Virus record (IMG/VR): IMGVR_UViG_3300028591_000091
DNA from: an uncultured virus (IMG/VR IMGVR_UViG_3300028591_000091)
Taxonomy: Duplodnaviria > Heunggongvirae > Uroviricota > Caudoviricetes
Direction: 5' to 3' (one strand)
Length of the DNA stretch: 64,000 nt
A model generated the notes under the pieces. The model saw only the letters and a program-made list of their open reading frames with translations. It ran no database searches and had not been told where the DNA came from. Both the position numbers and the translations under genes were made by a program. The stretch's first letter is position 1, and each line of letters starts with the position of its first letter. Positions 1 to 64,000 of the stretch are shown one piece after another.

Positions 1-218
1 AAGTCTACTCCGTCTTCTAGATGTACGGGGAGTCTATAATCTTGTTCTGAATCTTGTTTATAGGGTAGAGGCACGACAAACATTTCCGGCTCTCCATACT
101 TAGAGATCCACATCTTAGTTCCGTCCACATGCTGTATACGTCTAAAGCACAGTCTCTTATCTTGTCTATCATATACGTACACTCTATCTCTCACTTTCAG
201 ATCTTTAAATATTTTCAT
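1..218 (-). CDS. Hypothetical protein, runs off the window start
   Basis: ATG at 218 overlaps the end of the pnuC-like gene; open frame MKIFKDLKVRDRVYVYDRQ... continues to position 1. Confidence 0.6.
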   Translation of the reverse strand, partial: MKIFKDLKVRDRVYVYDRQDKRLCFRRIQHVDGTKMWISKYGEPEMFVVPLPYKQDSEQDYRLPVHLEDGVD

Positions 219-447
219 CTTTGTAGCTCCATTTTATCCAACCATAGATATTAATAATGACATAGAAGATAAACATAATAAATTGTCCCATATTGAAGGG
301 TCCTATTATGTTATACAAAATCCAAGCAAAGTTACCTATAGTCCATATTACAAATGCATATTTATTTTTCTTGATCACATAATAATTTCCTATGATGGCG
401 CAAGAACAGCCTATAGCACTTAGGAAATCAAGAAAGGTTATCTCCAT
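205..447 (-). CDS. Small PnuC-like nicotinamide riboside transporter (3 TM, half-size)
   Basis: Three hydrophobic helices, W..GN motif, C-terminal YGWIKW like PnuC; in operon with nadE and pncA. Confidence 0.6.
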   Translation of the reverse strand: MEITFLDFLSAIGCSCAIIGNYYVIKKNKYAFVIWTIGNFAWILYNIIGPFNMGQFIMFIFYVIINIYGWIKWSYKDENI

Positions 448-1345
448 TACAGTGTTTCATAAGTTCTTCCTTACTTGGTTCTCCTCTATCTATTCCTTTC
501 AATTCTAGAACGACTGGAAGATGTTTTCTTTTAAATTCACTTCCCTTATGTCTTTTCATCACTTGTTCCACAGTCTCTTCTCCATATTTATCTGTCACAA
601 GATTTAATAGAAATAGATTAGCTTCTGTTGGCCTCTCTTTATATCTTAGAGCAGTCATCAGAATCTCATCCAGTTCTTCATAGGACTTGAGAGAAGGTGC
701 TATTTGTGCTAGGTCTCCTCCTTCCTTTACTCCATTTCCGTCGGTGGGTGTTAGACCTATAGAATCTTTGAGTGCTTCTTTCTGTTTCTCTGTCTCCGCT
801 ATATTTTCCAACATCCACTTAGCTAACCCATACACTTCATGTTTCCAGAGCTGTGCGATAGGTGAAACATCTCCTTGATCTCCTGCTATAGTAAAGAAGC
901 CAAGATTATTTTCAGAAAGGTTATCTGTATCTATGAGCACTCCTTTCTTTATTCCAGCCAAGTTTCTAAGATATGTCATTCTTAGACGCGCCTTTATATT
1001 ACCCTGTGAAATTGGCGTAGAAGAACCTGCACCTAATTCACACCACCTCTCTATAATCTCATACTCTTTCTGCATTTCATGAGTAAAGAAATTTTGGTAA
1101 CTAATAAAAGATTGTCCAACTTTATTTGCTGTTCCCGTTTCTTCTCCCGTATTAGTTGTGCAGGGAAGAGACACGCCATAAAAAGACAGGGTAGGGTCTC
1201 GGCGCGTAACTTCATGACATATTACGGCGCAGACAGTAGAATCAATTCCTCCCGAGATCCCCAACACCATAGACTCCAGGTTATTCTTTTTTAAATATCC
1301 CAGGAGTTCGGTTACACTAGATTCAAAAACCTCTTTATAATTCAT
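428..1345 (-). CDS. nadE: NH3-dependent NAD+ synthetase
   Basis: LGISGGIDS PP-loop, GNIKARLRM, TDNLSE, GFFTIAGD, PIAQLWKHEVY, PTDG, SEFKR motifs. Confidence 0.95.
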   Translation of the reverse strand: MNYKEVFESSVTELLGYLKKNNLESMVLGISGGIDSTVCAVICHEVTRRDPTLSFYGVSLPCTTNTGEETGTANKVGQSFISYQNFFTHEMQKEYEIIERWCELGAGSSTPISQGNIKARLRMTYLRNLAGIKKGVLIDTDNLSENNLGFFTIAGDQGDVSPIAQLWKHEVYGLAKWMLENIAETEKQKEALKDSIGLTPTDGNGVKEGGDLAQIAPSLKSYEELDEILMTALRYKERPTEANLFLLNLVTDKYGEETVEQVMKRHKGSEFKRKHLPVVLELKGIDRGEPSKEELMKHCNGDNLS

Positions 1346-2009
1346 ATACTTCTACTCCTTCTTGATTCATCCATTCCTTCAGCTTAGTACCATCATCTAT
1401 AGAGCGTATTCCATCCATAAACATATAAAATTTACTGCCTTTTAAGCACTTCTTAAGATTTTTTGCTGTCTCTAGAACACAATAATCTCCTGCTATTCCA
1501 CATACTATAATATCATTTTGTAGATTGATATAAGAATAGGAATCTTCTGAAGCACTAGCCAGACTAATAACTTCTGGGTCATCGTCACATATTTCGGCAT
1601 CTCCTCCAAAAGCTCCATATTCTTCTTCCCCAGGTATATCCCCCTTTTTGAAGATATCATATGTATTAGAAAGTATACTTCTCTCCATCAGACTTTGTTC
1701 TTTATCATAGAAAAAGATATTATCTAGATTTTGGAACCCTCTTGAAACGACCGCATCAAAAAGTTCATTAGGAATAGATGCACCCTCACTATATTGAACA
1801 CAGTGGTTAGGCCAAATTCCTCCGTTCTTTTTAAAACTGCAATCTTCCAAGGAGTGCCAATCTACTGTAAAGATAACTTGATTAATTTCTTGATCTTTTT
1901 CAATCAGTTCTTTAATTCTTGGAACAACCTCTTCTCCGCCTTTCACGTACAAAGACCCTTGGGGGCTATAAAAATCTTTTTGAACATCTACAACTATTAA
2001 TGTTTTCAT
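1335..2009 (-). CDS. pncA: Nicotinamidase/pyrazinamidase (isochorismatase fold)
   Basis: IVVDVQKDF..GSL, DWH, WPNHCVQ, GIAGDYCV catalytic motifs. Confidence 0.93.
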   Translation of the reverse strand: MKTLIVVDVQKDFYSPQGSLYVKGGEEVVPRIKELIEKDQEINQVIFTVDWHSLEDCSFKKNGGIWPNHCVQYSEGASIPNELFDAVVSRGFQNLDNIFFYDKEQSLMERSILSNTYDIFKKGDIPGEEEYGAFGGDAEICDDDPEVISLASASEDSYSYINLQNDIIVCGIAGDYCVLETAKNLKKCLKGSKFYMFMDGIRSIDDGTKLKEWMNQEGVEVYEL

Positions 2010-2093
2010 AATCTAACTTTATATTTTAGTTCACATATAAGGCTTTTAGATTATAGGTAATGTGAAATAAAAGTTGAGAACAATATCCCAACT

Positions 2094-3605
2094 TTATAAA
2101 CCAAGGTCTTTTTTAAATGGCGGAAGAATGCCTTTATCTGTTTTAGTGTACATATTTTCTGCTAACTCTCCTACACTCATCACAGGATCCCTATCTAACA
2201 CTTCCTTAACTTTTCCCCAATCCGTAATAAAACAGGGAGATCCAGCATAAAAGGTTTTGCTAGGTTTTCCAATCCATCTGAAGACTCTAGTATCGTGATT
2301 ATATTCAAAAAGAATCAGTGAATTTACCTCTTCAGAAATTAATATAGTTTTTTCTTTTTTCTGACTCTTATCTTCAACAGTTACTGTAAGATTCTCATCT
2401 TTCCAACCGAGCGAAGAATATCCTACAATAATGAAACTCTCATTAAAATATGAAGATATGTTTATCTCTTGAGGAGACATAAAATTTTTAACTCCACCAC
2501 TTAATAAGTATAATGTTAAACGGCAATCCTTAGATAAAAATATCTTACTTGTTGTAGAATAATTAATTATCTCTTTAAACATATTTTTTAACCAGGCAGG
2601 ATCAAGAAGTTCTGAAACAGAGATATCATAGAAATATTGTGGAATTATACACATTTTCTCTTTCCTCTGCTTTACCAATTTTATCAACTTTTCTTTTAGC
2701 TGAAGTTGTATTAATTCTATGATTTCCTGTTCTTCAGGATCAGGGTCTGGTTTTCCTACCATAACTGTATCACCACAGGTTCTCTTCCACCTTGATACTC
2801 TAGGATCTCTTTCAAAGTCTCTAATACTGATTAAGATATCTCGTACTGTTAATTCAGGATCATCTAAGAATGATTCAAAAACATCAAACTCATTTCCTTT
2901 CTTCCATCCTTTCCACATAAGCTTCTTCAGCTTTGGTTTTTCGGGAAGCTGTTTCTTTTTTAATTCCTGAAGTATAGTAAAAAGGTATTGAGATGCTTTT
3001 GGATATTTAAAAGAAAAATCAGAGGGGTGTATCCAGAGTGCTATCTTTTTCCAATAATTAATAAAATCTTTGAGTTGTATCTTCTGATCCACTAAACCTT
3101 CTAGTCGAGCCATAAATTCTTTTCTATCGCTTCTTTTTGCGTTTATTCTTCCATGTACTAAATGCTTAGATAGAAATTTGAATAATAAACTGTTGGATCC
3201 CTCTAAAACTTCAGAAATCCAAAATAACTCTAATTCTTCCGGATGTTTATTATTAATTATTTCAGTCATAAAACTAGACTGTGTCCTTACTTTACATGAA
3301 AAGACCTTCTTATTTTTATTCAGCAGATCTTTAATGCTTTTTGGAGATGCTGGAAGAATTCTATCTGGATAAAAAGGCTGTGTTTTTAATAATCCCTCTT
3401 TCTTTAACCAATCGAATATTTGAATAACAACTCCTTCGGTTATTTTACTAAGGTCCCTTTTAGTTGTTAATATAATATTGTATCCTCTAGCTAATTCTAT
3501 ACAAAGAAGGTTTGCCATTATCTTATCCCTAGATGTTGACTCAGAAGAATTTGGAATGATAAGATATCCTTTTTCTGTTAATAACTTAAATTCTATTTTA
3601 TTCAT
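2094..3605 (-). CDS. Hypothetical protein, 503 aa
   Basis: Long ORF, no confident motif. Confidence 0.8.
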   Translation of the reverse strand: MNKIEFKLLTEKGYLIIPNSSESTSRDKIMANLLCIELARGYNIILTTKRDLSKITEGVVIQIFDWLKKEGLLKTQPFYPDRILPASPKSIKDLLNKNKKVFSCKVRTQSSFMTEIINNKHPEELELFWISEVLEGSNSLLFKFLSKHLVHGRINAKRSDRKEFMARLEGLVDQKIQLKDFINYWKKIALWIHPSDFSFKYPKASQYLFTILQELKKKQLPEKPKLKKLMWKGWKKGNEFDVFESFLDDPELTVRDILISIRDFERDPRVSRWKRTCGDTVMVGKPDPDPEEQEIIELIQLQLKEKLIKLVKQRKEKMCIIPQYFYDISVSELLDPAWLKNMFKEIINYSTTSKIFLSKDCRLTLYLLSGGVKNFMSPQEINISSYFNESFIIVGYSSLGWKDENLTVTVEDKSQKKEKTILISEEVNSLILFEYNHDTRVFRWIGKPSKTFYAGSPCFITDWGKVKEVLDRDPVMSVGELAENMYTKTDKGILPPFKKDLGL

Positions 3606-3766
3606 GTTTTGAAAATTTAATGAGCAACCATTTTAAAGTCACTCACAGATCTCTCCGGTTGGAAAGAGATCTTTTTATAATATTAGAATCTATCTTCTTC
3701 TACTATATATAACTAACTTATTTCAGTTAGTCTCCCCTCTCGTATTTCACAAGAGAGCTCCTACCT

Positions 3767-4252
3767 TTAATATGGGTAGAATCCTCGGCTATTTGGAACA
3801 GGGCCAGCCTCAATTATAAAAGGACTTACTCTAGTAAACATAGTCTGTCCATTACATCCTGTTACTGGTTGCCGATAGGACCAGGGATTTTGGTAATACA
3901 TCTGTGATCCTGGCTGAAATGTACCACCTCCAAAAATTCTTGTCAGATTTTCAGTGACCAATGTGAGCGACTGTACAAATGCAAGTAATTTACTACAACT
4001 GTCCTGAGTAGCTCTCATAGATGCTAATACTATGGGCTCTTCTTTACATTGCATAGGTGGCTGCTGCATAGGGTCAAATACACAACCCTCTTGTTTTGGG
4101 GGTTCTGATTTTGGCATGTTTTTCCTAGCGTTAGATTCAGTCATTGCTTTACTAATACCCACAAAAACGGCGGTCCCTGCTACTGCTGCGGTTAAGACCT
4201 TAAATCCTACCTCGCAAACTAATTTCCAATCCATTTTTCTATTTGAAATCAT
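3767..4252 (-). CDS. Hypothetical protein with N-terminal membrane segment
   Basis: Hydrophobic VLTAAVAGTAVFVGI; start may be the MDWK methionine. Confidence 0.7.
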   Translation of the reverse strand: MISNRKMDWKLVCEVGFKVLTAAVAGTAVFVGISKAMTESNARKNMPKSEPPKQEGCVFDPMQQPPMQCKEEPIVLASMRATQDSCSKLLAFVQSLTLVTENLTRIFGGGTFQPGSQMYYQNPWSYRQPVTGCNGQTMFTRVSPFIIEAGPVPNSRGFYPY

Positions 4253-4598
4253 GTTTTGTAACTTCCCTTCTCCAACCGTATTGATCCAGGAAGTTGGGTT
4301 AGGTAATTTAGGTTCACTGCAGACTAACGGTTTTTGTTTCTAACAATGATCCCTTTTAATTTTAATCATAATTGTTCTTTGACATTTGTTTAACTTTGTT
4401 TGTAGAGTTCTGTCACTTATTTACTATACTCTACAGATATAAGGAATTCACGTGTTGGGAGAAATAAACGCAAGAAAAATAAAACACACGAGAAAAAAAA
4501 ATAATCCTCGTGTATAAATTTTAAGGCGTACAGTTCAGCGCTTCGCAAATTATTTTACGCCTTATTATATTTCTTGCGTAAAAATTCCAACACGAAAA

Positions 4599-5180
4599 TT
4601 ATAAATAATCTTCGAATCTAAATCCAATCTTTTCATAAAATTTATTCCTAATTTTATCAGCTTTTATTTTTTCAATATTCCAATATCCTCTTCTAGCTAA
4701 GACTCTAAAAATTGGATATAAATTTTTATGTCCCATAAGTTCCTCAAAGTCTGTTATTTTTACCTGTTGTTTATATCCTTGAATAGTAACAGAAACAACA
4801 TCTGTGGCATGAACAATTATACTATTATTGAAGTTATAATAGGAATAGAAAATTTCATCAGCATCTTTTACTACATCTAGCCATTTCCACCTTTCTTCAT
4901 CAATCCATTCTACAACCTGCATATCATCATTCTCATTCTCTACAAGCCAATCATCAAAAATCTTTTTCATAAGAAAAGGGAATAAATAGGGGTTAAGAAT
5001 ATTTTTATCAAATCCGAACCAAGATCTCCAAGAAATCGCATAACCTTCTATGTATGGGGTTTTAACATATTCTGGAGTAATTCTGAATTCTGTATGAACA
5101 AGATCCCTCACTTTCTTCTTTACAGTATCATTAGGAGGAAGGGGAATTAAAATACGTGAATATTTTTTAAATTCCGACAT
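4599..5180 (-). CDS. Hypothetical protein, paralogue of 5167..5667
   Basis: Shared EGY..W..W.G, WIDE and PIF..L.RRG motifs. Confidence 0.75.
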   Translation of the reverse strand: MSEFKKYSRILIPLPPNDTVKKKVRDLVHTEFRITPEYVKTPYIEGYAISWRSWFGFDKNILNPYLFPFLMKKIFDDWLVENENDDMQVVEWIDEERWKWLDVVKDADEIFYSYYNFNNSIIVHATDVVSVTIQGYKQQVKITDFEELMGHKNLYPIFRVLARRGYWNIEKIKADKIRNKFYEKIGFRFEDYL

Positions 5181-5667
5181 CTGGATAATTTATATCAATA
5201 TCATATAGCCCTCTTCTTTTCAACTTTTCAAATATTGGAAGTGCATCTCCTTTTATCTCAAGCTTCATCCTTTGATTATTATAAAATCCAATATTCACCC
5301 ATAAACCGCTTGAATAGTGACCAACATTGAGAAAATTATTATAAACTTCTATATTAACATCTCCGTTTCTATAGCTTTTTCTAAATACCTCACTATATTG
5401 TTTGCTCTTGGAAAGATCTATATATTCAAAATTATCTTCATCAATCCAATCAAGACTTAATATTTCTTCTAAATAATTATTCCCAAAAAATTTACATAAT
5501 GAATTTTCTAGAAATTCTCTAAATATTTCAACTTTTGTAGCATTTTCTTCACCATACCCGTACCAATTCGGCCAAGGAATTAAATATCCCTCATATAAAT
5601 CAGTTTCTAAGTATACAGGTTCTCTTGTAAATGACTCTTTTGCTTTCTTCCTAATTTTCTTAATCAA
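5167..5667 (-). CDS. Hypothetical protein, paralogue of 4599..5180
   Basis: Same shared motifs; overlaps neighbour. Confidence 0.75.
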   Translation of the reverse strand: MIKKIRKKAKESFTREPVYLETDLYEGYLIPWPNWYGYGEENATKVEIFREFLENSLCKFFGNNYLEEILSLDWIDEDNFEYIDLSKSKQYSEVFRKSYRNGDVNIEVYNNFLNVGHYSSGLWVNIGFYNNQRMKLEIKGDALPIFEKLKRRGLYDIDINYPDVGI

Positions 5668-5712
5668 AGATCGATCAGGTGAAGTGGAATAAATAATTGA
5701 GAATATATTATA

Positions 5713-6924
5713 TCATTTTCCATATACATTCTTTCTGATCTGAATTAATATGTCCTCGAGTTTTCTTTGATCTGGTTCCTCTGGAAGACTCGATTTCTCA
5801 AATGCCGTTTTCATTTCTTCTTCCGTCTTCAGCATGAGTTCTTTTACCTCCTCATACTTCATTTCATGTCGTCTTATTTTCAACAATTCCTCTCTATCTC
5901 CAGCTTTTCCCCGATCTAAGAGCAATCCTTTTCCTTGTGTTATTTCTATTCCCATTCTCATGATTCGAATAGCATGCATTGTATTCTTAGAGTCCCATTG
6001 ATGACCTAAGTTTGATTTATATCGTTCTGGGTTTCTATGTTCTACCCAATCCCAATATTTTTTATAATCTGCACAATGACGACTAAAAGCATTAGTATTA
6101 TATTGAAAAGTGACTAGAGGATTAATAGCTTCAGACTTCGGGATACTGGAAAGACGAAGTTGAGTAGTTTCGTTTACAGAATCAATAATACCTCTATACT
6201 TAATTAACTCAGTTCGTTTTCCTTCCTCTAATTCTTTACAATACTCTGCCCATTCATTTGAGCTTATCTGAGATCTTTCTTTATGATATCTAAGTCGAAT
6301 ATAATCTTCTACTTTTAGGTTTTTATCAGCAAACCAATCGTAGTAAAGTGTATAGAGCTCAATCCCGTTAGGAAGACGACAACAGCCACAATGTTCTTGT
6401 TTCAGTCCATTCTCTCTTAACCATTTTTCTAGGGTCCAAACTCCATCATTTCCCGGCCGAGGTACCCAACAAAAATATAGCGGGTTTTTCCTCTCTTTAA
6501 CTTCGGCAGGATCTATAGACATTGCTTTACTAAGACCTTCCATTTTAGATATTTGAGATTTAGCATAACCTCTAAAACTTGGATATGCAGACTTAGTTAA
6601 TAATTCCTGCCGTATCTCCCAGAGAGGTTCCAACCGCTGATCGAAGTGTTGGATTTTATCGGCCGGGGTAAATAAAGAACATAGAGCCTCTGGATTAGAC
6701 TTTTTCAGCTCCCTAAAAAATTTCCCCAATTCATCAAAATAATTATCATGTTTTTCATCACTAACATAGGGAAGATAATCTACTCCCGTTCCTAATAACC
6801 AATCGACGGGACAACAGAAAAGACCAAACGTATCTATATCTGATTTTTCTGTATTCAATCCAAAAAGATGACTTCCCCTAACTGATTTAAACATCAGGAC
6901 TCCATTCCTTTTATCCCATTCCAT
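5713..6924 (-). CDS. Predicted nucleotidyltransferase (pol-beta superfamily, YcgL-like)
   Basis: GSHLFGLNTEKSDID (GS..G....SDxD), SNP, F.GYA..Q, K..MH.IR and LLKIR motifs. Confidence 0.85.
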   Translation of the reverse strand: MEWDKRNGVLMFKSVRGSHLFGLNTEKSDIDTFGLFCCPVDWLLGTGVDYLPYVSDEKHDNYFDELGKFFRELKKSNPEALCSLFTPADKIQHFDQRLEPLWEIRQELLTKSAYPSFRGYAKSQISKMEGLSKAMSIDPAEVKERKNPLYFCWVPRPGNDGVWTLEKWLRENGLKQEHCGCCRLPNGIELYTLYYDWFADKNLKVEDYIRLRYHKERSQISSNEWAEYCKELEEGKRTELIKYRGIIDSVNETTQLRLSSIPKSEAINPLVTFQYNTNAFSRHCADYKKYWDWVEHRNPERYKSNLGHQWDSKNTMHAIRIMRMGIEITQGKGLLLDRGKAGDREELLKIRRHEMKYEEVKELMLKTEEEMKTAFEKSSLPEEPDQRKLEDILIQIRKNVYGK

Positions 6925-7319
6925 ACTTCTGTTGCTGCTTTTAAAGAAATTCTAAAACTTTTATGAAGTAAATCTGTTGTAAGTTTATTTTTTAACATAC
7001 ACGTTAAAACACACTCTTCTTCTGAGCTTAATTCATCTTCATCTTCATCGTCTTTAGCACATAGTTTAATTAAATCTATATAAGAGCTGATAGTTAGTTC
7101 TAGACTGTTAGAACTAATCATTGTAAGATAACTATTCTGTGCAGATAAAATTAGATATGAAATAATTTCTTCTTTTGTTATTTCAGGATTTATCTCAAGA
7201 AGTTTTTTCGTGGACTTCTTTACTCCCTCCTCTAAACTTTTATCCGTATTAGTATTTATCAAAGACTCAACACCACCTGATAAATTTAATGCAATCCTTA
7301 ATTTACTAAAATCTTTCAT
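6894..7319 (-). CDS. Hypothetical protein
   Basis: ORF in operon context. Confidence 0.7.
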   Translation of the reverse strand: MKDFSKLRIALNLSGGVESLINTNTDKSLEEGVKKSTKKLLEINPEITKEEIISYLILSAQNSYLTMISSNSLELTISSYIDLIKLCAKDDEDEDELSSEEECVLTCMLKNKLTTDLLHKSFRISLKAATEVWNGIKGMES

Positions 7320-7334
7320 AGTTTATTTCTTTCT

Positions 7335-8633
7335 TCACACAGATAAGGCATTCAAGAGTCTTCCAGTCAAGTCAGGGGTTCCAATTTTTTCGTACTCCCC
7401 ATTATCCTTCAACCATATTAAATTACGATCTACAATAGGAAGACCAAGCTGTGAAAGACCAAGTTGATATAAGGAAAGCTGGATACTATATATGGAGAGG
7501 GGTTCATCGATATAGTCCCGGAATGGATCAAGTAGCGTGTTTGATTTACTCCGGTTGAATGAATTTTTTAAGTCTTTGTTTGTGTTATGAGTTACTAACA
7601 TTTCTTCTCTAACACAAAAAGTATGAGAAGATCCTGACACCTCTAAACATCTAGTAGGAACTGTTTCAACCGGCCTTATCTTTTCCACACGCTTAAAACA
7701 TTCCGGATTCTTTTGTTCGATGTATAAGTCTCCATATTTCATCCATCCAGCCATATATTCAGTTGTCATAACCTCATAATCAGCTTCTGTCATAAAAATA
7801 TTTTCCCTTACCTTTTTCATTACCAACCATCTATGTTCATGATCTGCTACTATTGAAGTATTATCCTCAAAAATTATCTGGTAGCACGGATTGTAGTGTA
7901 TCTCTGAAGTACCTAAAATTTCTACAATATTTCCATTCTTATCCCAAACCTTATCTCCAACCTCAACAGTTCCCATTGTTTTCCAACCATCCTCTGTTTT
8001 AATTCGAGTATCAAGAGGAAGGCCCTTATAATCATGAATACTGAAAGCTATATCACCATTCCCCATTCTATAGGCGAGTAAGATATCAAAAGTACCTGCA
8101 TAACCAAGCTTTTCATGATATAATTTAGCTTCTGGCATAACAGGAAAAACATTTGGATTTTTTAATATATCCATCCAATATTTTTCTATAGCCCTTTCTT
8201 TCTCCGCATAAGGAATCATATAACCATCGGAAGTAAATTGAAAAGGAAGATCAACTGGACGTCCGATAAATAAGTTCATCATCTGTTCTCCAAACCAATG
8301 AGTCTTACTTCCGCAACTTGTACTGGTAATATTATTTTGATGCCACTCTTCTTGTAATGCCTCCTTAGATATTCCTAACTTTTTTGCCTTAGTCTCTGCA
8401 ATTTTATCCCAATCTACATAAGGCTCAAATTTATGACAAACAGATGATACTGGAGGTAATTCTTTATCACCAACAAAATATTGATGAGTTCCCTCTATAA
8501 AAACAAGATTACTAAAAGCTTCTGTAATCTTTTCTCTGGCTTCCCCTACTTCCTTCGGTTCTGGCCACTTCTTATAACGTGCTAATATGTCTTTAACATT
8601 AATCATAATTCCATAATAAATAAGGAGAGGCAT
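7335..8633 (-). CDS. PD-(D/E)XK exonuclease-like protein containing an intein
   Basis: H.Y, SV, GS.TH, E..L...GYAGTFD, D-Y-K|T restored after intein removal, YSIQLSLY. Confidence 0.85.
   Translation of the reverse strand: MPLLIYYGIMINVKDILARYKKWPEPKEVGEAREKITEAFSNLVFIEGTHQYFVGDKELPPVSSVCHKFEPYVDWDKIAETKAKKLGISKEALQEEWHQNNITSTSCGSKTHWFGEQMMNLFIGRPVDLPFQFTSDGYMIPYAEKERAIEKYWMDILKNPNVFPVMPEAKLYHEKLGYAGTFDILLAYRMGNGDIAFSIHDYKGLPLDTRIKTEDGWKTMGTVEVGDKVWDKNGNIVEILGTSEIHYNPCYQIIFEDNTSIVADHEHRWLVMKKVRENIFMTEADYEVMTTEYMAGWMKYGDLYIEQKNPECFKRVEKIRPVETVPTRCLEVSGSSHTFCVREEMLVTHNTNKDLKNSFNRSKSNTLLDPFRDYIDEPLSIYSIQLSLYQLGLSQLGLPIVDRNLIWLKDNGEYEKIGTPDLTGRLLNALSV
7584..8024 (-). mobile_element. Class 3 mini-intein (147 aa, no endonuclease)
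   Basis: Starts GLPLDTRIKTEDGWKTM; block B DHEHRW; block F PTRCLEV; ends LVTHN followed by +1 Thr. Confidence 0.88.
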
Positions 8634-8651
8634 AACCCCCTCCCTGTTACA

Positions 8652-9062
8652 TTAATTCTGTTCTTGATAGTCACCTAACAGTTTGGCTAATTCACGATAT
8701 CCCATTCCAGCTATTTCCTCCACATAAGGCTTGATAAATTCAACATTAAAATCCCCGTTTAAATTTCCTGCCTCATCAATCTCGTCTTTTAAAACTTTTG
8801 CTGCTTTTAGAAGAACATAAGTGTACCTGAAAATATTAGTTAGCAATTCTTCTCCATGCTCTTCAGATTTTATCAGGTATCCTACTTCTTCTCCATCAAG
8901 CTCAATAACTTCATCTGGTTTTATTTCTTCTGAAAGAGTATTTATAAAGAAAGATTTAGCAGTTTCTAAAAGACTAGCCTTATCTTCTTCATTATCAAAC
9001 TCACAAATAACTTTAATTTCCTTTAAGTTATCTTCATCGAAAGTAAATCTGTATGTTCCCAT
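8652..9062 (-). CDS. Hypothetical acidic protein
   Basis: ORF in operon. Confidence 0.75.
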   Translation of the reverse strand: MGTYRFTFDEDNLKEIKVICEFDNEEDKASLLETAKSFFINTLSEEIKPDEVIELDGEEVGYLIKSEEHGEELLTNIFRYTYVLLKAAKVLKDEIDEAGNLNGDFNVEFIKPYVEEIAGMGYRELAKLLGDYQEQN

Positions 9063-9070
9063 ATCTAGTA

Positions 9071-9328
9071 TTATTTTTCTTTATTATATTTATATGACAA
9101 ATACTCAGCATATTGTTTACTATAGAACATATTTGCAGGAAGTCTCATCCAACATTTTCCCTTTTCTACTTCAACTACGGGATTACCATAATTAACAGAG
9201 GGATATGTTGTGACCTTCTTAACTTTCCATTCACTATCCATATTAGGCATAAGCCCATTAAAAGCTCCTTTATTACTATTGACATAATCAATAACTTCTG
9301 GAGTAATAAAAATCTTTTCCATATACAT
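9071..9328 (-). CDS. Hypothetical protein
   Basis: ORF just downstream of the CCTTATATATG promoter motif at ~9340-9350. Confidence 0.7.
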   Translation of the reverse strand: MYMEKIFITPEVIDYVNSNKGAFNGLMPNMDSEWKVKKVTTYPSVNYGNPVVEVEKGKCWMRLPANMFYSKQYAEYLSYKYNKEK

Positions 9329-9399
9329 TTAATGTTTAACATATATAAGGAACTTGGGTTTAATTATAAGCAAAAAAGAAAAGAGCATAAAGCTCCTTT

Positions 9400-9672
9400 C
9401 TATCTAAGTAAGTCAGAGAAATATTCTATATCTTTCATTGCACGTTCTCTCTGTTCTTCTGTGCTGTTTGGATCCTTCAATACATCTTCTGCATCTTTGA
9501 TCCACTTAGTTAATAAATTTTTCGTACATCTCCCAGGATGACGAATTACTTTTTCAACAGGCCCTAATTTCTCTTCGGGATCAAATAACGCACCCCAAAG
9601 AAACCAAACTAAGACCGCAATACTTAATACTAAAATCATAATTATTCTTTTTAAAAATAAAACATTCTCCAC
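9400..9672 (-). CDS. Hypothetical membrane protein
   Basis: N-terminal TM; followed by hairpin. Confidence 0.65.
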   Translation of the reverse strand: MENVLFLKRIIMILVLSIAVLVWFLWGALFDPEEKLGPVEKVIRHPGRCTKNLLTKWIKDAEDVLKDPNSTEEQRERAMKDIEYFSDLLR

Positions 9673-9763
9673 AAAGTCTATTCTTAACTTTAGGAGATTT
9701 CTCTATATTAATAAGGGTTTCAGCCTTTCTCAAACGGCCACACGTAATTTCCTTATTATTGAA

Positions 9764-10474
9764 ATGAAATTTAATAAGAATAAAAAAGGCGTTATTTTTA
9801 TTTATAGAAACAAACGGAAACCAATACGAGAGGTAATAGAAAAATTTGAGCCTGAAAATAGTTATGCACATTGTTTTCAGTGTTTTCTATATAACGAATG
9901 TTCGTATTATTGTAGTAAATCTACTAAATCTTTATGTAATATATTAGAAGATATTGGAATAATAAAAGAGGAACCAGAATTTTTAGAAAGATTTTTTGTA
10001 AATGCTAAAACTTGTACTAAAAGGGAACAACCTGCAAATTCAAAGAAATAAAAGAAAAAGCATAATCTACTTAAAAAGAAAATCAAAAGATATAACAAAA
10101 AGTCCTTGTGAACTTTGCTGTCTTCTTAATAATGTGTGCCATTTATATATTCAGCACAATGGATTAAATCTCTGTGTAGGTTTAAACCTTGACCTCGATG
10201 ATTATTTTACGAGATGCTAAAATTATCTTCATTTAATAAAGAAGTAGTGAGGATTAGAAGAAATAAACGTAGGGGATTATCTTTAAAAATAAACCAAATA
10301 AATCTTGAATATGACCCTCTATGGAACAGAACTACTTGTACATCCTGTTTTTTAAATAGAAATTCAGGTTTTTGTTTATCACCAAAAAATAATTATTTTT
10401 TCTGTGACTACATTAAAGATATACTTAGAATTTCAGGAAACAAATCGATATTTTTTACTAAAGAAGGTTGTTAA
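9764..10474 (+). CDS. Three tandem small Cys-rich paralogues (9764..10051, 10002..10220, 10214..10474)
   Basis: Each has RNKR(K/R) followed by C..C.L...C and a further Cys. Confidence 0.6.
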
Positions 10475-10589
10475 AAAATACATAAAACTGGAATATGGCG
10501 CAACGGAAAAAAAATAAAATGTTTCTACCCTGTTCTAATATTTGTATTTGTTTTTAAAACTCCGATAAAATCCCCTAAAACTCTTAATA

Positions 10590-10925
10590 TTGAGAGAAAG
10601 AAAGATATGTGAAGTTATAACACATATTTTATTTTATTTGGTTATGTTTAAATATATAAAATCTTTAATTCGAGCTAACAGTGGAGATAGCTCAAAGTCT
10701 TTCGGTTTAGTGATGTCCGTAATAATAGGTTCTTTTATAGGAATTGTTATAGGGGTGATTCTTTTATACGATGGATTTTTAGATGGTACCCTAGATTCAG
10801 ATCTTTGGATGGTAGGGTGGTTTCTAATTTCAGATTCAATTTTTATTTTTGGAGGAGGCTTAAATAAAACACTGGCTGAAAAATGGTTTACTGGGAGAAA
10901 AAACCACGAACATCATGAAGAGTAG
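10590..10925 (+). CDS. Two-TM membrane protein (holin-like topology, unproven)
   Basis: Two hydrophobic helices and a charged C-terminus; true start probably MFKYIK. Confidence 0.55.
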   Translation: MRERKICEVITHILFYLVMFKYIKSLIRANSGDSSKSFGLVMSVIIGSFIGIVIGVILLYDGFLDGTLDSDLWMVGWFLISDSIFIFGGGLNKTLAEKWFTGRKNHEHHEE

Positions 10926-10972
10926 GAGATTATTAGTGTCTCCTATTCTTTTCCTCCATATTCCTTATAATT

Positions 10973-11266
10973 GTGAATATACGAGTATTTTATTGTAAAG
11001 ATAAAGCAAGAGTCGATGGATATCTTTATCGAGTAATTTGTTTAGACATAATAACAGAACATGTAAGGAGATTTATATTTACTGTACATGGAAATAAAAA
11101 AATTAATTGTATTAATATCATATTGACAAGACTAAAAAGAAAATCTGTATTTGCAATATATGCGACTGGACGAGAAAACCCTGCAGAAGGTTATAGAAGA
11201 CATTTTATAACTATTTCCCAAAATTTAAAAGAAAAAATATATGAAACAGTTAAAAATTATTATTAG
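10973..11266 (+). CDS. Hypothetical protein, probably leaderless
   Basis: GTG directly after the CCTTATAATT promoter motif. Confidence 0.6.
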   Translation: MNIRVFYCKDKARVDGYLYRVICLDIITEHVRRFIFTVHGNKKINCINIILTRLKRKSVFAIYATGRENPAEGYRRHFITISQNLKEKIYETVKNYY

Positions 11267-11519
11267 TATTCTGTTTATGGGGTTGATATTCTGTTGCTGT
11301 GATAATAGGACAGATGAGCAGAAGTATCTAGATTATAAAGCTAAATTAGAAAAAGCACGAGAAGATTCAACCAACAAGGTTAGATATCATGGGTTTAATG
11401 TTGTTGTAATTGACTCTTGTGAATACCTAATTAAAATAGATGCCGTTACTCATCATAGTTATGGATTAATGTCTCATAAGGGTAATTGTAAATTTTGTAA
11501 AGAAAATGGCAGGGATTGA
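11241..11519 (+). CDS. Putative lipoprotein
   Basis: Signal peptide ending in Cys; IDSCEY and HKGNCKFC motifs. Confidence 0.65.
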   Translation: MKQLKIIISILFMGLIFCCCDNRTDEQKYLDYKAKLEKAREDSTNKVRYHGFNVVVIDSCEYLIKIDAVTHHSYGLMSHKGNCKFCKENGRD

Positions 11520-12225
11520 TAAAACGTATGTGAAAACTTGGGAGAATTACTCACAAATTAAAGAGTGGGTAAACTCTGTAGGACAAGTAAAAGATGATTT
11601 TGGAAATATATTCTCTCCCATCGATTGGTTTTCTGATTATACCAAGGAAGAATTTGAAAACATTATAGAAGAAGAGAGAAAACAATATAAAGAATATTAT
11701 AGTGATCCAGTACACATTCAACAGAGAAGAGAATGGGACGGTGAGGATTGGGAACCTGAGCCAGAAAAGATTGGAGAAGTTTGTATTTGGAACACCCCTA
11801 CTTTCTTAGATATCTGGTTAATTAGAAATTGTCCACTCCAGATTATTCAAGAGAGACTAAAACAACAATACTCTTCTAATTATCTAGAAATTAAAGAGAG
11901 GAGGAGTTCGTATGATACCTATAAGCGACCGGCAGCTTCTTTCCACTTTAAAATTACGCGCGTTCAATCTTTCCCCAGGATTCGTGCGAAAGATCTAAAA
12001 TTATATTTTCATATTCAAGAATTAGATTGGGATTTTAATACCGAAGATGGAAAATGGTATAATGTTTTGGAATGTAAGGATATCGACTTTGGTTCTGCTT
12101 ATATTCAAAAACCAACTAGGAGAAAAATCGCGCGTATTATAAAAAAGTGGGATCTTCCTGCTGGTATTACTCTCAGGGCGTATAGTAATTATGGACACTA
12201 TTTTGAAATACTAATTAAGAAATAA
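11506..12225 (+). CDS. Hypothetical protein
   Basis: 239-aa ORF in operon. Confidence 0.8.
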   Translation: MAGIDKTYVKTWENYSQIKEWVNSVGQVKDDFGNIFSPIDWFSDYTKEEFENIIEEERKQYKEYYSDPVHIQQRREWDGEDWEPEPEKIGEVCIWNTPTFLDIWLIRNCPLQIIQERLKQQYSSNYLEIKERRSSYDTYKRPAASFHFKITRVQSFPRIRAKDLKLYFHIQELDWDFNTEDGKWYNVLECKDIDFGSAYIQKPTRRKIARIIKKWDLPAGITLRAYSNYGHYFEILIKK

Positions 12226-12226
12226 A

Positions 12227-12658
12227 GTGTGGAAAAATACTAGACTTTGGGCAACTAAGATAATTTATAATGACTCAGCAATTCTTCTTAGTCGATACAA
12301 AATTGATGATAGAGATTCAAACAATATCTATCGCCTTTTATTACGAAAAGATTCTTTTTGGGTTCCTAATGTTATTATTGGTCGTGGGTTAAGATATGAA
12401 GATGGGTCAGTTAAAGTTAAACTAGAGAAATGTGCACAAGAAACAGGAATATGGTTAAAGTGCTTTGATGACTATGAAGAATCTGAAGTACATCTATATT
12501 CATGGGGTAAACCGTCTTCAGAAAGTACACAAGTTTCTTTTCAAGTTTCAGCAGACTATTTAAAAATGAAATCTGGAGAAGGACCTATAAATGTTATTCT
12601 TCGAAGAATATCAAATAAAAGAAAGAATAAAGAGATGTTATTTGATGAAAATACATAA
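12227..12658 (+). CDS. Hypothetical protein
   Basis: ORF in operon. Confidence 0.7.
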   Translation: MWKNTRLWATKIIYNDSAILLSRYKIDDRDSNNIYRLLLRKDSFWVPNVIIGRGLRYEDGSVKVKLEKCAQETGIWLKCFDDYEESEVHLYSWGKPSSESTQVSFQVSADYLKMKSGEGPINVILRRISNKRKNKEMLFDENT

Positions 12659-12974
12659 TATTAAAAAACAAGGGGAGTCTGTTTGGTATTTAATAAGTCA
12701 TGAAGGAATTGGATTTGTTAGTGTCTTAAAGAGGGAAGACCAAGAGGAATACCAAATATCTGAAGTTAGTGTAATACCCGGAGAAAGAAGAAAAGGTATA
12801 GGAACCACTTTAATAAAAGAAGCTGAAAAATTAATTCAAGAAAACGGAGGAACAGAAGTATATTTGAAAGTGGAGAATAAAGATGTTTTAGAGTGGTTCG
12901 AAAAACTTGGGTATAGTATAATAGATAGATATAAAGACTATACGGAGTTAATGAAAATTTTAGAGATGTTTTAA
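12645..12974 (+). CDS. GNAT-family acetyltransferase
   Basis: V.V.PGERRKGIGTTLI acetyl-CoA motif, WFEKLGY; start moved to ATG 12645. Confidence 0.85.
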   Translation: MKIHNIKKQGESVWYLISHEGIGFVSVLKREDQEEYQISEVSVIPGERRKGIGTTLIKEAEKLIQENGGTEVYLKVENKDVLEWFEKLGYSIIDRYKDYTELMKILEMF

Positions 12975-12980
12975 AAATAA

Positions 12981-13013
12981 AAAAGGATAAGTTTTATGCT
13001 TACCCTTTATTTT
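12981..13013. terminator. Bidirectional intrinsic terminator
   Basis: Hairpin flanked by A and T runs between convergent genes. Confidence 0.6.
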
Positions 13014-13475
13014 TTATAATATTCCTTCAGAAACTAACCAGTCCCTAAGAGCTTTCCAATCTACGGTTTCACACCAATCACCCTTACTGTTTTTGATCAT
13101 CTTTCTTTTAATTCCAGCGTTATGATCATCTATTAAAACATCAAAATAAACTTTTCTTCCATGATCGTGTTTTTCAGATTCCCAGATTGGATTTTCATTA
13201 ACATAATCAAAAACTAACCCTTTCTTTGATAAAAATTCAAGGACTGGACTTAATAAATCAACCGTAGTATCTGATTTATTTCCGTGATTATCTCTGTACT
13301 CCACTAATTCAGAACAATATATATAATATCCATCATTTCTTTGAGTATAGAGAATAATAGTATGGCCTCTTTCCTTTAATTCTTTTAAAGTTTCTATTGC
13401 TCCAGGAATAGGCTCCCCAATTTCAGGCCATTCATCTACACAAATTGTATTATCAAAATCAACTCCTATTACCAT
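13014..13475 (-). CDS. HAD-superfamily hydrolase (BT0820-like)
   Basis: GVDFDNTI motif I, LYT.R, RKVYFDVLIDDHN. Confidence 0.88.
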   Translation of the reverse strand: MVIGVDFDNTICVDEWPEIGEPIPGAIETLKELKERGHTIILYTQRNDGYYIYCSELVEYRDNHGNKSDTTVDLLSPVLEFLSKKGLVFDYVNENPIWESEKHDHGRKVYFDVLIDDHNAGIKRKMIKNSKGDWCETVDWKALRDWLVSEGIL

Positions 13476-13996
13476 AGTCTTAATAAATAAGTTTCATGAT
13501 CTTCAAACCCAAGCTTTTTTGTGAATATCCTTTTTTGAACAGGATCTTCTACACAAATCCTAAGTCCTGATGATATTCCACGTGTTTCTGAAATAACTAG
13601 GTTTATTAAATAACGTAAATACCCTCTCTTACGATATCCATCCAACACCTCTACATAATGAATATAAGTGTGCGTTGCGGTAGATAAATAAGAGGGCCAT
13701 GTATATAGAATAACAGCTATTATCTCCTCTCCTAATATTATCTTACATACTCTATCAGTCCCTTGTTTTGAATTCTGTAAGTGAAGGGCCTCCAGAGCAT
13801 GAATCTTAGAGAGCATGCATGGAAAATTCTTTAACTTCTTTACAGTTTCTCCAGTAATATTCCCAAACTCATAACGTGGAATAGATTCTTTTTGTCGTCT
13901 CTTTACTTTTTTAATTCTCATTATTTGATTCCAAACAAGTAACAAGAATAATACTATAAAAGGACAGACAAATTTTAAAATAATCATTATATCCAT
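13469..13996 (-). CDS. Membrane-anchored GNAT-like protein
   Basis: N-terminal TM; VEV..GYRKRGYLR and KKLGF. Confidence 0.6.
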   Translation of the reverse strand: MDIMIILKFVCPFIVLFLLLVWNQIMRIKKVKRRQKESIPRYEFGNITGETVKKLKNFPCMLSKIHALEALHLQNSKQGTDRVCKIILGEEIIAVILYTWPSYLSTATHTYIHYVEVLDGYRKRGYLRYLINLVISETRGISSGLRICVEDPVQKRIFTKKLGFEDHETYLLRLW

Positions 13997-14005
13997 GCCA
14001 TATAT

Positions 14006-15048
14006 TTAAGTAATTAATTTTTTCTTTACCCTCCTAATACGATTTTCATATTCGTGGGTTAGTTTGTCTATTGTATTGTATACTATAGAATTCCAATGAT
14101 CTAAACCCTCTTCCCGGGTATTAAATACGGAAGGTGGATAAAGTTGTGTAGTGAATATTAGGTTTCCGGTCCTAAAACTATCCCCTTGTTCTACAAAAAT
14201 GACCTTAAAATATTTTATATTTATTTTTTCTAACTTAGCAAAAACATTATATGAAAGGCCACCAACAGGACCAAACTTTATCTCAGAATACCAAATAGTT
14301 TTACCAATCTCCAAATCCTCAAGTTCTTTTCTGCTAATCATTTATTATATTCTTTTTAAGAGACTTAATTTTTGTTTCTGTCTGAGATTCTATTATCTCT
14401 ATCTGACGGTTGATAGAATAATTCCAATACTCTATTCCATCATCTATCTTTTTAAAAAAGACATCATTATAATGACAATAATATTGTTCGTTCTCTCTTA
14501 GTGCGGTTCCTTTGAAAACTCTAATTGTTTTAAACATACAAGAGCTTTTAATATCAATCTTCTCTAGTTCTGCAAAAATCTTTCTAATAATTCTGCCAGA
14601 AGAAGAATATTCAAGATTAACTAACCAGACGTGATCCCCAGGTTTTAAATCTAGAACCTCTTGATTACTTAGTTTCTTCATTTATTAATCTTTTTAATAA
14701 TTTTTTCTTTTTCTTTTCATACTCATAAGTTAGTCGGTCCTCAGCCTCTCGTAAACACTGATTCCAATATTCCACCCCTTCGTTATAGTCTTTAAAGAAA
14801 TTTATATAACTAATTCGTCTAGAATTAACCCAGACAACTCCAGCAGCTACTTTTTGTATAGTATCCCCAATTTTTAATAAACGACCCCTACCAGCACTGA
14901 TAACTCTCTTTGTAGTGAACTCATCTTTACTTGTTAATTCTAGTTTTAAGATCAATCCAAAAGTAACAGCGGAGTGACTGGAAATATCTAGTCTAAATAT
15001 ATAAACCGTATCTCCTATTACTAATTTTTCAAATTCTTCTTTTTCCAT
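14006..15048 (-). CDS. Three tandem paralogues (14006..14341, 14334..14681, 14665..15048)
   Basis: Shared L..G..(V/I)(W/Y) start, G..(H/Y)WN motif and basic coiled C-terminus. Confidence 0.75.
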
Positions 15049-15206
15049 TCACAGAATATCATAATAAGATAACATAATAAAAAAGAAATCAGACTAACCC
15101 ATAATAATAAACTGGTGGGATCTAAAATCAACATAATAATATCTAAAATAATCAAAAATATTATAAATCTCTCCTCATGGATTGCAAACTTAAAAAATTC
15201 TATCAT
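15021..15206 (-). CDS. Small membrane protein
   Basis: Two hydrophobic segments. Confidence 0.55.
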   Translation of the reverse strand: MIEFFKFAIHEERFIIFLIILDIIMLILDPTSLLLWVSLISFLLCYLIMIFCEWKKKNLKN

Positions 15207-15293
15207 CTTTTTAAACGTTTTATTATGTCTAAGAAATCACCATACTTCATAAGCCAGCAGTTTATGTTTTCTATCAGATCTTCAAAAGCCATA

Positions 15294-15962
15294 TTATAAT
15301 AAGTTCTCTTTAAATCTGCCCTCTTCATTTGCCCATTCTCTAAATAACCTACCACCCGTTTTCTCTTTCATTCTCTCATATACTGTCTCGAAAGGTATAA
15401 GAAACGACCCCTCCTGTTTGGCAATCTCAGAATCAAAACCTATATCCAATCTTAACTCCCCCGATCTATTATTCAGCGCGTCTATATTCCCGTGACAATG
15501 ACCGTGTATATTCCATGAACCACGATATCTATGATTCCAGTCTAAGATAGGATAATGAGATAAGGTAGCTTGAATATCCTCACCTTTCCATTTTATAATC
15601 ACATCCAATAAATCATAAACACCAGACCAACATCCACCCCAGGCTCTCAAATTTTTTCCATCGTGGTTTCCTATCACACGGTAAGAATTCACGGGAAGAA
15701 CTGCGCTGAGATTTTTTATATCGGACGGACTCTCTTTCCAAATTAAGTCTCCCAATATGAAAAGAATATCAGAAGAACTAATCTTAGAAGATAACTCCTC
15801 CAATATCCAATCATCCATTACATCTATACTTCCAAACCTACTACGAGATTCAGGATTAAGATTGAGAATATTCTGATGACCATAGTGAAGATCTGAAGCA
15901 AACCAAATCCTTCTCCCGCGATCTCCATTATCTAGGTCAATCTTCCTTCCAAAGTTTGCCAC
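15294..15962 (-). CDS. Calcineurin-like metallophosphoesterase
   Basis: SDLHYGH, LGD, GNHD, SHYP, HGHCH. Confidence 0.92.
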   Translation of the reverse strand: MANFGRKIDLDNGDRGRRIWFASDLHYGHQNILNLNPESRSRFGSIDVMDDWILEELSSKISSSDILFILGDLIWKESPSDIKNLSAVLPVNSYRVIGNHDGKNLRAWGGCWSGVYDLLDVIIKWKGEDIQATLSHYPILDWNHRYRGSWNIHGHCHGNIDALNNRSGELRLDIGFDSEIAKQEGSFLIPFETVYERMKEKTGGRLFREWANEEGRFKENLL

Positions 15963-16191
15963 GATGCTTCTCCTTTCTTGTATATCCCTTCTTATTTGTA
16001 TGCTCTATGGACGGACGAAGAGACAATATCCTTCCATACTGCTCGAGCTCTTTATCTCTTCTAGCTTTCTCTGCTAAAGATAACATGCTCTTTAATCCTC
16101 TCTTCTTCTTTTTCATAACATAGATAAGGCTTTTAAACGTAAGAAAGAGAGAATAGCAGCTTTTCAGTACTATTCTCTTTCCTCGAGATGA

Positions 16192-18333
16192 TCAAAGTCC
16201 GGATTTTTTACTAAGTAATTCGAATCCATTTTTCTTATCTGAAGTAAGAATACCTTTAACTATAAAATACTGTTCAAGATCTGATGCTTTTGCCGTCTTC
16301 TGATAACCTAAACGCTCATATAAATTCTTTAAAGTGGATTTAATATCAGACTTAGTATATCGCTTACCAACTTCAAATATTTTATATATTTCTGAAGCTA
16401 CATCAATCGCTTTATTTGATATTTGTTTTACCCACTCTCTTTTTATTTCAGCCTCATTACAGCTAAACTGTTTTATAAAATCAGGACCAATTACTGTATA
16501 ATATTCTTTAAACTTTGGAGGAATTAACTCCAGGAATGAATCAATATCTTTTCTAGTAATTCCTTTAATAGACTCAAGCTCGACTAGCATTCTAAGCTTT
16601 TTTGTAGTATCCCTAACTCCATTAAACTCAATTGCCATATCACAAGCCTTTTGAGTAACTCCATCAATCCCTTCCTGATTTACTGCAGAAAATACTGTAA
16701 ATCTATCTTTATAGTCTATCTGCTGAACCTCAAAAGCTCTCATTTCAGATACCAACATTAGATTATTAAACACGGGCTCTAATCTAACTATTTGTCCTGT
16801 AGTCCAATTTCTTATTTCGGAAACCGCTACATAATCATCTTTATAGTGACAAAGCTTAGCTACTGTAAGATAATTTCTAGCCAAATTAAATTTATCTTCT
16901 GGTTTTGCTCCATCAAAAATTCTTAGAAGACTATTAGAGGTTTTTATTTTTTCATTTAACCTTTGATTAAATATTTCTTTCTCCAATAAATGTTTTTTAT
17001 CAGTACATCTAATAAACATGGTAGCTGAATTTTTCCAAGGATTTTCAATAAGTCTCTGTCTACCTAGTATTTGTTCCAAATCCATACTAATATCAACGGA
17101 GAGACAATTTATATTACTATCACTGAAGATAAAAGTCTTAGCATTTGTCGAATAAAAATCTGCCCCCAGGTATACAGTTCTTGTACAAAGAGTAAACATT
17201 TTATGTGGCTGACCAATTAAAGGAATTGAGCCAATTACATCATAATCTCTGGGAATAGTAGGATGCTTAGAAAGTCCCTCTGTTTCTTTCTTTAAAACAT
17301 CATTAAAAGCTTTTCTTAGTTTGGTTCGATTATCAGTTATCTGTGCACATATAATATTAACTTGATCTATATGAAGCATATTTGTTCTAATAACTTGACA
17401 AATTCCTTTTACTGAATTGAAAAACAAGACGGCTTCCCTAGATTCTATTAAATTTCCATCTTTATCAAGTCTAGTATCAAATTTATGATTTTTATAACTA
17501 TCTATTACTCTTTTTGCTTCTTCATTAAGAGATCTTGTAGTAAACTTAATATCAAGGTTTGGTTTTGTTACTCTTCCTGGATCTTCTATTTCCCAGTTTA
17601 AACGATAATAGGGTAAATTTTTAAACTCATCTAGCATCTCCAAATAATGATCTAACATTGGAGTAGCTGAAACAAAACATATTCTTTGAATCCCCTTCAA
17701 TTGTTTTAGTAACTCAATTTCTGCATCTGATTTAAATCTAGCGTCTATGAAAATGCTTTGAAATTCGTCTACTACTACTTGAAAGTTGTTAAGTATGTTT
17801 TCATATCCCAGATCACGATTTTTCTCATCATAATATAAGTGCTGAAGGCAGTCTTTAACATGTTTAAATGAATCATATGTCACTAAAATTTTTAGAGGTT
17901 TATGTGGAAAACGTGCTCTATGATTTTTTATAATTGTCCTAAATGAACTCTTAAGATTATCTAAATTTGTTAAAGTTTCTTTATTTCCCTCCACTAAAGT
18001 TGTTGCTTTTCTCTGGATTCCTTTTCTATCGTCTCCAACGTCAAGTTCATAATCTGTTGAAACTTCATTATCGTTTTGAAAATAATAAACATCCCCTACA
18101 TGTTGATCTAACTTGTTTTTTAATAGGAATCGACGAGGAGAAACCAGAATAACAGGATGAGGACAATTAATACAATATTCAGTAAACCCACAACCAGTTA
18201 ATTCTTTGTTCAAAATATGAGGAAAGTTATAATTCCAAATATCATATTCTTTCCATTTATTTTTCTTTGTCTCTGAATCAACCTCACCAACATACCTAAT
18301 TCCTTTAGGTACAATAATTTCATGTTTTTCCAT
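16192..18333 (-). CDS. SF2 helicase-like protein, copy A
   Basis: TGCGFT (degenerate Walker A), VTYDS, VVDEFQ, SATP, LGADF, QILGRQR; clear paralogue of 60135..62288. Confidence 0.8.
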   Translation of the reverse strand: MEKHEIIVPKGIRYVGEVDSETKKNKWKEYDIWNYNFPHILNKELTGCGFTEYCINCPHPVILVSPRRFLLKNKLDQHVGDVYYFQNDNEVSTDYELDVGDDRKGIQRKATTLVEGNKETLTNLDNLKSSFRTIIKNHRARFPHKPLKILVTYDSFKHVKDCLQHLYYDEKNRDLGYENILNNFQVVVDEFQSIFIDARFKSDAEIELLKQLKGIQRICFVSATPMLDHYLEMLDEFKNLPYYRLNWEIEDPGRVTKPNLDIKFTTRSLNEEAKRVIDSYKNHKFDTRLDKDGNLIESREAVLFFNSVKGICQVIRTNMLHIDQVNIICAQITDNRTKLRKAFNDVLKKETEGLSKHPTIPRDYDVIGSIPLIGQPHKMFTLCTRTVYLGADFYSTNAKTFIFSDSNINCLSVDISMDLEQILGRQRLIENPWKNSATMFIRCTDKKHLLEKEIFNQRLNEKIKTSNSLLRIFDGAKPEDKFNLARNYLTVAKLCHYKDDYVAVSEIRNWTTGQIVRLEPVFNNLMLVSEMRAFEVQQIDYKDRFTVFSAVNQEGIDGVTQKACDMAIEFNGVRDTTKKLRMLVELESIKGITRKDIDSFLELIPPKFKEYYTVIGPDFIKQFSCNEAEIKREWVKQISNKAIDVASEIYKIFEVGKRYTKSDIKSTLKNLYERLGYQKTAKASDLEQYFIVKGILTSDKKNGFELLSKKSGL

Positions 18334-18441
18334 ATCATTATAAATTTTATTAAATAACTGAGAGTCTGGGCTTTGCCACAGTCTCTCGTAAAATCAGCTA
18401 ACGCAGATTTTTAATTTTATATTTTCTTATTCTTTTCAATA

Positions 18442-18831
18442 TGAGTCGAGAACATATAATCACACCTATAAGAGTTTTAATTCTTTTGAAAAGAGTTTTA
18501 TTAATTTAAGATTAAATATGAGTACAACCTATAATGACGTTATAAATTAAAAAATAATAAAATTAGGTAGTCTTTCAATTTTCATGATCGTAACGTTAGT
18601 GACCATCGGGAACGTAGTGGAGATCATTAGAAAATCGAGAGAGTAGGGGTTCGTAGCGTAATGTAACGGAATTATTGAGCTTTAGCGAAATAATGAAGTG
18701 AAATAGCGAAGTGGCCATGGGAAGGCCCTACTCTCTATGAAAGTACTGTTTATCTTGTTATCACCATTAAGGCGAAGCCGTGGTGTTTTGTTATAAACAG
18801 TGAGAGTTATAGAAAGCAAATTCTCGGCTCA
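18442..18831. other. Conserved structured non-coding element upstream of helicase-like copy A
   Basis: Motifs and covarying stems shared with 59647..60036; flanking inverted repeat TGAGTCGAGAA/TTCTCGGCTCA. Confidence 0.7.
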
Positions 18832-18866
18832 CCCATGTTTTAGATAAAAATAAAGAAGAAATTTAA

Positions 18867-19796
18867 TTATTTCTTCTTCTTTAACCTCTTTACAAAACTT
18901 TCTCCAAGAATTGGTCCTCGTTTTTCATTATCTTCTATTGTATCTATTCTCATCCAATAGTCTCTTGTATTCACATAAACCTTACTTCCAACTATTACTG
19001 ATTCTCCTATTCCTTTTCCTAATACCAGTCTTTTTTCTATCGTAGCGCTTATAATTTTGCATTCTATTCCGAGAACTATGGCTTTAGCTCCTGGATTTGG
19101 CGACATTCCTAATATAAAATTTTCTATATTATCTGCAGTATTATCCCAATCTATCCAAGTATCAGCCTCTGTCACTCTAGGTGCTTTCTTTTCTTTTCCC
19201 GTTAGTTTCTGATATACCCCTTTACCTCCTTCCTCAATTATTTTTTTAACAGTATCTATACAAAAGGTAGGAATTTTTGTATAGAATAGATCAGAAAGGA
19301 AAGATCGATTGTCAATTTTTTCATTTATTGGAATTGTTGTCTGACGTATGATTTTTCCTGTATCTATTCCAGAATCTATCCAATGTGAAGTTAATCCTGT
19401 CCGCGTTTCCCCATTTATTATAGCCCATCTTGTGGGTTCTGGTCCTCTATAATCAGGGAGTAGTGATGCATGAATATTAAATGTCCCTAATTTTGGAAAT
19501 GTGTATATCTCTTCTGGCAGGATATCATAAGACAAAACAATTCCTAAGTTTGGTTTTTCTTCTTCCAAAACTTTCTTCAGCTTAGGATCTTTTGGGCTTT
19601 TCACTCTTATTATTTTAGAACCATAATCTAGTGCTAATCTTTTAAGCCTAACAAATCCAAGTTCTTCGAGAGTTGTAGTTGTTATTATTAATCCTACATC
19701 ATATCCGTCCAACAATAATGCATTTAAAGTCAGAATAGAAAGACTCGTATTTGTATAAAAAACTATTTTAAGATTTTCTTTAATCATATTTTGCAT
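18867..19796 (-). CDS. fmt: Methionyl-tRNA formyltransferase-like protein
   Basis: FNIHASLLPDYRG, AIINGETRTGLT, DSGIDTGKII, IDW, PNPGA. Confidence 0.85.
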   Translation of the reverse strand: MQNMIKENLKIVFYTNTSLSILTLNALLLDGYDVGLIITTTTLEELGFVRLKRLALDYGSKIIRVKSPKDPKLKKVLEEEKPNLGIVLSYDILPEEIYTFPKLGTFNIHASLLPDYRGPEPTRWAIINGETRTGLTSHWIDSGIDTGKIIRQTTIPINEKIDNRSFLSDLFYTKIPTFCIDTVKKIIEEGGKGVYQKLTGKEKKAPRVTEADTWIDWDNTADNIENFILGMSPNPGAKAIVLGIECKIISATIEKRLVLGKGIGESVIVGSKVYVNTRDYWMRIDTIEDNEKRGPILGESFVKRLKKKK

Positions 19797-20724
19797 AAAT
19801 CTAATTGTGAAGGAATAGGAAAAGAGGATTGCAGGAGTGTGGTTTTTAGTATATCTGAGTTAACCATAAAACGTTTGTAATAAAATATAGTGTCCTTTGC
19901 ACCTTCTTTTATGAAGAAAGGTCGTTGTCTATAGAATATTCTAGTTTCAGTCGGATTTAAAAATTTCTGTTTAAAGTTTATTCTTTTAGATCCGTGTACT
20001 ATACAGGTCATATCTATTTCTATGTACCAATCTTCAACCTTAGTGAGAAAAATTAAGGTGTTTGAGCTTCTACAATGCCCTTTAAATTGTAATCCCTCTA
20101 TTATAATTTTCATTTTTACTACGACAGTTTAAAATTTCTTTTAAAGCTTCTGCATTAACTTCAAATTCTTCTGTCTCGCTTGGTGTAAAACGATTTTTTA
20201 TATATGTAAAATCATAAAAATCTGATTTAATTTTACTATCATATGAGCATATATTCCTACTACCCTTTAATAGTTTTCTCTTTAAATTAATCCTTTTTCT
20301 ATTAAATGAATAGATAAGTATAATATAAAACCTATCTTCCATTTGGAATAAGAAATATAACACATAATAAGTAGATTCGGTTATTCCTTTGTAACTAATT
20401 TTTGCTGCTTCTATCTTAATTTTCTTATCCACAGTTTTTATTATTATGTTCAAGAACTGTAATAATGTCTTTCGTATTAATAATAAATTTTATTTTTTCT
20501 ATTACAAAATCATCACTAATAACTACTGGATCTGTAATAATTTTTTGGCTTACTGGAATTAAATTTAAAAGTCTTCTTTTAAGATTCACCCTTTTATGAT
20601 TATCTTTATATAATAATAAAATAGTTATCTTAGAGCCTTCGAGGTTTAAAATGTATACTAAGGGTGTATAACCTACTTGAATTTGTCTGTATCTTATTCC
20701 AGTTATTTTTAATAAACTAATCAC
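19784..20724 (-). CDS. Three tandem paralogues (19784..20113, 20082..20453, 20425..20724)
   Basis: Shared KR(I/V)N(L/F)K(R/Q)(K/R)(L/F)L motif and F.(V/I)N motif. Confidence 0.7.
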
Positions 20725-20752
20725 ATATATAAGGAAAAAGAGTCAGGAGTTT

Positions 20753-21181
20753 TTATCCTCCTGATTTCTTTTTTATATCTTTAACCCATATTTTTGGTTT
20801 TCCGAATAGTACAAGTGGTTCTGTTATCACCCACTTCTCTATTTTCTCTGCGTCTCCTGGTTTTCCCTTATTTTCCAAGTTTATTCCAAGTACGATATGT
20901 TTGTATCTACTTCTTGTTGAAGTACTACACATTACTCTAACGGCGGCAACTTTTTCATTTATTCCAAAGTGTGTTACTATTAGAGTAAGTTTTGTATTTT
21001 TATTTTTCTCAAACCAATTTTTTTCGGATTTAGATAATTCGACGTTAGGTCCAGAATTAAATACCACTGTCATATGGTGGCAAAAAACTCTCCAACCTTC
21101 GTGTACACCAAATCTTTTCTTCAGGATGTCTTGACTTTCTTTGTCAAGTTCCACCCCATAATATAATATATTTTTGTCCAT
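20753..21181 (-). CDS. 2H phosphoesterase-like protein
   Basis: HHMTV first H-x-T motif; second motif degenerate (KHIVL). Confidence 0.6.
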   Translation of the reverse strand: MDKNILYYGVELDKESQDILKKRFGVHEGWRVFCHHMTVVFNSGPNVELSKSEKNWFEKNKNTKLTLIVTHFGINEKVAAVRVMCSTSTRSRYKHIVLGINLENKGKPGDAEKIEKWVITEPLVLFGKPKIWVKDIKKKSGG

Positions 21182-21221
21182 ATGGTTTTAGTTTTAAGTT
21201 ACGTCTCGAAAACTCCCCTGA

Positions 21222-21593
21222 TTAAGGTCTCGGGGGAGTATAGTGAAATATGTGCGAAATTCTTTTTGGTTCTCCTAAAAATCTAACCTTCAATGCTACT
21301 ACCTGTTTAAAGGGTGTTGTTTTTCCTCTAAATATTTGATTTAGAACTAAGCAGTAATCATCAGATATTTGTTTTTTCGCCTTTATCCACTCTTTAATGT
21401 TCTTTCCTACGGGCAACAGGTTTTCTCTTTTGTAATTAACTATTGAGAATTTCTTTAGCGTTACCCAATCTGTAAAACTTCCATCTATATCAACCAGTTG
21501 TACGGCCTCCAGATAGAATGCTGACCCAAAAACGGGATCTAAGTCCGTTAATTGGAATCTCTTTTTTGTTCTCTTAAAAATTCTTTGTTCCAT
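21222..21593 (-). CDS. Hypothetical protein
   Basis: ORF. Confidence 0.65.
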   Translation of the reverse strand: MEQRIFKRTKKRFQLTDLDPVFGSAFYLEAVQLVDIDGSFTDWVTLKKFSIVNYKRENLLPVGKNIKEWIKAKKQISDDYCLVLNQIFRGKTTPFKQVVALKVRFLGEPKRISHIFHYTPPRP

Positions 21594-21687
21594 GTTTGTT
21601 CAAAAATTTATTTGTTTATAATAAATAAAAGAGCCCCTGATTTTTGTCTTTAGGAGCTCTTTAATTCTCATTCTATATATAAGGATT

Positions 21688-22155
21688 TTAGGTCTGTTTA
21701 GGCGTCCTCTTATATTTCCATAGAGAACATTCTGCACTACATTCCATAAAGCATTCATATTGACAATGATGATCGAGATCAGATACTGATGTTTCCTGAC
21801 CATCTTGTTCTACTATTTTTTCAAGCCACCGGGAATTTGTATATCGAATTCTTATTTCGTGTGTACTTCCTCCGGGTTTTACGGATATAGTCATTAAGGC
21901 GCAGGTTTGATATTCAGGCTTTGGATCTAGTATTTTAGAGAAAGCTTGTTGTATAAACTTTTTCATCAGCGTTGTATTATGGTCTATCAAGGGTTTAATC
22001 CCCATAAATATTCCATACTCTTTATTTTTTTCATCATAAACTAAATCCCCGGGGAGTAATATTTGTTTATTTTTCCCTACAACTCCGCAACCATTTGACA
22101 AAGACCTAATTCCTTTTAACAGGTTTATCTGCTCTTCTTTGCTAAGACTTTCCAT
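21688..22155 (-). CDS. Hypothetical protein with C-terminal Cys cluster
   Basis: C...C...C...C.L. Confidence 0.7.
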   Translation of the reverse strand: MESLSKEEQINLLKGIRSLSNGCGVVGKNKQILLPGDLVYDEKNKEYGIFMGIKPLIDHNTTLMKKFIQQAFSKILDPKPEYQTCALMTISVKPGGSTHEIRIRYTNSRWLEKIVEQDGQETSVSDLDHHCQYECFMECSAECSLWKYKRTPKQT

Positions 22156-22687
22156 ATATAGTTCGTGAAAGTTCTACTAGGCTTTTCTTTCCTAGTTCTT
22201 TCCATTCACTATTAAGGATTTCAGTGAGGTCTTGATCTACGTTTTCCCACTCCCAATCTGACCATCTAGCTTCCGACAGTTTAACTAGGATTGCATGTTC
22301 TGGGGTAGGAGAATATTGAGAAACCTGATCAATAACTTTCCAGAAGAAATCAGACTGGAAGAGAACGGCCGGAGATTTTAAGGCAGCTCTCCAAACGTTT
22401 TCAATTCTCCAGGCCACTTTATTCCAATCCCCAGGTTCTATTCCTTTTAAAATTCCCTCTACCTTTCCGATTGCTTTTTCATCTTCCTGCCTTGGTTTCT
22501 CGGCCGTGATAAAATCCCAGTCTAATATTTCTGGAGAGTGTGTTAATGTAGAATAATTTTGTTTTGTATCCTCCATTTCTAAAATTACCTCTACTTCTCC
22601 TTCTGTCTCAAGTTTTTCCATTAGCAGTTGAAGACTATATTTATCTCTTACTGTTACCTTTACTTTTCTAGTTGTACTGTTTTCCAT
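22142..22687 (-). CDS. Hypothetical protein
   Basis: ORF in operon. Confidence 0.75.
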   Translation of the reverse strand: MENSTTRKVKVTVRDKYSLQLLMEKLETEGEVEVILEMEDTKQNYSTLTHSPEILDWDFITAEKPRQEDEKAIGKVEGILKGIEPGDWNKVAWRIENVWRAALKSPAVLFQSDFFWKVIDQVSQYSPTPEHAILVKLSEARWSDWEWENVDQDLTEILNSEWKELGKKSLVELSRTIYGKS

Positions 22688-23880
22688 TGATTTTTCTCTT
22701 GTTCCGCATAAATAACTTCTCCATTAGTTTGTGGGTCTAGATTTACTACGTTTCTATATTTATGTGTTTCCCAATCGTTATAATATTTACAGTGAGCATG
22801 AATAGACCACCACCCGGATCCTTTTGTGTGATTTGAAAATTCTTTATCCACCCGGTTCATGTCTCTATTTCCATATATAACATTTCCAATAAACTTAGGA
22901 GAAATTTGTTCAATATATTTTAATCCTGAGTGTGTACAGATATATTTGATCTTTCCACAATCTACAATAACAAATAGTTTAAGAATTCGGTTTAGTCTTT
23001 CCAGGTATGCTTTTGCTTGTTCTGGTGTTAGATCCATGAATTCTTTATAGGTAGTTTTGAAATAATCTGTAGGAATAGACTCGTAAAGTAATTCTCTCAC
23101 TTCTTTATTTCTTCCCCCAACATTTAGCATAATTAGCCCTAGTTGTTTTCTGAGTCTAAGTTCATGATTTCCTTCTAGCCAGATGATACCGCTTTTATTT
23201 CCTTTCCTTATAATTTCATCTATCATTTCTCTACTTCCTCTTTCTTCTGGTCCGTCAATATAATCACCATGAAAGATTGTAAAGTCATAATCTTTAAAGG
23301 ATGGTAATAACTTAAAAAGAGAAAAGTTTGAATGAATATCAGACACATGAAGAACTTTTTTATTTTTCCCATTTATCCAATTTTCCTTTTCGCATTTCTT
23401 TTCCCAGTATAGTTCTACGTCTCTATATTTTTTGATTATAATTTTTCCTTCTTCATTAAAATCAAGATGTCCTACTACTTCTCTCTTAAGTTCATCTTTC
23501 CGTTTTTCAGGATAGTAAGAGAGACTATAAGCCTTCTGATTTTTTACATAGTCTTTAGGAATATTTTGATAAACATAGAAAACTGTATAACCGAAAATAA
23601 AAGCCAGAGACTCAAAAACTTTAAGGCATTCATTTTCTGGGTCCAATACTATGAGACATCCTTTTGATAGTTTAGTAATGAAAACTTTTAAGAATTCAGA
23701 ATAAACCGTATCTCCGTATGATTTGTTTAGTACTTCTTTAAATGGTACTAATAATTCTGGGCTACTATAAAGTTTTCGTATTACATCGATATCCAGAAAA
23801 AAATTCTTAAGACCTTCCTTTTCTATCCACCTAAGTTTTTCTGTTTTAGCAACACCTTTTAGGATAATTAATGTTTTCAC
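22660..23880 (-). CDS. Pnkp-like fusion: degenerate P-loop kinase + metallophosphoesterase
   Basis: LIILKGVAKTEK; SDIHS, GDYIDGP, EGNHE, THSG. Confidence 0.8.
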   Translation of the reverse strand: MKTLIILKGVAKTEKLRWIEKEGLKNFFLDIDVIRKLYSSPELLVPFKEVLNKSYGDTVYSEFLKVFITKLSKGCLIVLDPENECLKVFESLAFIFGYTVFYVYQNIPKDYVKNQKAYSLSYYPEKRKDELKREVVGHLDFNEEGKIIIKKYRDVELYWEKKCEKENWINGKNKKVLHVSDIHSNFSLFKLLPSFKDYDFTIFHGDYIDGPEERGSREMIDEIIRKGNKSGIIWLEGNHELRLRKQLGLIMLNVGGRNKEVRELLYESIPTDYFKTTYKEFMDLTPEQAKAYLERLNRILKLFVIVDCGKIKYICTHSGLKYIEQISPKFIGNVIYGNRDMNRVDKEFSNHTKGSGWWSIHAHCKYYNDWETHKYRNVVNLDPQTNGEVIYAEQEKNQWKTVQLEK

Positions 23881-23882
23881 GT

Positions 23883-24452
23883 TTATTCTGGTAGTTGAAG
23901 TTGTTGAAGGTCTCTAAATTTCTGTATATAAGAGCCTGCACAAAGTATAACATCTTTAACTGACGTTTTACCTGTCAAAAGAGGAACATTATACTTTTCA
24001 CAATATAATCTAATCTGGGAGTATACTTGGTTAGCTTCCCCGCATCTTACTACCAATTTTCCCGACGTTACCATACTTCCAAATTCTAAGATAGGAATAG
24101 GGGAGACGGATTTATTCATTATGTTCAGGAATACTACATCCGCCATATCCATCATTGTCATTCTCCAGTTCATCACAGAAACAAACTCCGGATTATCCAA
24201 CGTCGGAGCTAAGTTCATGGTAGGAGGAACATGCGGGTTAAAGATTATCCACTGAGCTCCCCTTATCATAAGCAAACCTTTAAGAGGATCCGTCAGTTTT
24301 AGTAGTCCCTCCTGGAATTTAGTTTGCCAGTCATTTTCAGAAGAACCAAAATCCATAGTTCCTCCAAGATAAAGTTTAATAGCATCGTTCGTTACCTGAG
24401 GAAGTTGATCTCCTGGGTAAAGAACGGTAATTTTGTCACTAAGTTGTATCAT
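23883..24452 (-). CDS. Nucleoside 2-deoxyribosyltransferase-like protein
   Basis: LYLGGTMD...DWQ, FNP, W...M..ADV, SPIPILEFG. Confidence 0.7.
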   Translation of the reverse strand: MIQLSDKITVLYPGDQLPQVTNDAIKLYLGGTMDFGSSENDWQTKFQEGLLKLTDPLKGLLMIRGAQWIIFNPHVPPTMNLAPTLDNPEFVSVMNWRMTMMDMADVVFLNIMNKSVSPIPILEFGSMVTSGKLVVRCGEANQVYSQIRLYCEKYNVPLLTGKTSVKDVILCAGSYIQKFRDLQQLQLPE

Positions 24453-24504
24453 TTTTTAGATTAAATTTAAGGAGAAAGGAAACTATCCTCTCTCCAAGTC
24501 AATA

Positions 24505-25086
24505 TTAGCACCAATTTTCCAGAACTAGTTTATCCTCATACCGTTTTCTAAGAGTCTTAAGATCTCCGTTAAACAATAGGATAGACACCTCTGAATATTC
24601 GTGCGTTCCAAATTCTACTACAGCCTGGTGGAATATATATTTTCTTTCTTCACCAGATGCTTTGTATTCAGAGAAATCTTTTATTATACAAAGTTTTCTC
24701 TTATTTTTTACTGCTGCCTGAATGTCCTTTTGCAATTCTTCCTTTGGGTATCCGTAGAGAGGAATAAATTCTGTAGTTTTGAGTTCTTTCTTCAGAGCGC
24801 ATTCAATAAAGGAATTAATGATACTCTGAAATGTTGTCATACTTCTCTCGTTTATTCCTATAGCCAATTTATTTTCTGACGCACTCACAACAGATCCACT
24901 ATTATCCACAGGAAATGTTATTACAGCAGTTCTCTCATTATACCACTCTACCTCTGTATCTTTAGGAACACTCGGGTTTTCAGTAATCATACCTGAGAAA
25001 TTTTTAAAGTATCTCATCATTAGATATGTTTCAACACTCAATGTAATTCTCCTCTTCTCAGGATTGTATCCGGGCTGTACATTCAT
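24505..25086 (-). CDS. Hypothetical protein
   Basis: ORF downstream of promoter motif. Confidence 0.75.
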   Translation of the reverse strand: MNVQPGYNPEKRRITLSVETYLMMRYFKNFSGMITENPSVPKDTEVEWYNERTAVITFPVDNSGSVVSASENKLAIGINERSMTTFQSIINSFIECALKKELKTTEFIPLYGYPKEELQKDIQAAVKNKRKLCIIKDFSEYKASGEERKYIFHQAVVEFGTHEYSEVSILLFNGDLKTLRKRYEDKLVLENWC

Positions 25087-25128
25087 ATTTTATTAAACTA
25101 TTTATTATTGTTATCTCCTTTATAAGGA

Positions 25129-25719
25129 TTATAGGCCTTCTCGAGAGCGAATATTAATGGTAAAATCAAAAACACCCGGAGATTCAAGTGGAGTAAGTTT
25201 TCTCATCTCAGAACATAATTGTTTAAACTCTTTTTTCTGAACACTCTCTTTTTCTAGATGTGATATTCTAAGGGTCTTAATTCCTATTCCTTCTAAATAT
25301 AAATCTCTTAGTTTATCCTTTTCTGCACTATGATATTCTGAGTCTAGTTCTACAGCTAGTCTAAGAGTAGGAAAATAATAGTCTAAAAGAAAAAATCCCC
25401 CATCAATTCCTACTGGTCTTTTAAAATTCGATATAACAACTGGAAATTCTCGTACTACAATTAGTGGTTCCCAAAAACCAATATTAATAAGCATGTCGAA
25501 AAATCTAGCCTGTAGTGAACGTTTTCTCAGTTGTTTTAATCGAGTGAATCTTTTTATAGAGGTAGTAGAAGGATAAATAGTTTTCTTAAAATTATAAATT
25601 CTTCCCCTTTCTGATACTGAATAAACTGGATAAGGTTGCCAAGGAATATCAGGAAATGTAAATGTTTCTAAATAATCTTTCTTTGCCATAATTTTTAAAA
25701 AGGAGGGAGTGTTAATCAA
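25129..25719 (-). CDS. DUF559/Vsr-like endonuclease
   Basis: FLLDYYFPTLRLAVELDSEYH...DKLRDLYL..IGIKTLRI. Confidence 0.8.
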   Translation of the reverse strand: MINTPSFLKIMAKKDYLETFTFPDIPWQPYPVYSVSERGRIYNFKKTIYPSTTSIKRFTRLKQLRKRSLQARFFDMLINIGFWEPLIVVREFPVVISNFKRPVGIDGGFFLLDYYFPTLRLAVELDSEYHSAEKDKLRDLYLEGIGIKTLRISHLEKESVQKKEFKQLCSEMRKLTPLESPGVFDFTINIRSREGL

Positions 25720-25781
25720 GTTTCCCTAACTACACTCCTCTCCATGTTTTATGATATTCTCTCTATCTCTTTCAGGATACT

Positions 25782-26246
25782 TCAATCTTTAGGCTCTTCC
25801 TCCTCGGGTTCCTCTGGTGCCTTTCCGTCAGAGGTAACCAAGACAATAACAGTACTAACAATTGATGATGCGGGCTTACTTACTTTTATAGTAGTTTGTC
25901 CTTCGCTCACTGCATATACAATACCCTCTGAACTTACCCAAGCTACTTCAAGATTAGAGCTTTCCCAGCAGAGTTCAGGAAGATTAGCAATCTTAGGCGT
26001 TTGTTCTACGTCTAATTTTAAAAATCCACCAACCTGAATAACAGGAGTTGTGTTGGTGATTTTAATACTTACAAGATTGGCAGGATCATAAACCTCAGAA
26101 TCATTTTTCCAAGGGATCATGTCATAAGATTTTCTAGGAGCCATTCCATTGTGAGATTTTTTCAGTATGTCTTCTGGAGTAATACCAGTTTCATACAGAT
26201 TAACTCCTTCCGTGTTTAGATTTTCATTCATAGTTCTAAATTGCAA
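25782..26246 (-). CDS. Ig-like (Big_2) domain protein
   Basis: WESSNLEVAWVSSEGIVYAVSEGQTTIKV. Confidence 0.8.
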   Translation of the reverse strand: MQFRTMNENLNTEGVNLYETGITPEDILKKSHNGMAPRKSYDMIPWKNDSEVYDPANLVSIKITNTTPVIQVGGFLKLDVEQTPKIANLPELCWESSNLEVAWVSSEGIVYAVSEGQTTIKVSKPASSIVSTVIVLVTSDGKAPEEPEEEEPKD

Positions 26247-26326
26247 TTTATATTGGTTAAAGAAAAGAGAACCAGATAATTTAATATCTAGTTTCTCTAT
26301 TCAAATTTTCTATTATTCTCTCACAG

Positions 26327-26908
26327 TTAAGGATTTGAGGTCATCGTAAGCGCATTTTTCCAATTAGTGAGAAAATCAGGTCCTTCAATACTCGCTATTA
26401 ATTCTAAAGAATATGCTAATTGTAAGAGACAATCTTTACATAAACATACACTTGATTCTTTAGACATAAAAGCTAAGGTTTCATCTTCTAGGTCCAAAGT
26501 TTTATCTTGTGATCCTATATAATAAACAGTCTTTCCACAAATTGGGCACCTATCTTCCCCCTCTCCTGCTACAGAACTTATTATCTCTGGTTTTTCTATA
26601 AAAGCATGCATAAGATGTCTCATAAATCTTCCATATTGAAGACTCCTATATGCCTCTACTAAAATACAAGCTTCTTCCGGATTTTTAATTAATAAACCTT
26701 TGGGGTCTATTCCATGAGTTTCCCTGTATTCTGAAATTATACTTGGTAACTCATAGTCTCCAATTTTTCTAGGATAACAATAGGAATAGATTAAAAGTTT
26801 ATCTATTTCTCCTTCAATCTTTTGTGAGTTTTGTATTAGTTCTCTTCCCCTATCAGAATCAATATTATTCTTTAAAAGATAGTCAGTAAATATTTTTAAA
26901 TCAGCCAT
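26327..26908 (-). CDS. Hypothetical Zn-finger protein
   Basis: CPICG ... CKDC. Confidence 0.75.
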   Translation of the reverse strand: MADLKIFTDYLLKNNIDSDRGRELIQNSQKIEGEIDKLLIYSYCYPRKIGDYELPSIISEYRETHGIDPKGLLIKNPEEACILVEAYRSLQYGRFMRHLMHAFIEKPEIISSVAGEGEDRCPICGKTVYYIGSQDKTLDLEDETLAFMSKESSVCLCKDCLLQLAYSLELIASIEGPDFLTNWKNALTMTSNP

Positions 26909-27073
26909 AATATTGAGTAATATATGAAGGACAAATATTTTCTGGATTTTTGTTTGGAGAACTTTTTATTACCCTCAATGAAGTTTTTATTAGCTCTTCT
27001 TTTAATGCATCAGGTCTAACGAAATTCACTCCTTCTACGTCACTAATAATTGTATTTTTCATTTTTGATTTGT

Positions 27074-27370
27074 TTACATATATAAGGATATAGGGTCTTC
27101 TCTAAAAACATGTATTTCAGTTATTTTATGAAAACCAGAATCCGGAGTTGGAAGGCGAGTAATTAACGATTTCCAACCTGGATAATTTGAATATAATAAA
27201 TCAGGTCTAAGGTCGCCATCTTCAATATGATTTTGTGTAGGAAAATATCCAGAATTTTTTCTAATTTCACTAATCAGTTCTTTCATTTCAGCCAACTCTT
27301 TTTCGCTTATTTCAGAGAACCAACAGCTTTCCTCTCCCTCTCTAGAGTCTACTTTGATTAAAAAGTACAT
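27074..27370 (-). CDS. Hypothetical protein
   Basis: ORF. Confidence 0.7.
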   Translation of the reverse strand: MYFLIKVDSREGEESCWFSEISEKELAEMKELISEIRKNSGYFPTQNHIEDGDLRPDLLYSNYPGWKSLITRLPTPDSGFHKITEIHVFREDPISLYM

Positions 27371-28620
27371 GTGGCAGATATTTTCTTGAATTCTTCTTCT
27401 CCAAAATAATCAAGAACATTATAGATATATGCTCCACAATAAGTGGGTTTGGTCGCATTTAAATATTCTAAAAGTTTGTCAGGGTCTTTCGCTATTTTAA
27501 AATTCAAACTTGGAACACCACTAGGAGTAGTATATCTCATTCTATTTGAGACATAGTTTTCTATAATATTTTTTGCTTGTTCCTTAAACAATGTTTTTTC
27601 TTCTTCTCCCAGTTTATTATAGTCTATCAATAATTCGTGTCCAGTTATTTTTGGATATCTGGTTGTATAAAAATCTGAAATAAACTCTTTTAAGTTTTTA
27701 CAATCATTTTTAAAGATTGGTTTAATTTCTACAGCAGGATGTGTAGTTCGTTTTATTAATTTTAATCTTCTATTATATATATGGTTTAACTCTAAATAAG
27801 TTAAATAAGTAGTAACAAACGTGGAGATTAATCCACCAGAATTAGAGTTTATTAATCCCTCTACCTCTTTATCTAGATTTGTAATATCTAAAACTAAAGA
27901 TAAATCCTCTGTGGTTTTTTCTAAATAATATCTATCAAACCTAGACGGTAATTGAGATCCAAAGCCACTTCCACATTCCTTAAACCACCCCTTTGATATT
28001 TCTCCTAAATATATAAATGATTTTTCCGTTTTAGTAATATATGAATATCCAATTTTCCACTTTGTTGTTCCTCGTCCTTCAGAGATTAATCTACCTAAGT
28101 CTTTCTTTTCTGTCATCTTAGAATTTTCTGGATTTTCTACATCAAAAACTGTGCTATAAACACCAGAAATACCAGATTCATTAATACAACAGAAATTTCC
28201 AGACAATACTTCTTCTGTTACATTTTTACTTTTTGATATTAGAGAGATTAGGTTATTACTCTCCACATAAGTTGCTATAATAAAAGGATATCTTTCTAAA
28301 TCAGGATGTTCTATTTTTACTAGATGACAATCACAATAAGATTTTGGGTAAAAATGAAAATTTGACTTATCATAATTAGAAAATAAAGTTAAAGTAAATC
28401 CAGAGTTTGGAACAGTTATTTTCTCCCAGTTAACTTTTTTTAACTGATCCAAAGATAAAAAATAGTGTCTATGATTTACTGATTCTTTATCTTTTCTCCA
28501 CTTAAGTTTATCTACAGGAAGGACTAAAACAATATTTTCCGAACTAAATAGGTTCCAACTATCTTCTGTTGGTAACATCATACATACATTTGTTCCTATA
28601 CTTTTCATAATTAATATCAA
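27358..28620 (-). CDS. Hypothetical protein, 420 aa
   Basis: Long ORF after promoter motif at ~28627-28638. Confidence 0.8.
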   Translation of the reverse strand: MILIMKSIGTNVCMMLPTEDSWNLFSSENIVLVLPVDKLKWRKDKESVNHRHYFLSLDQLKKVNWEKITVPNSGFTLTLFSNYDKSNFHFYPKSYCDCHLVKIEHPDLERYPFIIATYVESNNLISLISKSKNVTEEVLSGNFCCINESGISGVYSTVFDVENPENSKMTEKKDLGRLISEGRGTTKWKIGYSYITKTEKSFIYLGEISKGWFKECGSGFGSQLPSRFDRYYLEKTTEDLSLVLDITNLDKEVEGLINSNSGGLISTFVTTYLTYLELNHIYNRRLKLIKRTTHPAVEIKPIFKNDCKNLKEFISDFYTTRYPKITGHELLIDYNKLGEEEKTLFKEQAKNIIENYVSNRMRYTTPSGVPSLNFKIAKDPDKLLEYLNATKPTYCGAYIYNVLDYFGEEEFKKISATCTF

Positions 28621-28676
28621 TATTACGTATATAAGGGCTTTAAGCTCTTAATAGTGTAAATTAAAACTTTAATGTT

Positions 28677-28970
28677 ATGAATAAGAATCAAAGAGTAGTA
28701 TTATTCCGCTCAATTATTAAAATTTTATTTGTATTTGTAGTCATTTCTTATCTTTTATGGCTAGGATGGAACATTTTTGTAGTTAAAGAATTAGGAGTAG
28801 GAAATATTATAGAACTAAAAAGGATTTGGGTTTTTGGTTTCCCTACATTAGTATTATTTTACCTTCTTCGTCTTTTTAGTCCTTATTGGATGATTTTTAT
28901 AAAACTTTTCGATTTTGTTTTCTATTCCCTTCTTTGGTTTGGATGGTTAAAATTAATTGAATGGCTGTAA
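28677..28970 (+). CDS. Membrane protein
   Basis: Three hydrophobic segments. Confidence 0.65.
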   Translation: MNKNQRVVLFRSIIKILFVFVVISYLLWLGWNIFVVKELGVGNIIELKRIWVFGFPTLVLFYLLRLFSPYWMIFIKLFDFVFYSLLWFGWLKLIEWL

Positions 28971-29079
28971 AACCTATTATAACATCTTCCTTTGGGTTGA
29001 TGTTATATTTTATTTAAATTAATAAAACTCTCCTGTATAAGCTTAATCTCCTTAATAGTGTGAATTAAACTTAAACACA

Positions 29080-29766
29080 ATGAAAACAAGACAAGAAATA
29101 TTGAAAGAGAAGTATGGATTTAATAAAGGTTCATACAAATACGTTCCTAGAGGCGCTGAAATCTTAAAAATGATTGGGCAAAATGTAATTAAAGTTGAGT
29201 ATGATAAAAAAGAAGATGGTACTTGGAATACTAAATTCGGACCAGCTCTTTTAGTGTCAGTTTCAGATTTTGATCCAATTAATATGTCTTATAAAGCTGT
29301 CTATCAAGAGGTAGGTAAAGAGGAAACTGAGGAATTCACGATGATACCAGAAGGATATTCCTGGGCGGATTCAGAAAATGTATCTCATATAATTCGTCTT
29401 CTTCCTGGCTCTATGCATTGTCAACTTATGGAAGATGAATTATTTTATGAAAGATTAAAAACTTTATGGGAAACTAGACCAACCTTAGATTTTATTGCTC
29501 TCACTGGTTTGGCTAGTTCTAAAGACAAGGATACAAGTTTAAGATATTCACGTCACTTAGCTTGTCTGATTAAATTAGAAGATGAAGAAGATGTACTATA
29601 TTTTAGAATCCACAAACTCAATCTGAAACATAAATCAGGAAAAGACTATGCACTTTCTTTGTGGGATGGTGATGATAATTCAATAAGGGCTCTTATTAAG
29701 TCTGATGAAAAGGAATATAATTTTGAACTTGGAATAGGAAAATTTAAAATAATTGATTTGTGTTAA
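29080..29766 (+). CDS. Hypothetical protein
   Basis: ORF after promoter motif. Confidence 0.8.
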   Translation: MKTRQEILKEKYGFNKGSYKYVPRGAEILKMIGQNVIKVEYDKKEDGTWNTKFGPALLVSVSDFDPINMSYKAVYQEVGKEETEEFTMIPEGYSWADSENVSHIIRLLPGSMHCQLMEDELFYERLKTLWETRPTLDFIALTGLASSKDKDTSLRYSRHLACLIKLEDEEDVLYFRIHKLNLKHKSGKDYALSLWDGDDNSIRALIKSDEKEYNFELGIGKFKIIDLC

Positions 29767-29769
29767 TAT

Positions 29770-31868
29770 ATGAAAATAGTAAAAGAAAAATATAAATTAA
29801 TACTAGAAGAGCCTGGAAAAGAAATAAGGACTCTTACTCAAGGGACCAAAAAAGAATGTGAAAAGAAAAAATTAGAATTTAGTTTTTCTTATAATTCGGA
29901 ATGGCTAAGAGTAGAAGAGGATGAACCAGAAATAAAAGAGGTTAAGACTACTTTGAAAGGAATTTTAGAGTTTTTAGCAGTTTGTAGTTTAACCTATTTA
30001 TGTTGGATTGGTGGAAAGAAAATTTATATTACTGATTGAGAATGATAACAAGAAAGGACGATTTTGTTATCGAGGATTAGGAACAGCTGATCAAATAAGA
30101 GGTGATATTAATAAGTTGACCAATAAAGGGGTTGCTCCAAAAGATATGAGTGTTGTTCCTGTTATTGGTTCAAGAGTTAGTGTTAAAAATATTCTGATAG
30201 CTGCTCTAGGAATTAGTTTAACTTGTTGGATAATCTATGAAAATTTATATAAAAGAACTAGGAAAAAACGAAAACATTCAAGTACTTAATACTTCGGGTG
30301 ATAAGTTTTTCATGCCAAGAATCGGAGATAGCATATTAGTTTCTTATACTGTAATTAAAATAGATTGGGTTTCGTTTAGAAGTGGAAACGAATCTGCTAT
30401 ACTCTGGGTTATTAAGAAAGAAAATAATTTTGTAAAGGTTTCAATAATTAAGAAACAGAAATTTGGTTTATGGAAAACTAGGGAACAACAACTCGTAGAA
30501 ACTAAAATCGAAAGAACTCAGTTTTCAGAAGCACTAGTTCCGAGATTAGGAGAATTAATGGAGGTTGAGGGAAAAACCTATAAAGTTCTCTCTATTACAA
30601 AAGTTGGTAGTTTATTCAACTTTAAAGAACTAAAAGTAGCAGTAGAGGAAGTGTAATTATGGGATTTAATGCGTGTTTTTACTAGGAGTATGTGTCACTC
30701 TCGGCTTATGTTTGGTATGTCTGGACAACAAAGAATTTTTTATGAGTTTTGTTTGGATACATATTATTATGATTATACTTATCATAATTTTGGGTTAAAA
30801 CATAAGTTAACTTATCCAGCGGCCTTCTTAAATTGGCCCTGGATTTTTTATTATGGATAATTTAAGAGGAATAATATTTATTCAGAGTACTTATATGTCT
30901 CAAAGACTTTGTTTAGCTTTAGAAGATCCAAATGATACTAAATTAGTACATGTTATAATTTGTAAAGAAAGAAAAATTAATACTCAACTCTTTGTTCATA
31001 AAAGAAAACACATATTAATTTTTAAAAGTTATAATTTTCTAAACATTGAAAAAGTTACTGAATTTATAGGGACTTTAGAAGATGTTACTCCTCGAGTTCC
31101 GGAACCATATATTCAACATATATCTTTGAATAGCCTAAAAAAATTAAACTTAGATTTTTTAAATAATGAAATTCTTCTGGACAAGAACCCCCAAAAGATT
31201 AAAGGCGGCTTATAAGTGTTATCATGATAGATCAGAAGAACTTATTCTATCTTATTTACTTGATGATGAAGTTTTCATATGTCTGAAATCTTATTTAGAT
31301 GAGGAAGGATACCCCAAAACTAATAAACGTTATTCTAAGGTATCTTTTTATAGATGGTCCAAACCTGATAGAAAATTACAAGCTACATTCGATTCTAAGG
31401 AGGATATCTCTATTCAAGAAGAAGGTTTTAAAATTATCTATATTACACAAGACTTTTTAAAACGACTGTGGAATACTTTCTCCAGATATGAAAATATTAT
31501 TAAATATATAAATTATAAATTATTAGGAGATGTTATTGAGGAAGAAAACGGTTAAAATTTATTGGAAAACCAGGATACACAGAGAAGAGAGACTAATTTT
31601 CAAATGCCAAGAAAAATATTACTTTCTTATATCTTTTGGTATATTTGGAAATAAAAGAAGGAAATTCTCTTCAACGGCCTTAATTTCACGTAACGATAAT
31701 AACATAAAAATTTTTCAAGTTGATGAAATTTTAGTAAAGATCGAAAAAGAATCTTACTTACTCATTGATGTTGGGGTGGAAGATTTACAAGAAGTATTAT
31801 CTTTTTATGAAAGATTTCAACCAACTGAATTAAACATAAATGATTTAGAGGATGCTATACTTGATTAG
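29770..31868 (+). CDS. Operon of small hypothetical proteins (29770..30039, 30008..30289, 30237..30656, 30669..30860, 30853..31215, 31166..31555, 31530..31868)
   Basis: Overlapping same-strand ORFs; the first two have C-terminal TM segments. Confidence 0.6.
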
Positions 31869-32343
31869 AAGTTTTACAAGAACGGGGTCATTTTTAAAAG
31901 TCGGCTATTCTGGAGATATAGAAAAAAGAATGAAACAATATCTAGTAGAAAACCCAGGAAGAGAGTTAGTAGGGACGCGCGAAGGAGATCTAACGGAGGA
32001 AACAAGAATGCACCTTTATCTTACGGCGTGTGGATTTAAAGCTGGATTTTTGGAGGAGTGGTTTATAGATTGTCCAGAAGTTATTACAGGTTTTCATCAA
32101 TCTCGTTCTAAGGTTGATAAGGTAGTGTGGAATAATAGAGAAAAACTATTTACTACCTTTGATTTTTCACGCCGTTCTTTTAAGGTGCAAATATATGAAG
32201 AACTCCGTTTTAAATTTCGCGCGAGTAATCTAAATCTTTTATCTATAGACAGAGAATGGAGAGTGTGGAATCAAAGGAGAGATCAGAAAGCAAGATTGAG
32301 TCTGGTAGAAGAAGGATATCTGGAGTATGATAATAGGTTTTGA
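31852..32343 (+). CDS. GIY-YIG-like (T5orf172/MUG113-type) nuclease-domain protein
   Basis: LYLI...LKVGYS.DIEKR...Y...NP...E..MH....EWF. Confidence 0.7.
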   Translation: MLYLIRSFTRTGSFLKVGYSGDIEKRMKQYLVENPGRELVGTREGDLTEETRMHLYLTACGFKAGFLEEWFIDCPEVITGFHQSRSKVDKVVWNNREKLFTTFDFSRRSFKVQIYEELRFKFRASNLNLLSIDREWRVWNQRRDQKARLSLVEEGYLEYDNRF

Positions 32344-32526
32344 ATGTTTGGAAAAGACTTGGAGATATTCTATTTATAATATGTATAGTCGGGTTGGAAA
32401 TAAAAAATTTAGAAATAATTTTACCAATAAAACCTCTATTGTTTTTCCAGATTTACTGTGGAGAATATTAAAAATAAAAAACTAAAAGAGCTAGAAAATC
32501 TTTAATAGAAATCCTAGCTCTTATTT

Positions 32527-32874
32527 TTATTTCACCTCAATCTTTCTTTGGCCTTCTTTACTCTTTGGAATTGTAATCTTCAAGATGCCATTTTCAACTT
32601 TAGCCTCTATACCCTCGATGTCAACTCCAGAAGGCAGTTGAAGTCTAGTATCAAAACAATCTCTCCAAAATTCATGTCTACTAAACTTCTCTTCTTTCTC
32701 CTTTTCTCTATCCCCAGCTTTAATCCATAAAATATCTTCACCCTTATATTCCAGATTAATATCCTCTTTCGTTAGTCCTGTTGCTCTAAATTCAACTTCC
32801 CAAGCATTCTCTTCATCCTTAACATTCATTGGGTGATTTTCTGTCAATCCATAATAAAAATTATTTAAAAACAT
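32527..32874 (-). CDS. Small heat-shock protein (Hsp20/alpha-crystallin)
   Basis: MNVKDE..W.VE...GL.KEDI; F...L.LP..VD...I.AK.ENGILKITIPK. Confidence 0.93.
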   Translation of the reverse strand: MFLNNFYYGLTENHPMNVKDEENAWEVEFRATGLTKEDINLEYKGEDILWIKAGDREKEKEEKFSRHEFWRDCFDTRLQLPSGVDIEGIEAKVENGILKITIPKSKEGQRKIEVK

Positions 32875-32942
32875 AATATTAAATTTTAGTGTTTTACGTA
32901 GTCCTTCATTGTCCAGACCTATCTCATTCTATTATAGAATAT

Positions 32943-32957
32943 GCAATATTTATGCCA
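32943..32957 (-). promoter_or_regulatory. Sigma54-type -24/-12 promoter upstream of hsp20
   Basis: Minus strand TGGCATAAATATTGC = GG-N10-GC. Confidence 0.55.
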
Positions 32958-32991
32958 AAATAAAAATAAGACAAAACGACAGAATCTATGC

Positions 32992-33330
32992 TTATTTTCT
33001 GTCACAATGTCTTAGTTCTTCTATTAAGACTTTTACTAAGTTCTCATCTTGATTTAGGAAGGTTAACCAGGAATCAATAAGAAGATCTTTATAAGTGCTA
33101 TATTTATCTGGCAAATTGTTTATAAAGGGTAAATCTTTTATAATACCCTTATAATTATTTTTATATATGTTTAAATTTTTTGCTATCTCTTCTGCTCCAT
33201 CCCAGATCCAATAAAAGTCTCCACTACGCATACTCCATCGTAAAAAATCATTTACCAAGAAATAATGATTTTCCCCTAATGGATTATAACATTTATAAAT
33301 TTTCTTTAATAACTTAAATGTAACTTTCAT
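32992..33330 (-). CDS. Hypothetical protein
   Basis: ORF a few nt after CTTATATTTG. Confidence 0.7.
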   Translation of the reverse strand: MKVTFKLLKKIYKCYNPLGENHYFLVNDFLRWSMRSGDFYWIWDGAEEIAKNLNIYKNNYKGIIKDLPFINNLPDKYSTYKDLLIDSWLTFLNQDENLVKVLIEELRHCDRK

Positions 33331-33409
33331 TACAAATATAAGTCCTTTAAGTCTTTCCCTCTAATTTCCTTTAAACGCCTTATATATAGAATAAACACAA
33401 TGAATAATT

Positions 33410-33937
33410 ATGGAAAAATTTTTAGGAGCAGGAATAATGCTTAGTTTAGTTTGGTTTATTGTGTTATCCCTATTTGTATGGGAATTACCAAAACCAAAAT
33501 ATGTAACAAATATTGAAGAAGAGATGTGGGTAGTAGATATAGAAAAGCCTGTTGAAGATCCTATTATTAAAGAAGAATTTATAGTAAATGGGTTAGATAA
33601 AGTAACAGTAACTTTTTATAATCCTGTAGCTGGACAGTGTAATTCTTCTCCATTAATAACTGCTGATAATTCAAAAATTGATCTCGATGAATTAAAGCGA
33701 GGAAACCTTAAGTGGGTTGCTGTATCTCGTGATCTTTTGAAAAGTGGAAAAATAAAATATGGGGAAAAAATTAGAGTGACATGCAAAGAAGATTCAACCC
33801 TAAATGGAGTTTATACTGTTCATGATACAATGCATTCGAGGTGGATAAAAAAGATAGATATACTAGCACATCAAGAAACTCGATCAACGGGAAAATATAG
33901 TAACGTTGAAATTGAATACCTAGGAGAAGAAGGATAA
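33410..33937 (+). CDS. Membrane-anchored 3D-domain (MltA/RlpA-like) protein
   Basis: VTFYNP..GQC...PLITAD, VAVSRDLL, YG, VHDTM, IDIL. Confidence 0.8.
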   Translation: MEKFLGAGIMLSLVWFIVLSLFVWELPKPKYVTNIEEEMWVVDIEKPVEDPIIKEEFIVNGLDKVTVTFYNPVAGQCNSSPLITADNSKIDLDELKRGNLKWVAVSRDLLKSGKIKYGEKIRVTCKEDSTLNGVYTVHDTMHSRWIKKIDILAHQETRSTGKYSNVEIEYLGEEG

Positions 33938-33968
33938 TTTCTCCTGGGTTTATTTTCCTTATATGTAG

Positions 33969-34379
33969 ATGAAGATATTTTCAACAATAAAGAAGTATAT
34001 AATAGCACCAATAAGAGCTTGGAGAGAAAGAAAGAAACAGAAAAAAGAGGCAGAAAAAATTTTTCATTGGTATAATGATCTTTTAACTGAGATTAATCAT
34101 AGAAAAATTATGATTATAGAATTTGAAGAATATTTATATCTGCTCCCTTCATCAACAAAAGAAAACAATGAATCTTTCAATTATTGTAAATTAATAACAA
34201 CATTTTTGAAAGAATTTTATATTGATCTTTTTTGGGCTATAGCTAAAGATAATAATTATAATCAAATAATAAGCTTTTATAAAAAGAAAAAATATAAAAA
34301 AGTAATCCTGGCTGAGAAAATTTTTAGAGAAAACAACAATGCATTTAAAAAATATTTTTTAAAATATTTTAAAAATTAA
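33969..34379 (+). CDS. Hypothetical protein
   Basis: ATG immediately after promoter motif. Confidence 0.7.
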   Translation: MKIFSTIKKYIIAPIRAWRERKKQKKEAEKIFHWYNDLLTEINHRKIMIIEFEEYLYLLPSSTKENNESFNYCKLITTFLKEFYIDLFWAIAKDNNYNQIISFYKKKKYKKVILAEKIFRENNNAFKKYFLKYFKN

Positions 34380-34432
34380 ATAGATAAAACCAATAAAGGT
34401 AATATCTATTTTTATTTTGTCTCGAGGAAAAC

Positions 34433-35342
34433 TTAAGCCATATTCTCCCCAACTTCAGATTGCAAATGATCCTGCAAATATATGGATGTATCAAAACGCT
34501 CACAAGTCCTCAGTGATTTGACTACCGAAGTATATCCCAAGTATTTGATCATTAACGCATACACACAGAATTCAATTTTCCCCAATTGAACTTTTGGCTT
34601 AATCCCACAACTAAAGACCAACGCCATAACCCTCGATTTCACATTTTCAATCTGCGCCTCTTCTTTCCGCTTTTCATTCTCTAACATTACCCGAGACGTC
34701 AGTAATGTATTAGACATTTTTAATTTTGTCTAAATAATTTTCATTAAACTTCATTATATTTATAAGGATTTTAGGCTTAAATTTTTACTGTTTTTATAAG
34801 TATCTCTTGATTAATCTCCTCAATTGAATTTATTCTTAAATTATCCTGAATTATGCCTCCAATTCCAAGAAAAGGACCACCAGAAGGATCTACCGCCCAT
34901 ATACTTCCATCGTCCTCCAAAATAAGTCTCATATGTTTTAGTGCCTCAGGATTTTTTGATATTAATTTCCACACTCCACCCTCAATTTCCTCTAACCATA
35001 TCTCCTCTCGATATCTATTGTAAAGTTTTATCTTATTCATATATTCCACTGAATTATTAGATTTTTAAATTCTTTATCTGTTAATTTTATATATTGCTCC
35101 TTTTCCCTCTTTGACAAAAAACACCAAGTTTTATTGACACTGATTACTTGCTTTGGGTAAGAAGGAAACATTAATGCTTTTTTTAATCTATCTCTTTTAT
35201 TAGATACTTTTTTTCTAATAATATTTATACATATCATTTTAGATATGGGTTTAGTAAATCCAGGTTGCCATCTTAGATCTCCAGTATCTATATAAAATTC
35301 ATATTTCACATTTCTACACCATCTCCAGTAAATTTTCACCAC
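34433..35342 (-). CDS. Three small hypothetical proteins (34433..34717, 34777..35049, 35037..35342)
   Basis: ORFs with promoter motifs at ~34760 and ~35345. Confidence 0.65.
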
Positions 35343-35389
35343 ATAAATAAGGTCTTGAATACCTTATATATGTGAATAAAACATAAACC

Positions 35390-35746
35390 ATGAAAACGAA
35401 AAATTTAATTATTGGTGGAACATTATTAATGAGTGTTGCTGGATTATGTTTTTGGTATAATAGAAAAAGAGGACAATTAGAAAAGCCTATATCTAGAAAA
35501 CCAGAAACTCCAGAAGAACTTTTTAAAGAAATTGTAAAAAATTTATTGATAGAAAATTCTTGGAAAAATGAACGAGATTTTTTATCGAAACTCTCTCATG
35601 AATATATAAAAGAAGCACCAGATTATTCGTGGATTGTTTATCTTCCTATCTGTCAATCCGATTTAATGAATAAATTGAAGAGTGAAGGTATCCTTAGTGA
35701 ATTTGAAAAAAACTTAGAAAAGCGATATCAAAGAAAACATTCATAA
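35390..35746 (+). CDS. Hypothetical protein with N-terminal TM anchor
   Basis: LIIGGTLLMSVAGLCFWY followed by basic residues. Confidence 0.7.
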   Translation: MKTKNLIIGGTLLMSVAGLCFWYNRKRGQLEKPISRKPETPEELFKEIVKNLLIENSWKNERDFLSKLSHEYIKEAPDYSWIVYLPICQSDLMNKLKSEGILSEFEKNLEKRYQRKHS

Positions 35747-36069
35747 AGTTTGGGGACATATATTATATAGTTAGGAATAAAACTTGAAAACTAATAACTA
35801 GAGAAGTAAAAAAGGAAGCTATCAATTATTATGCATATGAACCTGTGACTTTCGGATGTATAACAATAGGAGAGGATGAAAATTTTAAAGGAGAGAGAGA
35901 AAAAAGAAGACTAGACCTTTTAAAGAAGGCCTAATCTTCGCTGTTTTTTTTACTCCGTATATTTTTATTACTGGGAGAAATTTAAGAGAGTAAAAAATGT
36001 GAAACAAAAATTTCTCTCTTTATTGTTACTCCCAGAATTTATTACGGAGTATTTCTAAACAGCGGAAAT

Positions 36070-36550
36070 AAAAAAAATTCATTCTGTGATTCCCTCCTTA
36101 ATAAATCAGAAACGAATTTCTAAGTTTTCAGGTGGGCAGAACATACCATTACTAATCATACCTTGTTTTACATATACCCTAATAAAAGAATATAGCTACA
36201 CAACAATATAAGTTTCACAGCTCAGGATTTAGCTTCTTAACTTTAGTAGTACCTAGACGACCGAACCACGATGAGGTACCTGAGATAACCCGGTCGATAG
36301 TAGTAGGGTGTTGGAATTTTATTTAATCGTCTTAATATAATTAATTTCCTTTAATCATTATCTAAATTATAACTACCGTCGATTGTTGAACCTGAGATAC
36401 GCACCTGAGAATTATAGGAATCTTCTACGTATATAATATAAATTTAACTCATAATCTTAACTAATTTATATTTATTCTAAATTCCTCAAGTAATTTATAA
36501 TTAATCTATTTATTTATAATAATATATCACATAGTTTTGGCCAACTACCC
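36070..36550 (-). ncRNA. Candidate ~480-nt non-coding RNA
   Basis: Promoter nearly identical to the tRNA-operon promoter at 36551-36572; terminator-like hairpin + U-run at ~36070-36120; no long ORF. Confidence 0.45.
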
Positions 36551-36640
36551 CACATTATTAAGGATTTAAGGGCTTTCTATTTCGCGGAGTTTATAGGACA
36601 AAAACCTTATTTATGTATTATAATTAAATAATTTAAAGTT

Positions 36641-37030
36641 ATGTATCTAGTTAAATATAAATTTGAAGTAACAAATTTAGAAAGGACTGTTAAATTTGGT
36701 TGTCTTGAGCTAATGGATGAATCTGATAAACAATATGCACTTAACTATATAGAAGAATATTATCCTATGGTTGATTGCGTAACTGCTTATGTCGGAGAAG
36801 GAGAAGAATCTGGAGAAGTTCCCGTTTATTTGGATGATATAAGAGAAGCAATAGAAGAGGCCAAAGAAATAAGCGATGAAGACAGTGAAGCTTTCAAGAG
36901 AATGTTTGAAGGCACTACTTATGGGGAGATAACCTGGGATTATATAGAAGATCGCATTTTTGATGAAGCAGAAGAGTATGATGAAGATGAAGAAGACGAG
37001 TGGGAGGCTGCAGCAAGAGAATGTTCCTAA
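36641..37030 (+). CDS. Highly acidic hypothetical protein
   Basis: Asp/Glu-rich; promoter motif at ~36605. Confidence 0.75.
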   Translation: MYLVKYKFEVTNLERTVKFGCLELMDESDKQYALNYIEEYYPMVDCVTAYVGEGEESGEVPVYLDDIREAIEEAKEISDEDSEAFKRMFEGTTYGEITWDYIEDRIFDEAEEYDEDEEDEWEAAARECS

Positions 37031-37798
37031 TATTATATATTGTAGTAGGGTGGGTTTGGCAATTTCCACAAACTCTCTTAGGATGGATTATTTATAAAAC
37101 AATAAAGAATCCTGTTGTTCATATAGGATCTGCAGGTTTTAAATTTATATTAATACGAAATGAAAATTTTCCACCGATCTGTTTAGGAGAATATCTATTT
37201 ACTGGAAATACAAATCTTACCAGATTCTTATATGGAAGAGGAATTTTATCAAGAAAACTAGGACCATTATTTGTTCCATTAGTAAGTATACCCTCTATAT
37301 TATTGTTGGTAATGGGAAAGCCTTGGTATTTAAACTATTGGGGAACTAGAGAAAGTATGAAATATGTTAAGTATTAAGTTAGATATTAAAAAACCTAGAT
37401 TTTGGCAAACTAAGTGGAAAATCAAAAAACCACATTTATGTATTATAGAACTTGATAAAAAAGGTGTATGGTTAAATACTTATTGGTGGGGAGGTAATTG
37501 GAGAGAATCAAATTTCATTGAATTTCTAAATTCTGCAGAAGCTAAAATAAACGAAGAGACGAATATAGATCGCGGAATGAGAAATACAAAAATTATGATT
37601 ATAGGTAGTAAAGGAACTAATTTAAAAATTAAGGGACAAAAGTACACAAAAGAATTTACACACAAAGGTTTATTAGGAAATGATACATCAGATTGGATAT
37701 GTTTTGGAGAAATAACTTTTACAAACATTGGTGTACCTACATTTCATAAAAAGCGTTCCTATATAAATGTTGGAATAAATTTAGAGAAGAGCAATTAA
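37000..37798 (+). CDS. Two hypothetical proteins (37000..37377 membrane-associated; 37364..37798)
   Basis: Overlapping ORFs. Confidence 0.65.
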
Positions 37799-37815
37799 GC
37801 TCTTCTCTCTTGTTT

Positions 37816-38118
37816 TCATAATCTAGAACAAATAAACTCTAGAACATCTACATCAATAACTAATGACCATCCTTTTATTTTTATAGAAGAAGTAATATTA
37901 TTTATATGATGATGATTAACTAATCCTTTCTTTAAGGAATGTTGTTTATCTAAATAATGTATAATAGAGTTAACTCTATGTGACCAGTTATACATAATTT
38001 CCAGACATGTTTTAGAATTAATCTGTTTAATATTAGGAGGAACTCTTACAATTCTTGAATATTCCCTAATATCACCATAAACTGTTCTTATTTTATACCA
38101 AATTTCTATTTTCATCAT
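37816..38118 (-). CDS. Hypothetical protein, probably leaderless
   Basis: ATG at 38118 lies inside the CCTTATATATG motif. Confidence 0.6.
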   Translation of the reverse strand: MMKIEIWYKIRTVYGDIREYSRIVRVPPNIKQINSKTCLEIMYNWSHRVNSIIHYLDKQHSLKKGLVNHHHINNITSSIKIKGWSLVIDVDVLEFICSRL

Positions 38119-38178
38119 ATATAAGGAAAAGAAGAATAAAAAAAATATCCTGCTTTTACACAAGATATTTTTATAGTA

Positions 38179-38492
38179 AAGCTTTCACATATCAGCCTAG
38201 TACAAACTCCTTCTGATAAACTGCAAACCAGAGACTCCTTTCGAAGACAAACTTGATCTAGGATTTTGTAAACTTTGCATCTTTAAGTTCTTATCTTTAA
38301 ACGCAAAACTTCCTAGCATTAGCTCCATTCTGCAATTAAGCTTTGAACTTTTAACTTATAATCTTTGAACTTATAAACTTTAAATGTAGTCCTTAAAGCC
38401 ATAACAACCAAACTTTATTATAAGCTGAAATTTCATTTATAACCCAAAATGAAAGGGGCGTTTTTCTTAGGAGTTTTCGATACAGAAAGCTT
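38179..38492 (-). ncRNA. Candidate structured RNA with periodic AAG repeats
   Basis: Nested closing stems AAGCUUUC/GAAAGCUU, UGUAUC/GAUAUG, AAACUCCU/AGGAGUUU; followed by terminator at ~38140-38172. Confidence 0.65.
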
Positions 38493-38493
38493 G

Positions 38494-39120
38494 TTAATCT
38501 GAAATTTCAATATAGGTAAGTGAGTTAGATTCTGATAATACAAAATCAACCTCTCCTTTAAAATTTTCCAGGAATTTTTCTTCTTCCTCAATCTTTTCTT
38601 CTAACTTCAATGGATCGACCAAAGCTACCGAATATACTTCCTCTATAGATTTCTTGATCTTTGCTTCAAGATCTGCATCTTTATTTCCTGAGGAATTTTG
38701 TTCAGACATAGTTTTTTCTATCCTCTCTCTATTCTTATTTTCAGCAGACTCATACGAAGTTTTTGCTGAACGTAGCTGTAATTTCATTCGAATTAATCTT
38801 GCCTCTCTCAAGCTGATAAGATTTTTCAATTCAATAGCTTCAAGAACAGTCATCTCCTTCCCTGCTACCTTAACCTTAGTTACGAAGTTACTTTGATCAA
38901 TTTTTGTTTTGATCTCAATAATTCTTTTTTCCAGATCTATTAAACTTTGAAAACTTGATAATGCTTGTTTTTCAAAATTTTCTATAGTATAGGAAGAGTG
39001 TGGAACCATCATTTTATTACCTACTGATACTCCCATTAAATCCACTGAACCTACTTCTTTTTCATAACGATTTTTCAGAACTTTTAACTCTGATAATCCT
39101 CTTGTAATTGAAATTTTCAT
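38494..39120 (-). CDS. Coiled-coil hypothetical protein
   Basis: ITRGLSELKVL..R, KIDQSN..T.V...G.EMTVLEAI, LVDPL, F..EVDFVLSESN.LTYI. Confidence 0.85.
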   Translation of the reverse strand: MKISITRGLSELKVLKNRYEKEVGSVDLMGVSVGNKMMVPHSSYTIENFEKQALSSFQSLIDLEKRIIEIKTKIDQSNFVTKVKVAGKEMTVLEAIELKNLISLREARLIRMKLQLRSAKTSYESAENKNRERIEKTMSEQNSSGNKDADLEAKIKKSIEEVYSVALVDPLKLEEKIEEEEKFLENFKGEVDFVLSESNSLTYIEISD

Positions 39121-39538
39121 TACGTTAATTTAATTTTTAGTTGTGTTTCAAAAATAAATGATCTTAGAATTTCACGATTCCAACGTGTTCCTTTATTTGA
39201 ATAAATCAAATAATGTGCTGGCCCATATACACCAAATTCTGATATCATATTTTATAAAGTTTAATTTATTTTATTAAGTAAAATTTATTCTAAAGACCGA
39301 GCTAGAAGCAACTTATCTAGTCTCCCCTTTCTAATAATAGAAAAGTTCTCTATAATACGAATACTCGTACCAAGAGCGATCCCTCCGAATATTTATGTTT
39401 GTTTATTTATTATTTTCTGTTTTTACACAGAAAATTATGTGTGTTTCGAAAACCCCTCCCCTCTAAAAACATGGCAAGTAATCTACATTTTCCATCCAAA
39501 TCAAGGTGCTTTGAGAAGAAGGGGCCTGTTTATTTTTG

Positions 39539-39612
39539 TGGACCCACTTGGGCTTGAACCAAGGACCTCCAGATTATGAGTCTGTTACTCTAACCGGCTG
39601 AGTTATGGGTCC
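39539..39612 (-). tRNA. tRNA with CAT anticodon (Ile2 or elongator Met; not initiator)
   Basis: GGACCCA/TGGGTCC acceptor stem, CTCATAA loop, TTCAAGC T-loop; G1-C72 paired; CCA not encoded. Confidence 0.9.
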
Positions 39613-39648
39613 CAATTTGTGTCGAAATTTTTTTTTATTAATTTATTG

Positions 39649-39721
39649 TGAACCAGAGGAGGATCGAACTCCTGACCCCAACATTAAAAGTGTTGTGCTC
39701 TACCTGCTGAGCTACTGATTC
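39649..39721 (-). tRNA. tRNA-Lys(TTT)
   Basis: GAATCAG/CTGGTTC acceptor, CAACA-CTTTTAA-TGTTG anticodon arm, TTCGATC T-loop. Confidence 0.92.
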
Positions 39722-39877
39722 ATTTTTCTTCATCTCGAAAAGGCTAAGTTTTATTAATTATTATGGCAGACTTCAACTGCCGGAACATGGACATTATTTC
39801 TAACCCACGCAGCGTCCGAATCGATACTGTCTTATAATAACTAACTTAACTTAGCTTTTATTTTGTCTCAAAAATAG

Positions 39878-39960
39878 TGGGCTTAGCGGGATTCGAACCC
39901 GCATGGCCGTCTGGCCAAAAGAGCTTAAATCTTTCGAGTCTACCTTTCCTCCACAAGCCC
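39878..39960 (-). tRNA. tRNA-Leu(TAA)
   Basis: GGGCTTG/TAAGCCC acceptor, AAAGA-TTTAAGC-TCTTT anticodon arm, long variable arm, TTCGAAT. Confidence 0.9.
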
Positions 39961-39967
39961 ACTTTAT

Positions 39968-39990
39968 CACATTATTAAGGATTTGAGGGC
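39968..39990 (-). promoter_or_regulatory. Promoter of the tRNA operon (representative of the genome-wide motif)
   Basis: CCCTCAAATCCTTAATAATGTG a few nt upstream of tRNA-Leu. Confidence 0.65.
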
Positions 39991-40067
39991 TTAAGGTTTT
40001 CTTGTATTTTTTCTCTCCCGCATTCCCTCAAACACCTTATATATGAAATTCTGGTTTAATAAGAAAC

Positions 40068-40505
40068 ATGAAAACAGAAAACGTAGAGATTATTACATCA
40101 CAAGCAAAAATCTTCGGAATAAAAATTTGGTTTTGTAAAGAAAAATTTTATTTAATATTTTATCCAAATGTAATAATTAGTTTTTCTAAAATTAAAAGAA
40201 CTAAAGAAAGACTAATCCGGTTATTAAATAGACACCAAGAATATATTGGAATAGAAACGTATTCATCATATGCTGATAATATAACCGTTTTAAATAGTTA
40301 TTACAAGTGTTATTCCTTTGCTATTTCTTTTAATGTTAGTGATATTGAAAAAGAAATAAAACTTTCGGAAGCAGAAAAAGGTTTCCTTAATTTCTTAAAA
40401 AAGACGAACGAGTTAAGAGAATTACATCATCTCGGAAAAAAATATAGAGGTCCTAGTCAAATGAAATTTAGAGCAAATCATTATCATGGAAAATGTAAAA
40501 AATAA
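40068..40505 (+). CDS. Hypothetical protein
   Basis: ORF after promoter motif at ~40035. Confidence 0.7.
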   Translation: MKTENVEIITSQAKIFGIKIWFCKEKFYLIFYPNVIISFSKIKRTKERLIRLLNRHQEYIGIETYSSYADNITVLNSYYKCYSFAISFNVSDIEKEIKLSEAEKGFLNFLKKTNELRELHHLGKKYRGPSQMKFRANHYHGKCKK

Positions 40506-41220
40506 AACAGTATTAATAATTCCAGATATTCATGGAAGGGAATTCTGGAAAGAGGGAGTCGAAAAGAGAAGAGCTGAAGAAACTATAATTTTTTTAGGTG
40601 ATTATACAGATCCATATCCTCATGAAGGAATATCACATGAGGTTGTACCTGGGATTTTAGAAGAGATTATCGAACTTTCAAATTCAGTATTACTTTTAGG
40701 GAATCATGATCTTTCTTATATCTACCCAAATTCTCCGGAGTGTAGAAAAGATACAAACTTTGAAAGATTGAAGTGGTTAGAAGAATTTTTTGAAAAGAAT
40801 CACTCAAAATTTTCCTTAACCCATACCATCCATAGAGAAGATAGTAATACAGATGTTATTTTTTCTCATGCTGGACTCTTAGAAGGGCTTTATCACACTA
40901 TGGGAAATCCTGCGCACGTAGCAGAACAATTCAATATTTGGTGGAAAGATAGAGATCATGTTCTAGAATCTGAATTGTTTAAAGTTGGATGGCTGAGGGG
41001 AGGAGATAGTAAATTTGGTTCTTTAGTTTGGGCTGATGTGAGAGAGCATGTTTCTAAATCTAATCAAGTATGGGATAATTATTTTCAAGTATTTGGACAT
41101 ACAATGTTAAAAGAAGGTAAAATAGTTAATGCTCCTCAGTTTAGATGTGCTTGTGTAGATTGTCAGAGACCAGTAAGAATGTGGTGGGACTTAGATGTGC
41201 CAGAATTTGAAGTATTATAA
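40486..41220 (+). CDS. Calcineurin-like metallophosphoesterase
   Basis: PDIHGR, LGDYTD, GNHD, SHAG, QVFGHT. Confidence 0.92.
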   Translation: MENVKNKTVLIIPDIHGREFWKEGVEKRRAEETIIFLGDYTDPYPHEGISHEVVPGILEEIIELSNSVLLLGNHDLSYIYPNSPECRKDTNFERLKWLEEFFEKNHSKFSLTHTIHREDSNTDVIFSHAGLLEGLYHTMGNPAHVAEQFNIWWKDRDHVLESELFKVGWLRGGDSKFGSLVWADVREHVSKSNQVWDNYFQVFGHTMLKEGKIVNAPQFRCACVDCQRPVRMWWDLDVPEFEVL

Positions 41221-41290
41221 TTTATAGGAAGATAAGATTTATTCTTGTCTTCCTTATTTCCTTATATATGTAATTATAAATATAAAACAT

Positions 41291-42799
41291 ATGAATGATA
41301 TTTTAATTGGAAACGAAAAATTTTTTATTAAAAGTCTTCGTTATACAACAGGACTAACAACATTAAAGGTTGAGAAAGAATTAAAAAACAAATTAAGGTA
41401 TCAAAAACTTTTTTTGATTGGGAAAGGGGATATTTATAAAGTGTTAGATTTATCTGGCCTTGTTGGAAACATAACCGTTCCCCCAACTTATGAAAAAGCT
41501 TATGTAATAGTAAGAACAGATAAAACAATAACAAAAGCAGTTAAATACGATGAAGACGATATTAGAGTTATTAAATGCCTTATTCACTATTTTTCGGGAA
41601 TAAAACCAGAGATTACAGAAAAACTTTGTAAGGTAATAGGATATAATATTCTTTCTGATTATCACAAAGTTTATGGTCTTAAAGGATTGTCTGAGTTTAA
41701 GGATGCACTTTTCAAGAAGTCTCCAATAAAAATCGGTCAGCCAGAGTTTTTATGTTACGGTAGACCAAGATATAATATTTTGAGACTAATATCAGACTTA
41801 GTTAAGGCAGGCGATGTTCAATTATTTACAGATCCTGAATTGATTGGTAAATATAAAAGAATATCAAGAAAAGTAGACAGTGGGAGTGTTGTTTTGGAAG
41901 ATACTTGGGCAAAACTTACTGGGATATCCGGAAATAGAACAAGAGCTAATATTTCCCTAACTACCCTTTCTAAAGTCAAGGCGGTAGTTCCCAAAAATGA
42001 AGTTGGAGTAGAGCCTGGTGAAAGAATTTTAACTTCCATCAGATCATTTACTATTATTGTGGATGGAAAACTTAATATGGAAGAAATAGGAATTAAAACA
42101 TCAAATACTCGATTAATAGGAAAATTAAAAAGACTTGGAGTATTAGAACCTATGCTTTTTGAGGATGAATATGTGATTTCTTTATATAAACTTCCTGTAT
42201 TCTCCACACCACAACCCATCTCCAGTTTAAGGCTTGGTTGTGCAGAGTTTTTTGTCAGGAAATCAGAGATAAGGGAAAAGTATATATCTCTTTTAATACA
42301 CCGCCAGGAGAAAAAGCTTAAAGAACTACCGCGTAAATTAGAATTGCCAGAAGAAAAGACAGATTCTACTCTGTTTTTAGAAAGTCTGGGAATTTATGGA
42401 GATCTTTATTATCCTAAGAAAACAAAAACCTTAACTTCAGAAAAATCTTATACGACAACAGAAGTGATAGGAAAAGTTAAGGGTATACCAGAAGATCTTT
42501 ATCCTAATATTCGAGATTTTATAAATTCTGGCAAATGTAGAAACGCGGTGATTTCTCAAGCTTTGAAAGATCTGGCGGTTTATAGAGATACGGATGACTT
42601 AGAAGTATTAAAAAAGGTGAAGAGTAAAGTAGAGAAAGAAAAGAAAGAAGATATTGAAACTCTTCGTAATCTAAAGTTCCGCGTTATCTCTGGGAAAACA
42701 TTAACACTTCTAAAACATAAACAATTAGAAAGCGCTATTGTAGATCTTGGAGAAATTAAAGTTAGTTGGAATGTTAAAGAAGTGAAAGTGAAGGTATGA
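41291..42799 (+). CDS. Hypothetical protein, 502 aa
   Basis: Long ORF after promoter motif. Confidence 0.8.
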   Translation: MNDILIGNEKFFIKSLRYTTGLTTLKVEKELKNKLRYQKLFLIGKGDIYKVLDLSGLVGNITVPPTYEKAYVIVRTDKTITKAVKYDEDDIRVIKCLIHYFSGIKPEITEKLCKVIGYNILSDYHKVYGLKGLSEFKDALFKKSPIKIGQPEFLCYGRPRYNILRLISDLVKAGDVQLFTDPELIGKYKRISRKVDSGSVVLEDTWAKLTGISGNRTRANISLTTLSKVKAVVPKNEVGVEPGERILTSIRSFTIIVDGKLNMEEIGIKTSNTRLIGKLKRLGVLEPMLFEDEYVISLYKLPVFSTPQPISSLRLGCAEFFVRKSEIREKYISLLIHRQEKKLKELPRKLELPEEKTDSTLFLESLGIYGDLYYPKKTKTLTSEKSYTTTEVIGKVKGIPEDLYPNIRDFINSGKCRNAVISQALKDLAVYRDTDDLEVLKKVKSKVEKEKKEDIETLRNLKFRVISGKTLTLLKHKQLESAIVDLGEIKVSWNVKEVKVKV

Positions 42800-43413
42800 A
42801 GATAGATAATTTCGATAAGATTCTTCCTTTGTTGGAATTTGGGAAAGATACTTATTACTTTATACAAATAATAAAAAGAAAGAAAGATCCCGGAAATGAA
42901 GGAATGGAGGTCCCTGAACTATGTTTATGGCAAAGATTTATAGATACCCCAAAAACATTGATAAATCTGAGACAGGAAATTTCAAATCTATGTGAGTCCT
43001 TTAATGCAAGAGCTTATATTGAATTAAATCCTCGCTCTCTAGAAAAATGGAGTATTGAACTAGCTAGAAAATTATTGGATAGAATCTCATTACAAGAATT
43101 TCAATCTGTATATCGATTACCGTCCAAAGTAGCACTATCAGAAGAGACTATAAGAACAAGGAATCTTTCAACGATACTCCAAAGAAGGTGGTTGCTAGAT
43201 GTTGACGAAAAGTCTAGTATTCCTATAGTAGAGGATTGGATAAAAGAGAATGAAATAAAACTAGTTAATATTATTCCTACTATTAGCGGAGCTCATTTTA
43301 TAATAGGATCTTTCAATTATAAAAAATTAGATCTTAAACTTGGAGGAACAGTAAGAGTCGGAGATATATCTTTCGTTCTAAGTCCAAATGCTAATACTTT
43401 TATATATCTATGA
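42796..43413 (+). CDS. Hypothetical protein, possible AEP (primase-polymerase)-like fold
   Basis: WLLDVD (DxD) and PT.SGAH motifs; KRKKD, ARAYI. Confidence 0.5.
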   Translation: MKIDNFDKILPLLEFGKDTYYFIQIIKRKKDPGNEGMEVPELCLWQRFIDTPKTLINLRQEISNLCESFNARAYIELNPRSLEKWSIELARKLLDRISLQEFQSVYRLPSKVALSEETIRTRNLSTILQRRWLLDVDEKSSIPIVEDWIKENEIKLVNIIPTISGAHFIIGSFNYKKLDLKLGGTVRVGDISFVLSPNANTFIYL

Positions 43414-44228
43414 TAATGAAAAATAAAGATTTATTAGAACTTTTAGAAATTGCAGAAAGCAGTCTTGTTTTTATACCAGGGTTTGAAGAATATTCTCATA
43501 AGTATAGTAAAATATATTCTTTAAAAGATTCTGCAGTAAAAAAGTTTGGAAAAGATGTTAAATCTTTTAAAGAAACTTTATCTGAATATAAACCAAAAAA
43601 TTATAAGGAAAGTATAAAGAAAAATATATGTTCCATTTGTACTTATAATTTAGAACACTATAATAAAGCAGACATACTAGATTATATTGAATGTCTAATA
43701 GCTATTTTACAAGTTGATTTTGAATGCCCAGGTTTTTTACAAAATTTTCCAGAGTTTAAAGATCAATTTATAGCTATCAAAAAGGATAAAGTATATCTTA
43801 TAGAACAAGAATACAAAAATTTTTATGATAATATTATAAAAACTTTCAATAGATATTCTAAAAAATCAGATTTTTCTTATGTAAAGAAATTATTTGAAAT
43901 ACCAGAGAAAGAAGATAGACTAAGATTCGATGATTATATTTCTGTAAACTTTAGTAAATTTTGGAAATCTGATAATGAAGAAATAAAAACATATCTTAAA
44001 TTATATTATATCTCTTCAGATACTTTACTTCCTAAAGATTATGCATTTCTAGTAAAGTCCTCTTCCTTTGACAAAAAAATAATATCAAATATAAAACTAA
44101 ACGAAGAAGATTTAAGGTGGGTTGATATATATTTTAAGTTCCAAGATCGAATAGTTAAACATATTCATGATAACATAGAATATAAAACACCAGATTATAT
44201 GAAAATGATAAACTTAACCCTTACCTAA
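43410..44228 (+). CDS. Hypothetical protein
   Basis: ORF in operon. Confidence 0.75.
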   Translation: MIMKNKDLLELLEIAESSLVFIPGFEEYSHKYSKIYSLKDSAVKKFGKDVKSFKETLSEYKPKNYKESIKKNICSICTYNLEHYNKADILDYIECLIAILQVDFECPGFLQNFPEFKDQFIAIKKDKVYLIEQEYKNFYDNIIKTFNRYSKKSDFSYVKKLFEIPEKEDRLRFDDYISVNFSKFWKSDNEEIKTYLKLYYISSDTLLPKDYAFLVKSSSFDKKIISNIKLNEEDLRWVDIYFKFQDRIVKHIHDNIEYKTPDYMKMINLTLT

Positions 44229-44438
44229 AAATCTAGGGGAATAATGAGGACCTCAAATCCTTATACATGATAAGTGAATATTTAATATGGAAACATTTTA
44301 AATAAACGCCTATTAACGATTTCTCTTCTACACACCCACTATCATAAGATTTATTTTATGATAGATTCAACAAGTATTAGAGAAATCATGTTTTTCGAAA
44401 CAAATTTTTAAATTAATAAACTTTTTAAAGCGAAAATT

Positions 44439-45767
44439 ATGAATAAGAAAGTTAAAAAAGTACTTAAGTGGGCCGGTATTGGAATCGGTATCATTGGGAC
44501 TGGAGTTGGGGCTTATGCTCTGATTACCCACCCAGAAGTAAGAGGTGAAATTGTTGACGGAGTAAAGAAAGGTTGCGGCCTGATTACGTCTCCGTTCAAG
44601 GACAAAAATTCTGAAGTAGCATCAGAAGCTCCACGCCGTGAAGGACGGAATAGTGGTGGTTATTATAAGCCTCGTTATAACAACAAGAAAAATTAAAGAA
44701 GAGAAAACATGAAGAAATTTATATTCGGAACAATTGTAGGATCTGTTATTGGAGCTTTGGTACAGGACAAATGGGATGCAAAGAAAGCAGCCACAGAAAA
44801 TTTGGCTAAAGGTTGGGCCTGGACAAAGAAAAAAATTGACAGTCTGAAAGAAGATGTGAAGGAGAACATTGACAGCCTGAAAGAGGATGTTAATGATTAA
44901 AGAAATTCGGAGTTTATTTGATTTGCTCTGAACTTGTTGTTAACTTGCGAAAGGGGTGGTGTAGGACTAAAGCCTATACTGCCTTCCTTTTCTTAACAGC
45001 GATGGAAGAAATATACTTTCCGCTTTAAGAAAGTTTTTAGTGGTCCGGGAGAAGTTAAAAAATAATACTTCCCTCGGACTTTGATTTTAATTATTGAGAG
45101 CTAAAACCCTTAATAGTAAAAGGTTTTCGAAATACAAATTATTAACAAACATTTAAAAACAATTAAAAGTTATGAAAACATGAAAAAGAAAGACAAAAAT
45201 TTGAAATGGTATTTGCTTGGAGAATTTTTAGGCAAAGCATCAGTAATTTGTACAGAAGTACTTATTATCACATCCGTATTGGGAGTGGCTTGTGACCTGA
45301 TATGGGATTTTAAAGAGAGAAAACAGCAAGCAAGAGTTGTAACAAACAAAAACAACAAAAAATGATTACAGTTGGTGATGCGCAAAATGGAAAGCGCAAA
45401 ATTGAAGATCCGGGGAATCCTAGAGTATTTCCCCACACAAAGGCCTACATCAAACACTATTATGGAAAGATAGCAGCAGGCCTTCTCGTTGTAACACTAA
45501 TCGGACAATTAATCCCTTCGATTTTGGATTTCTGCTATGGAGAACCAAAAAGAAACAATGATCGTCGGGATGGAAGACGATAAACTAATAAACCGTTCAT
45601 GCGGTGTATTAATGGGAGTTATTGGAATTTTAGGATGTATATCTGTTTTACCAGTTGTTAAAAAGCCTGTGAGAGATTCTTTACAGCTTAGCATGTCTGG
45701 AATAGGAATAGTATTATCTCTGTTTACAATAATTTCTAAAGCAACAGAACAAAAACAACAAGTTTAG
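44439..45767 (+). CDS. Cluster of five small membrane-anchored proteins (44439..44696, 44709..44900, 45180..45365, 45362..45583, 45537..45767)
   Basis: Each has a Gly-rich hydrophobic segment; promoter motifs at ~44260 and ~45108. Confidence 0.65.
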
Positions 45768-45789
45768 AATTAACAAACAAACAAATCAA

Positions 45790-46782
45790 ATGGACAAAAA
45801 ACTTAAATGCGGATTATTATTAGGAACCGCAGCTATCGTGTTCTTAGCTTATAAACGTTGGTCAAAAAACGTAAGAAAGCAGATTGAAGAACAAGAACAA
45901 AAAGAAAACGAGGAATTAGAAGCCCTCGGAGTACCTACTGATAAACTAGATGAGGAAATCGATCCTTATCAAGACAAAGATAACTTGGTTAAAGCATTAG
46001 CAGTAAGTTGCTTTTTCAATCCCGAAGTTGATTATGATATCATCGATGTGGATAGAGCACTAAAAGCTACAAACCTAATTTCAGTATCTCAGGAAAATTT
46101 CATGTTTAGGGGTACAGAAACTACAGACTTGGTATATTATTTTGATATTCCAAATTATCTGAAAGGTGGGCATTCAGCTCCGCGACTTGGTGATTATTGT
46201 ACCACCATTAAAGAAGCAGCGGAAAAGGCTTGGTCGGATATTATCAGATTCTGTCCAAGACCTAGGTGCAGATTGGTTGGAATGATCATAGTGTCTTATA
46301 ATGAAGACCCAGAAGATCCCGAACAGCGCACAACAGAAAAAGTTGAAATTGATGATCCAAAAATATATGAGGAACTTCAATCAGATTTCGGTCATGATGG
46401 TTTTGGACTAGGAAAACTGTTTGAGGGAGCAGTTAAACAGAATCTCCCAAAAAGTGTAGAAGCAAAACTATCAGATTGGATTAGCCAGAGATGGAGTGGA
46501 GTTTCTGAATTGGAGGTGGTTGAAATTCAGTTGGTATATAGGGTAAGTTACTCTATTCAAAACAGAACAGGAATCGGAATAAATATTAAGACCGCATATG
46601 AGACTCTTCGTTATTTCGTAGAAGAAATGGAAATAACTAGAGGAGGTCGAGGAAATGTGGTGAAATATGAAAATGTTTTATTCTGTGCACCATCCTCTAA
46701 GTATAGCAACAAATTCGATCTCACACATTACTATTACGTCAACGAAGATAATAAAGTTGATCAGGACAGTTATTGTGTATAG
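45790..46782 (+). CDS. Membrane-anchored hypothetical protein, 330 aa
   Basis: N-terminal TM then coiled coil. Confidence 0.8.
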   Translation: MDKKLKCGLLLGTAAIVFLAYKRWSKNVRKQIEEQEQKENEELEALGVPTDKLDEEIDPYQDKDNLVKALAVSCFFNPEVDYDIIDVDRALKATNLISVSQENFMFRGTETTDLVYYFDIPNYLKGGHSAPRLGDYCTTIKEAAEKAWSDIIRFCPRPRCRLVGMIIVSYNEDPEDPEQRTTEKVEIDDPKIYEELQSDFGHDGFGLGKLFEGAVKQNLPKSVEAKLSDWISQRWSGVSELEVVEIQLVYRVSYSIQNRTGIGINIKTAYETLRYFVEEMEITRGGRGNVVKYENVLFCAPSSKYSNKFDLTHYYYVNEDNKVDQDSYCV

Positions 46783-46833
46783 TATCATTTAAAAGGAATA
46801 TGGGAATAAAATCCTGTATTCCTTATTTTTGTA

Positions 46834-47124
46834 ATGGAGATAATAAATAATTTAAGTAAAGAGTTAAGTAAAAATACCACAATAATTTTGAATTTAGTCC
46901 AACAAGTTTTTAAAATAAACCATATAAAAGAAGAAAAAATAACTATAGGCGATTATGCCTCTGATAAGATTTTTATTATAGGCGGCAGAAATGAATATAT
47001 GATTAGATTACAGAGAATAAAGAGGAATAATAAAAATCGTTTTGTTGTTGATTGGATTCTCAACTTTTTTGATACAGAAGGAAAACGTATAATAATAACA
47101 GGAAGAACAATAATGAAGGCATAA
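46834..47124 (+). CDS. Hypothetical protein, paralogue of 47373..47690
   Basis: Shared IR...I..NNK.R.V.DW.L. Confidence 0.7.
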   Translation: MEIINNLSKELSKNTTIILNLVQQVFKINHIKEEKITIGDYASDKIFIIGGRNEYMIRLQRIKRNNKNRFVVDWILNFFDTEGKRIIITGRTIMKA

Positions 47125-47372
47125 ATTATCCTGTTTTTTTATTCCGCCGTAAAAATAGAACAGGAGATTAAGAAACAGAGGATCCATTTTGCGTACGCCT
47201 GATTTCTCCTCTGTAATCTCTCAGCCTGTTCTTCCTTTTCCAGCATCTTTCCTTCACACAAGTTCTCATCTTGCGAAGCCTATCTCCTCTCTTGTGTCTT
47301 CCTCTCATGCTGGAATATATGTGGAAACGGCGGAAAGGGATAAACAGGGAAACTAATAACCTTATAAATAAT

Positions 47373-47690
47373 ATGATAACAATAAAAGAAAAACATAAGA
47401 ATGAGAATATTGAGGAGCTGACCCGTATAGTATTTGAAGAATGTGGGTTGGAAGGAGAACTGATAATTGATGACTGGGATATTTATAGAATTTATATTAC
47501 CAAAGAAGAAAGAAAATGGATAATAAGAGCTTGGAATATACGAGAAAATAACAAAGGAAGAGTTGTTATTGATTGGACACTCTACAGAATGACACCCGAC
47601 GGATCATGTTCAGAAGCGCGTTTTAGCAATTTGAAGATTAAAATAAAGAGCAAGGATTTTATTTCCTTACTCTTTTCATTTTCTAGTTAA
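47373..47690 (+). CDS. Hypothetical protein, paralogue of 46834..47124
   Basis: Start moved to ATG 47373 after promoter motif. Confidence 0.7.
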   Translation: MITIKEKHKNENIEELTRIVFEECGLEGELIIDDWDIYRIYITKEERKWIIRAWNIRENNKGRVVIDWTLYRMTPDGSCSEARFSNLKIKIKSKDFISLLFSFSS

Positions 47691-50600
47691 GTTTATGGAA
47701 TCTAACCGTAAACTCACTCTTATCTAATACCATACTACATCCCTTCTCTCTGATGAATCTATCTATGGGATGGGTGATATAATTCTCTTGAAGTTCCATT
47801 ATTGGTATATCTGTTTCATATACTAATTCAGAACACTCATCCATGCTATTTGCTATCATCTTTAAAGCTCTAGCAGTACCTGTAAGTTCTATCGTTTTTG
47901 AGTCTATTGCTTTTAACGTAGTGACGCTATGGTAATCTGTCCCAATCATGAGGTCAAACAAAAGCGTCATCTTACTCTTTTTGTAAACATTTTTCATAAA
48001 AAACTCCATATAGAAGTCCCAGAGACCAAATACTTTATCGGCTCTGAAGTTACAAGTATTACTATCCGAGTTTCCTCAATATTCATTTCTATTAAGCTCA
48101 GACTATATCATTATCCTTTTTAGGATAGATCGCGCTTCGAGTCTAGGAATTTCACCTAAATTCTACTTCCTTTCAGAATAGTCGTTACACTTTCTGTATT
48201 TCTACAGCTCAGCACGGTATTAGCATCTCAGCTTTCACCGTTAGCCCCCTTTCAGGGACACCCTACAATTATAGGTTCACGATCTTTTCACTTTAAGATT
48301 ACTCTTAAAGGCCACAATATTGTTTATGGACAGTAATCAAAGATGTTAAGCTCCAGGGCTCTCCCTTAATAATGTTTCCTTTATCATCAACCGTCAATCC
48401 TTGTTTAGCTGCACGAATATCATTAAAGAATCCGCTCGACATCAACGCCGAGGTCCCTCCTTGTCGAATACTCTATATATTTCTATATAGTTCGGACTAT
48501 ATCTTCTTCTGAATAATATCAGAAGGAATGCGCTTCGGAATAAGGAATTTCACCTTAAACCTACTTCCTTGCGGAATAGTCTCTACACTTTTCATATTTC
48601 TATGACTTAGCACGGTATTAACATGAGATTTCTCTTTTAGCTTTCACCGTTAGCTCTCTTATGAGAACACCTACCTAATAGTAGTTCACATTCTTATTCA
48701 CTTTAAGGTCACCCTTAAAGGCCACAATATTGTTTATGGGAAGGTTTACACCAAGTCGCTGGATTCTACTAACCAAGGAATTCATTTCTCTTTGATCACC
48801 TTTTTGTTTTGCTTTAAGATAATATTTCCATTCAGGTACAACTAATCTATCGCCAAGAATAGAATTAATTCTACCTTCGTGTTCCATTATATAATCTTGC
48901 TGTTCCTTCACATATTCGCGCAATCTTGGAAAAGCACTATAAAGAGCTAAAATAACTCTCTCAGCTTCCGCAACATCACAATGAAGTCTCTCTGCAAGTG
49001 ATTTTTTCACGTTGTTACCCTATAGGCTTTTTATCCTATAGTTCTTTAGATTCTTTATTCTCTAAAGGTCAGCATATGTTTTCAACCTTTTAAGGTTGGT
49101 GGACACTCGTGGGGAAATTATATTCTGTTTTCAGTTTCATTCCCTATGCGTTACATTACTTATGATCTTTTAATATCACAAGTTAACTCGACATCAGCAC
49201 ATATATTTCTATACTTCTCAGCTTTCATCGATTTTGCCCACTGATTCTCCAATATATTTCTATACTGGACGGCATTACATTTACCTAATCCATAAAGTAC
49301 TCCGAGCATAACCGTTTTGAAATTTTTCCTTAATTTCTTTTTATCGGCTTTTGAAAGTTGCTCATACTTATCTTCACCTACATAAAGTTTTGCTGCAAAA
49401 TTATATACATCCTGGCGGGTATTGAAGAGTTCATTCAAATGTGCATCTTTTGACTGTGCTGCGGCCGCTCTTCAATTTGTTATCTCTAAGCTTTTTATCT
49501 TAGATTCTTTAGGTTTCTATTCCCTAAAGTTCAGCATATATTTTCATCTATATTTCAAGATGGTGGATACTCGTGGGAAGATTATATTTATTCACCTCCT
49601 ATGCGTTACGCTACTGATTAACCTACTCGCAATTTAATCAGTTAACTCGGTATTAGCATTTCAGCTTTCACCGATTTTACCCACTAATGATTTACAGTGT
49701 TTCCACTGTAAACGGCAATTTGTAAAATATTTTTACCTCGGCCGAACTTATGTCAAAGTACGACAGTAAACAACCCGGATACGCACGGACGACACTTTTC
49801 ACGTCCAGATGACTAGGAATTACATGATAGGGGCCACTCCAGCGCTTAGATGATTTCATACAGCACTCATAGGCCGGTATCATTCTTACCTTTACATTTG
49901 GGTTGTCTTTTTCTTCTTCACCCGCTTCACGAAGAATAACATGGGTCTTAGGATCTTCAAGAATTAATTTATCTGTCTTCTTAAACAACGAATCTGTATA
50001 TGAACTCTTGAGCTTACTATATTTCTTGAATAATAAATAGTTGATTACCATCTTTCTCAAGAAGAACATATTATTATCAAGGTCAGACGGATCGAAAGGT
50101 TTTGCATACTCTAAGAATTGTCCCTTTACATACGGGAAAAAGTTCTCCTGAGTTTCAAATCCAGAGAAGTCACTAAATATATCTTTCACTGAATCTGTAA
50201 GTTTTCCTTTCTTTAACGCTCCATATCCTTCATTAAATAGTTCATATACTTTAGACGGATATCCTGTTTGTTCGATAGGAGTTCCATTCCAAGCCTTAGT
50301 ATACTCTCCCTGAAAATGTTTAAATGCATCTTCAATTGCTGTTATACCTAAGTTCTTATAATAGTCTTTTTCACCTTTCATCCAGTGTACTCCATCTTTA
50401 AGAGCTGCTAGATATGCGGTCTCTGTAGAATATAGTTGTGCTAATTCTAAACAGATCTCATCATTCTCTATTGGACTCTTACATTTGAAATATTTCTCTG
50501 AGACATAATCCGCAAATTCTAGTCTTGAGAACTTTGTCTTTTCAAAATATATCGTTTCCGGTACATGTTCTATATCCTTGACTTGCTTCTGATAGACTGA

Positions 50601-52310
50601 CATTAATTCTTTATAGGCCTTCTCATAGAATATATATTTTTCTAACTCTATGTGACGGTTATTAATCTTAATTTTGTCAAGTCCCAGAAGTGTTATAAGT
50701 CCTTCCGCTATTATTCCTAAGATCTTTTTCTTTCTTACTATGGTGGCATCTATTTTTGTTTTCATTTTAACTTCAACCATAGCATCCTTCACCAGACTCA
50801 CAAAATCTTCAGCAAATTTATCACCGAAAATCAACATAAGTCTACCTTCATCTAGTCCAGTCTCAGTACAATCAAATTCATCTAAATAACTGGATAATAG
50901 ATCTTTGGTTATAGCAAGAGGATCTCCATTATAAAATCGTCGTTGTTCAAGAAGAATCCTACATATTGGATTATACTTATTTATATCTGCCATCTTAGCT
51001 TGATGTTTCCTCATTTTGATTTGACATCTAGAAGCCGCACAGAAAAGTATACCCCAAACCATCTGCGTATCACAATAGTTAGAATATTCTGTATTATATT
51101 CTTCCCATTTAGGCACTCCACATGAATGAAGCTGACACGCTAGACGAAGATTATCAAGAAATACATTAAAACATGTCTCACTATAGGTCTGTCTTCTACT
51201 TTCAAACAGTAGCAAAGTATACCAACTATCCAGACAACAATACTTTCCTAGGATCTCACTTGGAATCGGCATATAAGCATTACCCCAATACTCCAGAATA
51301 AGTTGTTCAAATTCTTCAATATACTCAGGATATCGATTACAGAGTTCATTCCATTCGGGTGTATTCTTAAAGTTTGATTGATTTACCTTAAGTACCTTTT
51401 GGCGTTCGCTCTTCTTAGTTCCAACCTCGGTATATAACATACTTTCCAGTAAAGAACTTATACGCTCAAACGCTGAATCCCACTCTCTAACTGATAAAAC
51501 TCTCTGACTAGAAAATTTTAGTGAGAAGCGCTTATTGAGATGAAACCCGTCGAGTATGTTCACAGCCATAGCATCGCATAAATCGTATAGGTCTACATTG
51601 AATTCTCGAAACGAAACTTGATACTCATACTGCATATTATAAACCCAGATATGAGTCATCCTGCTCTGTAAGAATGCTCCAATCCTAGCTATTAATCCTG
51701 CATAAGTTCCCGATTCTTTACCAACCTGATGTCTAATATCTGTCAAGCTAATAAATCCTCCATATTGCAAAGTACAAATTGAAAGTCCAGATAATTCAAA
51801 CCATCTATCTATTGCCATACCGCTAGCCTCAACGTCATATCCAAAGAAAGTATCCTCTGGTTGTTGTTCTAGCCATCCTAAGAAACGATGAGCCTCTTCT
51901 ATTGTATGAAGCACTTTATATCTGAAATTGAATTTCTTGATATAATCTATGTGCTCAGTAAAATTCGAAGACATAAATTGCTTAATTGTATCATCATCTG
52001 GAAATTCTGGTGGTATACATTTTAGATATGCTCCTCCCTCTGCTGACAATCTTGGAAGTAGTTGACAGTCTGAGAAGTTTTCATTTCTTATTCCCAGATG
52101 TAGCCGCTCGTGAATCATATTGAAACCCGAACCACAAGCCACCAACACTCCATCCCCCTCTCCAACATTCAGCACAACCTCTCTTTCTTCAGGACTCATT
52201 GCTTCTAGTGTTTGGACAGAATAGATTTCATTACCTAACGGAAGGGACCACCATAAAAGATGATTCGTTTTAAAATCTTCTTGATCGAAAATTGTTATTC
52301 TTCTATTCAT
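47683..52310 (-). CDS. polA: Family A DNA polymerase, five exons: 52310-49735, 49472-49283, 49007-48736, 48464-48326, 48066-47683 (1186 aa spliced)
   Basis: Exo motifs YDVEASG, YNMQYE, YCCLDS; splicing restores DISSAEV|RAAA (A), RKNFKTVMLGVLYGLG|KKSL (B), NLPI|QGGT and VH|DS (C) in frame. Confidence 0.92.
48067..48325 (-). mobile_element. Group I intron 4 in polA (259 nt, no ORF)
   Basis: Same first 22 nt as intron 3, P7 GACUA/GAUAUAGUC, terminal G before GAT (motif C Asp). Confidence 0.9.
48465..48735 (-). mobile_element. Group I intron 3 in polA (271 nt, no ORF)
   Basis: P1 CCAU/GUGG with U.G, AACGGUGAA..AAUACCGUG, P7 GACUA/UAGUC, terminal G. Confidence 0.9.
49008..49282 (-). mobile_element. 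Group I intron 2 in polA (275 nt, no ORF)
   Basis: 5' splice after GGU, P1 GGU/GCC, P7 GCAUA/UAUGC, terminal G; similar to intron 1. Confidence 0.88.
49473..49734 (-). mobile_element. Group I intron 1 in polA (262 nt, no ORF)
   Basis: 5' splice after U (GAGGU), P1 GGU/GCC, P4 AAUCGGUGAA..AAUACCGAG, P7 GCAUA/UAUGC, terminal G. Confidence 0.88.
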
Positions 52311-52400
52311 AATTTCTTATTGGGGAGTTCTTTAGCCTCCCCTCTTTAATAAGGCCTTCACGGGTTTTGTCTCCACTTTTGAAAAAAAAATATTAACCTT

Positions 52401-53332
52401 TTATAAGATTAATATATGTTCCTTGTCATTAGTTGTTACAGGATAGAAACCAATTTTTCCTCTAATCATTTTTATAATTAAGTCTAGTTCCTCCGATAAA
52501 GTATCCTCTGTAATTGTTATATTTACCTGGACTCCATCATTGCATATTGATATGTAGTCTCTTTTCTTAGAGATAACAACATTAACTTCATTACTTAGAT
52601 ATATTTTATTTTCAGAATGATTATTTCTATATAAAGTAACTTTCTTATATTTATTATGTCCAAATACCTTAAATCTTCTCCATCTAATTATTTTAATATT
52701 ATCTGGTACATCAATTAAGAAGAATAAGTTAGAAAAGCCTACTGAAGGATAATAGTAGAGAATAGGAATTATTGAAGAAGGATGTACTGTACTGGAGAGA
52801 AAATTCATTACTGTTGAAAACTCTTGCCCAGACTTTAATGTACCATAATAGAATAGACCTTTCATAGTAACAACACTTGCTCTTTAGTAATAAATTCAGG
52901 AGGAAATATATAAAGTTCTTCTCTTGCTAATTTCATCATTAGCTCTCTTTCTTCTGAGTTGAAATTTGTTGGGATAAATATAATTTTTGAATTAAAGTTT
53001 ATCCATCCAGAGTTTCTTCTATTAAATGTGTTATGGAAATCATAATATACTTTTTCTGAAAAACATACTTTTTCTGAATTATCAAAAGAAGGTATGGGTA
53101 TGAGTTTATATAGCGTAATATTTTTATATTTGTTATACCATGGAAGTCTAAATTTTTTCCATTTAATCATCACATTATTTGGCATATTATCCATTAAAAA
53201 ATATATCCCTATCTGATCATTATAATAAGTAAAAATTAATGATAATCCTGGTGCTGTTGGTATAAGGTTTTGGTTTAACTTAGTTATTAATTTTTCATAT
53301 TTTATAGTTTCAAAATAATATAGACTTTTCAC
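52401..53332 (-). CDS. Two tandem paralogues (52401..52865, 52862..53332)
   Basis: Shared MK.L.Y..T.K, W..F.....NKYK..TLY, SEE..L and KE.(I/V)L motifs. Confidence 0.75.
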
Positions 53333-53510
53333 ACTAGTAAGGGTTTAGGCGGGTTCTATTAGGCGTGTTAAATTTTAGGGAAGAGAAAATCTACGCATTT
53401 AAATTCCTTCCCTATTTCCCTACACGCCAATCATTTTTACACAAGTTATTATAAGGCGTAAAAAAAAAGACGTACCGGAAATATGATACGCCTTATTCTT
53501 TTCTTGTGTT

Positions 53511-53978
53511 TTATGTCTCCCGCCTATTTTTAACTAGTGTATCTAATAGTTCTAGCCTATTATACTCTCTACACCACATCATAAAATTCAAGGAGATCAG
53601 TATTAAGCAGATAGTTCCAGCTAATAAAACAAAAGAAACCTCTCTATCTATTACAGAGTTTATTAAAGTGAATATATAGAAAGGATACCACCAAAGTAAG
53701 AACCCTGTATAAAAGAGACCAAAAATTCCTTTATGTACTCGGCCTAATATTCTGAGACATAGGAAAGGACATAAGAAAGATAAAGTTCCTATTCTATTAG
53801 GGTCTTTAAAATTGCACTCTTTTAAACTTTTCCTAAATGTTCTCTCCGTTAGATTTTTCTCACAGTCAATAATAGCAGTATAAAATTCTTTCCAGTATAT
53901 TCCAAATATATACTTAGAGTTTCCTTTCCCTATAATTTCCTCTGTAAGAATTTTTATTTCATTAAAACTTATGTTCAT
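53511..53978 (-). CDS. Membrane protein
   Basis: Hydrophobic segments in the C-terminal half. Confidence 0.65.
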   Translation of the reverse strand: MNISFNEIKILTEEIIGKGNSKYIFGIYWKEFYTAIIDCEKNLTERTFRKSLKECNFKDPNRIGTLSFLCPFLCLRILGRVHKGIFGLFYTGFLLWWYPFYIFTLINSVIDREVSFVLLAGTICLILISLNFMMWCREYNRLELLDTLVKNRRET

Positions 53979-54870
53979 ATACTAACCTCCTAAATGTTTC
54001 CTGATTTATATTGCAACCTGCGGCACAAGCATGACCTCCTCCTCCATATTTTTCTTTCAGATATTCTCCACATGAAAATCCGTTAAGATTTTTACTAGGC
54101 TCTGTATACATGCTTACCGAAATCTGTGAAGCATTATTTCTAACCTGAATTACTATAAAAAGATCATACTTTGGAAGAACTGAATCAAAGACAATAGAAC
54201 CAGTCATAGGAGTAATCATAGCTATTCCTTTAAGACCATCTCCTACCGTAACATCAAACCCGCAATTTTGAACCCACGATACTGAAATATGCTGGATCCA
54301 ACCATAGATAATATTTCCTTTATCCATAACCCATTCACAATCCTCTAACAGATTATCCCATGAAGCTTCTATTTTTCTAGGAGATAATCCATATTCATCT
54401 TTTAGGCCAAATTGTAAAGGAACTATATCTTCATCCCAGTTAAATCTAGTCTTATCCCAAACATCATAAGCCCCAGCATATTGAATCATCGTGGGAATTT
54501 CTTTTGCGGGATAAAAATACTTCCAAACTAATTCACATGCGGCAGTTCCTATGGTTCGAGTTCCCAACACTTTATCATATCCTTCCGCCTTAGATTCGGC
54601 AATAGAAGTTTCATGATGATCAATCCAGGTAAATTTTCCTGATTCTGCTAGCACTTTCATTTGATCTGTAGGGAGACAAACATCAACCACCAAAATTCCC
54701 TGATACTTAGAAATTTTATTTTCAACATCTATAAGATCGTCCCCATAATTCCATCCAAAAATATCAGCCCTTACTCCCTTAGATTCATAATATTTTTTGG
54801 CAATTATAGCAGAAAATATTCCATCATAATCTGCTCGATGATAAATAATTAAAATTTTTCTCTGATCCAT
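53962..54870 (-). CDS. DHH/DHHA1 phosphoesterase (NrnA/NrnB-like)
   Basis: YHRADYDG, VVD, WIDHH, AACEL, GGGGHACAAG. Confidence 0.92.
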   Translation of the reverse strand: MDQRKILIIYHRADYDGIFSAIIAKKYYESKGVRADIFGWNYGDDLIDVENKISKYQGILVVDVCLPTDQMKVLAESGKFTWIDHHETSIAESKAEGYDKVLGTRTIGTAACELVWKYFYPAKEIPTMIQYAGAYDVWDKTRFNWDEDIVPLQFGLKDEYGLSPRKIEASWDNLLEDCEWVMDKGNIIYGWIQHISVSWVQNCGFDVTVGDGLKGIAMITPMTGSIVFDSVLPKYDLFIVIQVRNNASQISVSMYTEPSKNLNGFSCGEYLKEKYGGGGHACAAGCNINQETFRRLVYEHKF

Positions 54871-55198
54871 CTTTCTATTGTTTTTCTAATATATTTATAT
54901 AATTATTATCCATAGTTATTTATCATAAACTTTCATACTTATATAAGGATTTTCGCCCCTATACACATACAAAATCCTTATTATTGTAATATGAAATATG
55001 GAAAACGAATTATTAGAGAAGCCATAAATAAGTTTCCATACGATCAGGGAGCTACAAGAAAAGACTTATTATTAGCGATAAAAAGAATAACTCCCAGCAA
55101 AGAAGGTATATTTGGTTTATGGATAATAAAAATTCATTATATCCTATCTTACTTTCCTAAATAAAAAGGAAGAATTTATTATTTTAGACGAGTAAAAA

Positions 55199-55897
55199 AT
55201 GAATAGAAGATTATTTTTTGTTGGAGATATACATGGAAATTTCAGAGAAATGATCTGGAAGGCTACACAGCAATATAAGATTAGGGATGCAGATCTTATT
55301 ATTCTTGGAGACTTTGGTGTTGGGTTTGATAATAAGTTAAAGTACGATTATGCTAGAACTAAGAATCGATTGGAGAAATTTAATTTGGAAATTTATACAA
55401 TAAGAGGAAATCATGATGATCCAAAATTCTTTAAAGACGATGACAACGATTTTTCTAAGGAGCTAAAAGAATTATACCCCAAAATTCATTTCTTGGCTGA
55501 TCATAGAATATATAAAATTGGAAATAAAGAAATTTATACAATTGGGGGAGGAGGTTCTACTGATATATCTCTTCGAACTCCAGATAAAAACTGGTGGGAA
55601 GATGAATATATACAAGAAATCCCAATAAAAGACCTTCCTAGTAAAGTTGATATTATTATAAGCCATGAAGCTCCCTTAACTTTTGAGCCCGTAATAACAA
55701 GATTATCAGAAACTCCAGAAGATCAATATCAAAAAATATTGAGTGGAAGAAAATTTTTAGAAACAGTCCTTAAAGAGGTAAGATGTGATTATTGGTATTA
55801 TGGTCATTATCATCAGCATATCTCTGGGTCTTATGGAGAAGTATTATATAAAGGATTAGGAATTAATGAGTTTTTTGAACAATGGGTACTACAGTGA
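55199..55897 (+). CDS. Calcineurin-like metallophosphoesterase
   Basis: GDIHG, LGDFG, RGNHD, SHEAP, YGHYH. Confidence 0.92.
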   Translation: MNRRLFFVGDIHGNFREMIWKATQQYKIRDADLIILGDFGVGFDNKLKYDYARTKNRLEKFNLEIYTIRGNHDDPKFFKDDDNDFSKELKELYPKIHFLADHRIYKIGNKEIYTIGGGGSTDISLRTPDKNWWEDEYIQEIPIKDLPSKVDIIISHEAPLTFEPVITRLSETPEDQYQKILSGRKFLETVLKEVRCDYWYYGHYHQHISGSYGEVLYKGLGINEFFEQWVLQ

Positions 55898-56494
55898 CAT
55901 CTTTAAAATATAGTGACGATATATATTGTACACTAAATGATAATTTGGAAGATAGGTTAATTAAGATTCTCCTAAATGATCCATCCTCAGAAGTAAAACA
56001 AATAGCAGAAAGTTATCTTATTCAATGTATATATGATGCTACCGAAGATCCTGATAAAAATCCTATCTTACACAACTTCTTTTATAATCCAATAAGAGAA
56101 TTAAAACAAGAATTAGAAGATTTAAAAGCTGAAGTTCGTTCTTTAAAATCTGAAATTCATAGTAAAGAAGAAGATAAAGATAGACTACAACAAAGACTTG
56201 AGTTACAGGCTGAAATGTTTGGTTATAAAATTGAAAACATTGAAAGAAAACTTAGAGAAAGCGGAATTGATCTCTATTGTTAGAGATATTAAATGTGGAA
56301 AGACAGAGGATCTTGAAAAACACATTGGAAAAGAAAATTTTAAATATCTTGTTAACAAAAAATTTATATGTGTAAGTAATACTTTTCCACACTTCTGGAA
56401 GATATCTGAAAAATGTATAAAAAGAGATAGTGCACTAAAAAATAAGTGGTGTAGATTTATTGCTTTTGTATTGTGGAAATTACACATACTTTGA
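55882..56494 (+). CDS. Two hypothetical proteins (55882..56283 coiled coil; ~56198..56494)
   Basis: Overlapping ORFs. Confidence 0.6.
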
Positions 56495-56556
56495 ATATTA
56501 TAAATTGGAATTAGGTTTTACCTTTTTCCAATTTTCTTTAATTCCTTATATATATT

Positions 56557-57453
56557 ATGATAACAAAAATAATACTTAATAATTTATATGGAAGAAAAGA
56601 AATTAATGTATCGGTATCACAAAAACTATTTGACTATAAAGCCACATTCTCGGAATTGGAAGAACTTAGAGATATTATTGAAATAATTAAATCTATTCAA
56701 AATGTTTTTAAGAATGAAATTAATATAAAAATTCCATCACAGTATTATTCTTTTTCTGGATCAAAAGAATCCTCTATTGAAATACAAATGATTTGGAACG
56801 AAAAAACTTATACATACCTCTTAGTTTTTGTGGACTCTACTATTTGTATGGAAACTTTATTAGAAGGTAAATCATGGATCTTCTCTAAACTAATAGATAA
56901 TCCAGACTTTGCCTTTAATCCTTCCTATCTTAATGAAAAAGGTAAGAAATTCTATGAAATATATAAAAAAGTTCCTTCTATAAGTCTTCTATTCTGTTTT
57001 AATCCGGGGGAAGAATTATTAAATGAAATCAAAAATATTATAATAATAGATGATTGGTGGAATATTCCCTGCCATCAAGAGTTTGTGAAACGGTTTGAGA
57101 CTACATTTCCAGATCTTTCCTACAATAAATTGATAAATGAGATGATAAATAAGTTTGGTTTTTCATCAGAATATAAAAAATTAAATGAAGATAATAAATC
57201 ACTTTTATTATCTTCTATAAAATCAGATATAACGATAAACATACTTGATTCAGGGTCTGGGTTTGTATGGCTCAGTAGAATATATCCACTAATGGTAGCT
57301 TCTAAAAAAGAAAATTTATTAATGATATCTTCTATTCCTTATGATTTTCATCTTCATCCAATCCTAGGTAAAAAATTAATGACCTGGTTTTTAGAAGATA
57401 ATAATAATTTAATTATAGGAAAATTATCTAATATTTTATTGAAAAATATTTAA
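56557..57453 (+). CDS. Degenerate ABC/AAA_21-type ATPase-like protein
   Basis: MITKI.L.N start, DSGSGF signature-like motif, HLHP.L after an eroded Walker B; no Walker A. Confidence 0.45.
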   Translation: MITKIILNNLYGRKEINVSVSQKLFDYKATFSELEELRDIIEIIKSIQNVFKNEINIKIPSQYYSFSGSKESSIEIQMIWNEKTYTYLLVFVDSTICMETLLEGKSWIFSKLIDNPDFAFNPSYLNEKGKKFYEIYKKVPSISLLFCFNPGEELLNEIKNIIIIDDWWNIPCHQEFVKRFETTFPDLSYNKLINEMINKFGFSSEYKKLNEDNKSLLLSSIKSDITINILDSGSGFVWLSRIYPLMVASKKENLLMISSIPYDFHLHPILGKKLMTWFLEDNNNLIIGKLSNILLKNI

Positions 57454-57609
57454 CCGTCTATTTTCGTCTGAAACCCTTATATATATAGAAAAACTATTGT
57501 GGACAAACCAATAGTCCAGTATGGTTTGTTTTGTTAACTTTGGGGATGGATAGAAAGAGGAGATCCGTCCCCTTTTTTTTATTTTTGGAAGGCTGAAACC
57601 CTTATACGT

Positions 57610-57683
57610 GTGATATATTCTGTTTCATAATAAAATAATGTTTTGGGAGAGTACGGTTTGAGAAAAATAGTACTCTCTTTTTT
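57610..57683 (+). ncRNA. Small RNA unit 2 (variable 5' + conserved hairpin)
   Basis: GAGAGTAC-GGTTTGAGAAAAATA-GTACTCTC-TTTTTT. Confidence 0.6.
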
Positions 57684-57717
57684 CTTCCGTCTATAAAACG
57701 CCGAAAGCCTTATTTAT

Positions 57718-57776
57718 GTTATTAGATTTGAAGGTTATATTGGGAGCGTCGTTTGTGAAAATAGCGCTCCTTTTTT
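57718..57776 (+). ncRNA. Small RNA unit 3
   Basis: GGAGCG-TCGTTTGTGAAAATAG-CGCTCC-TTTTTT. Confidence 0.6.
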
Positions 57777-57799
57777 ATCGCCTCAAATCCTTATATATA

Positions 57800-57873
57800 T
57801 ATATTGTATAGATGAATTATCTTTAATTAATTGTGGAAGAGTACGGTTTGTGAAAATAGTACTCTTTTTTTTT
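57800..57873 (+). ncRNA. Small RNA unit 4
   Basis: AAGAGTAC-GGTTTGTGAAAATA-GTACTCTT-T run. Confidence 0.6.
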
Positions 57874-58153
57874 CTTACGATTATTTTCACCTCAAATCCT
57901 TATATATGTAGAAAAATCTTGATATAGATTTGAACTACAAGATGTAAAAGTAACGCGCAAAAGAGTTTGGTCTCTTATGCCGATCAAGAGTTGAAGTTTC
58001 GCACACAAACTAAAACTTTACTTTAACATCTCACCTTAAAATCGAGGCAAAAAGTGTGTTTAAGGGTTGACCGTCTGAAAAAGGCTGAAACCCTTATATA
58101 TGTAATAATATTTTAGAAACAATTTATTTATTAACAATTCAAATCAAGGACTT

Positions 58154-58393
58154 ATGTATAACGAAGAAAACAACACAGTGAGTGTTAACGAACCTATGAC
58201 GGTTCAAGTAGAGAACAAGGAGTCAATGGCTGAAAAAGTCAAAATGGTTATGACGAACAAGAATGTCTTGGTTGGACTCGGCACAATTATTGTAGCAGGA
58301 GCAGTCTATTACGGATATCGTTTCTGGAAAGCTCGCAAAGCTGCTGCGCCGTGCAACAACCAGAACGACAACAAAGAGAACGTGACTAAATAA
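58154..58393 (+). CDS. Small single-TM protein
   Basis: VLVGLGTIIVAGAVYYGYRFWK; own promoter and terminator (~58410-58455). Confidence 0.75.
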   Translation: MYNEENNTVSVNEPMTVQVENKESMAEKVKMVMTNKNVLVGLGTIIVAGAVYYGYRFWKARKAAAPCNNQNDNKENVTK

Positions 58394-58499
58394 ACACGAC
58401 TCCATAATTCAGGGGATGGCCACCATTAAGGTCGTCCCTTTTATTTTTTTTTTTGAAAAAGAAAGAACTTAGAAATTATACCTAAGCTCTTTTTATTTT

Positions 58500-59311
58500 T
58501 TATGTCCATTCATTATCTAGTCTAAAAAAATTGGACTGACATGGGCCTACCACTTTTCCATCCTCCGTTCTAAAAAGTCGTAAACAATATCTGATTGGGT
58601 CTATATTTCTTGCTCTTATGTTTATTTGAATAGACCCCTTGTTTGTTATTACTATTTTCTTCATGCCTCGTTTATCTTCATCTTCTATAAAATTAACTTC
58701 TATTCTATAAACCCGATAAAAGAAATCAAGGGCCGGTTCTTTTCCATCCCAACCGAGGGCAGCTAATTTTAATATTTTCATTGTTAAGTCCATTCTGTTT
58801 CTTCTTTTAATGTCTTTGTAAAAATAGAAGTACTAGGACCTACCACTTTTCCATCCTTCATTTCAAAAAACTCTAACATTGTTTTCAGAACTTCTTTCAT
58901 AAGAATATATTTAGATCGTTCATCTTGATTCCTTACGCTTATCGATATAAATTTTGATAATTCTACATGATCTAAAATGATATATGATTCAAGAAGATCT
59001 CCATTACCCCCGGATATCATGCATCCTTGATAATGATGACGAGTATATGAGATATTATACTCAAACTCCATCCAATCTATTATCTCTCTAATATCATTTG
59101 GTCCTGTATAACCAAGATCAACCACTTTTAGCCAAATTTCTTCTTCTGATATCATAAAGAAATCAGAATCTGTTTCTTTTATTGATTCTAATATCCAAAA
59201 ATAATTATTAACCTCAGGATCAAAGTATAATGATTTGTCCGAATTAAATAATAGTTCATTCATATCTTCTTTTGATAAACAATAAATTCTTTCCCTAATA
59301 TGATACTTCAT
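58500..59311 (-). CDS. Two paralogues (58500..58793, 58784..59311)
   Basis: Shared DGKVVGP..S.F and terminal EWT. Confidence 0.7.
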
Positions 59312-59622
59312 TTTTTATCCGTTAAAAAGTAGAAATAATGTTGTATACTATCTATTATTAATTCTTTCAAATACCCTCCTACTTCTATTTGAATTGTCTT
59401 TAATATTTCAACATTTTTTGATTCTTTAATCTCTTTTTTAGAAATATACCAATCAAAATTATAGGTTAAAGTTCTTATAATCTGTTTCGTTTTGTAAAGA
59501 GTCTTTCCCTCTAAAGTACCATAAATAATAAATCTATTAATAGATTTGGTACTAATCCCATAAAATATTAAATCGTTAAATTCATCATATTTAACTCTAA
59601 ATTTAAAAAATTCTATTATCAT
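59308..59622 (-). CDS. Hypothetical protein
   Basis: ORF a few nt after CCTTATATTTG. Confidence 0.65.
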   Translation of the reverse strand: MIIEFFKFRVKYDEFNDLIFYGISTKSINRFIIYGTLEGKTLYKTKQIIRTLTYNFDWYISKKEIKESKNVEILKTIQIEVGGYLKELIIDSIQHYFYFLTDKK

Positions 59623-59646
59623 TTCTCAAATATAAGGCAATCAAAG

Positions 59647-60036
59647 TTTGACAGTTGAGAGGCTATAATTATCAAGGTTATAAAAGCTGTAATGGAAATG
59701 CTTTATTCGTTATTTAGACAAAGCTAAATAACTACGTTTACACAAAGCATAGTTCTGAGGTTAAGCCTTCCCGTGGCCACTCCAAAGTTGTCCAGAAATT
59801 ATTCGTTAACACTCATAATTTTGGTCAGACTTTATCGAACCCTTAACCTCTCAATTTCAATTCCCCTTCCACTACGTTACAGGGTAAGAAATTGAAAGAT
59901 TCCCCTATTCCTATTTTCCTATTTTTTCAGGCTATATTAGATCTAACAAAATTCTCAAGTTAAAATTAGGAAAACACACCTCATAAAGGCTTAACGCCTT
60001 ATGAGTGTAGTTAATAAAGGCTTCTCAACTGTCAAA
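59647..60036. other. Conserved structured non-coding element upstream of helicase-like copy B
   Basis: Flanking inverted repeat TTTGACAGTTGAGA/TCTCAACTGTCAAA; core motifs shared with 18442..18831. Confidence 0.7.
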
Positions 60037-60134
60037 AAGTAAGTGTTGTAGAAACCTTAAAATACACGAAGTGGATTTTACGAGAGACTGAGGCATAAGC
60101 CCAGACTCTCAGTTATTTAATAAATTATAATGAT

Positions 60135-62288
60135 ATGGAAAAACATAAAATTATTGTACCTAAAGGAATTAGGTATATTGGCGAAAAGAAAGATAATGGA
60201 GAATATCTATGGAATACATTTAGACTAGAAAATTATAAAGGTCCTTATATTCTAAACAAAACTCTTACAGGTTGTGGATTTACCGAATATTGTCTTACAA
60301 ACGATCAAGATATAATTTTAATATCTCCTCGTCGATTTCTTCTTGAAAATAAAGAAGATCAACATAAAAATGAAGTTTATTATTTCAGAAATGATAATGA
60401 AGTTTCCGTTGATTTTGAATTTGATGTAGAGAAGGATGATATCAAAGCTATTCAGGAAAAAGCAGAAGAAAGTGAAGAATCTAAAAATAAAACTTTAGAA
60501 AACTTAGAATATATTAAAGGAAAACTTAGATCTGCATATTCTGATTTTAAAAGAGAAAATCCTAAGAAAGGTTTTAAGGTACTAGTTACTTATGATTCTT
60601 TCAAGCATGTAAAAGACGTTTTTAAGAATATTCCAAAAAATGAAGAAGGAGATAGCACAGAATTATTGGAAACAGAATTTGATAACTTCTTTTTAGTGGT
60701 TGATGAATTTCAATCAATCTTCATAGATGCTAAATTTAAATCTGAAGCTGAAATTGAGTTACTAAAACAATTAGAAGGAGAGAATAATCTTTGTTTTGTC
60801 AGCGCTACTCCAATGTTAGATCGTTATTTAGAAATGTTGGATGAATTTAAGGATCTACCCTATTATGAGCTGGATTGGTCAACAGAAGATCCAGGAAGAG
60901 TAACAAAACCTAAATTAGATATCAAATTTACAAGAAATCTGAATGAGGAAGCTAAAGCTGTAATTCATAGCTATAAAAATGGTAAATATGATATTAGAAT
61001 TAATTCGAACACTAAAGAGGTGATAGAATCTAAAGAGGCGGTCTTATTCTTCAATTCGGTAGCTGGTATTTGTCAAGTAATACGAACTAATAGATTACAC
61101 CTGGAAGATTGTAATGTGATTTGTGCTGATACTACTAAAAACAGTGAAGTGGTTAGGAAAGCTTTTAATGAGGTTTTAAAGAAAGAAGCAGAAGAAAAAG
61201 GATTAACTCCTAAATATTTTAAAAAGACAGATAAACTAATAGGTAGGATTCCAGTCAAAGGAGAACCCCACAAAATGTTTACTTTTTGTACTAGAACTGT
61301 ATACCTTGGAGCAGATTTCTATTCCACTAACGCTAGAACTTTTGTGTTCAGTGATGCTAACATTGATTGTCTTTCTGTAGACATATCAATGGACTTAGAA
61401 CAGATACTTGGAAGGCAGAGATTAATAGAAAACCCTTGGAAAGATTACGCTAAGGTTTTCATAAGAACTCTGTCTAAAAAGAATGTTATAACTTCTGATA
61501 GGTATTATGCTAAGTTAAATGGGAAAAAAAGGACAACCGAAAACCTTCTAGCTTCATATATTGAAGTTGATCCTAGTAGAAGAAAAGATCTAGCCAGAAC
61601 TTATTTAAAGGTAGCTAAGATGTGTCATTATAAAGACGATTATGTATCAGTGAGAGTTATAAAAGATTGGAAGACGGGAGAGGTAAAAGAATTTATCCCA
61701 GAATTTAACAATCTTATGATGATTTCTGATATGAGAGCTTTCGAGGTTCAGCAAATAGACTATAAAGATAGATTTACAGTATTTTCTACAGTAAACCAGA
61801 ATGGATTTGAAGGTTCTACACCTAAATCACAAGAATTAGCTGAAAGGTTTAATAATATTGGAGACACTACTAAAAAATTAAGGATGTTAGTAGAAATTAG
61901 TGAAGATAAAACACTAATAGAAAAAGATATTGATTCTTTTCTAGAGTTGATTCCGCCAAAGTATAAAGATTATTTTCAGATAGTAGGTCCCGATATCATC
62001 AAAGCTTGTGGTTGTTTTGAATGTGAGGTGAAGAAAAGATGGAGGCAAGAAATTAAAGGAGATGATTATAATGAACAGGTAATTTCTAGGATGGGTGATT
62101 TATTCAAAGTAGGAAATAAATATTCAAAATCTGGTATAAAAGATTCTCTAAAAAAGTTATATCAAGAATTAGGATATAATAAGACGGCGAAAGCTACGGA
62201 CCTAGAAGTGTTGTATGTTATGAAAGCCATTAAGGTATTAGAAGAAGGTAAATGGGTACATGGCTTTGAAATATTAGGAAGGAGGTAG
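60135..62288 (+). CDS. SF2 helicase-like protein, copy B
   Basis: Same motifs as 16192..18333 with long identical blocks such as SVDISMDLEQILGRQRLIENPWK. Confidence 0.8.
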   Translation: MEKHKIIVPKGIRYIGEKKDNGEYLWNTFRLENYKGPYILNKTLTGCGFTEYCLTNDQDIILISPRRFLLENKEDQHKNEVYYFRNDNEVSVDFEFDVEKDDIKAIQEKAEESEESKNKTLENLEYIKGKLRSAYSDFKRENPKKGFKVLVTYDSFKHVKDVFKNIPKNEEGDSTELLETEFDNFFLVVDEFQSIFIDAKFKSEAEIELLKQLEGENNLCFVSATPMLDRYLEMLDEFKDLPYYELDWSTEDPGRVTKPKLDIKFTRNLNEEAKAVIHSYKNGKYDIRINSNTKEVIESKEAVLFFNSVAGICQVIRTNRLHLEDCNVICADTTKNSEVVRKAFNEVLKKEAEEKGLTPKYFKKTDKLIGRIPVKGEPHKMFTFCTRTVYLGADFYSTNARTFVFSDANIDCLSVDISMDLEQILGRQRLIENPWKDYAKVFIRTLSKKNVITSDRYYAKLNGKKRTTENLLASYIEVDPSRRKDLARTYLKVAKMCHYKDDYVSVRVIKDWKTGEVKEFIPEFNNLMMISDMRAFEVQQIDYKDRFTVFSTVNQNGFEGSTPKSQELAERFNNIGDTTKKLRMLVEISEDKTLIEKDIDSFLELIPPKYKDYFQIVGPDIIKACGCFECEVKKRWRQEIKGDDYNEQVISRMGDLFKVGNKYSKSGIKDSLKKLYQELGYNKTAKATDLEVLYVMKAIKVLEEGKWVHGFEILGRR

Positions 62289-62289
62289 A

Positions 62290-63062
62290 ATGTTTAAAAG
62301 AGAATTTAGAGATATGTTAGGAAGGGTAGTTAAAGTTGATGATATTTTAGTCTACTGTTCCCCTTTCGATGGTCTTCATGCTTTATTAGTAACCCAAGAA
62401 GATCCCGATGGTTTATTATATGTCAGTCCTTTAAAGTCGGATCGTTTAGATGAGGGTGAAGAATGGTTTCAGGCTTTTGATGCTCCTACTTATTGTTGGG
62501 ATATTCTAGAAAGAGCGATTAGACATATAAAAGTTAGTAGGAGATGTTTTCCAATAGATCTTTATAGTGATTATATTATTCTGGAAGATATAGATGAGAA
62601 AACGAAAATTGTAGGAACTTCAAGATTAGCAAAAATATGTTAGTACGTCATAAATCGAAAGCTTGTCCTGGTCATTATTATTACCGAGAAGAATCAGACC
62701 CAGACACTTGGTATTACGATAAATTTGGAAGAAAACCTAGACTTGGAGATTATTTTGTTTATACTCAGATAGACTCCAACGGTATTCATCATCTTCATTT
62801 TGGTGTGATCTATTTACAGAGTCATATCATAAAAGAGAGGGATCCGATAACTGGGAAACCTATATGGGTGATAACAATTCTTCATTATGCTAGAGTTCGT
62901 AGTTCACCTGTTCCACATAAAGGGGAGAAGTTAGTGAAAACTTTAGAAAATGGTTTGTCCTTATTTTCTCCTTTCTATGAATTAAGCAGTGTAAGATCTG
63001 AAAATGGGATTGTCCTTTTAAAGCCAGAGGTAGTAACTGGTGCTTTTCCGAATCTAAGATAA
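62290..63062 (+). CDS. Two hypothetical proteins (62290..62643, 62637..63062)
   Basis: Overlapping ORFs; both have D..GR....(D/G)D..VY. Confidence 0.7.
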
Positions 63063-63317
63063 AAATGGAGGGAAGAGAAAGGCGTAAAATAGAGGCGCGA
63101 GTTTGTTATACTTACTCCGTCTTTATTTTTATTCTCGCGCTAATTTTCAAGGCCAGGAAATTCTTGCTTTCGCTTTCTAAGATTTGGCCTTTATCACCAT
63201 CACGCCTTGTTTAGATCCCTCCATATTATCATTTTGCCCTTTTATCCCCTCTCAAACCTTATACTTGTGGAAGGGCTTATGACTCTTCCTGGATATTATT
63301 AATTTAAAAATGATATT

Positions 63318-64000
63318 ATGAAAATAGAAAAACCGAAAGTAGAGATGCTAGTACAAGAACCTGGCATACTCGGAATGTATCGTTTTATTGAGAGAGCTGG
63401 TAGAATTGCTTATAAAACGGAAGATAGAATAACGGATGATTCTTGGTCACGTTTTTTAAAGATGTTACGTGAAAGAGGACATTGGGCAGTATTCAATCAG
63501 GGAACTGTTTATCTTCGTTTTAATCCTGCCTCTCATATGGAAGAGTGGAGAAAACTGAAAGAGACAAAGCCTTGGACGAAATGGACTAAGGATTCAGACT
63601 GGGTAAATGTAACAACCGATTATCGTATTATCTTACAACTGGGATTAGAGCAGTTTATGGAGAATAACTGGGAAGAACCAGACTCAAGTTTTTATCGTCG
63701 AGTAGGATCTTATTGGTCTTGTTCTCGTGCTACTTCTCATCAGCTAGTTCGTCATCGTCTTTATAATTTTTTAATGGCTAGTCAACGCTATTGTAATTAT
63801 AGTAAAGATAAGTTTGGTGGAGAACTTACTTATATTCTTCCGCAATGGATTTATCGAGTGAGGGATGATATTGGTAATACGATAGATCCTGTTACTCTTG
63901 AGTCTAGGAAGTGGATTCTTAGGCTTGATGGAGATAAACTTTGGGATGAACTTACCTTGTGGGATCGAACTGTATCTGGTCATGATAATATCTGGAAAGC
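63318..64000 (+). CDS. thyX: FAD-dependent thymidylate synthase, runs off the window end
   Basis: Not in the ORF track; IERAGRIAYK, RGHWAVF, SRATSHQLVRHRLYNFLMASQRY (RHRx7S motif). Confidence 0.92.
   Translation, partial: MKIEKPKVEMLVQEPGILGMYRFIERAGRIAYKTEDRITDDSWSRFLKMLRERGHWAVFNQGTVYLRFNPASHMEEWRKLKETKPWTKWTKDSDWVNVTTDYRIILQLGLEQFMENNWEEPDSSFYRRVGSYWSCSRATSHQLVRHRLYNFLMASQRYCNYSKDKFGGELTYILPQWIYRVRDDIGNTIDPVTLESRKWILRLDGDKLWDELTLWDRTVSGHDNIWK

Follow-up and report, generated by a model that had tools for sequence, protein, structure and literature searches.

A covarying structured element upstream of helicase-like paralogues in a giant rumen phage, probably a site of replication initiation or a structured RNA not yet described

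The sso, ssi, and filamentous-phage minus-strand origins are orientation-fixed, folded ssDNA elements of 150 to 300 nt with conserved loops and covarying stems, which serve priming. Comparative genomics has also brought up the ssNA-helicase motif, a candidate structured element found upstream of helicase genes. Multi-helix covarying elements have mostly proved to be RNAs, and we know of no dsDNA phage origin that is a structure of this kind. For the covarying candidates ARRPOF, GEBRO, and PAGEV, which are described as replication associated, ssDNA and RNA are indistinguishable by sequence (PMC5737381). In OriS of HSV-1, as described in PMC12543377, an AT-rich spacer lies between inverted boxes; once unwound, the strand folds into a hairpin with a loop of 3 nt, and an SF2 initiator binds this hairpin. 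SF2-like helicases associated with primases in phages and plasmids are reported to resemble the herpesvirus origin-binding protein UL9 in PMC5862659, which also places the BT4734-like proteins among the archaeo-eukaryotic primases.

Here we describe about 500 bases of noncoding DNA that precede each of two helicase-like paralogues in a giant rumen phage. The window, i.e., the whole stretch of DNA analyzed, spans 64 kb; the phage contig is 173.5 kb, and copies were counted within the window. The order is the same in both copies: outer inverted arms (P0), a core of two domains, a hairpin rich in A/T, a promoter, a leader with hairpins, and the ATG (Table 1). This is the layout put forward in the original prediction, and it is present in both copies where it had been placed. 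The outer inverted repeats were recovered as claimed, in copy B over the full arms and in copy A as 18821-18830 against 18443-18452 on the - strand. The core blocks GCCTTCCC(A/G)TGGCCACT, CGAACCC, CCACTACGTT, and AAATTGAAAGA are indeed kept in both copies, whereas the main stem P1 differs and still pairs (GAGGTTAAG/CTTAACCTC in copy B versus AGAGAGTAGGG/CCCTACTCTCT in copy A). The proposed leader hairpin was likewise found. The mini-hairpin GGCGAAGCC to which that prediction drew attention is present on the + strand of copy A at 18771-18779 (it reads GGCTTCGCC within the 5' hairpin), but it is just one among several G-N-A and G-N-N-A loops on both strands.

Table 1. Parts of the two cassettes and the terminator preceding copy A
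Feature	Position	Strand	Remarks
Upstream-gene terminator	18847..18881	-	A/T-rich hairpin and T-run, directly before the copy A element
Copy A outer arm P0 5'	18821..18831	-	GAGCCGAGAA
Copy A 5' hairpin	18745..18801	-	ACTGTTTAT/ATAAACAGT around CACCA..TGGTG and GGCTTCGCC
Copy A core	18562..18747	-	Loops as in copy B; P3; model score 99.6 bits, E 7.5e-22
Copy A P1	18736-18726 / 18648-18638	-	
Copy A P2		-	TCGATTTTC/GAAAATTGA; includes one G.T pair
Copy A P4	18496..18562	-	TTTTATTATTTT / AAATTAATAAAA
Copy A promoter block	18460..18507	-	
Copy A outer arm P0 3'	18442..18452	-	TTCTCGACTC; GAGTCGAGAA at 18443-18452
Copy A leader	18334..18415	-	P6 and P7, nearly identical to those of copy B
Copy A gene	16192..18333	-	713 aa, 58% identical to copy B
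Copy B outer arm P0 5'	59647..59671	+	TTTGACAGTTGAGAGGC...; 25 nt, 84% complementary to 60012-60036
Copy B 5' hairpin region, arm to P1	59696..59756	+	ATGCTTT...AAAGCAT, inner GTTATTTAG/CTAAATAAC
Copy B core	59757..59905	+	Covariance model R1: 154 bits, E 2.8e-35
Copy B P1	59757-59765 / 59842-59850	+	Main stem of the core
Copy B P1b	59768-59770 / 59837-59839	+	TTC / GAA, beyond a CC.CC internal loop
Copy B core loop		+	Conserved CCGTGGCCACTCC, then variable hairpin P3
Copy B P2	59851-59858 / 59888-59895	+	TCAATTTC / GAAATTGA, enclosing loop TCCACTACGTTAC
Copy B core tail		+	AAGATTCCCC
Copy B P4	59914..59974	+	A/T-rich stem TTTTCCTATTTTT / AAAATTAGGAAAA, 35-nt loop
Copy B promoter block	59963..60011	+	GAAAACAC ... 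GCCTTATGAGTGTAG
Copy B outer arm P0 3'	60012..60036	+	GCTTCTCAACTGTCAAA; directly downstream of the promoter
Copy B leader	60056..60134	+	Leader profile E 1.4e-18
Copy B leader P6	60065-60073	+	CAC-GAA-GTG
Copy B leader P7	60082-60110	+	GAGAGACTG...CAGACTCTC, then A/T-rich run to the ATG at 60135
Copy B gene	60135..62288	+	717 aa, SF2-helicase-like

A descriptor of P1 retrieved 47 of 120 unique upstream regions of homologues, against 1 of the 120 reverse complements and none in five shuffles. Across 160 related loci (927 kb) it gave 50 matches on the gene-sense strand and a single one on the opposite strand, and on both strands of the window it matched just the two copies. The predicted link to the same protein family in other genomes is therefore borne out, with the element always upstream of the gene and in a fixed orientation; no solo elements lacking the gene were found among the related loci and viral contigs scanned. 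The 15-mer CCTTCCCRTGGCCAC occurs in the window at the two sites only, even with up to three mismatches. An exact scan of viral contigs with this 15-mer yielded 52 loci, where the stem and an adjoining homologue were seen at L050 alone, the others being chance occurrences. P1 is Watson-Crick paired in all 37 analyzable sequences and occurs in at least 15 helix variants; this retention of pairing by differing stems rules out chance and residual similarity between paralogues.

RNAalifold returned no structure for a MAFFT alignment of 33 sequences because of its gapped middle region, and the stem pairs were therefore named by hand and tested against shuffled controls. In this structure-blind alignment, 26 cells were changed on both sides of a pair, against 7.1 +/- 2.0 in shuffles, and in a model-fitted alignment of 44 sequences there were 62 such cells, against 15.0 +/- 3.1; in neither case did any of 500 shuffles reach the observed number. 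The covariation looked for in the upstream regions of homologues is thus clear, and it extends beyond P1 to P1b, which alternates between T-A and C-G across relatives, to P2, to P4, and to the outer arms. Doubly changed cells number 30 in P4 and 15.4 in its shuffles (0/500), the variable core of the P4 stem being compensated in relatives, and long-form elements have additional covarying hairpins. A G.T pair persists in P2 of nine sequences. The P0 arms recur in relatives with covarying flanks, and the family-wide word AGTTGAGA in the 5' arm of copy B is found only at the two inverted arm sites. The ATGCTTT/AAAGCAT pairing is kept in the alignment of the B group, and the P4 loop of copy B contains the conserved TATATTAG motif. 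A comparison of arm-word forms with the hairpin forms of the protein tail gave no simple correlation, as L145 and L148 share a word and differ in the tail.

These results establish that the recurring structured element upstream of both paralogues is real and far above chance, and they support a cis element that is conserved, covaries, folds within a strand, and accompanies a helicase-like gene family in other genomes. A cmscan against Rfam 15 matched no family at either locus, even at E up to 10, and a scan of the whole window gave only three tRNAs. Subthreshold matches at E up to 10 are scattered chance hits, the best of which scored 23.9 bits against a cutoff of 56.8. The hairpin of the terminator before copy A, which ends the upstream gene at 18867-19796, is weakly matched by terminator-like Rfam models.

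The proteins encoded next to the element keep helicase motifs II, III, and VI (DEFQ, SAT, and QxxGRxxR) and a conserved C-terminal domain. The sequence at the Walker A position is TGCG[FY]T (TGCGFT in copy B), in which there is no lysine; an invariant K lies four residues upstream, and relatives in cultured phages have GVGGT or GCGAT. The absence of this lysine across the family makes ATP-driven unwinding doubtful. The two proteins of the window belong to no Pfam or PHROG family, but the relative P0220 matches PF00270 (DEAD) at E 1.2e-5 with 25.5 bits, just below the Pfam cutoff of 26, and DEAD is present on 11% of the members of an Atlas neighbor cluster. A C-terminal BT4734-like primase domain (PF08800; E 1e-13 to 1e-17) was detected in 4 of 20 relatives scanned, these four being the longest of the 20 (937 to 967 aa) and picked for length; Pfam finds no primase domain in the two proteins of the window. 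This fusion of the helicase-like body to a primase makes a role in replication more plausible. Searches of PDB sequences with a single protein and with a profile gave nothing below E 0.04, and PF02399 (Herpes_ori_bp) is absent among the 25 families listed of 32 Pfam families matched by 31 members at E up to 1. One search gave more than 5,600 family members at E <= 1e-5, and a different search gave 2,168 clusters at 50% identity. Pfam and NCBIfam have no entry for this family, and almost every source leaves it without a name. One cultured-phage record names a distant homologue a DEAD-like helicase, and in Psychrobacter phage D'Alembert and Acinetobacter phage Phab24 the homologue is preceded by 0.9 to 1.3 kb of gene-free, repeat-bearing DNA.

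The promoter placed between core and gene by the original prediction exists as a site; it is, however, not of the sigma-70 type, a scan for which stayed at chance level, but a motif used phage-wide, including by other genes, the tRNA cluster, and tiny sRNA units. Under a strict pattern, 28 of 36 cassettes have one such promoter at -116 to -183. This pattern gave no site in that range in the other eight, which include copy B, whose site was found by profile. In the 36 cassettes, the interval from the upstream gene to the core has no phage-type promoter on the gene-sense strand; none was found for the core on the antisense strand, and no terminator was found after the core. The sRNA units driven by the phage motif end in clear terminators (e.g., the units in 57453-58154), and the core is without both of these hallmarks of an sRNA gene of this phage. 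At several loci the element begins immediately past the terminator of the upstream gene. The outer 3' arm lies 10 to 25 nt past the promoter, at the 5' end of the mRNA, and its partner lies 340 to 600 nt upstream; the folded structure is therefore not contained in the mRNA. Leaders are homogenized among paralogues within one genome, being near-identical in the window and shared by L140 and L160 of one contig, which points to a shared trans factor. Exact metatranscriptome contigs from run X2 (58400-62700) cover the gene body and neighboring genes and leave 59264-60127 uncovered, and contigs of relatives, which are short, extend over the leader and some of P1. None of these contigs is informative on transcription because they are assembled, may reflect DNA carryover, and break at repeat boundaries.

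Analysis of the two strands bears on which molecule folds. The original prediction took the element in gene orientation, but the core's gene-sense strand is rich in C and poor in G, and folding of the antisense strand is at least equally good. The strand opposite the gene is G-rich between -480 and -40 (counted from the promoter), resembling transcribed sense strands elsewhere in the same loci, and the skew flips exactly at the promoter. RNAalifold consensus energies are better for the antisense strand in five of six comparisons, with one tie. Mismatches in the P3 region, where stems were picked heuristically, are A.C in 14 cases and G.T in 2 on the gene-sense strand; read from the antisense strand, the A.C cases would become G.U pairs. 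In P4, the two types are about equal (14 G.T and 11 A.C). By raw energy the antisense strand appears far more stable, but this mostly reflects base composition, and the gap nearly vanishes against own-strand shuffles, both strands folding better than their shuffles to about the same extent. The lack of a clear strand preference is expected if both DNA strands fold.

On the basis of these observations, we propose that the element is probably one of two things, a site at which replication starts or a structured RNA that has yet to be described. Our leading, still tentative, reading is that the cassette is a replication-initiation module, in which the gene for a helicase-shaped, sequence-specific initiator has an origin-like cis element of its own in front of it. 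Either the protein alone or a complex that includes it would recognize the inverted AGT(T/C)GAGA arms around the 340- to 600-bp region, upon which the A/T-rich P4 segment might melt and the separated strands fold into hairpins P1 to P4. The unpaired loops (CCTTCCC-NN-GGCCACT, GAACCC, TCCACTACGTTAC, and TTATTATAGG) could hold the bubble open or provide landing or priming sites, and the embedded phage promoter would express the initiator and may also activate the site. That DNA is the folding molecule, that the protein binds the arms, and that the site acts as an origin we infer from the selected structure, its extension across the promoter, the core without a phage promoter of its own, and the lack of strand preference, together with the SF2-like motifs, the primase fusions in relatives, the UL9/OriS precedents, and the gene-free DNA of cultured relatives. 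Weakening this proposal, GC skew, suggested at the outset as a check for an origin, tracks gene direction and gives no independent signal, and sequence searches detected no similarity of the protein to UL9 or to any solved structure. Furthermore, two to five divergent initiator/origin pairs per genome would be an unusual design, the Walker A lysine is absent, the window's proteins have no primase domain, and the G.T pair in P2 and the better antisense consensus folds would suit RNA equally well.

A new class of large structured ncRNA beside the helicase-like gene, of about 250 nt in its short form and up to about 600 nt in its long form, is the main, somewhat more doubtful, alternative. Its transcription would most likely run antisense from a host-type promoter, or else give a long upstream transcript, and the RNA would work together with, or target, the neighboring protein or its mRNA. 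The multi-helix design with conserved unpaired loops, many compensatory changes, and further hairpins in the long forms has the look of structured RNA, large ornate RNAs such as ROOL are described from the rumen and phages (bioRxiv 10.1101/2024.12.08.627333), and the G-richness opposite the gene with its flip at the promoter, the antisense consensus energies, and the potential G.U pairs in P3 all lean the same way. The antisense strand of the P4 loop also has a conserved TA(T/A)(A/T)AT motif with a TT-rich hexamer 18 to 19 nt upstream; a start there would, however, exclude P4 and P0 from the transcript, and yet both covary. The phage-type promoter is present for it on neither strand, sigma-70-like sites are at chance level, the canonical terminator seen in the sRNAs of this phage is missing after the core, Rfam offers no family, and the strands fold about equally well against their own shuffles.

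It is improbable that the element is instead a regulatory device for expression of the gene itself, in which the distal arm and hairpins, as DNA or read-through RNA, would control access to the promoter and to the 5' end of the mRNA by sequestering or freeing them; an autoregulatory pair of operators and an RNA switch acting over a long range are two conceivable forms of such a device. The position of the 3' arm at the mRNA 5' end and its distant partner would suit this arrangement, as would its capacity to pair locally in several relatives (e.g., TCTCGACTCAGTTCGAGA in L145) and the shared trans factor to which the homogenized leaders point. The promoter core lies within a hairpin in the B group, but that hairpin is conserved in this one subgroup only, upstream terminators oppose read-through RNA, and the need for an elaborate, conserved P1 to P4 of about 250 to 600 nt would be unexplained.

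Comparison of related loci gives indirect support for cassettes that may move among related phages. In L149, a whole unit of about 2.9 kb, from terminator to terminator, lies between homologues of 28677-28970 and 29080-29766, two genes that are direct neighbors in the window. B-type units occupy the window's A locus in L140 and L143, an A-type unit is found at the B locus in L145, and genomes have two to five copies. The L149 junctions show generic promoter and terminator blocks and no target-site duplication, which fits ordinary recombination between regulatory blocks. Least probable of the explanations is that the helicase-like protein or a phage recombinase acts on the element as the cis site of a mobile cassette, be it the ends used in recombination or transposition or a promoter segment that can invert. 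This turnover and the inverton-like flanking of the promoter by inverted arms would fit such a site, but the arms bracket the noncoding part alone with the gene outside, domains of a transposase, HUH nuclease, or recombinase are absent from the protein, and neither target-site duplications at L149 nor solo elements were found. The original interpretation, a cis-acting ssDNA or RNA structure for the neighboring enzyme, such as an origin or a self-mobilizing cassette, is accordingly supported in part.

Replication of uncultured giant phages is essentially unknown, and a large unnamed family gains here a concrete handle: from the covariation one can predict the nucleotides that have to be paired and the loops that have to remain single stranded, and these are tied to one purifiable protein. 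If the DNA reading holds, the element would be among the most complex folded-DNA origins described, and RNA reads would begin only about 10 nt past CCTTATGAGTGTAG; if the RNA reading holds, it would be a new class of large structured RNA with a defined protein partner. It is conceivable, and we offer it with reserve, that giant rumen and gut phages have several private initiator/origin pairs. In such a pair, an SF2-like protein degenerate as an ATPase would recognize the multi-hairpin fold of the unwound origin strands, and the specificity of the origin would reside in a 300- to 600-nt ssDNA architecture kept up by compensatory evolution; the elements may instead, and this would be no less new, be ornate RNAs partnering a helicase-like, primase-associated protein.

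Among described systems, the sso, ssi, and filamentous minus-strand origins share with this element a fixed orientation, conserved loops, and covarying stems; however, all of these origins belong to replicons that pass through ssDNA intermediates, and they have no SF2-like gene as a partner. The ssNA-helicase motif, ARRPOF, GEBRO, and PAGEV are set apart through Rfam: cmscan gave no match at the loci (Rfam 15, E up to 10), so that the element belongs to none of them. ROOL and GOLLD are comparable in their rumen and phage origin, their length of several hundred nucleotides, and their many covarying helices; in contrast, the present element has no Rfam match, a C-rich gene-sense strand, strict linkage to one protein family, and no promoter or terminator of its own that we could find. 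In comparison with UL9/OriS, there is no detectable sequence similarity to UL9, the Walker A motif GxGK(T/S) is incomplete and without its lysine, and 340 to 600 nt with five or more helices stand against one 12-bp hairpin; an embedded promoter and several divergent pairs per genome are further differences, with binding and the origin role being putative here. Nevertheless, as in UL9/OriS, an SF2-type protein has a C-terminal domain, which in UL9 is the DNA-recognition domain, and the covarying inverted arms, spaced by 340 to 600 nt, with the A/T-rich P4 may correspond to the OriS arrangement. The initiator-bound OriS hairpin has a 3-nt loop of the G-A-A type, as described in PMC12543377, and hairpins are predicted here as well. 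Finally, the four long relatives fuse a helicase-like body to a BT4734-like primase as do the AEP primase-helicases described in PMC5862659, but in the order helicase-like body followed by primase rather than primase followed by helicase.

Each of the two helicase-like genes of the window is preceded by an upstream element whose predicted stems (P0 to P7) are listed for copy B in the table. The original prediction had placed, upstream of both paralogues, inverted arms around a core and a promoter, followed by a leader hairpin and the ATG, with core stems that differ between the copies but still pair; all of these features were found in both copies exactly where it had put them. The two upstream regions can be aligned from the outer arm through the ATG, and copy A has the identical order of parts on the minus strand, with stem sequences that differ yet pair. 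Near-identity extends over roughly the final 110 nt and the initial codons (60041-60175 versus 18293-18428), despite only 58% identity between the full-length proteins. The element also exists in a second form, in which P2 is shorter and additional covarying hairpins occupy 100 to 350 nt between P2 and P4.

Features of the two cassettes and examples of the phage-wide promoter-like motif in the window
Feature	Position or sequence	Strand	Remarks
Copy A gene	16192-18333	-	ORF, 713 aa
Copy B gene	60135-62288	+	ORF, 717 aa
P0 outer arms (copy B)	59647-59671 / 60012-60036	+	
5' hairpin region (copy B)	between P0 5' arm and P1	+	
P1 (copy B)	59757-59765 / 59842-59850	+	
Internal loop (copy B)	between P1 and P1b	+	CC opposite CC
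P1b (copy B)	TTC / GAA	+	
Conserved single strand (copy B)	CC(G/A)TGGCCACT(C/T)C	+	
P3 (copy B)		+	variable hairpin
P2 (copy B)	59851-59858 / 59888-59895	+	encloses TCCACTACGTTAC
P4 (copy B)	59914-59926 / 59962-59974	+	A/T-rich stem; loop with conserved TTATTATAGG-like motif
Promoter block (copy B)	59963-60011	+	followed by P0 3' arm
Leader hairpins (copy B)	P6 CAC-GAA-GTG; P7 GAGAGAC...GACTCTC	+	
Start codon (copy B)	60135	+	ATG
Promoter-like motif, examples	29016-29064, 58072-58105, 57589-57614	+	
Promoter-like motif, examples	26319-26365, 39966-39994, 36550-36592	-	

P1, the main stem of the core, is fully Watson-Crick and 8 to 11 bp long in all 37 members analysable in the model alignment, where it is built from 12 distinct strand pairs. 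A descriptor of P1 (C-rich loop, (A/G)CCC within 25-150 nt, and flanks of at least 7 complementary bases) matched the gene strand of 47 out of 120 upstream regions, versus 1 of 120 reverse complements and none in five shuffles. These 47 matches, two of which seem doubtful (loci L164 and L065), represent at least 15 different helix sequences with two G.T pairs in total. Across the whole window the descriptor retrieved only the two reported sites, and in 927 kb of loci it gave 50 matches on the gene strand and one on the other. A structure-blind alignment contained 26 doubly changed cells versus 7.1 in shuffles (0 of 500), an excess that still stands with eight A-type rows lying one column out of register. 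The model-fitted alignment, which is biased toward structure by construction, showed double changes in 13 of 20 pairs and 62 doubly changed cells versus 15.0 (0 of 500), and every slid control on it scored far lower. In 8 of the 33 rows of the structure-blind alignment, C-G replaces T-A at P1b, with intermediates absent; among the 44 sequences of the model-fitted alignment, the pair is UA in 27, CG in 10, and AU in 3.

P4 keeps its T-rich and A-rich strands around three or four central bases that are variable but complementary (CTT/AAG, CCT/AGG, GTT/AAC, ACAC/GTGT, CTCA/TGAG, and GTAA/TTAC). In a structure-blind alignment it has 30 doubly changed cells versus 15.4 (0 of 500); the number of P4 pairs having a double change (4 versus 3.8 in shuffles) is not in excess. 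The outer arms have the word AGT(T/C)GAGA in common, and their flanks covary (e.g., TTTGACAGTTGAGA/TCTCAACTGTCAAA and TGAGCCGAGAACTTATC/GATAAGTTCTCGACTCA). Arm duplexes of 10 or more are formed by own pairs in 36% of sequences versus 12% for cross pairs, and pairing is poor in several sequences (e.g., loci L141, L144, and L152). In a simple comparison, the form of the arm word showed no correspondence with that of a hairpin in the tail of the protein.

The 120 unique upstream regions derive from 160 homologue loci from viral and metagenome contigs, together with those collected earlier. Twelve close relatives are alignable across the full 500 nt, and a core profile matches 40 of the regions at a constant distance class upstream of the gene. 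A covariance model trained on 33 sequences and searched against the window and 80 metagenome loci (E <= 1) gave 44 matches, 43 of them upstream of a homologue and on the same strand, and recovered untrained members (L169, L184, L185, L201, L213, L216, and L218). The remaining match, elsewhere in the window, is weak (E 0.48) and was taken as chance. Among 86 further loci, the model found L050 (E 1.4e-7), L062 (E 0.0015), and six more with E values of 0.1-1, of which three lie upstream of the gene and three, probably by chance, downstream.

The promoter block between P4 and the 3' arm, (A)AAAC(T)C ... GCTGAAA(C/T)CCTTA(T/A)NNNTGT(A/G), is repeated before other window genes and the tRNA cluster; the promoter-like motif AAAACTC ... 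GCTGAAAYCCTTAWNNNTGTR precedes protein genes, small-RNA units, and the tRNA-Leu/Lys/Met cluster. Four or five tiny units without genes, likely small RNAs, are arrayed at 57453-58154, each headed by ..GAAA(C/T)CCTTATATAT.. and running for about 40-60 nt to a G+C-rich hairpin and T-run, which are clear terminators. Since the block heads such terminator-ended units, it appears to act as the promoter of the phage. The motif differs from the sigma-70 and Bacteroidota-type consensus, and hence its recognition may depend on a factor or polymerase encoded by the phage. Of 36 cassettes, 28 have a single match to a strict promoter pattern, 116-183 nt 5' of the ATG; the other 8 (copy B included) have none at that place, and no cassette has one between the upstream gene and the core. 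A profile located the block in 47 of the 120 upstream regions. The terminator of the upstream gene lies directly 5' of the 5' arm in copy A and in several relatives. From the promoter position, the lack of a promoter before the core, and these terminators, we infer that the covarying structure extends across the promoter and that the gene mRNA does not contain it.

The leader, in contrast, lies within the mRNA and has RNA-like features. P6 occurs as CGC-GTTA-GCG, as CAC-GAA-GTG, and, with a U.G pair, as CUGC-G(C/U)A-GCGG; in P7, GAGAG/CTCTC gives way to GAAAG/CTTTC; and C(UUCG)G loops are present in some of the long-form leaders. Paralogues of one genome share similar leaders despite distant proteins (the window copies, and L140 and L160 from one contig), a pattern suggestive of gene conversion or of a genome-specific factor in common.

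Neither window paralogue matched a family in Pfam, PHROG, or NCBIfam, or the sequence of a solved structure. The protein family comprises 5,616 members at E <= 1e-5 among the candidates scored and, in a separate search, 2,168 clusters at 50% identity (E <= 1e-3), with several members per contig in phage contigs of 90-400 kb. Its invariant blocks resemble SF2 helicase motifs II (DEFQ), III (SAT), and VI (QxxGRxxR), and one relative falls just short of a match to PF00270 DEAD. At the Walker A position the sequence is TGCG[FY]T, or GVGGT and GCGAT in distant cultured-phage homologues, indicating that its lysine is missing family-wide. A C-terminal BT4734-like domain (E 1e-13 to 1e-17), one archaeo-eukaryotic primase family (PMC5862659), is present in the four longest of 20 relatives scanned, which were chosen for length (P0219, P0220, P0248, and P0258; 937-967 aa); their order of helicase-like body followed by this domain is unusual. 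In loci L001 (5567-6151) and L003 (5346-5843), as well as about 30 loci whose match spans about 3 kb, a second ORF 3' of the gene duplicates the C-terminal 150-200 residues of the helicase-like protein.

The window has a G+C content of 32% and resembles a portion of a giant phage genome, coding for a terminase-like protein, RNA ligase, NAD synthetase, nucleotidyltransferase, phosphoesterases, and three tRNAs. A protein collection assigns the helicase-like gene to a 173.5-kb contig, and the stretch occurs in public sheep and bovine gut metagenome runs. In many gut phage contigs of 350-400 kb, one paralogue is within 2-10 kb of a contig end (e.g., L079, L094, L112, L116, L117, L120, and L123), which could be a true genome end or an assembly-breaking repeat. 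The cultured phages D'Alembert (of Psychrobacter) and Phab24 have 0.9-1.3 kb of gene-free A/T-rich DNA upstream of a distant homologue (L057:2578-3925 and L058:2935-3865), with direct repeats spaced about 100-125 bp, at a divergent strand switch; in D'Alembert this stretch adjoins the terminal repeat, and the gene following the homologue carries an HNH endonuclease annotation.

On the basis of sequence analysis, the best-supported reading is that this would be a cis element resembling an origin and accompanied by its own initiator, one of the possibilities raised in the original prediction. The structure spans a promoter and has none of its own, neither strand is clearly preferred, and the neighboring protein is SF2-like with a conserved C-terminal domain and, in some relatives, a fused primase domain. 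Counting against this reading are the degenerate Walker A motif and the several private pairs per genome, which would be odd.

A new structured RNA, possibly antisense, is a strong rival. Between -480 and -40 with respect to the promoter, the gene-sense strand is C-rich and G-poor, the leader and coding regions are the opposite, and the switch coincides with the promoter. By raw folding energy, the antisense strand comes out ahead for 32 of 33 sequences under RNA parameters and for all 33 under DNA parameters, and it also has the better RNAalifold consensus energy in 5 of 6 comparisons; z-scores against own shuffles are similar between strands (median -2.7 versus -1.9 for RNA and -3.7 versus -3.0 for DNA; n = 12). 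The promoter motif did not turn up on the antisense strand in the vicinity of the element. Wobble pairs give a mixed picture: a sense-strand G.T pair is present in P2 of 9 sequences, P4 mismatches comprise 14 G.T and 11 A.C, those of the P3 region, with stems picked heuristically, 2 G.T and 14 A.C, and the outer arms have both kinds. C-G-closed G-N-A and G-N-N-A loops occur on both strands.

A purely regulatory device is less likely, as is a mobile-element site. Locus L149 carries the whole unit of about 2.9 kb (terminator, arms, core, promoter, gene, terminator) between homologues of the adjacent window genes 28677-28970 and 29080-29766; its junctions are ordinary terminator and promoter blocks with no obvious duplication. 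Cassette presence at L149:860-3790 corresponds to an empty site at 28970-29080 of the window, which retains a promoter block closely resembling that of the cassette. B-type cassettes lie upstream of homologues of the genes following copy A in L140 and L143; the L145 cassette is A-type and has, downstream of it, a homologue of the gene following copy B. Together, these cases indicate that the module is exchanged or lost as a unit.

The element matched no Rfam family, and we found no fitting description in the literature on phage structured noncoding RNAs, covariation, helicase-linked or intergenic elements, and the ssNA-helicase motif. A published helicase-associated candidate motif is reportedly of uncertain RNA or ssDNA nature, and the present element is set apart from it through Rfam only. 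Relative to known origins of dsDNA phages, the element is far more complex, which argues against the origin-like reading. That reading has precedents: HSV-1 OriS has an A/T-rich spacer between inverted boxes, and its unwound strand is described as forming a hairpin with a three-base loop that is bound by an SF2 initiator (PMC12543377), while a likeness to UL9 has been proposed for primase-associated SF2-like proteins of phages and plasmids (PMC5862659).

Follow-up and report, generated by a model that had tools for sequence, protein, structure and literature searches.

A candidate array of small-RNA genes with a conserved phage hairpin in an uncultured virus

A 700-nt gap free of ORFs (57454-58153) in the DNA of an uncultured virus, a rumen phage, can tentatively be read, at somewhat under even chances, as a cluster of small-RNA genes in the style of FopS and GibS with a conserved terminator and 3'-end hairpin. 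The gap holds consecutive units of the same anatomy behind copies of a phage promoter motif, the hairpin is conserved at the RNA level, a second phage (contig L359) carries a homologous array, and the copy number has changed between strains. Read in this manner, the array is a variant of an already known kind, i.e. phage copies of host-style small-RNA genes. The hairpin itself is a phage-specific RNA motif, common to dozens of otherwise unrelated phage contigs.

Results

The locus

The window, i.e. the whole stretch of DNA that was analysed, is 64 kb of AT-rich (32% G+C), phage-like DNA. Its genes include those for an NAD synthase, an RlaP-type nucleotidyltransferase, an RNA-ligase-like phosphoesterase and a DHH phosphoesterase, many of its ORFs are without family, and three tRNAs at 39.5-39.9 kb are the sole Rfam gathering-level matches across it. 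The stretch is present in public runs recorded as sheep and bovine gut metagenomes, and an INPHARED blastn search with the window gave no close relative among deposited phages. Relatives could be found via a 717-aa helicase-like protein (40-51% identity), which in phage records searched by tblastn is named just DEAD-like helicase. The promoter motif described below is common to these relatives, and neither the array nor synteny was found in them. Two contigs of about 179 kb with several hairpins were considered as relatives of the window and rejected on comparison.

The gap lies between the stop of a 298-aa ORF (57453), which has one weak IMG/VR relative, and a 79-aa ORF without any match in Pfam or PHROG. 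It carries six copies of the promoter motif, all on the + strand. The features, with HP denoting the hairpin that recurs in W2-W4, are:

57454-57488, + strand: promoter P1, a CCGTCT box followed by CGTCTGAAACCCTTATATATATAG, directly 3' of the stop of the 298-aa ORF
57489-57580, + strand: unit W1, a 5' hairpin followed by a different terminator hairpin (57542-57572) and U8, without the HP apex
57591-57610, + strand: promoter P2, GGCTGAAACCCTTATACGTG
57611-57646, + strand: W2 5' segment, holding GTTTCATAATA, loosely like the 5' end of FopS
57647-57683, + strand: W2 HP hairpin and U-run, GAGAGTAC-GGTTTGAGAAAAATA-GTACTCTC, model score 30.4 bits
57687-57718, + strand: promoter P3, CCGTCT ... GCCGAAAGCCTTATTTATG
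57718-57741, + strand: W3 5' segment, GTTATTAGATTTGAAGGTTATATT, FopS-seed-like
57741-57776, + strand: W3 HP hairpin and U6, GGGAGCGT-CGTTTGTGAAAATA-GCGCTCC, model score 38.3 bits
57780-57800, + strand: promoter P4, GCCTCAAATCCTTATATATAT
57796-57835, + strand: W4 5' segment, upstream of the W4 hairpin
57836-57872, + strand: W4 HP hairpin and U9, AAGAGTAC-GGTTTGTGAAAATA-GTACTCTT, model score 44.8 bits
57890-57908, + strand: promoter P5, CCTCAAATCCTTATATATG, with an RNA contig beginning 16-20 nt 3' of it
57909-58075, + strand: unit W5, structured and without terminator (MFE -41.5, z -2.62)
58071-58102, + strand: promoter P6, CCGTCT ... GGCTGAAACCCTTATATATG, driving the 79-aa ORF
58154-58393, + strand: 79-aa ORF with one hydrophobic stretch, the first protein gene 3' of the array

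W5 and P6, a fifth unit and a sixth promoter, go beyond the count of the first-pass annotation. The same 40-46 nt as at P6 were found in other contigs from the same samples.

The promoter motif is strongly enriched in the window. Allowing at most one mismatch, RAAAYCCTTATA occurs at 17 sites against 6.66 +/- 2.81 expected, and none of 100 shuffles reached 17. A slightly different pattern gave 15 window sites, six of them in the gap (57471, 57596, 57704, 57785, 57894 and 58088). The logo built from 18 sites in the window and its relatives reads C(C)GTCT ... aAGCCTGAAAYCCTTATAtATGtA, and the form used in the array is C(C)GTCT ... GSCTGAAAYCCTTATATATG. Outside the array the motif is located 26-85 nt 5' of co-oriented ORF starts, and it was found in three of four distant relatives (L115, L116 and L118) that share only the helicase-like protein with the window.

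The 3' part of each of W1-W4 forms a stable G+C-containing hairpin with a run of 6-9 U at once behind, as expected for intrinsic terminators (MFE -26.6, -17.3, -15.4 and -13.7 kcal/mol; z -3.83, -2.90, -2.75 and -1.90). A simple terminator scan listed W1 on the minus strand only and missed the hairpins of W2-W4, because it accepts only loops of 3-8 on stems without interruption, whereas these hairpins contain an internal G.A mismatch. W2-W4 have the apex GGUUUG(U/A)GAAAAUAG in common on differing stems (GAGAGUAC/GUACUCUC in W2, GGGAGCGU/GCGCUCC in W3 and AAGAGUAC/GUACUCUU in W4). At the DNA level GTTTGTGAAAATAG is found exactly at 57751 and 57846, and the W2 form, GTTTGAGAAAAATAG, differs by one extra A. 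Four successive units, each with its own promoter, hairpin and U-run, and a common apex on differing stems in the last three, are what the first-pass annotation had described, and the sequence, the motif enrichment and the folds agree with it. Its statement that the array is not CRISPR holds as well: only the apex is common to the units, each has its own promoter, no Cas family was found among the 20 ORFs scanned, and the apical 15-mer never occurred twice in any of the 120 genome loci listed, so that it is not an exact CRISPR repeat there.

Each hairpin is followed by the next promoter within 10-25 nt; the window has four such junctions, and L359 has at least five. The stretches between junctions are 25-45 nt long and contain no ORF conserved between the phages. 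It is hence very improbable that the units encode micro-peptides. There are ATG frames of 7 codons in W2, 4 in W4 and 31 in W3 (through its terminator), but the frames differ between homologues, with 31 codons in W3 against 4 in its L359 counterpart M3, and 4 in W4 against about 38 in M1 (through the hairpin); no small ORF conserved between the W units and the M units of L359 was found.

RNA contigs at the locus

A metatranscriptome contig with a depth of 97.9 starts at 57923/57924, within W5 and 16-20 nt behind P5, where it is fused to an Illumina adaptor (loose end GCTCTTCCGATC); the RNA contig of the upstream gene has a depth of 20.6. The abundant contig starting just behind P5 thus points to P5 firing, and P5 is very likely active as a promoter. 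W5 has no terminator and lies inside this contig, which continues through P6 into the 79-aa ORF, and W5 therefore has the look of a long leader and not of a small RNA of its own.

In the array proper, RNA contigs cover 57458-57744 at a depth of only 3.2, in one piece that crosses the terminators of W1 and W2, and 57745-57922 has no RNA contig cover; contigs show neither ends nor levels and prove no absence. There was, within what such contigs can reveal of ends or levels, no sign in them of abundant discrete transcripts from the array. Metatranscriptome libraries of this kind usually lose short RNAs.

The position of the RNA start matters for W3. In L359 a tRNA starts 15 nt behind the same promoter motif, so the start there is no later than that, which argues for an earlier start than about 20 nt behind CCTTATA. 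If the start is nevertheless about 20 nt behind CCTTATA, a position that the RNA end at 57924 suggests, W3 would have its FopS-like block in promoter DNA and not in the RNA.

A homologous array in a second phage and a missing unit in a related strain

L359 is a metagenome contig of 92 kb (31% G+C). Seven promoter copies follow one another on one strand; five of them lead into a 25-45-nt segment with hairpin and U-run (model scores 45.6, 35.1, 33.2, 30.4 and 25.9 bits), one leads into a tRNA with U-run, and the last into a gene. Units M2-M4 align with W2-W4 at 68.7% identity over 249 nt, the flanking ORFs are unrelated, and nothing else in the rest of the 2.4 kb of L359 matches the window. The stems of all three W/M unit pairs differ by compensatory changes. 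The tails of W3 and M3 are identical at 24 of 27 aligned bases, while the hairpin and U-run of M1 equal those of W4 (40/40 nt, 100%) behind an unrelated tail. A variable 5' segment on a fixed handle, as proposed in the first-pass annotation, is accordingly seen in the pair M1/W4. In the metagenome search with GAGTACGGTTTGWGAAAA from which L359 came, 18 of the 19 loci were chance matches without hairpin and were rejected, leaving L359 as the only related one.

A related strain from bovine gut has flanking ORFs about 93-96% identical to the window. Its contig joins 57766 to 57862, skipping 95 bases (57767-57861) with both ends inside the hairpin repeats, and thus unit 4 is missing in this strain. 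There are at most 7 differences in 57350-57766 and 3 in 57862-58096, within the array, as compared to 40 in 56634-57349 and 106 in 58076-59578, in the flanks. The non-coding array is thus kept better than the coding flanks.

A change of this kind is also what would be expected of PeSLs, small composite terminator/promoter sequences which are described as mediating indels in T4-like phages (PMC4122927). The array could by analogy be a set of cassettes that insulate neighbours and serve as recombination sites, the slots between them being gene-loss remnants or empty and without functional RNA, an account that we regard as unlikely but to be taken seriously. As in PeSLs, a terminator hairpin followed directly by a promoter (within 10-25 nt) is repeated, and precisely one unit is missing from the related strain, where the joint falls within repeated hairpins. 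Breaks in the DNA contigs of the likely source sample fall at 57743-57772 and 57847-57866, another contig from the same samples has a W2-like hairpin with promoter-like TTTCCTTATTAATATG behind it, and the tails gave no targets among 30 susC and 95 window start regions (see below). PeSL cassettes flank ORFs, whereas the array encloses non-coding stretches of 25-45 nt, and no such cassettes flanking variable protein genes in plastic regions were seen; phage group and promoter type also differ. Only 3 of the 15 or more promoter sites in the window are paired with the HP hairpin, all of them in the array, so the hairpin is not the general junction module of this phage. Further arguments against empty cassettes are that the order W2-W3-W4 is preserved in a phage with unrelated flanks together with the W3/M3 slot, that the array has diverged less than the flanking ORFs in the related strain, and that the apex is kept across unrelated phages with other promoters. 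One slot in L359 is a tRNA, and the slots therefore hold small RNA genes. The possibility raised in the first-pass annotation that the units are promoter-terminator scars would fit the composite repeat and the indel, and runs counter to the conserved slot and order.

The hairpin is a phage RNA motif

The exact 15-mer GGTTTGTGAAAATAG from the apex was searched in IMG/VR, where it occurs at more than 112 loci, and, as a control, in one genome for each of about 186,000 bacterial and archaeal species, with at least 120 loci. With a strict criterion (at least 5 flanking pairs, in register), 36 of 62 distinct IMG/VR contexts among the matches listed form the hairpin, as compared to 4 of 119 contexts among the matches listed in bacterial and archaeal genomes (Fisher p 7e-17). 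A loose criterion, also of at least 5 pairs, gave 80 of 115 viral and 8 of 120 genome occurrences among the matches listed. The stem counts for the 15-mer in the genomes are at chance level.

In an alignment of 30 copies from unrelated contexts, 14 columns are invariant, and 93% of the cells pair, as compared to 67% in shuffles; the rows had been chosen for pairing, and the real test is therefore the contrast between viruses and genomes. The fixed features are a closing Y-G (C-G in 15 and U-G in 15 of the 30), a G opposite an A, a G-U, three pairs and a GNRA loop, which is GUGA, or GAGA in W2. Many unrelated stem sequences occur across the copies, and compensatory changes are found both in the stems and in the apical helix. 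In GGTTCGTGAGAATAG and GGTCTGTGAAGATAG, variants from lower-scoring copies in other phage genomes, double changes keep the apical helix. The invariant G-U and the U-G closing pairs would be C-A on the opposite strand, which identifies the given strand as the one present in the RNA, and the tip of the hairpin is under selection as RNA. For the same reason we rejected a DNA-hairpin promoter of the N4 type. Mimicry of a tRNA anticodon arm (loop UUGUGAA, tRNA-His-like) was likewise discarded, since the stem is out of register for such an arm and the loop of unit 2 is GAGA instead.

With a covariance model derived from the copies in other phages, the 64 kb yield only W2-W4 (44.8 bits for W4, 38.3 for W3 and 30.4 for W2; the next best hit scores 12.4), and there are 2-5 copies, often clustered, in each of five other phage records. 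No family in Rfam 15 matches the hairpin, our literature search found no paper describing it, and the paper on theta ribozymes does not mention such a hairpin; the motif appears to be undescribed.

Contexts of the hairpin in other phages

In other phages the hairpin is often associated with tRNAs, in some of them inside tRNA clusters. An Rfam scan of 20 hairpin loci gave an adjoining tRNA in 8, and with intron-tolerant ARAGORN a tRNA on the same strand starts 2-14 nt 3' of the hairpin in 10 of 36 distinct contexts. A same-strand tRNA is present within the locus for 17 of 36 hairpins, as compared to 3 of 26 stemless matches to the 15-mer. The hairpin of L025 is followed, 11 nt downstream, by the start of a hatchet ribozyme (101.8 bits). 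At least four T within 8 nt follow 19 of the 36 hairpins, and other copies are located 3' of a stop codon or, in 5' leaders, 25-40 nt ahead of an ATG. A TT[TC]CAT box lies 5' of 8 of the 36 hairpins and of 8 of the 119 genome contexts among the matches listed, a modest excess. From these positions we infer that in most contexts the hairpin comes to lie at an RNA 3' end or close to one, whether that end arises through termination, through RNase P at the following tRNA or through a ribozyme. Its wide spread beside tRNAs indicates a role of its own, not tied to guides; the handle is not special to the array, since in other phages it is mostly found just before tRNAs or behind genes.

These contexts bear on two other explanations. 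One is that the hairpins are conditional terminators, i.e. that transcripts from P1-P4 are stopped by a factor-binding hairpin (as with boxB/N) that gates read-through into W5 and the 79-aa ORF, and that tRNAs and genes elsewhere are controlled likewise, which we find improbable. This idea fits the copies that have a likely promoter region on one side and a tRNA on the other (2-14 nt, 10/36), those in 5' leaders 25-40 nt before an ATG, and the RNA contig that crosses the terminators of W1 and W2. The combination of a GNRA-type loop with an A-U helix is reminiscent of boxB of phage lambda, and further points of likeness to lambda nut/boxB are the small size of the hairpin, its conserved apex and its location 3' of promoters and before untranslated or early genes. 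The array hairpin differs in having its own U-run, and neither a boxA nor an N-like protein was seen. P5 and P6 lie 3' of all the hairpins, and abundant RNA starts behind P5, so the downstream gene needs no read-through. Full stems with strong U-runs (6-9 U) are what one would expect of constitutive terminators, and no candidate factor was found.

The other explanation is that the hairpin itself is the active part, as a decoy or sponge RNA titrating a host RNA-binding protein or a defence nuclease, or in the handling of phage tRNAs, the 5' segments being spacers. In its favour the apex is far better kept than all else (14 invariant columns in 30 copies), several clustered copies occur per genome, M1 and W4 carry the same hairpin on different tails, and the tRNA clusters and the one hatchet ribozyme would both free the hairpin at a defined 3' end. 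Conservation of the W3/M3 tail is not expected of a spacer, no partner is known, and the hairpin is, as a hairpin, absent from bacterial genomes among the matches listed, which means that it does not mimic a common host RNA. We give this explanation a low probability too.

Likeness to FopS and GibS

FopS is described as a 14-member small-RNA family of B. thetaiotaomicron, whose free 5' seed pairs beside the start codon of susC-type mRNAs and blocks translation, which is bound by the RRM protein RbpB according to CLIP and EMSA, and of which the authors noted one phage copy (PMC11697453). GibS is another small RNA of Bacteroides (Rfam RF04182; PMC7366714).

In a sensitive Rfam scan of the 721-nt locus the only matches were weak ones to FopS, GibS and BTnc231. 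Unit 3 matches FopS (RF04319) over its full length with 30.3 bits, below the cut-off of 56 (E 0.018 in the 721-nt search; about 1.6 by our own scaling to the whole window); its matches to GibS and BTnc231 are weaker still. W1, W2 and W4 gave no FopS match in the same scan, and L359 gave none at E up to 5. W3 holds TATTAGATTT-G-AAGGTTA, i.e. the 17-nt core of FopS with one inserted G, without GTGTTTTTCAT, and stays below the family cut-off. For comparison, genome G006 (titled Prevotella sp. 10(H)) has seven genuine FopS copies, three of them in tandem, with scores of 60.7-81.1 bits; its FopS genes read GTGTTTTTCATGGTATTAGATTTAAGGTTAAC..., where W3 reads ...TATGTTATTAGATTTGAAGGTTAT.... As in FopS, a Rho-independent terminator hairpin (U6-U9) stands right behind the seed region in the model alignment. 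The core seed of FopS occurs at more than 103 IMG/VR loci; those listed are mostly canonical FopS genes, with terminators that likewise have GNRA-type loops. In three crAss-sized contigs with the hairpin (L012, L013 and L110) FopS-like words precede some of the hairpins.

The units thus share with FopS and GibS the layout of a short stand-alone gene, in which a free, AU-rich 5' part is followed by a terminator hairpin whose loop is of the GUGA type. Like FopS the array is multicopy and, as with the three in a row in G006, tandem, and unit 3 shares ATG-TATTAGATTT(G)AAGGTTA with it. The array differs from FopS in its score (30.3 bits against the cut-off of 56, and for a single unit), in its use of a phage promoter instead of the host TAnnTTTG type, in a longer fixed apex of 14-15 nt that is absent from FopS, and in tails without the complementarity to susC start regions that FopS has.

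This complementarity is evident in a positive control, in which the 5' part of FopS paired with 30 susC start regions of G006 at a mean of -17.8 kcal/mol, as compared to -14.5 +/- 0.6 kcal/mol for shuffled sequences (z -5.5), through GUGUUUUUCAU against AUGAAAAAC and through AUUUAAGGUUAAC. The tails of W1-W4 showed no such excess with the same regions (z -0.71, -0.77, -0.83 and +1.56), G006 being a proxy that may not be the host, and neither did those of M1-M6 (z -1.80 to +1.20). Against the 95 start regions of the window, W2-W4 gave no excess, with 9, 37 and 16 of 40 shuffles equal or better, and W1 was borderline (2 of 40 shuffles as good). The best W1 duplex, -30.5 kcal/mol with the start region of ORF 45170-45457, is long, ragged and unconvincing, and was rejected as a target. 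The longest perfect complement of the tails elsewhere in the window is 12 nt. As regards antisense action at start regions, proposed in the first-pass annotation, the resemblance of unit 3 to FopS (below cut-off) speaks for it, and complementarity above shuffled controls was absent for both sets of start regions. Because G006 is a proxy and not the identified host, the null result weakens the antisense reading without removing it.

Discussion

Taken together, small-RNA genes as the content of the gap are supported by the full promoter-terminator units, the tRNA in the equivalent slot of L359, the conservation of the array and of the W3 tail, and the FopS-like build. Against them stands the observation that in other phages the hairpin mostly adjoins tRNAs and need not mark small-RNA genes. 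The modular guide-plus-handle interpretation that we started from is partly supported, and its putative hairpin-binding protein is pure inference.

If the gap is indeed a cluster of small-RNA genes, each would be a very small non-coding gene with its own copy of the phage promoter and, in W1-W4, an intrinsic terminator. W2-W4 would be paralogues that arose by tandem duplication and vary in number between strains. The expected RNAs would be about 45-75 nt long, with a free AU-rich 5' tail and a 3' module of the hairpin (closing Y-G, G.A, G-U, three Watson-Crick pairs and GNRA loop) plus U-run. Since this build is that of GibS and FopS, in which a 5' seed pairs with start regions, base pairing of the tail with translation start regions would be the most likely mechanism, W3 being the best supported case. 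The hairpin would end transcription and protect the 3' end, and it may dock a protein. Discrete small RNAs would accumulate, act in trans and have targets.

Parallels among other phages are looser. The T4 species 1 and 2 are non-tRNA small RNAs with genes among tRNA genes, as the L359 array encloses a tRNA, but there is no sequence relation, and the T4 RNAs are cut from a long precursor and not individually promoted. The Racr anti-CRISPR RNAs, which resemble solitary CRISPR repeats, are individually promoted phage hairpin RNAs that act via a protein-binding hairpin; in the present case the 15-mer never occurs twice in the 120 genome loci among the matches listed, and no cas context was seen.

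A bolder and rather improbable possibility is that the hairpin (Y-GG-NNN-GNRA-NNN-UA-G) is the protein-binding 3' handle of phage-wide small RNAs, with 3' ends made by a U-run terminator, by RNase P at an abutting tRNA or by a self-cleaving ribozyme, and that variable 5' tails steer the complex to host or rival-phage RNAs, which would amount to a programmable RNA-silencing module native to Bacteroidota phages.

As far as we know Bacteroidota lack Hfq and ProQ, and their small-RNA biology is, to our knowledge, barely charted, with FopS, GibS and RbpB as the first worked examples. That the hairpin recurs just upstream of tRNAs, and in one case of a hatchet ribozyme, suggests a shared route by which RNA 3' ends are made or marked, and should there be a partner protein, the hairpin could serve directly as bait for it. 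On the reading as small-RNA genes, gut and rumen phages of Bacteroidota would carry arrays of host-style small-RNA genes under phage promoters, and if the tails act by pairing, these phages would be rewiring translation in the host by means of RNAs whose duplication and exchange cost little.

Promoter copies and their variation

Two copies of the phage promoter motif lie back to back on opposite strands at window positions 54942-54982, between divergently oriented genes for a DHH phosphoesterase and a metallophosphoesterase. Among the plus-strand copies in the ORF-free gap that holds the array, the P6 region (58065-58110) recurs elsewhere. In the same RNA and DNA runs, several further contigs, some of them of high depth, carry approximately 40-46 nt of it, CCGTCT box included, with 0-4 differences. 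Other loci, or related phages, in the samples concerned therefore share this promoter. From the (TA)n run of P1 (57482-57488) the related bovine-gut strain departs by 2 nt (place 57478). The TA run of P4 is longer (57793-57802); both runs are possible slippage sites within promoters.

Genes adjoining the hairpin

The tRNA genes directly 3' of the GNRA-loop hairpin are unusually long in four IMG/VR loci and in L359, a metagenome contig with a homologous array.

tRNA genes behind the hairpin
L006, 258-388: long tRNA gene
L044, 523-637: long tRNA gene
L359, 745-838: tRNA gene
L017 (IMG/VR): long tRNA gene
L022 (IMG/VR): long tRNA gene

Lengths of 104-155 nt were obtained for hairpin-adjoining tRNA genes with ARAGORN when introns were allowed, and of 131 and 115 nt with Rfam. 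The L359 tRNA carries a 25-nt insertion in its D-loop region. At such sizes the insertions are too small to be group I introns.

In the IMG/VR locus L025 a hatchet ribozyme (426-550; Rfam, 101.8 bits) starts 11 nt 3' of a hairpin copy, which is itself preceded by a 69-aa ORF, and in L041 a weak type III hammerhead match (26.6 bits) lies 5' of a hairpin-tRNA pair.

Bacterial sRNA genes and hairpin-bearing contigs

L246 1501-2160 (G006:C3:58819-59478), a stretch of the genome titled Prevotella sp. 10(H), contains a tandem row of three genuine genes of the Bacteroides sRNA family FopS, scoring approximately 80 bits apiece. Their spacings are 264 and 323 nt, and each is preceded by a TAnnTTTG-type promoter.

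A 179-kb phage contig with hairpin copies carries, within a tRNA cluster, an anticodon-CTA tRNA (L239 2397-2474; G001:C1:52500-57000), labeled 'Pyl' by ARAGORN and an amber suppressor, which hints at TAG recoding in this phage. In the Bacilli MAG contig L122 the 15-mer of the hairpin apex is enclosed by a perfect stem of 9 bp, as in few of the genome-collection matches listed; this match may represent a prophage copy outside Bacteroidota.
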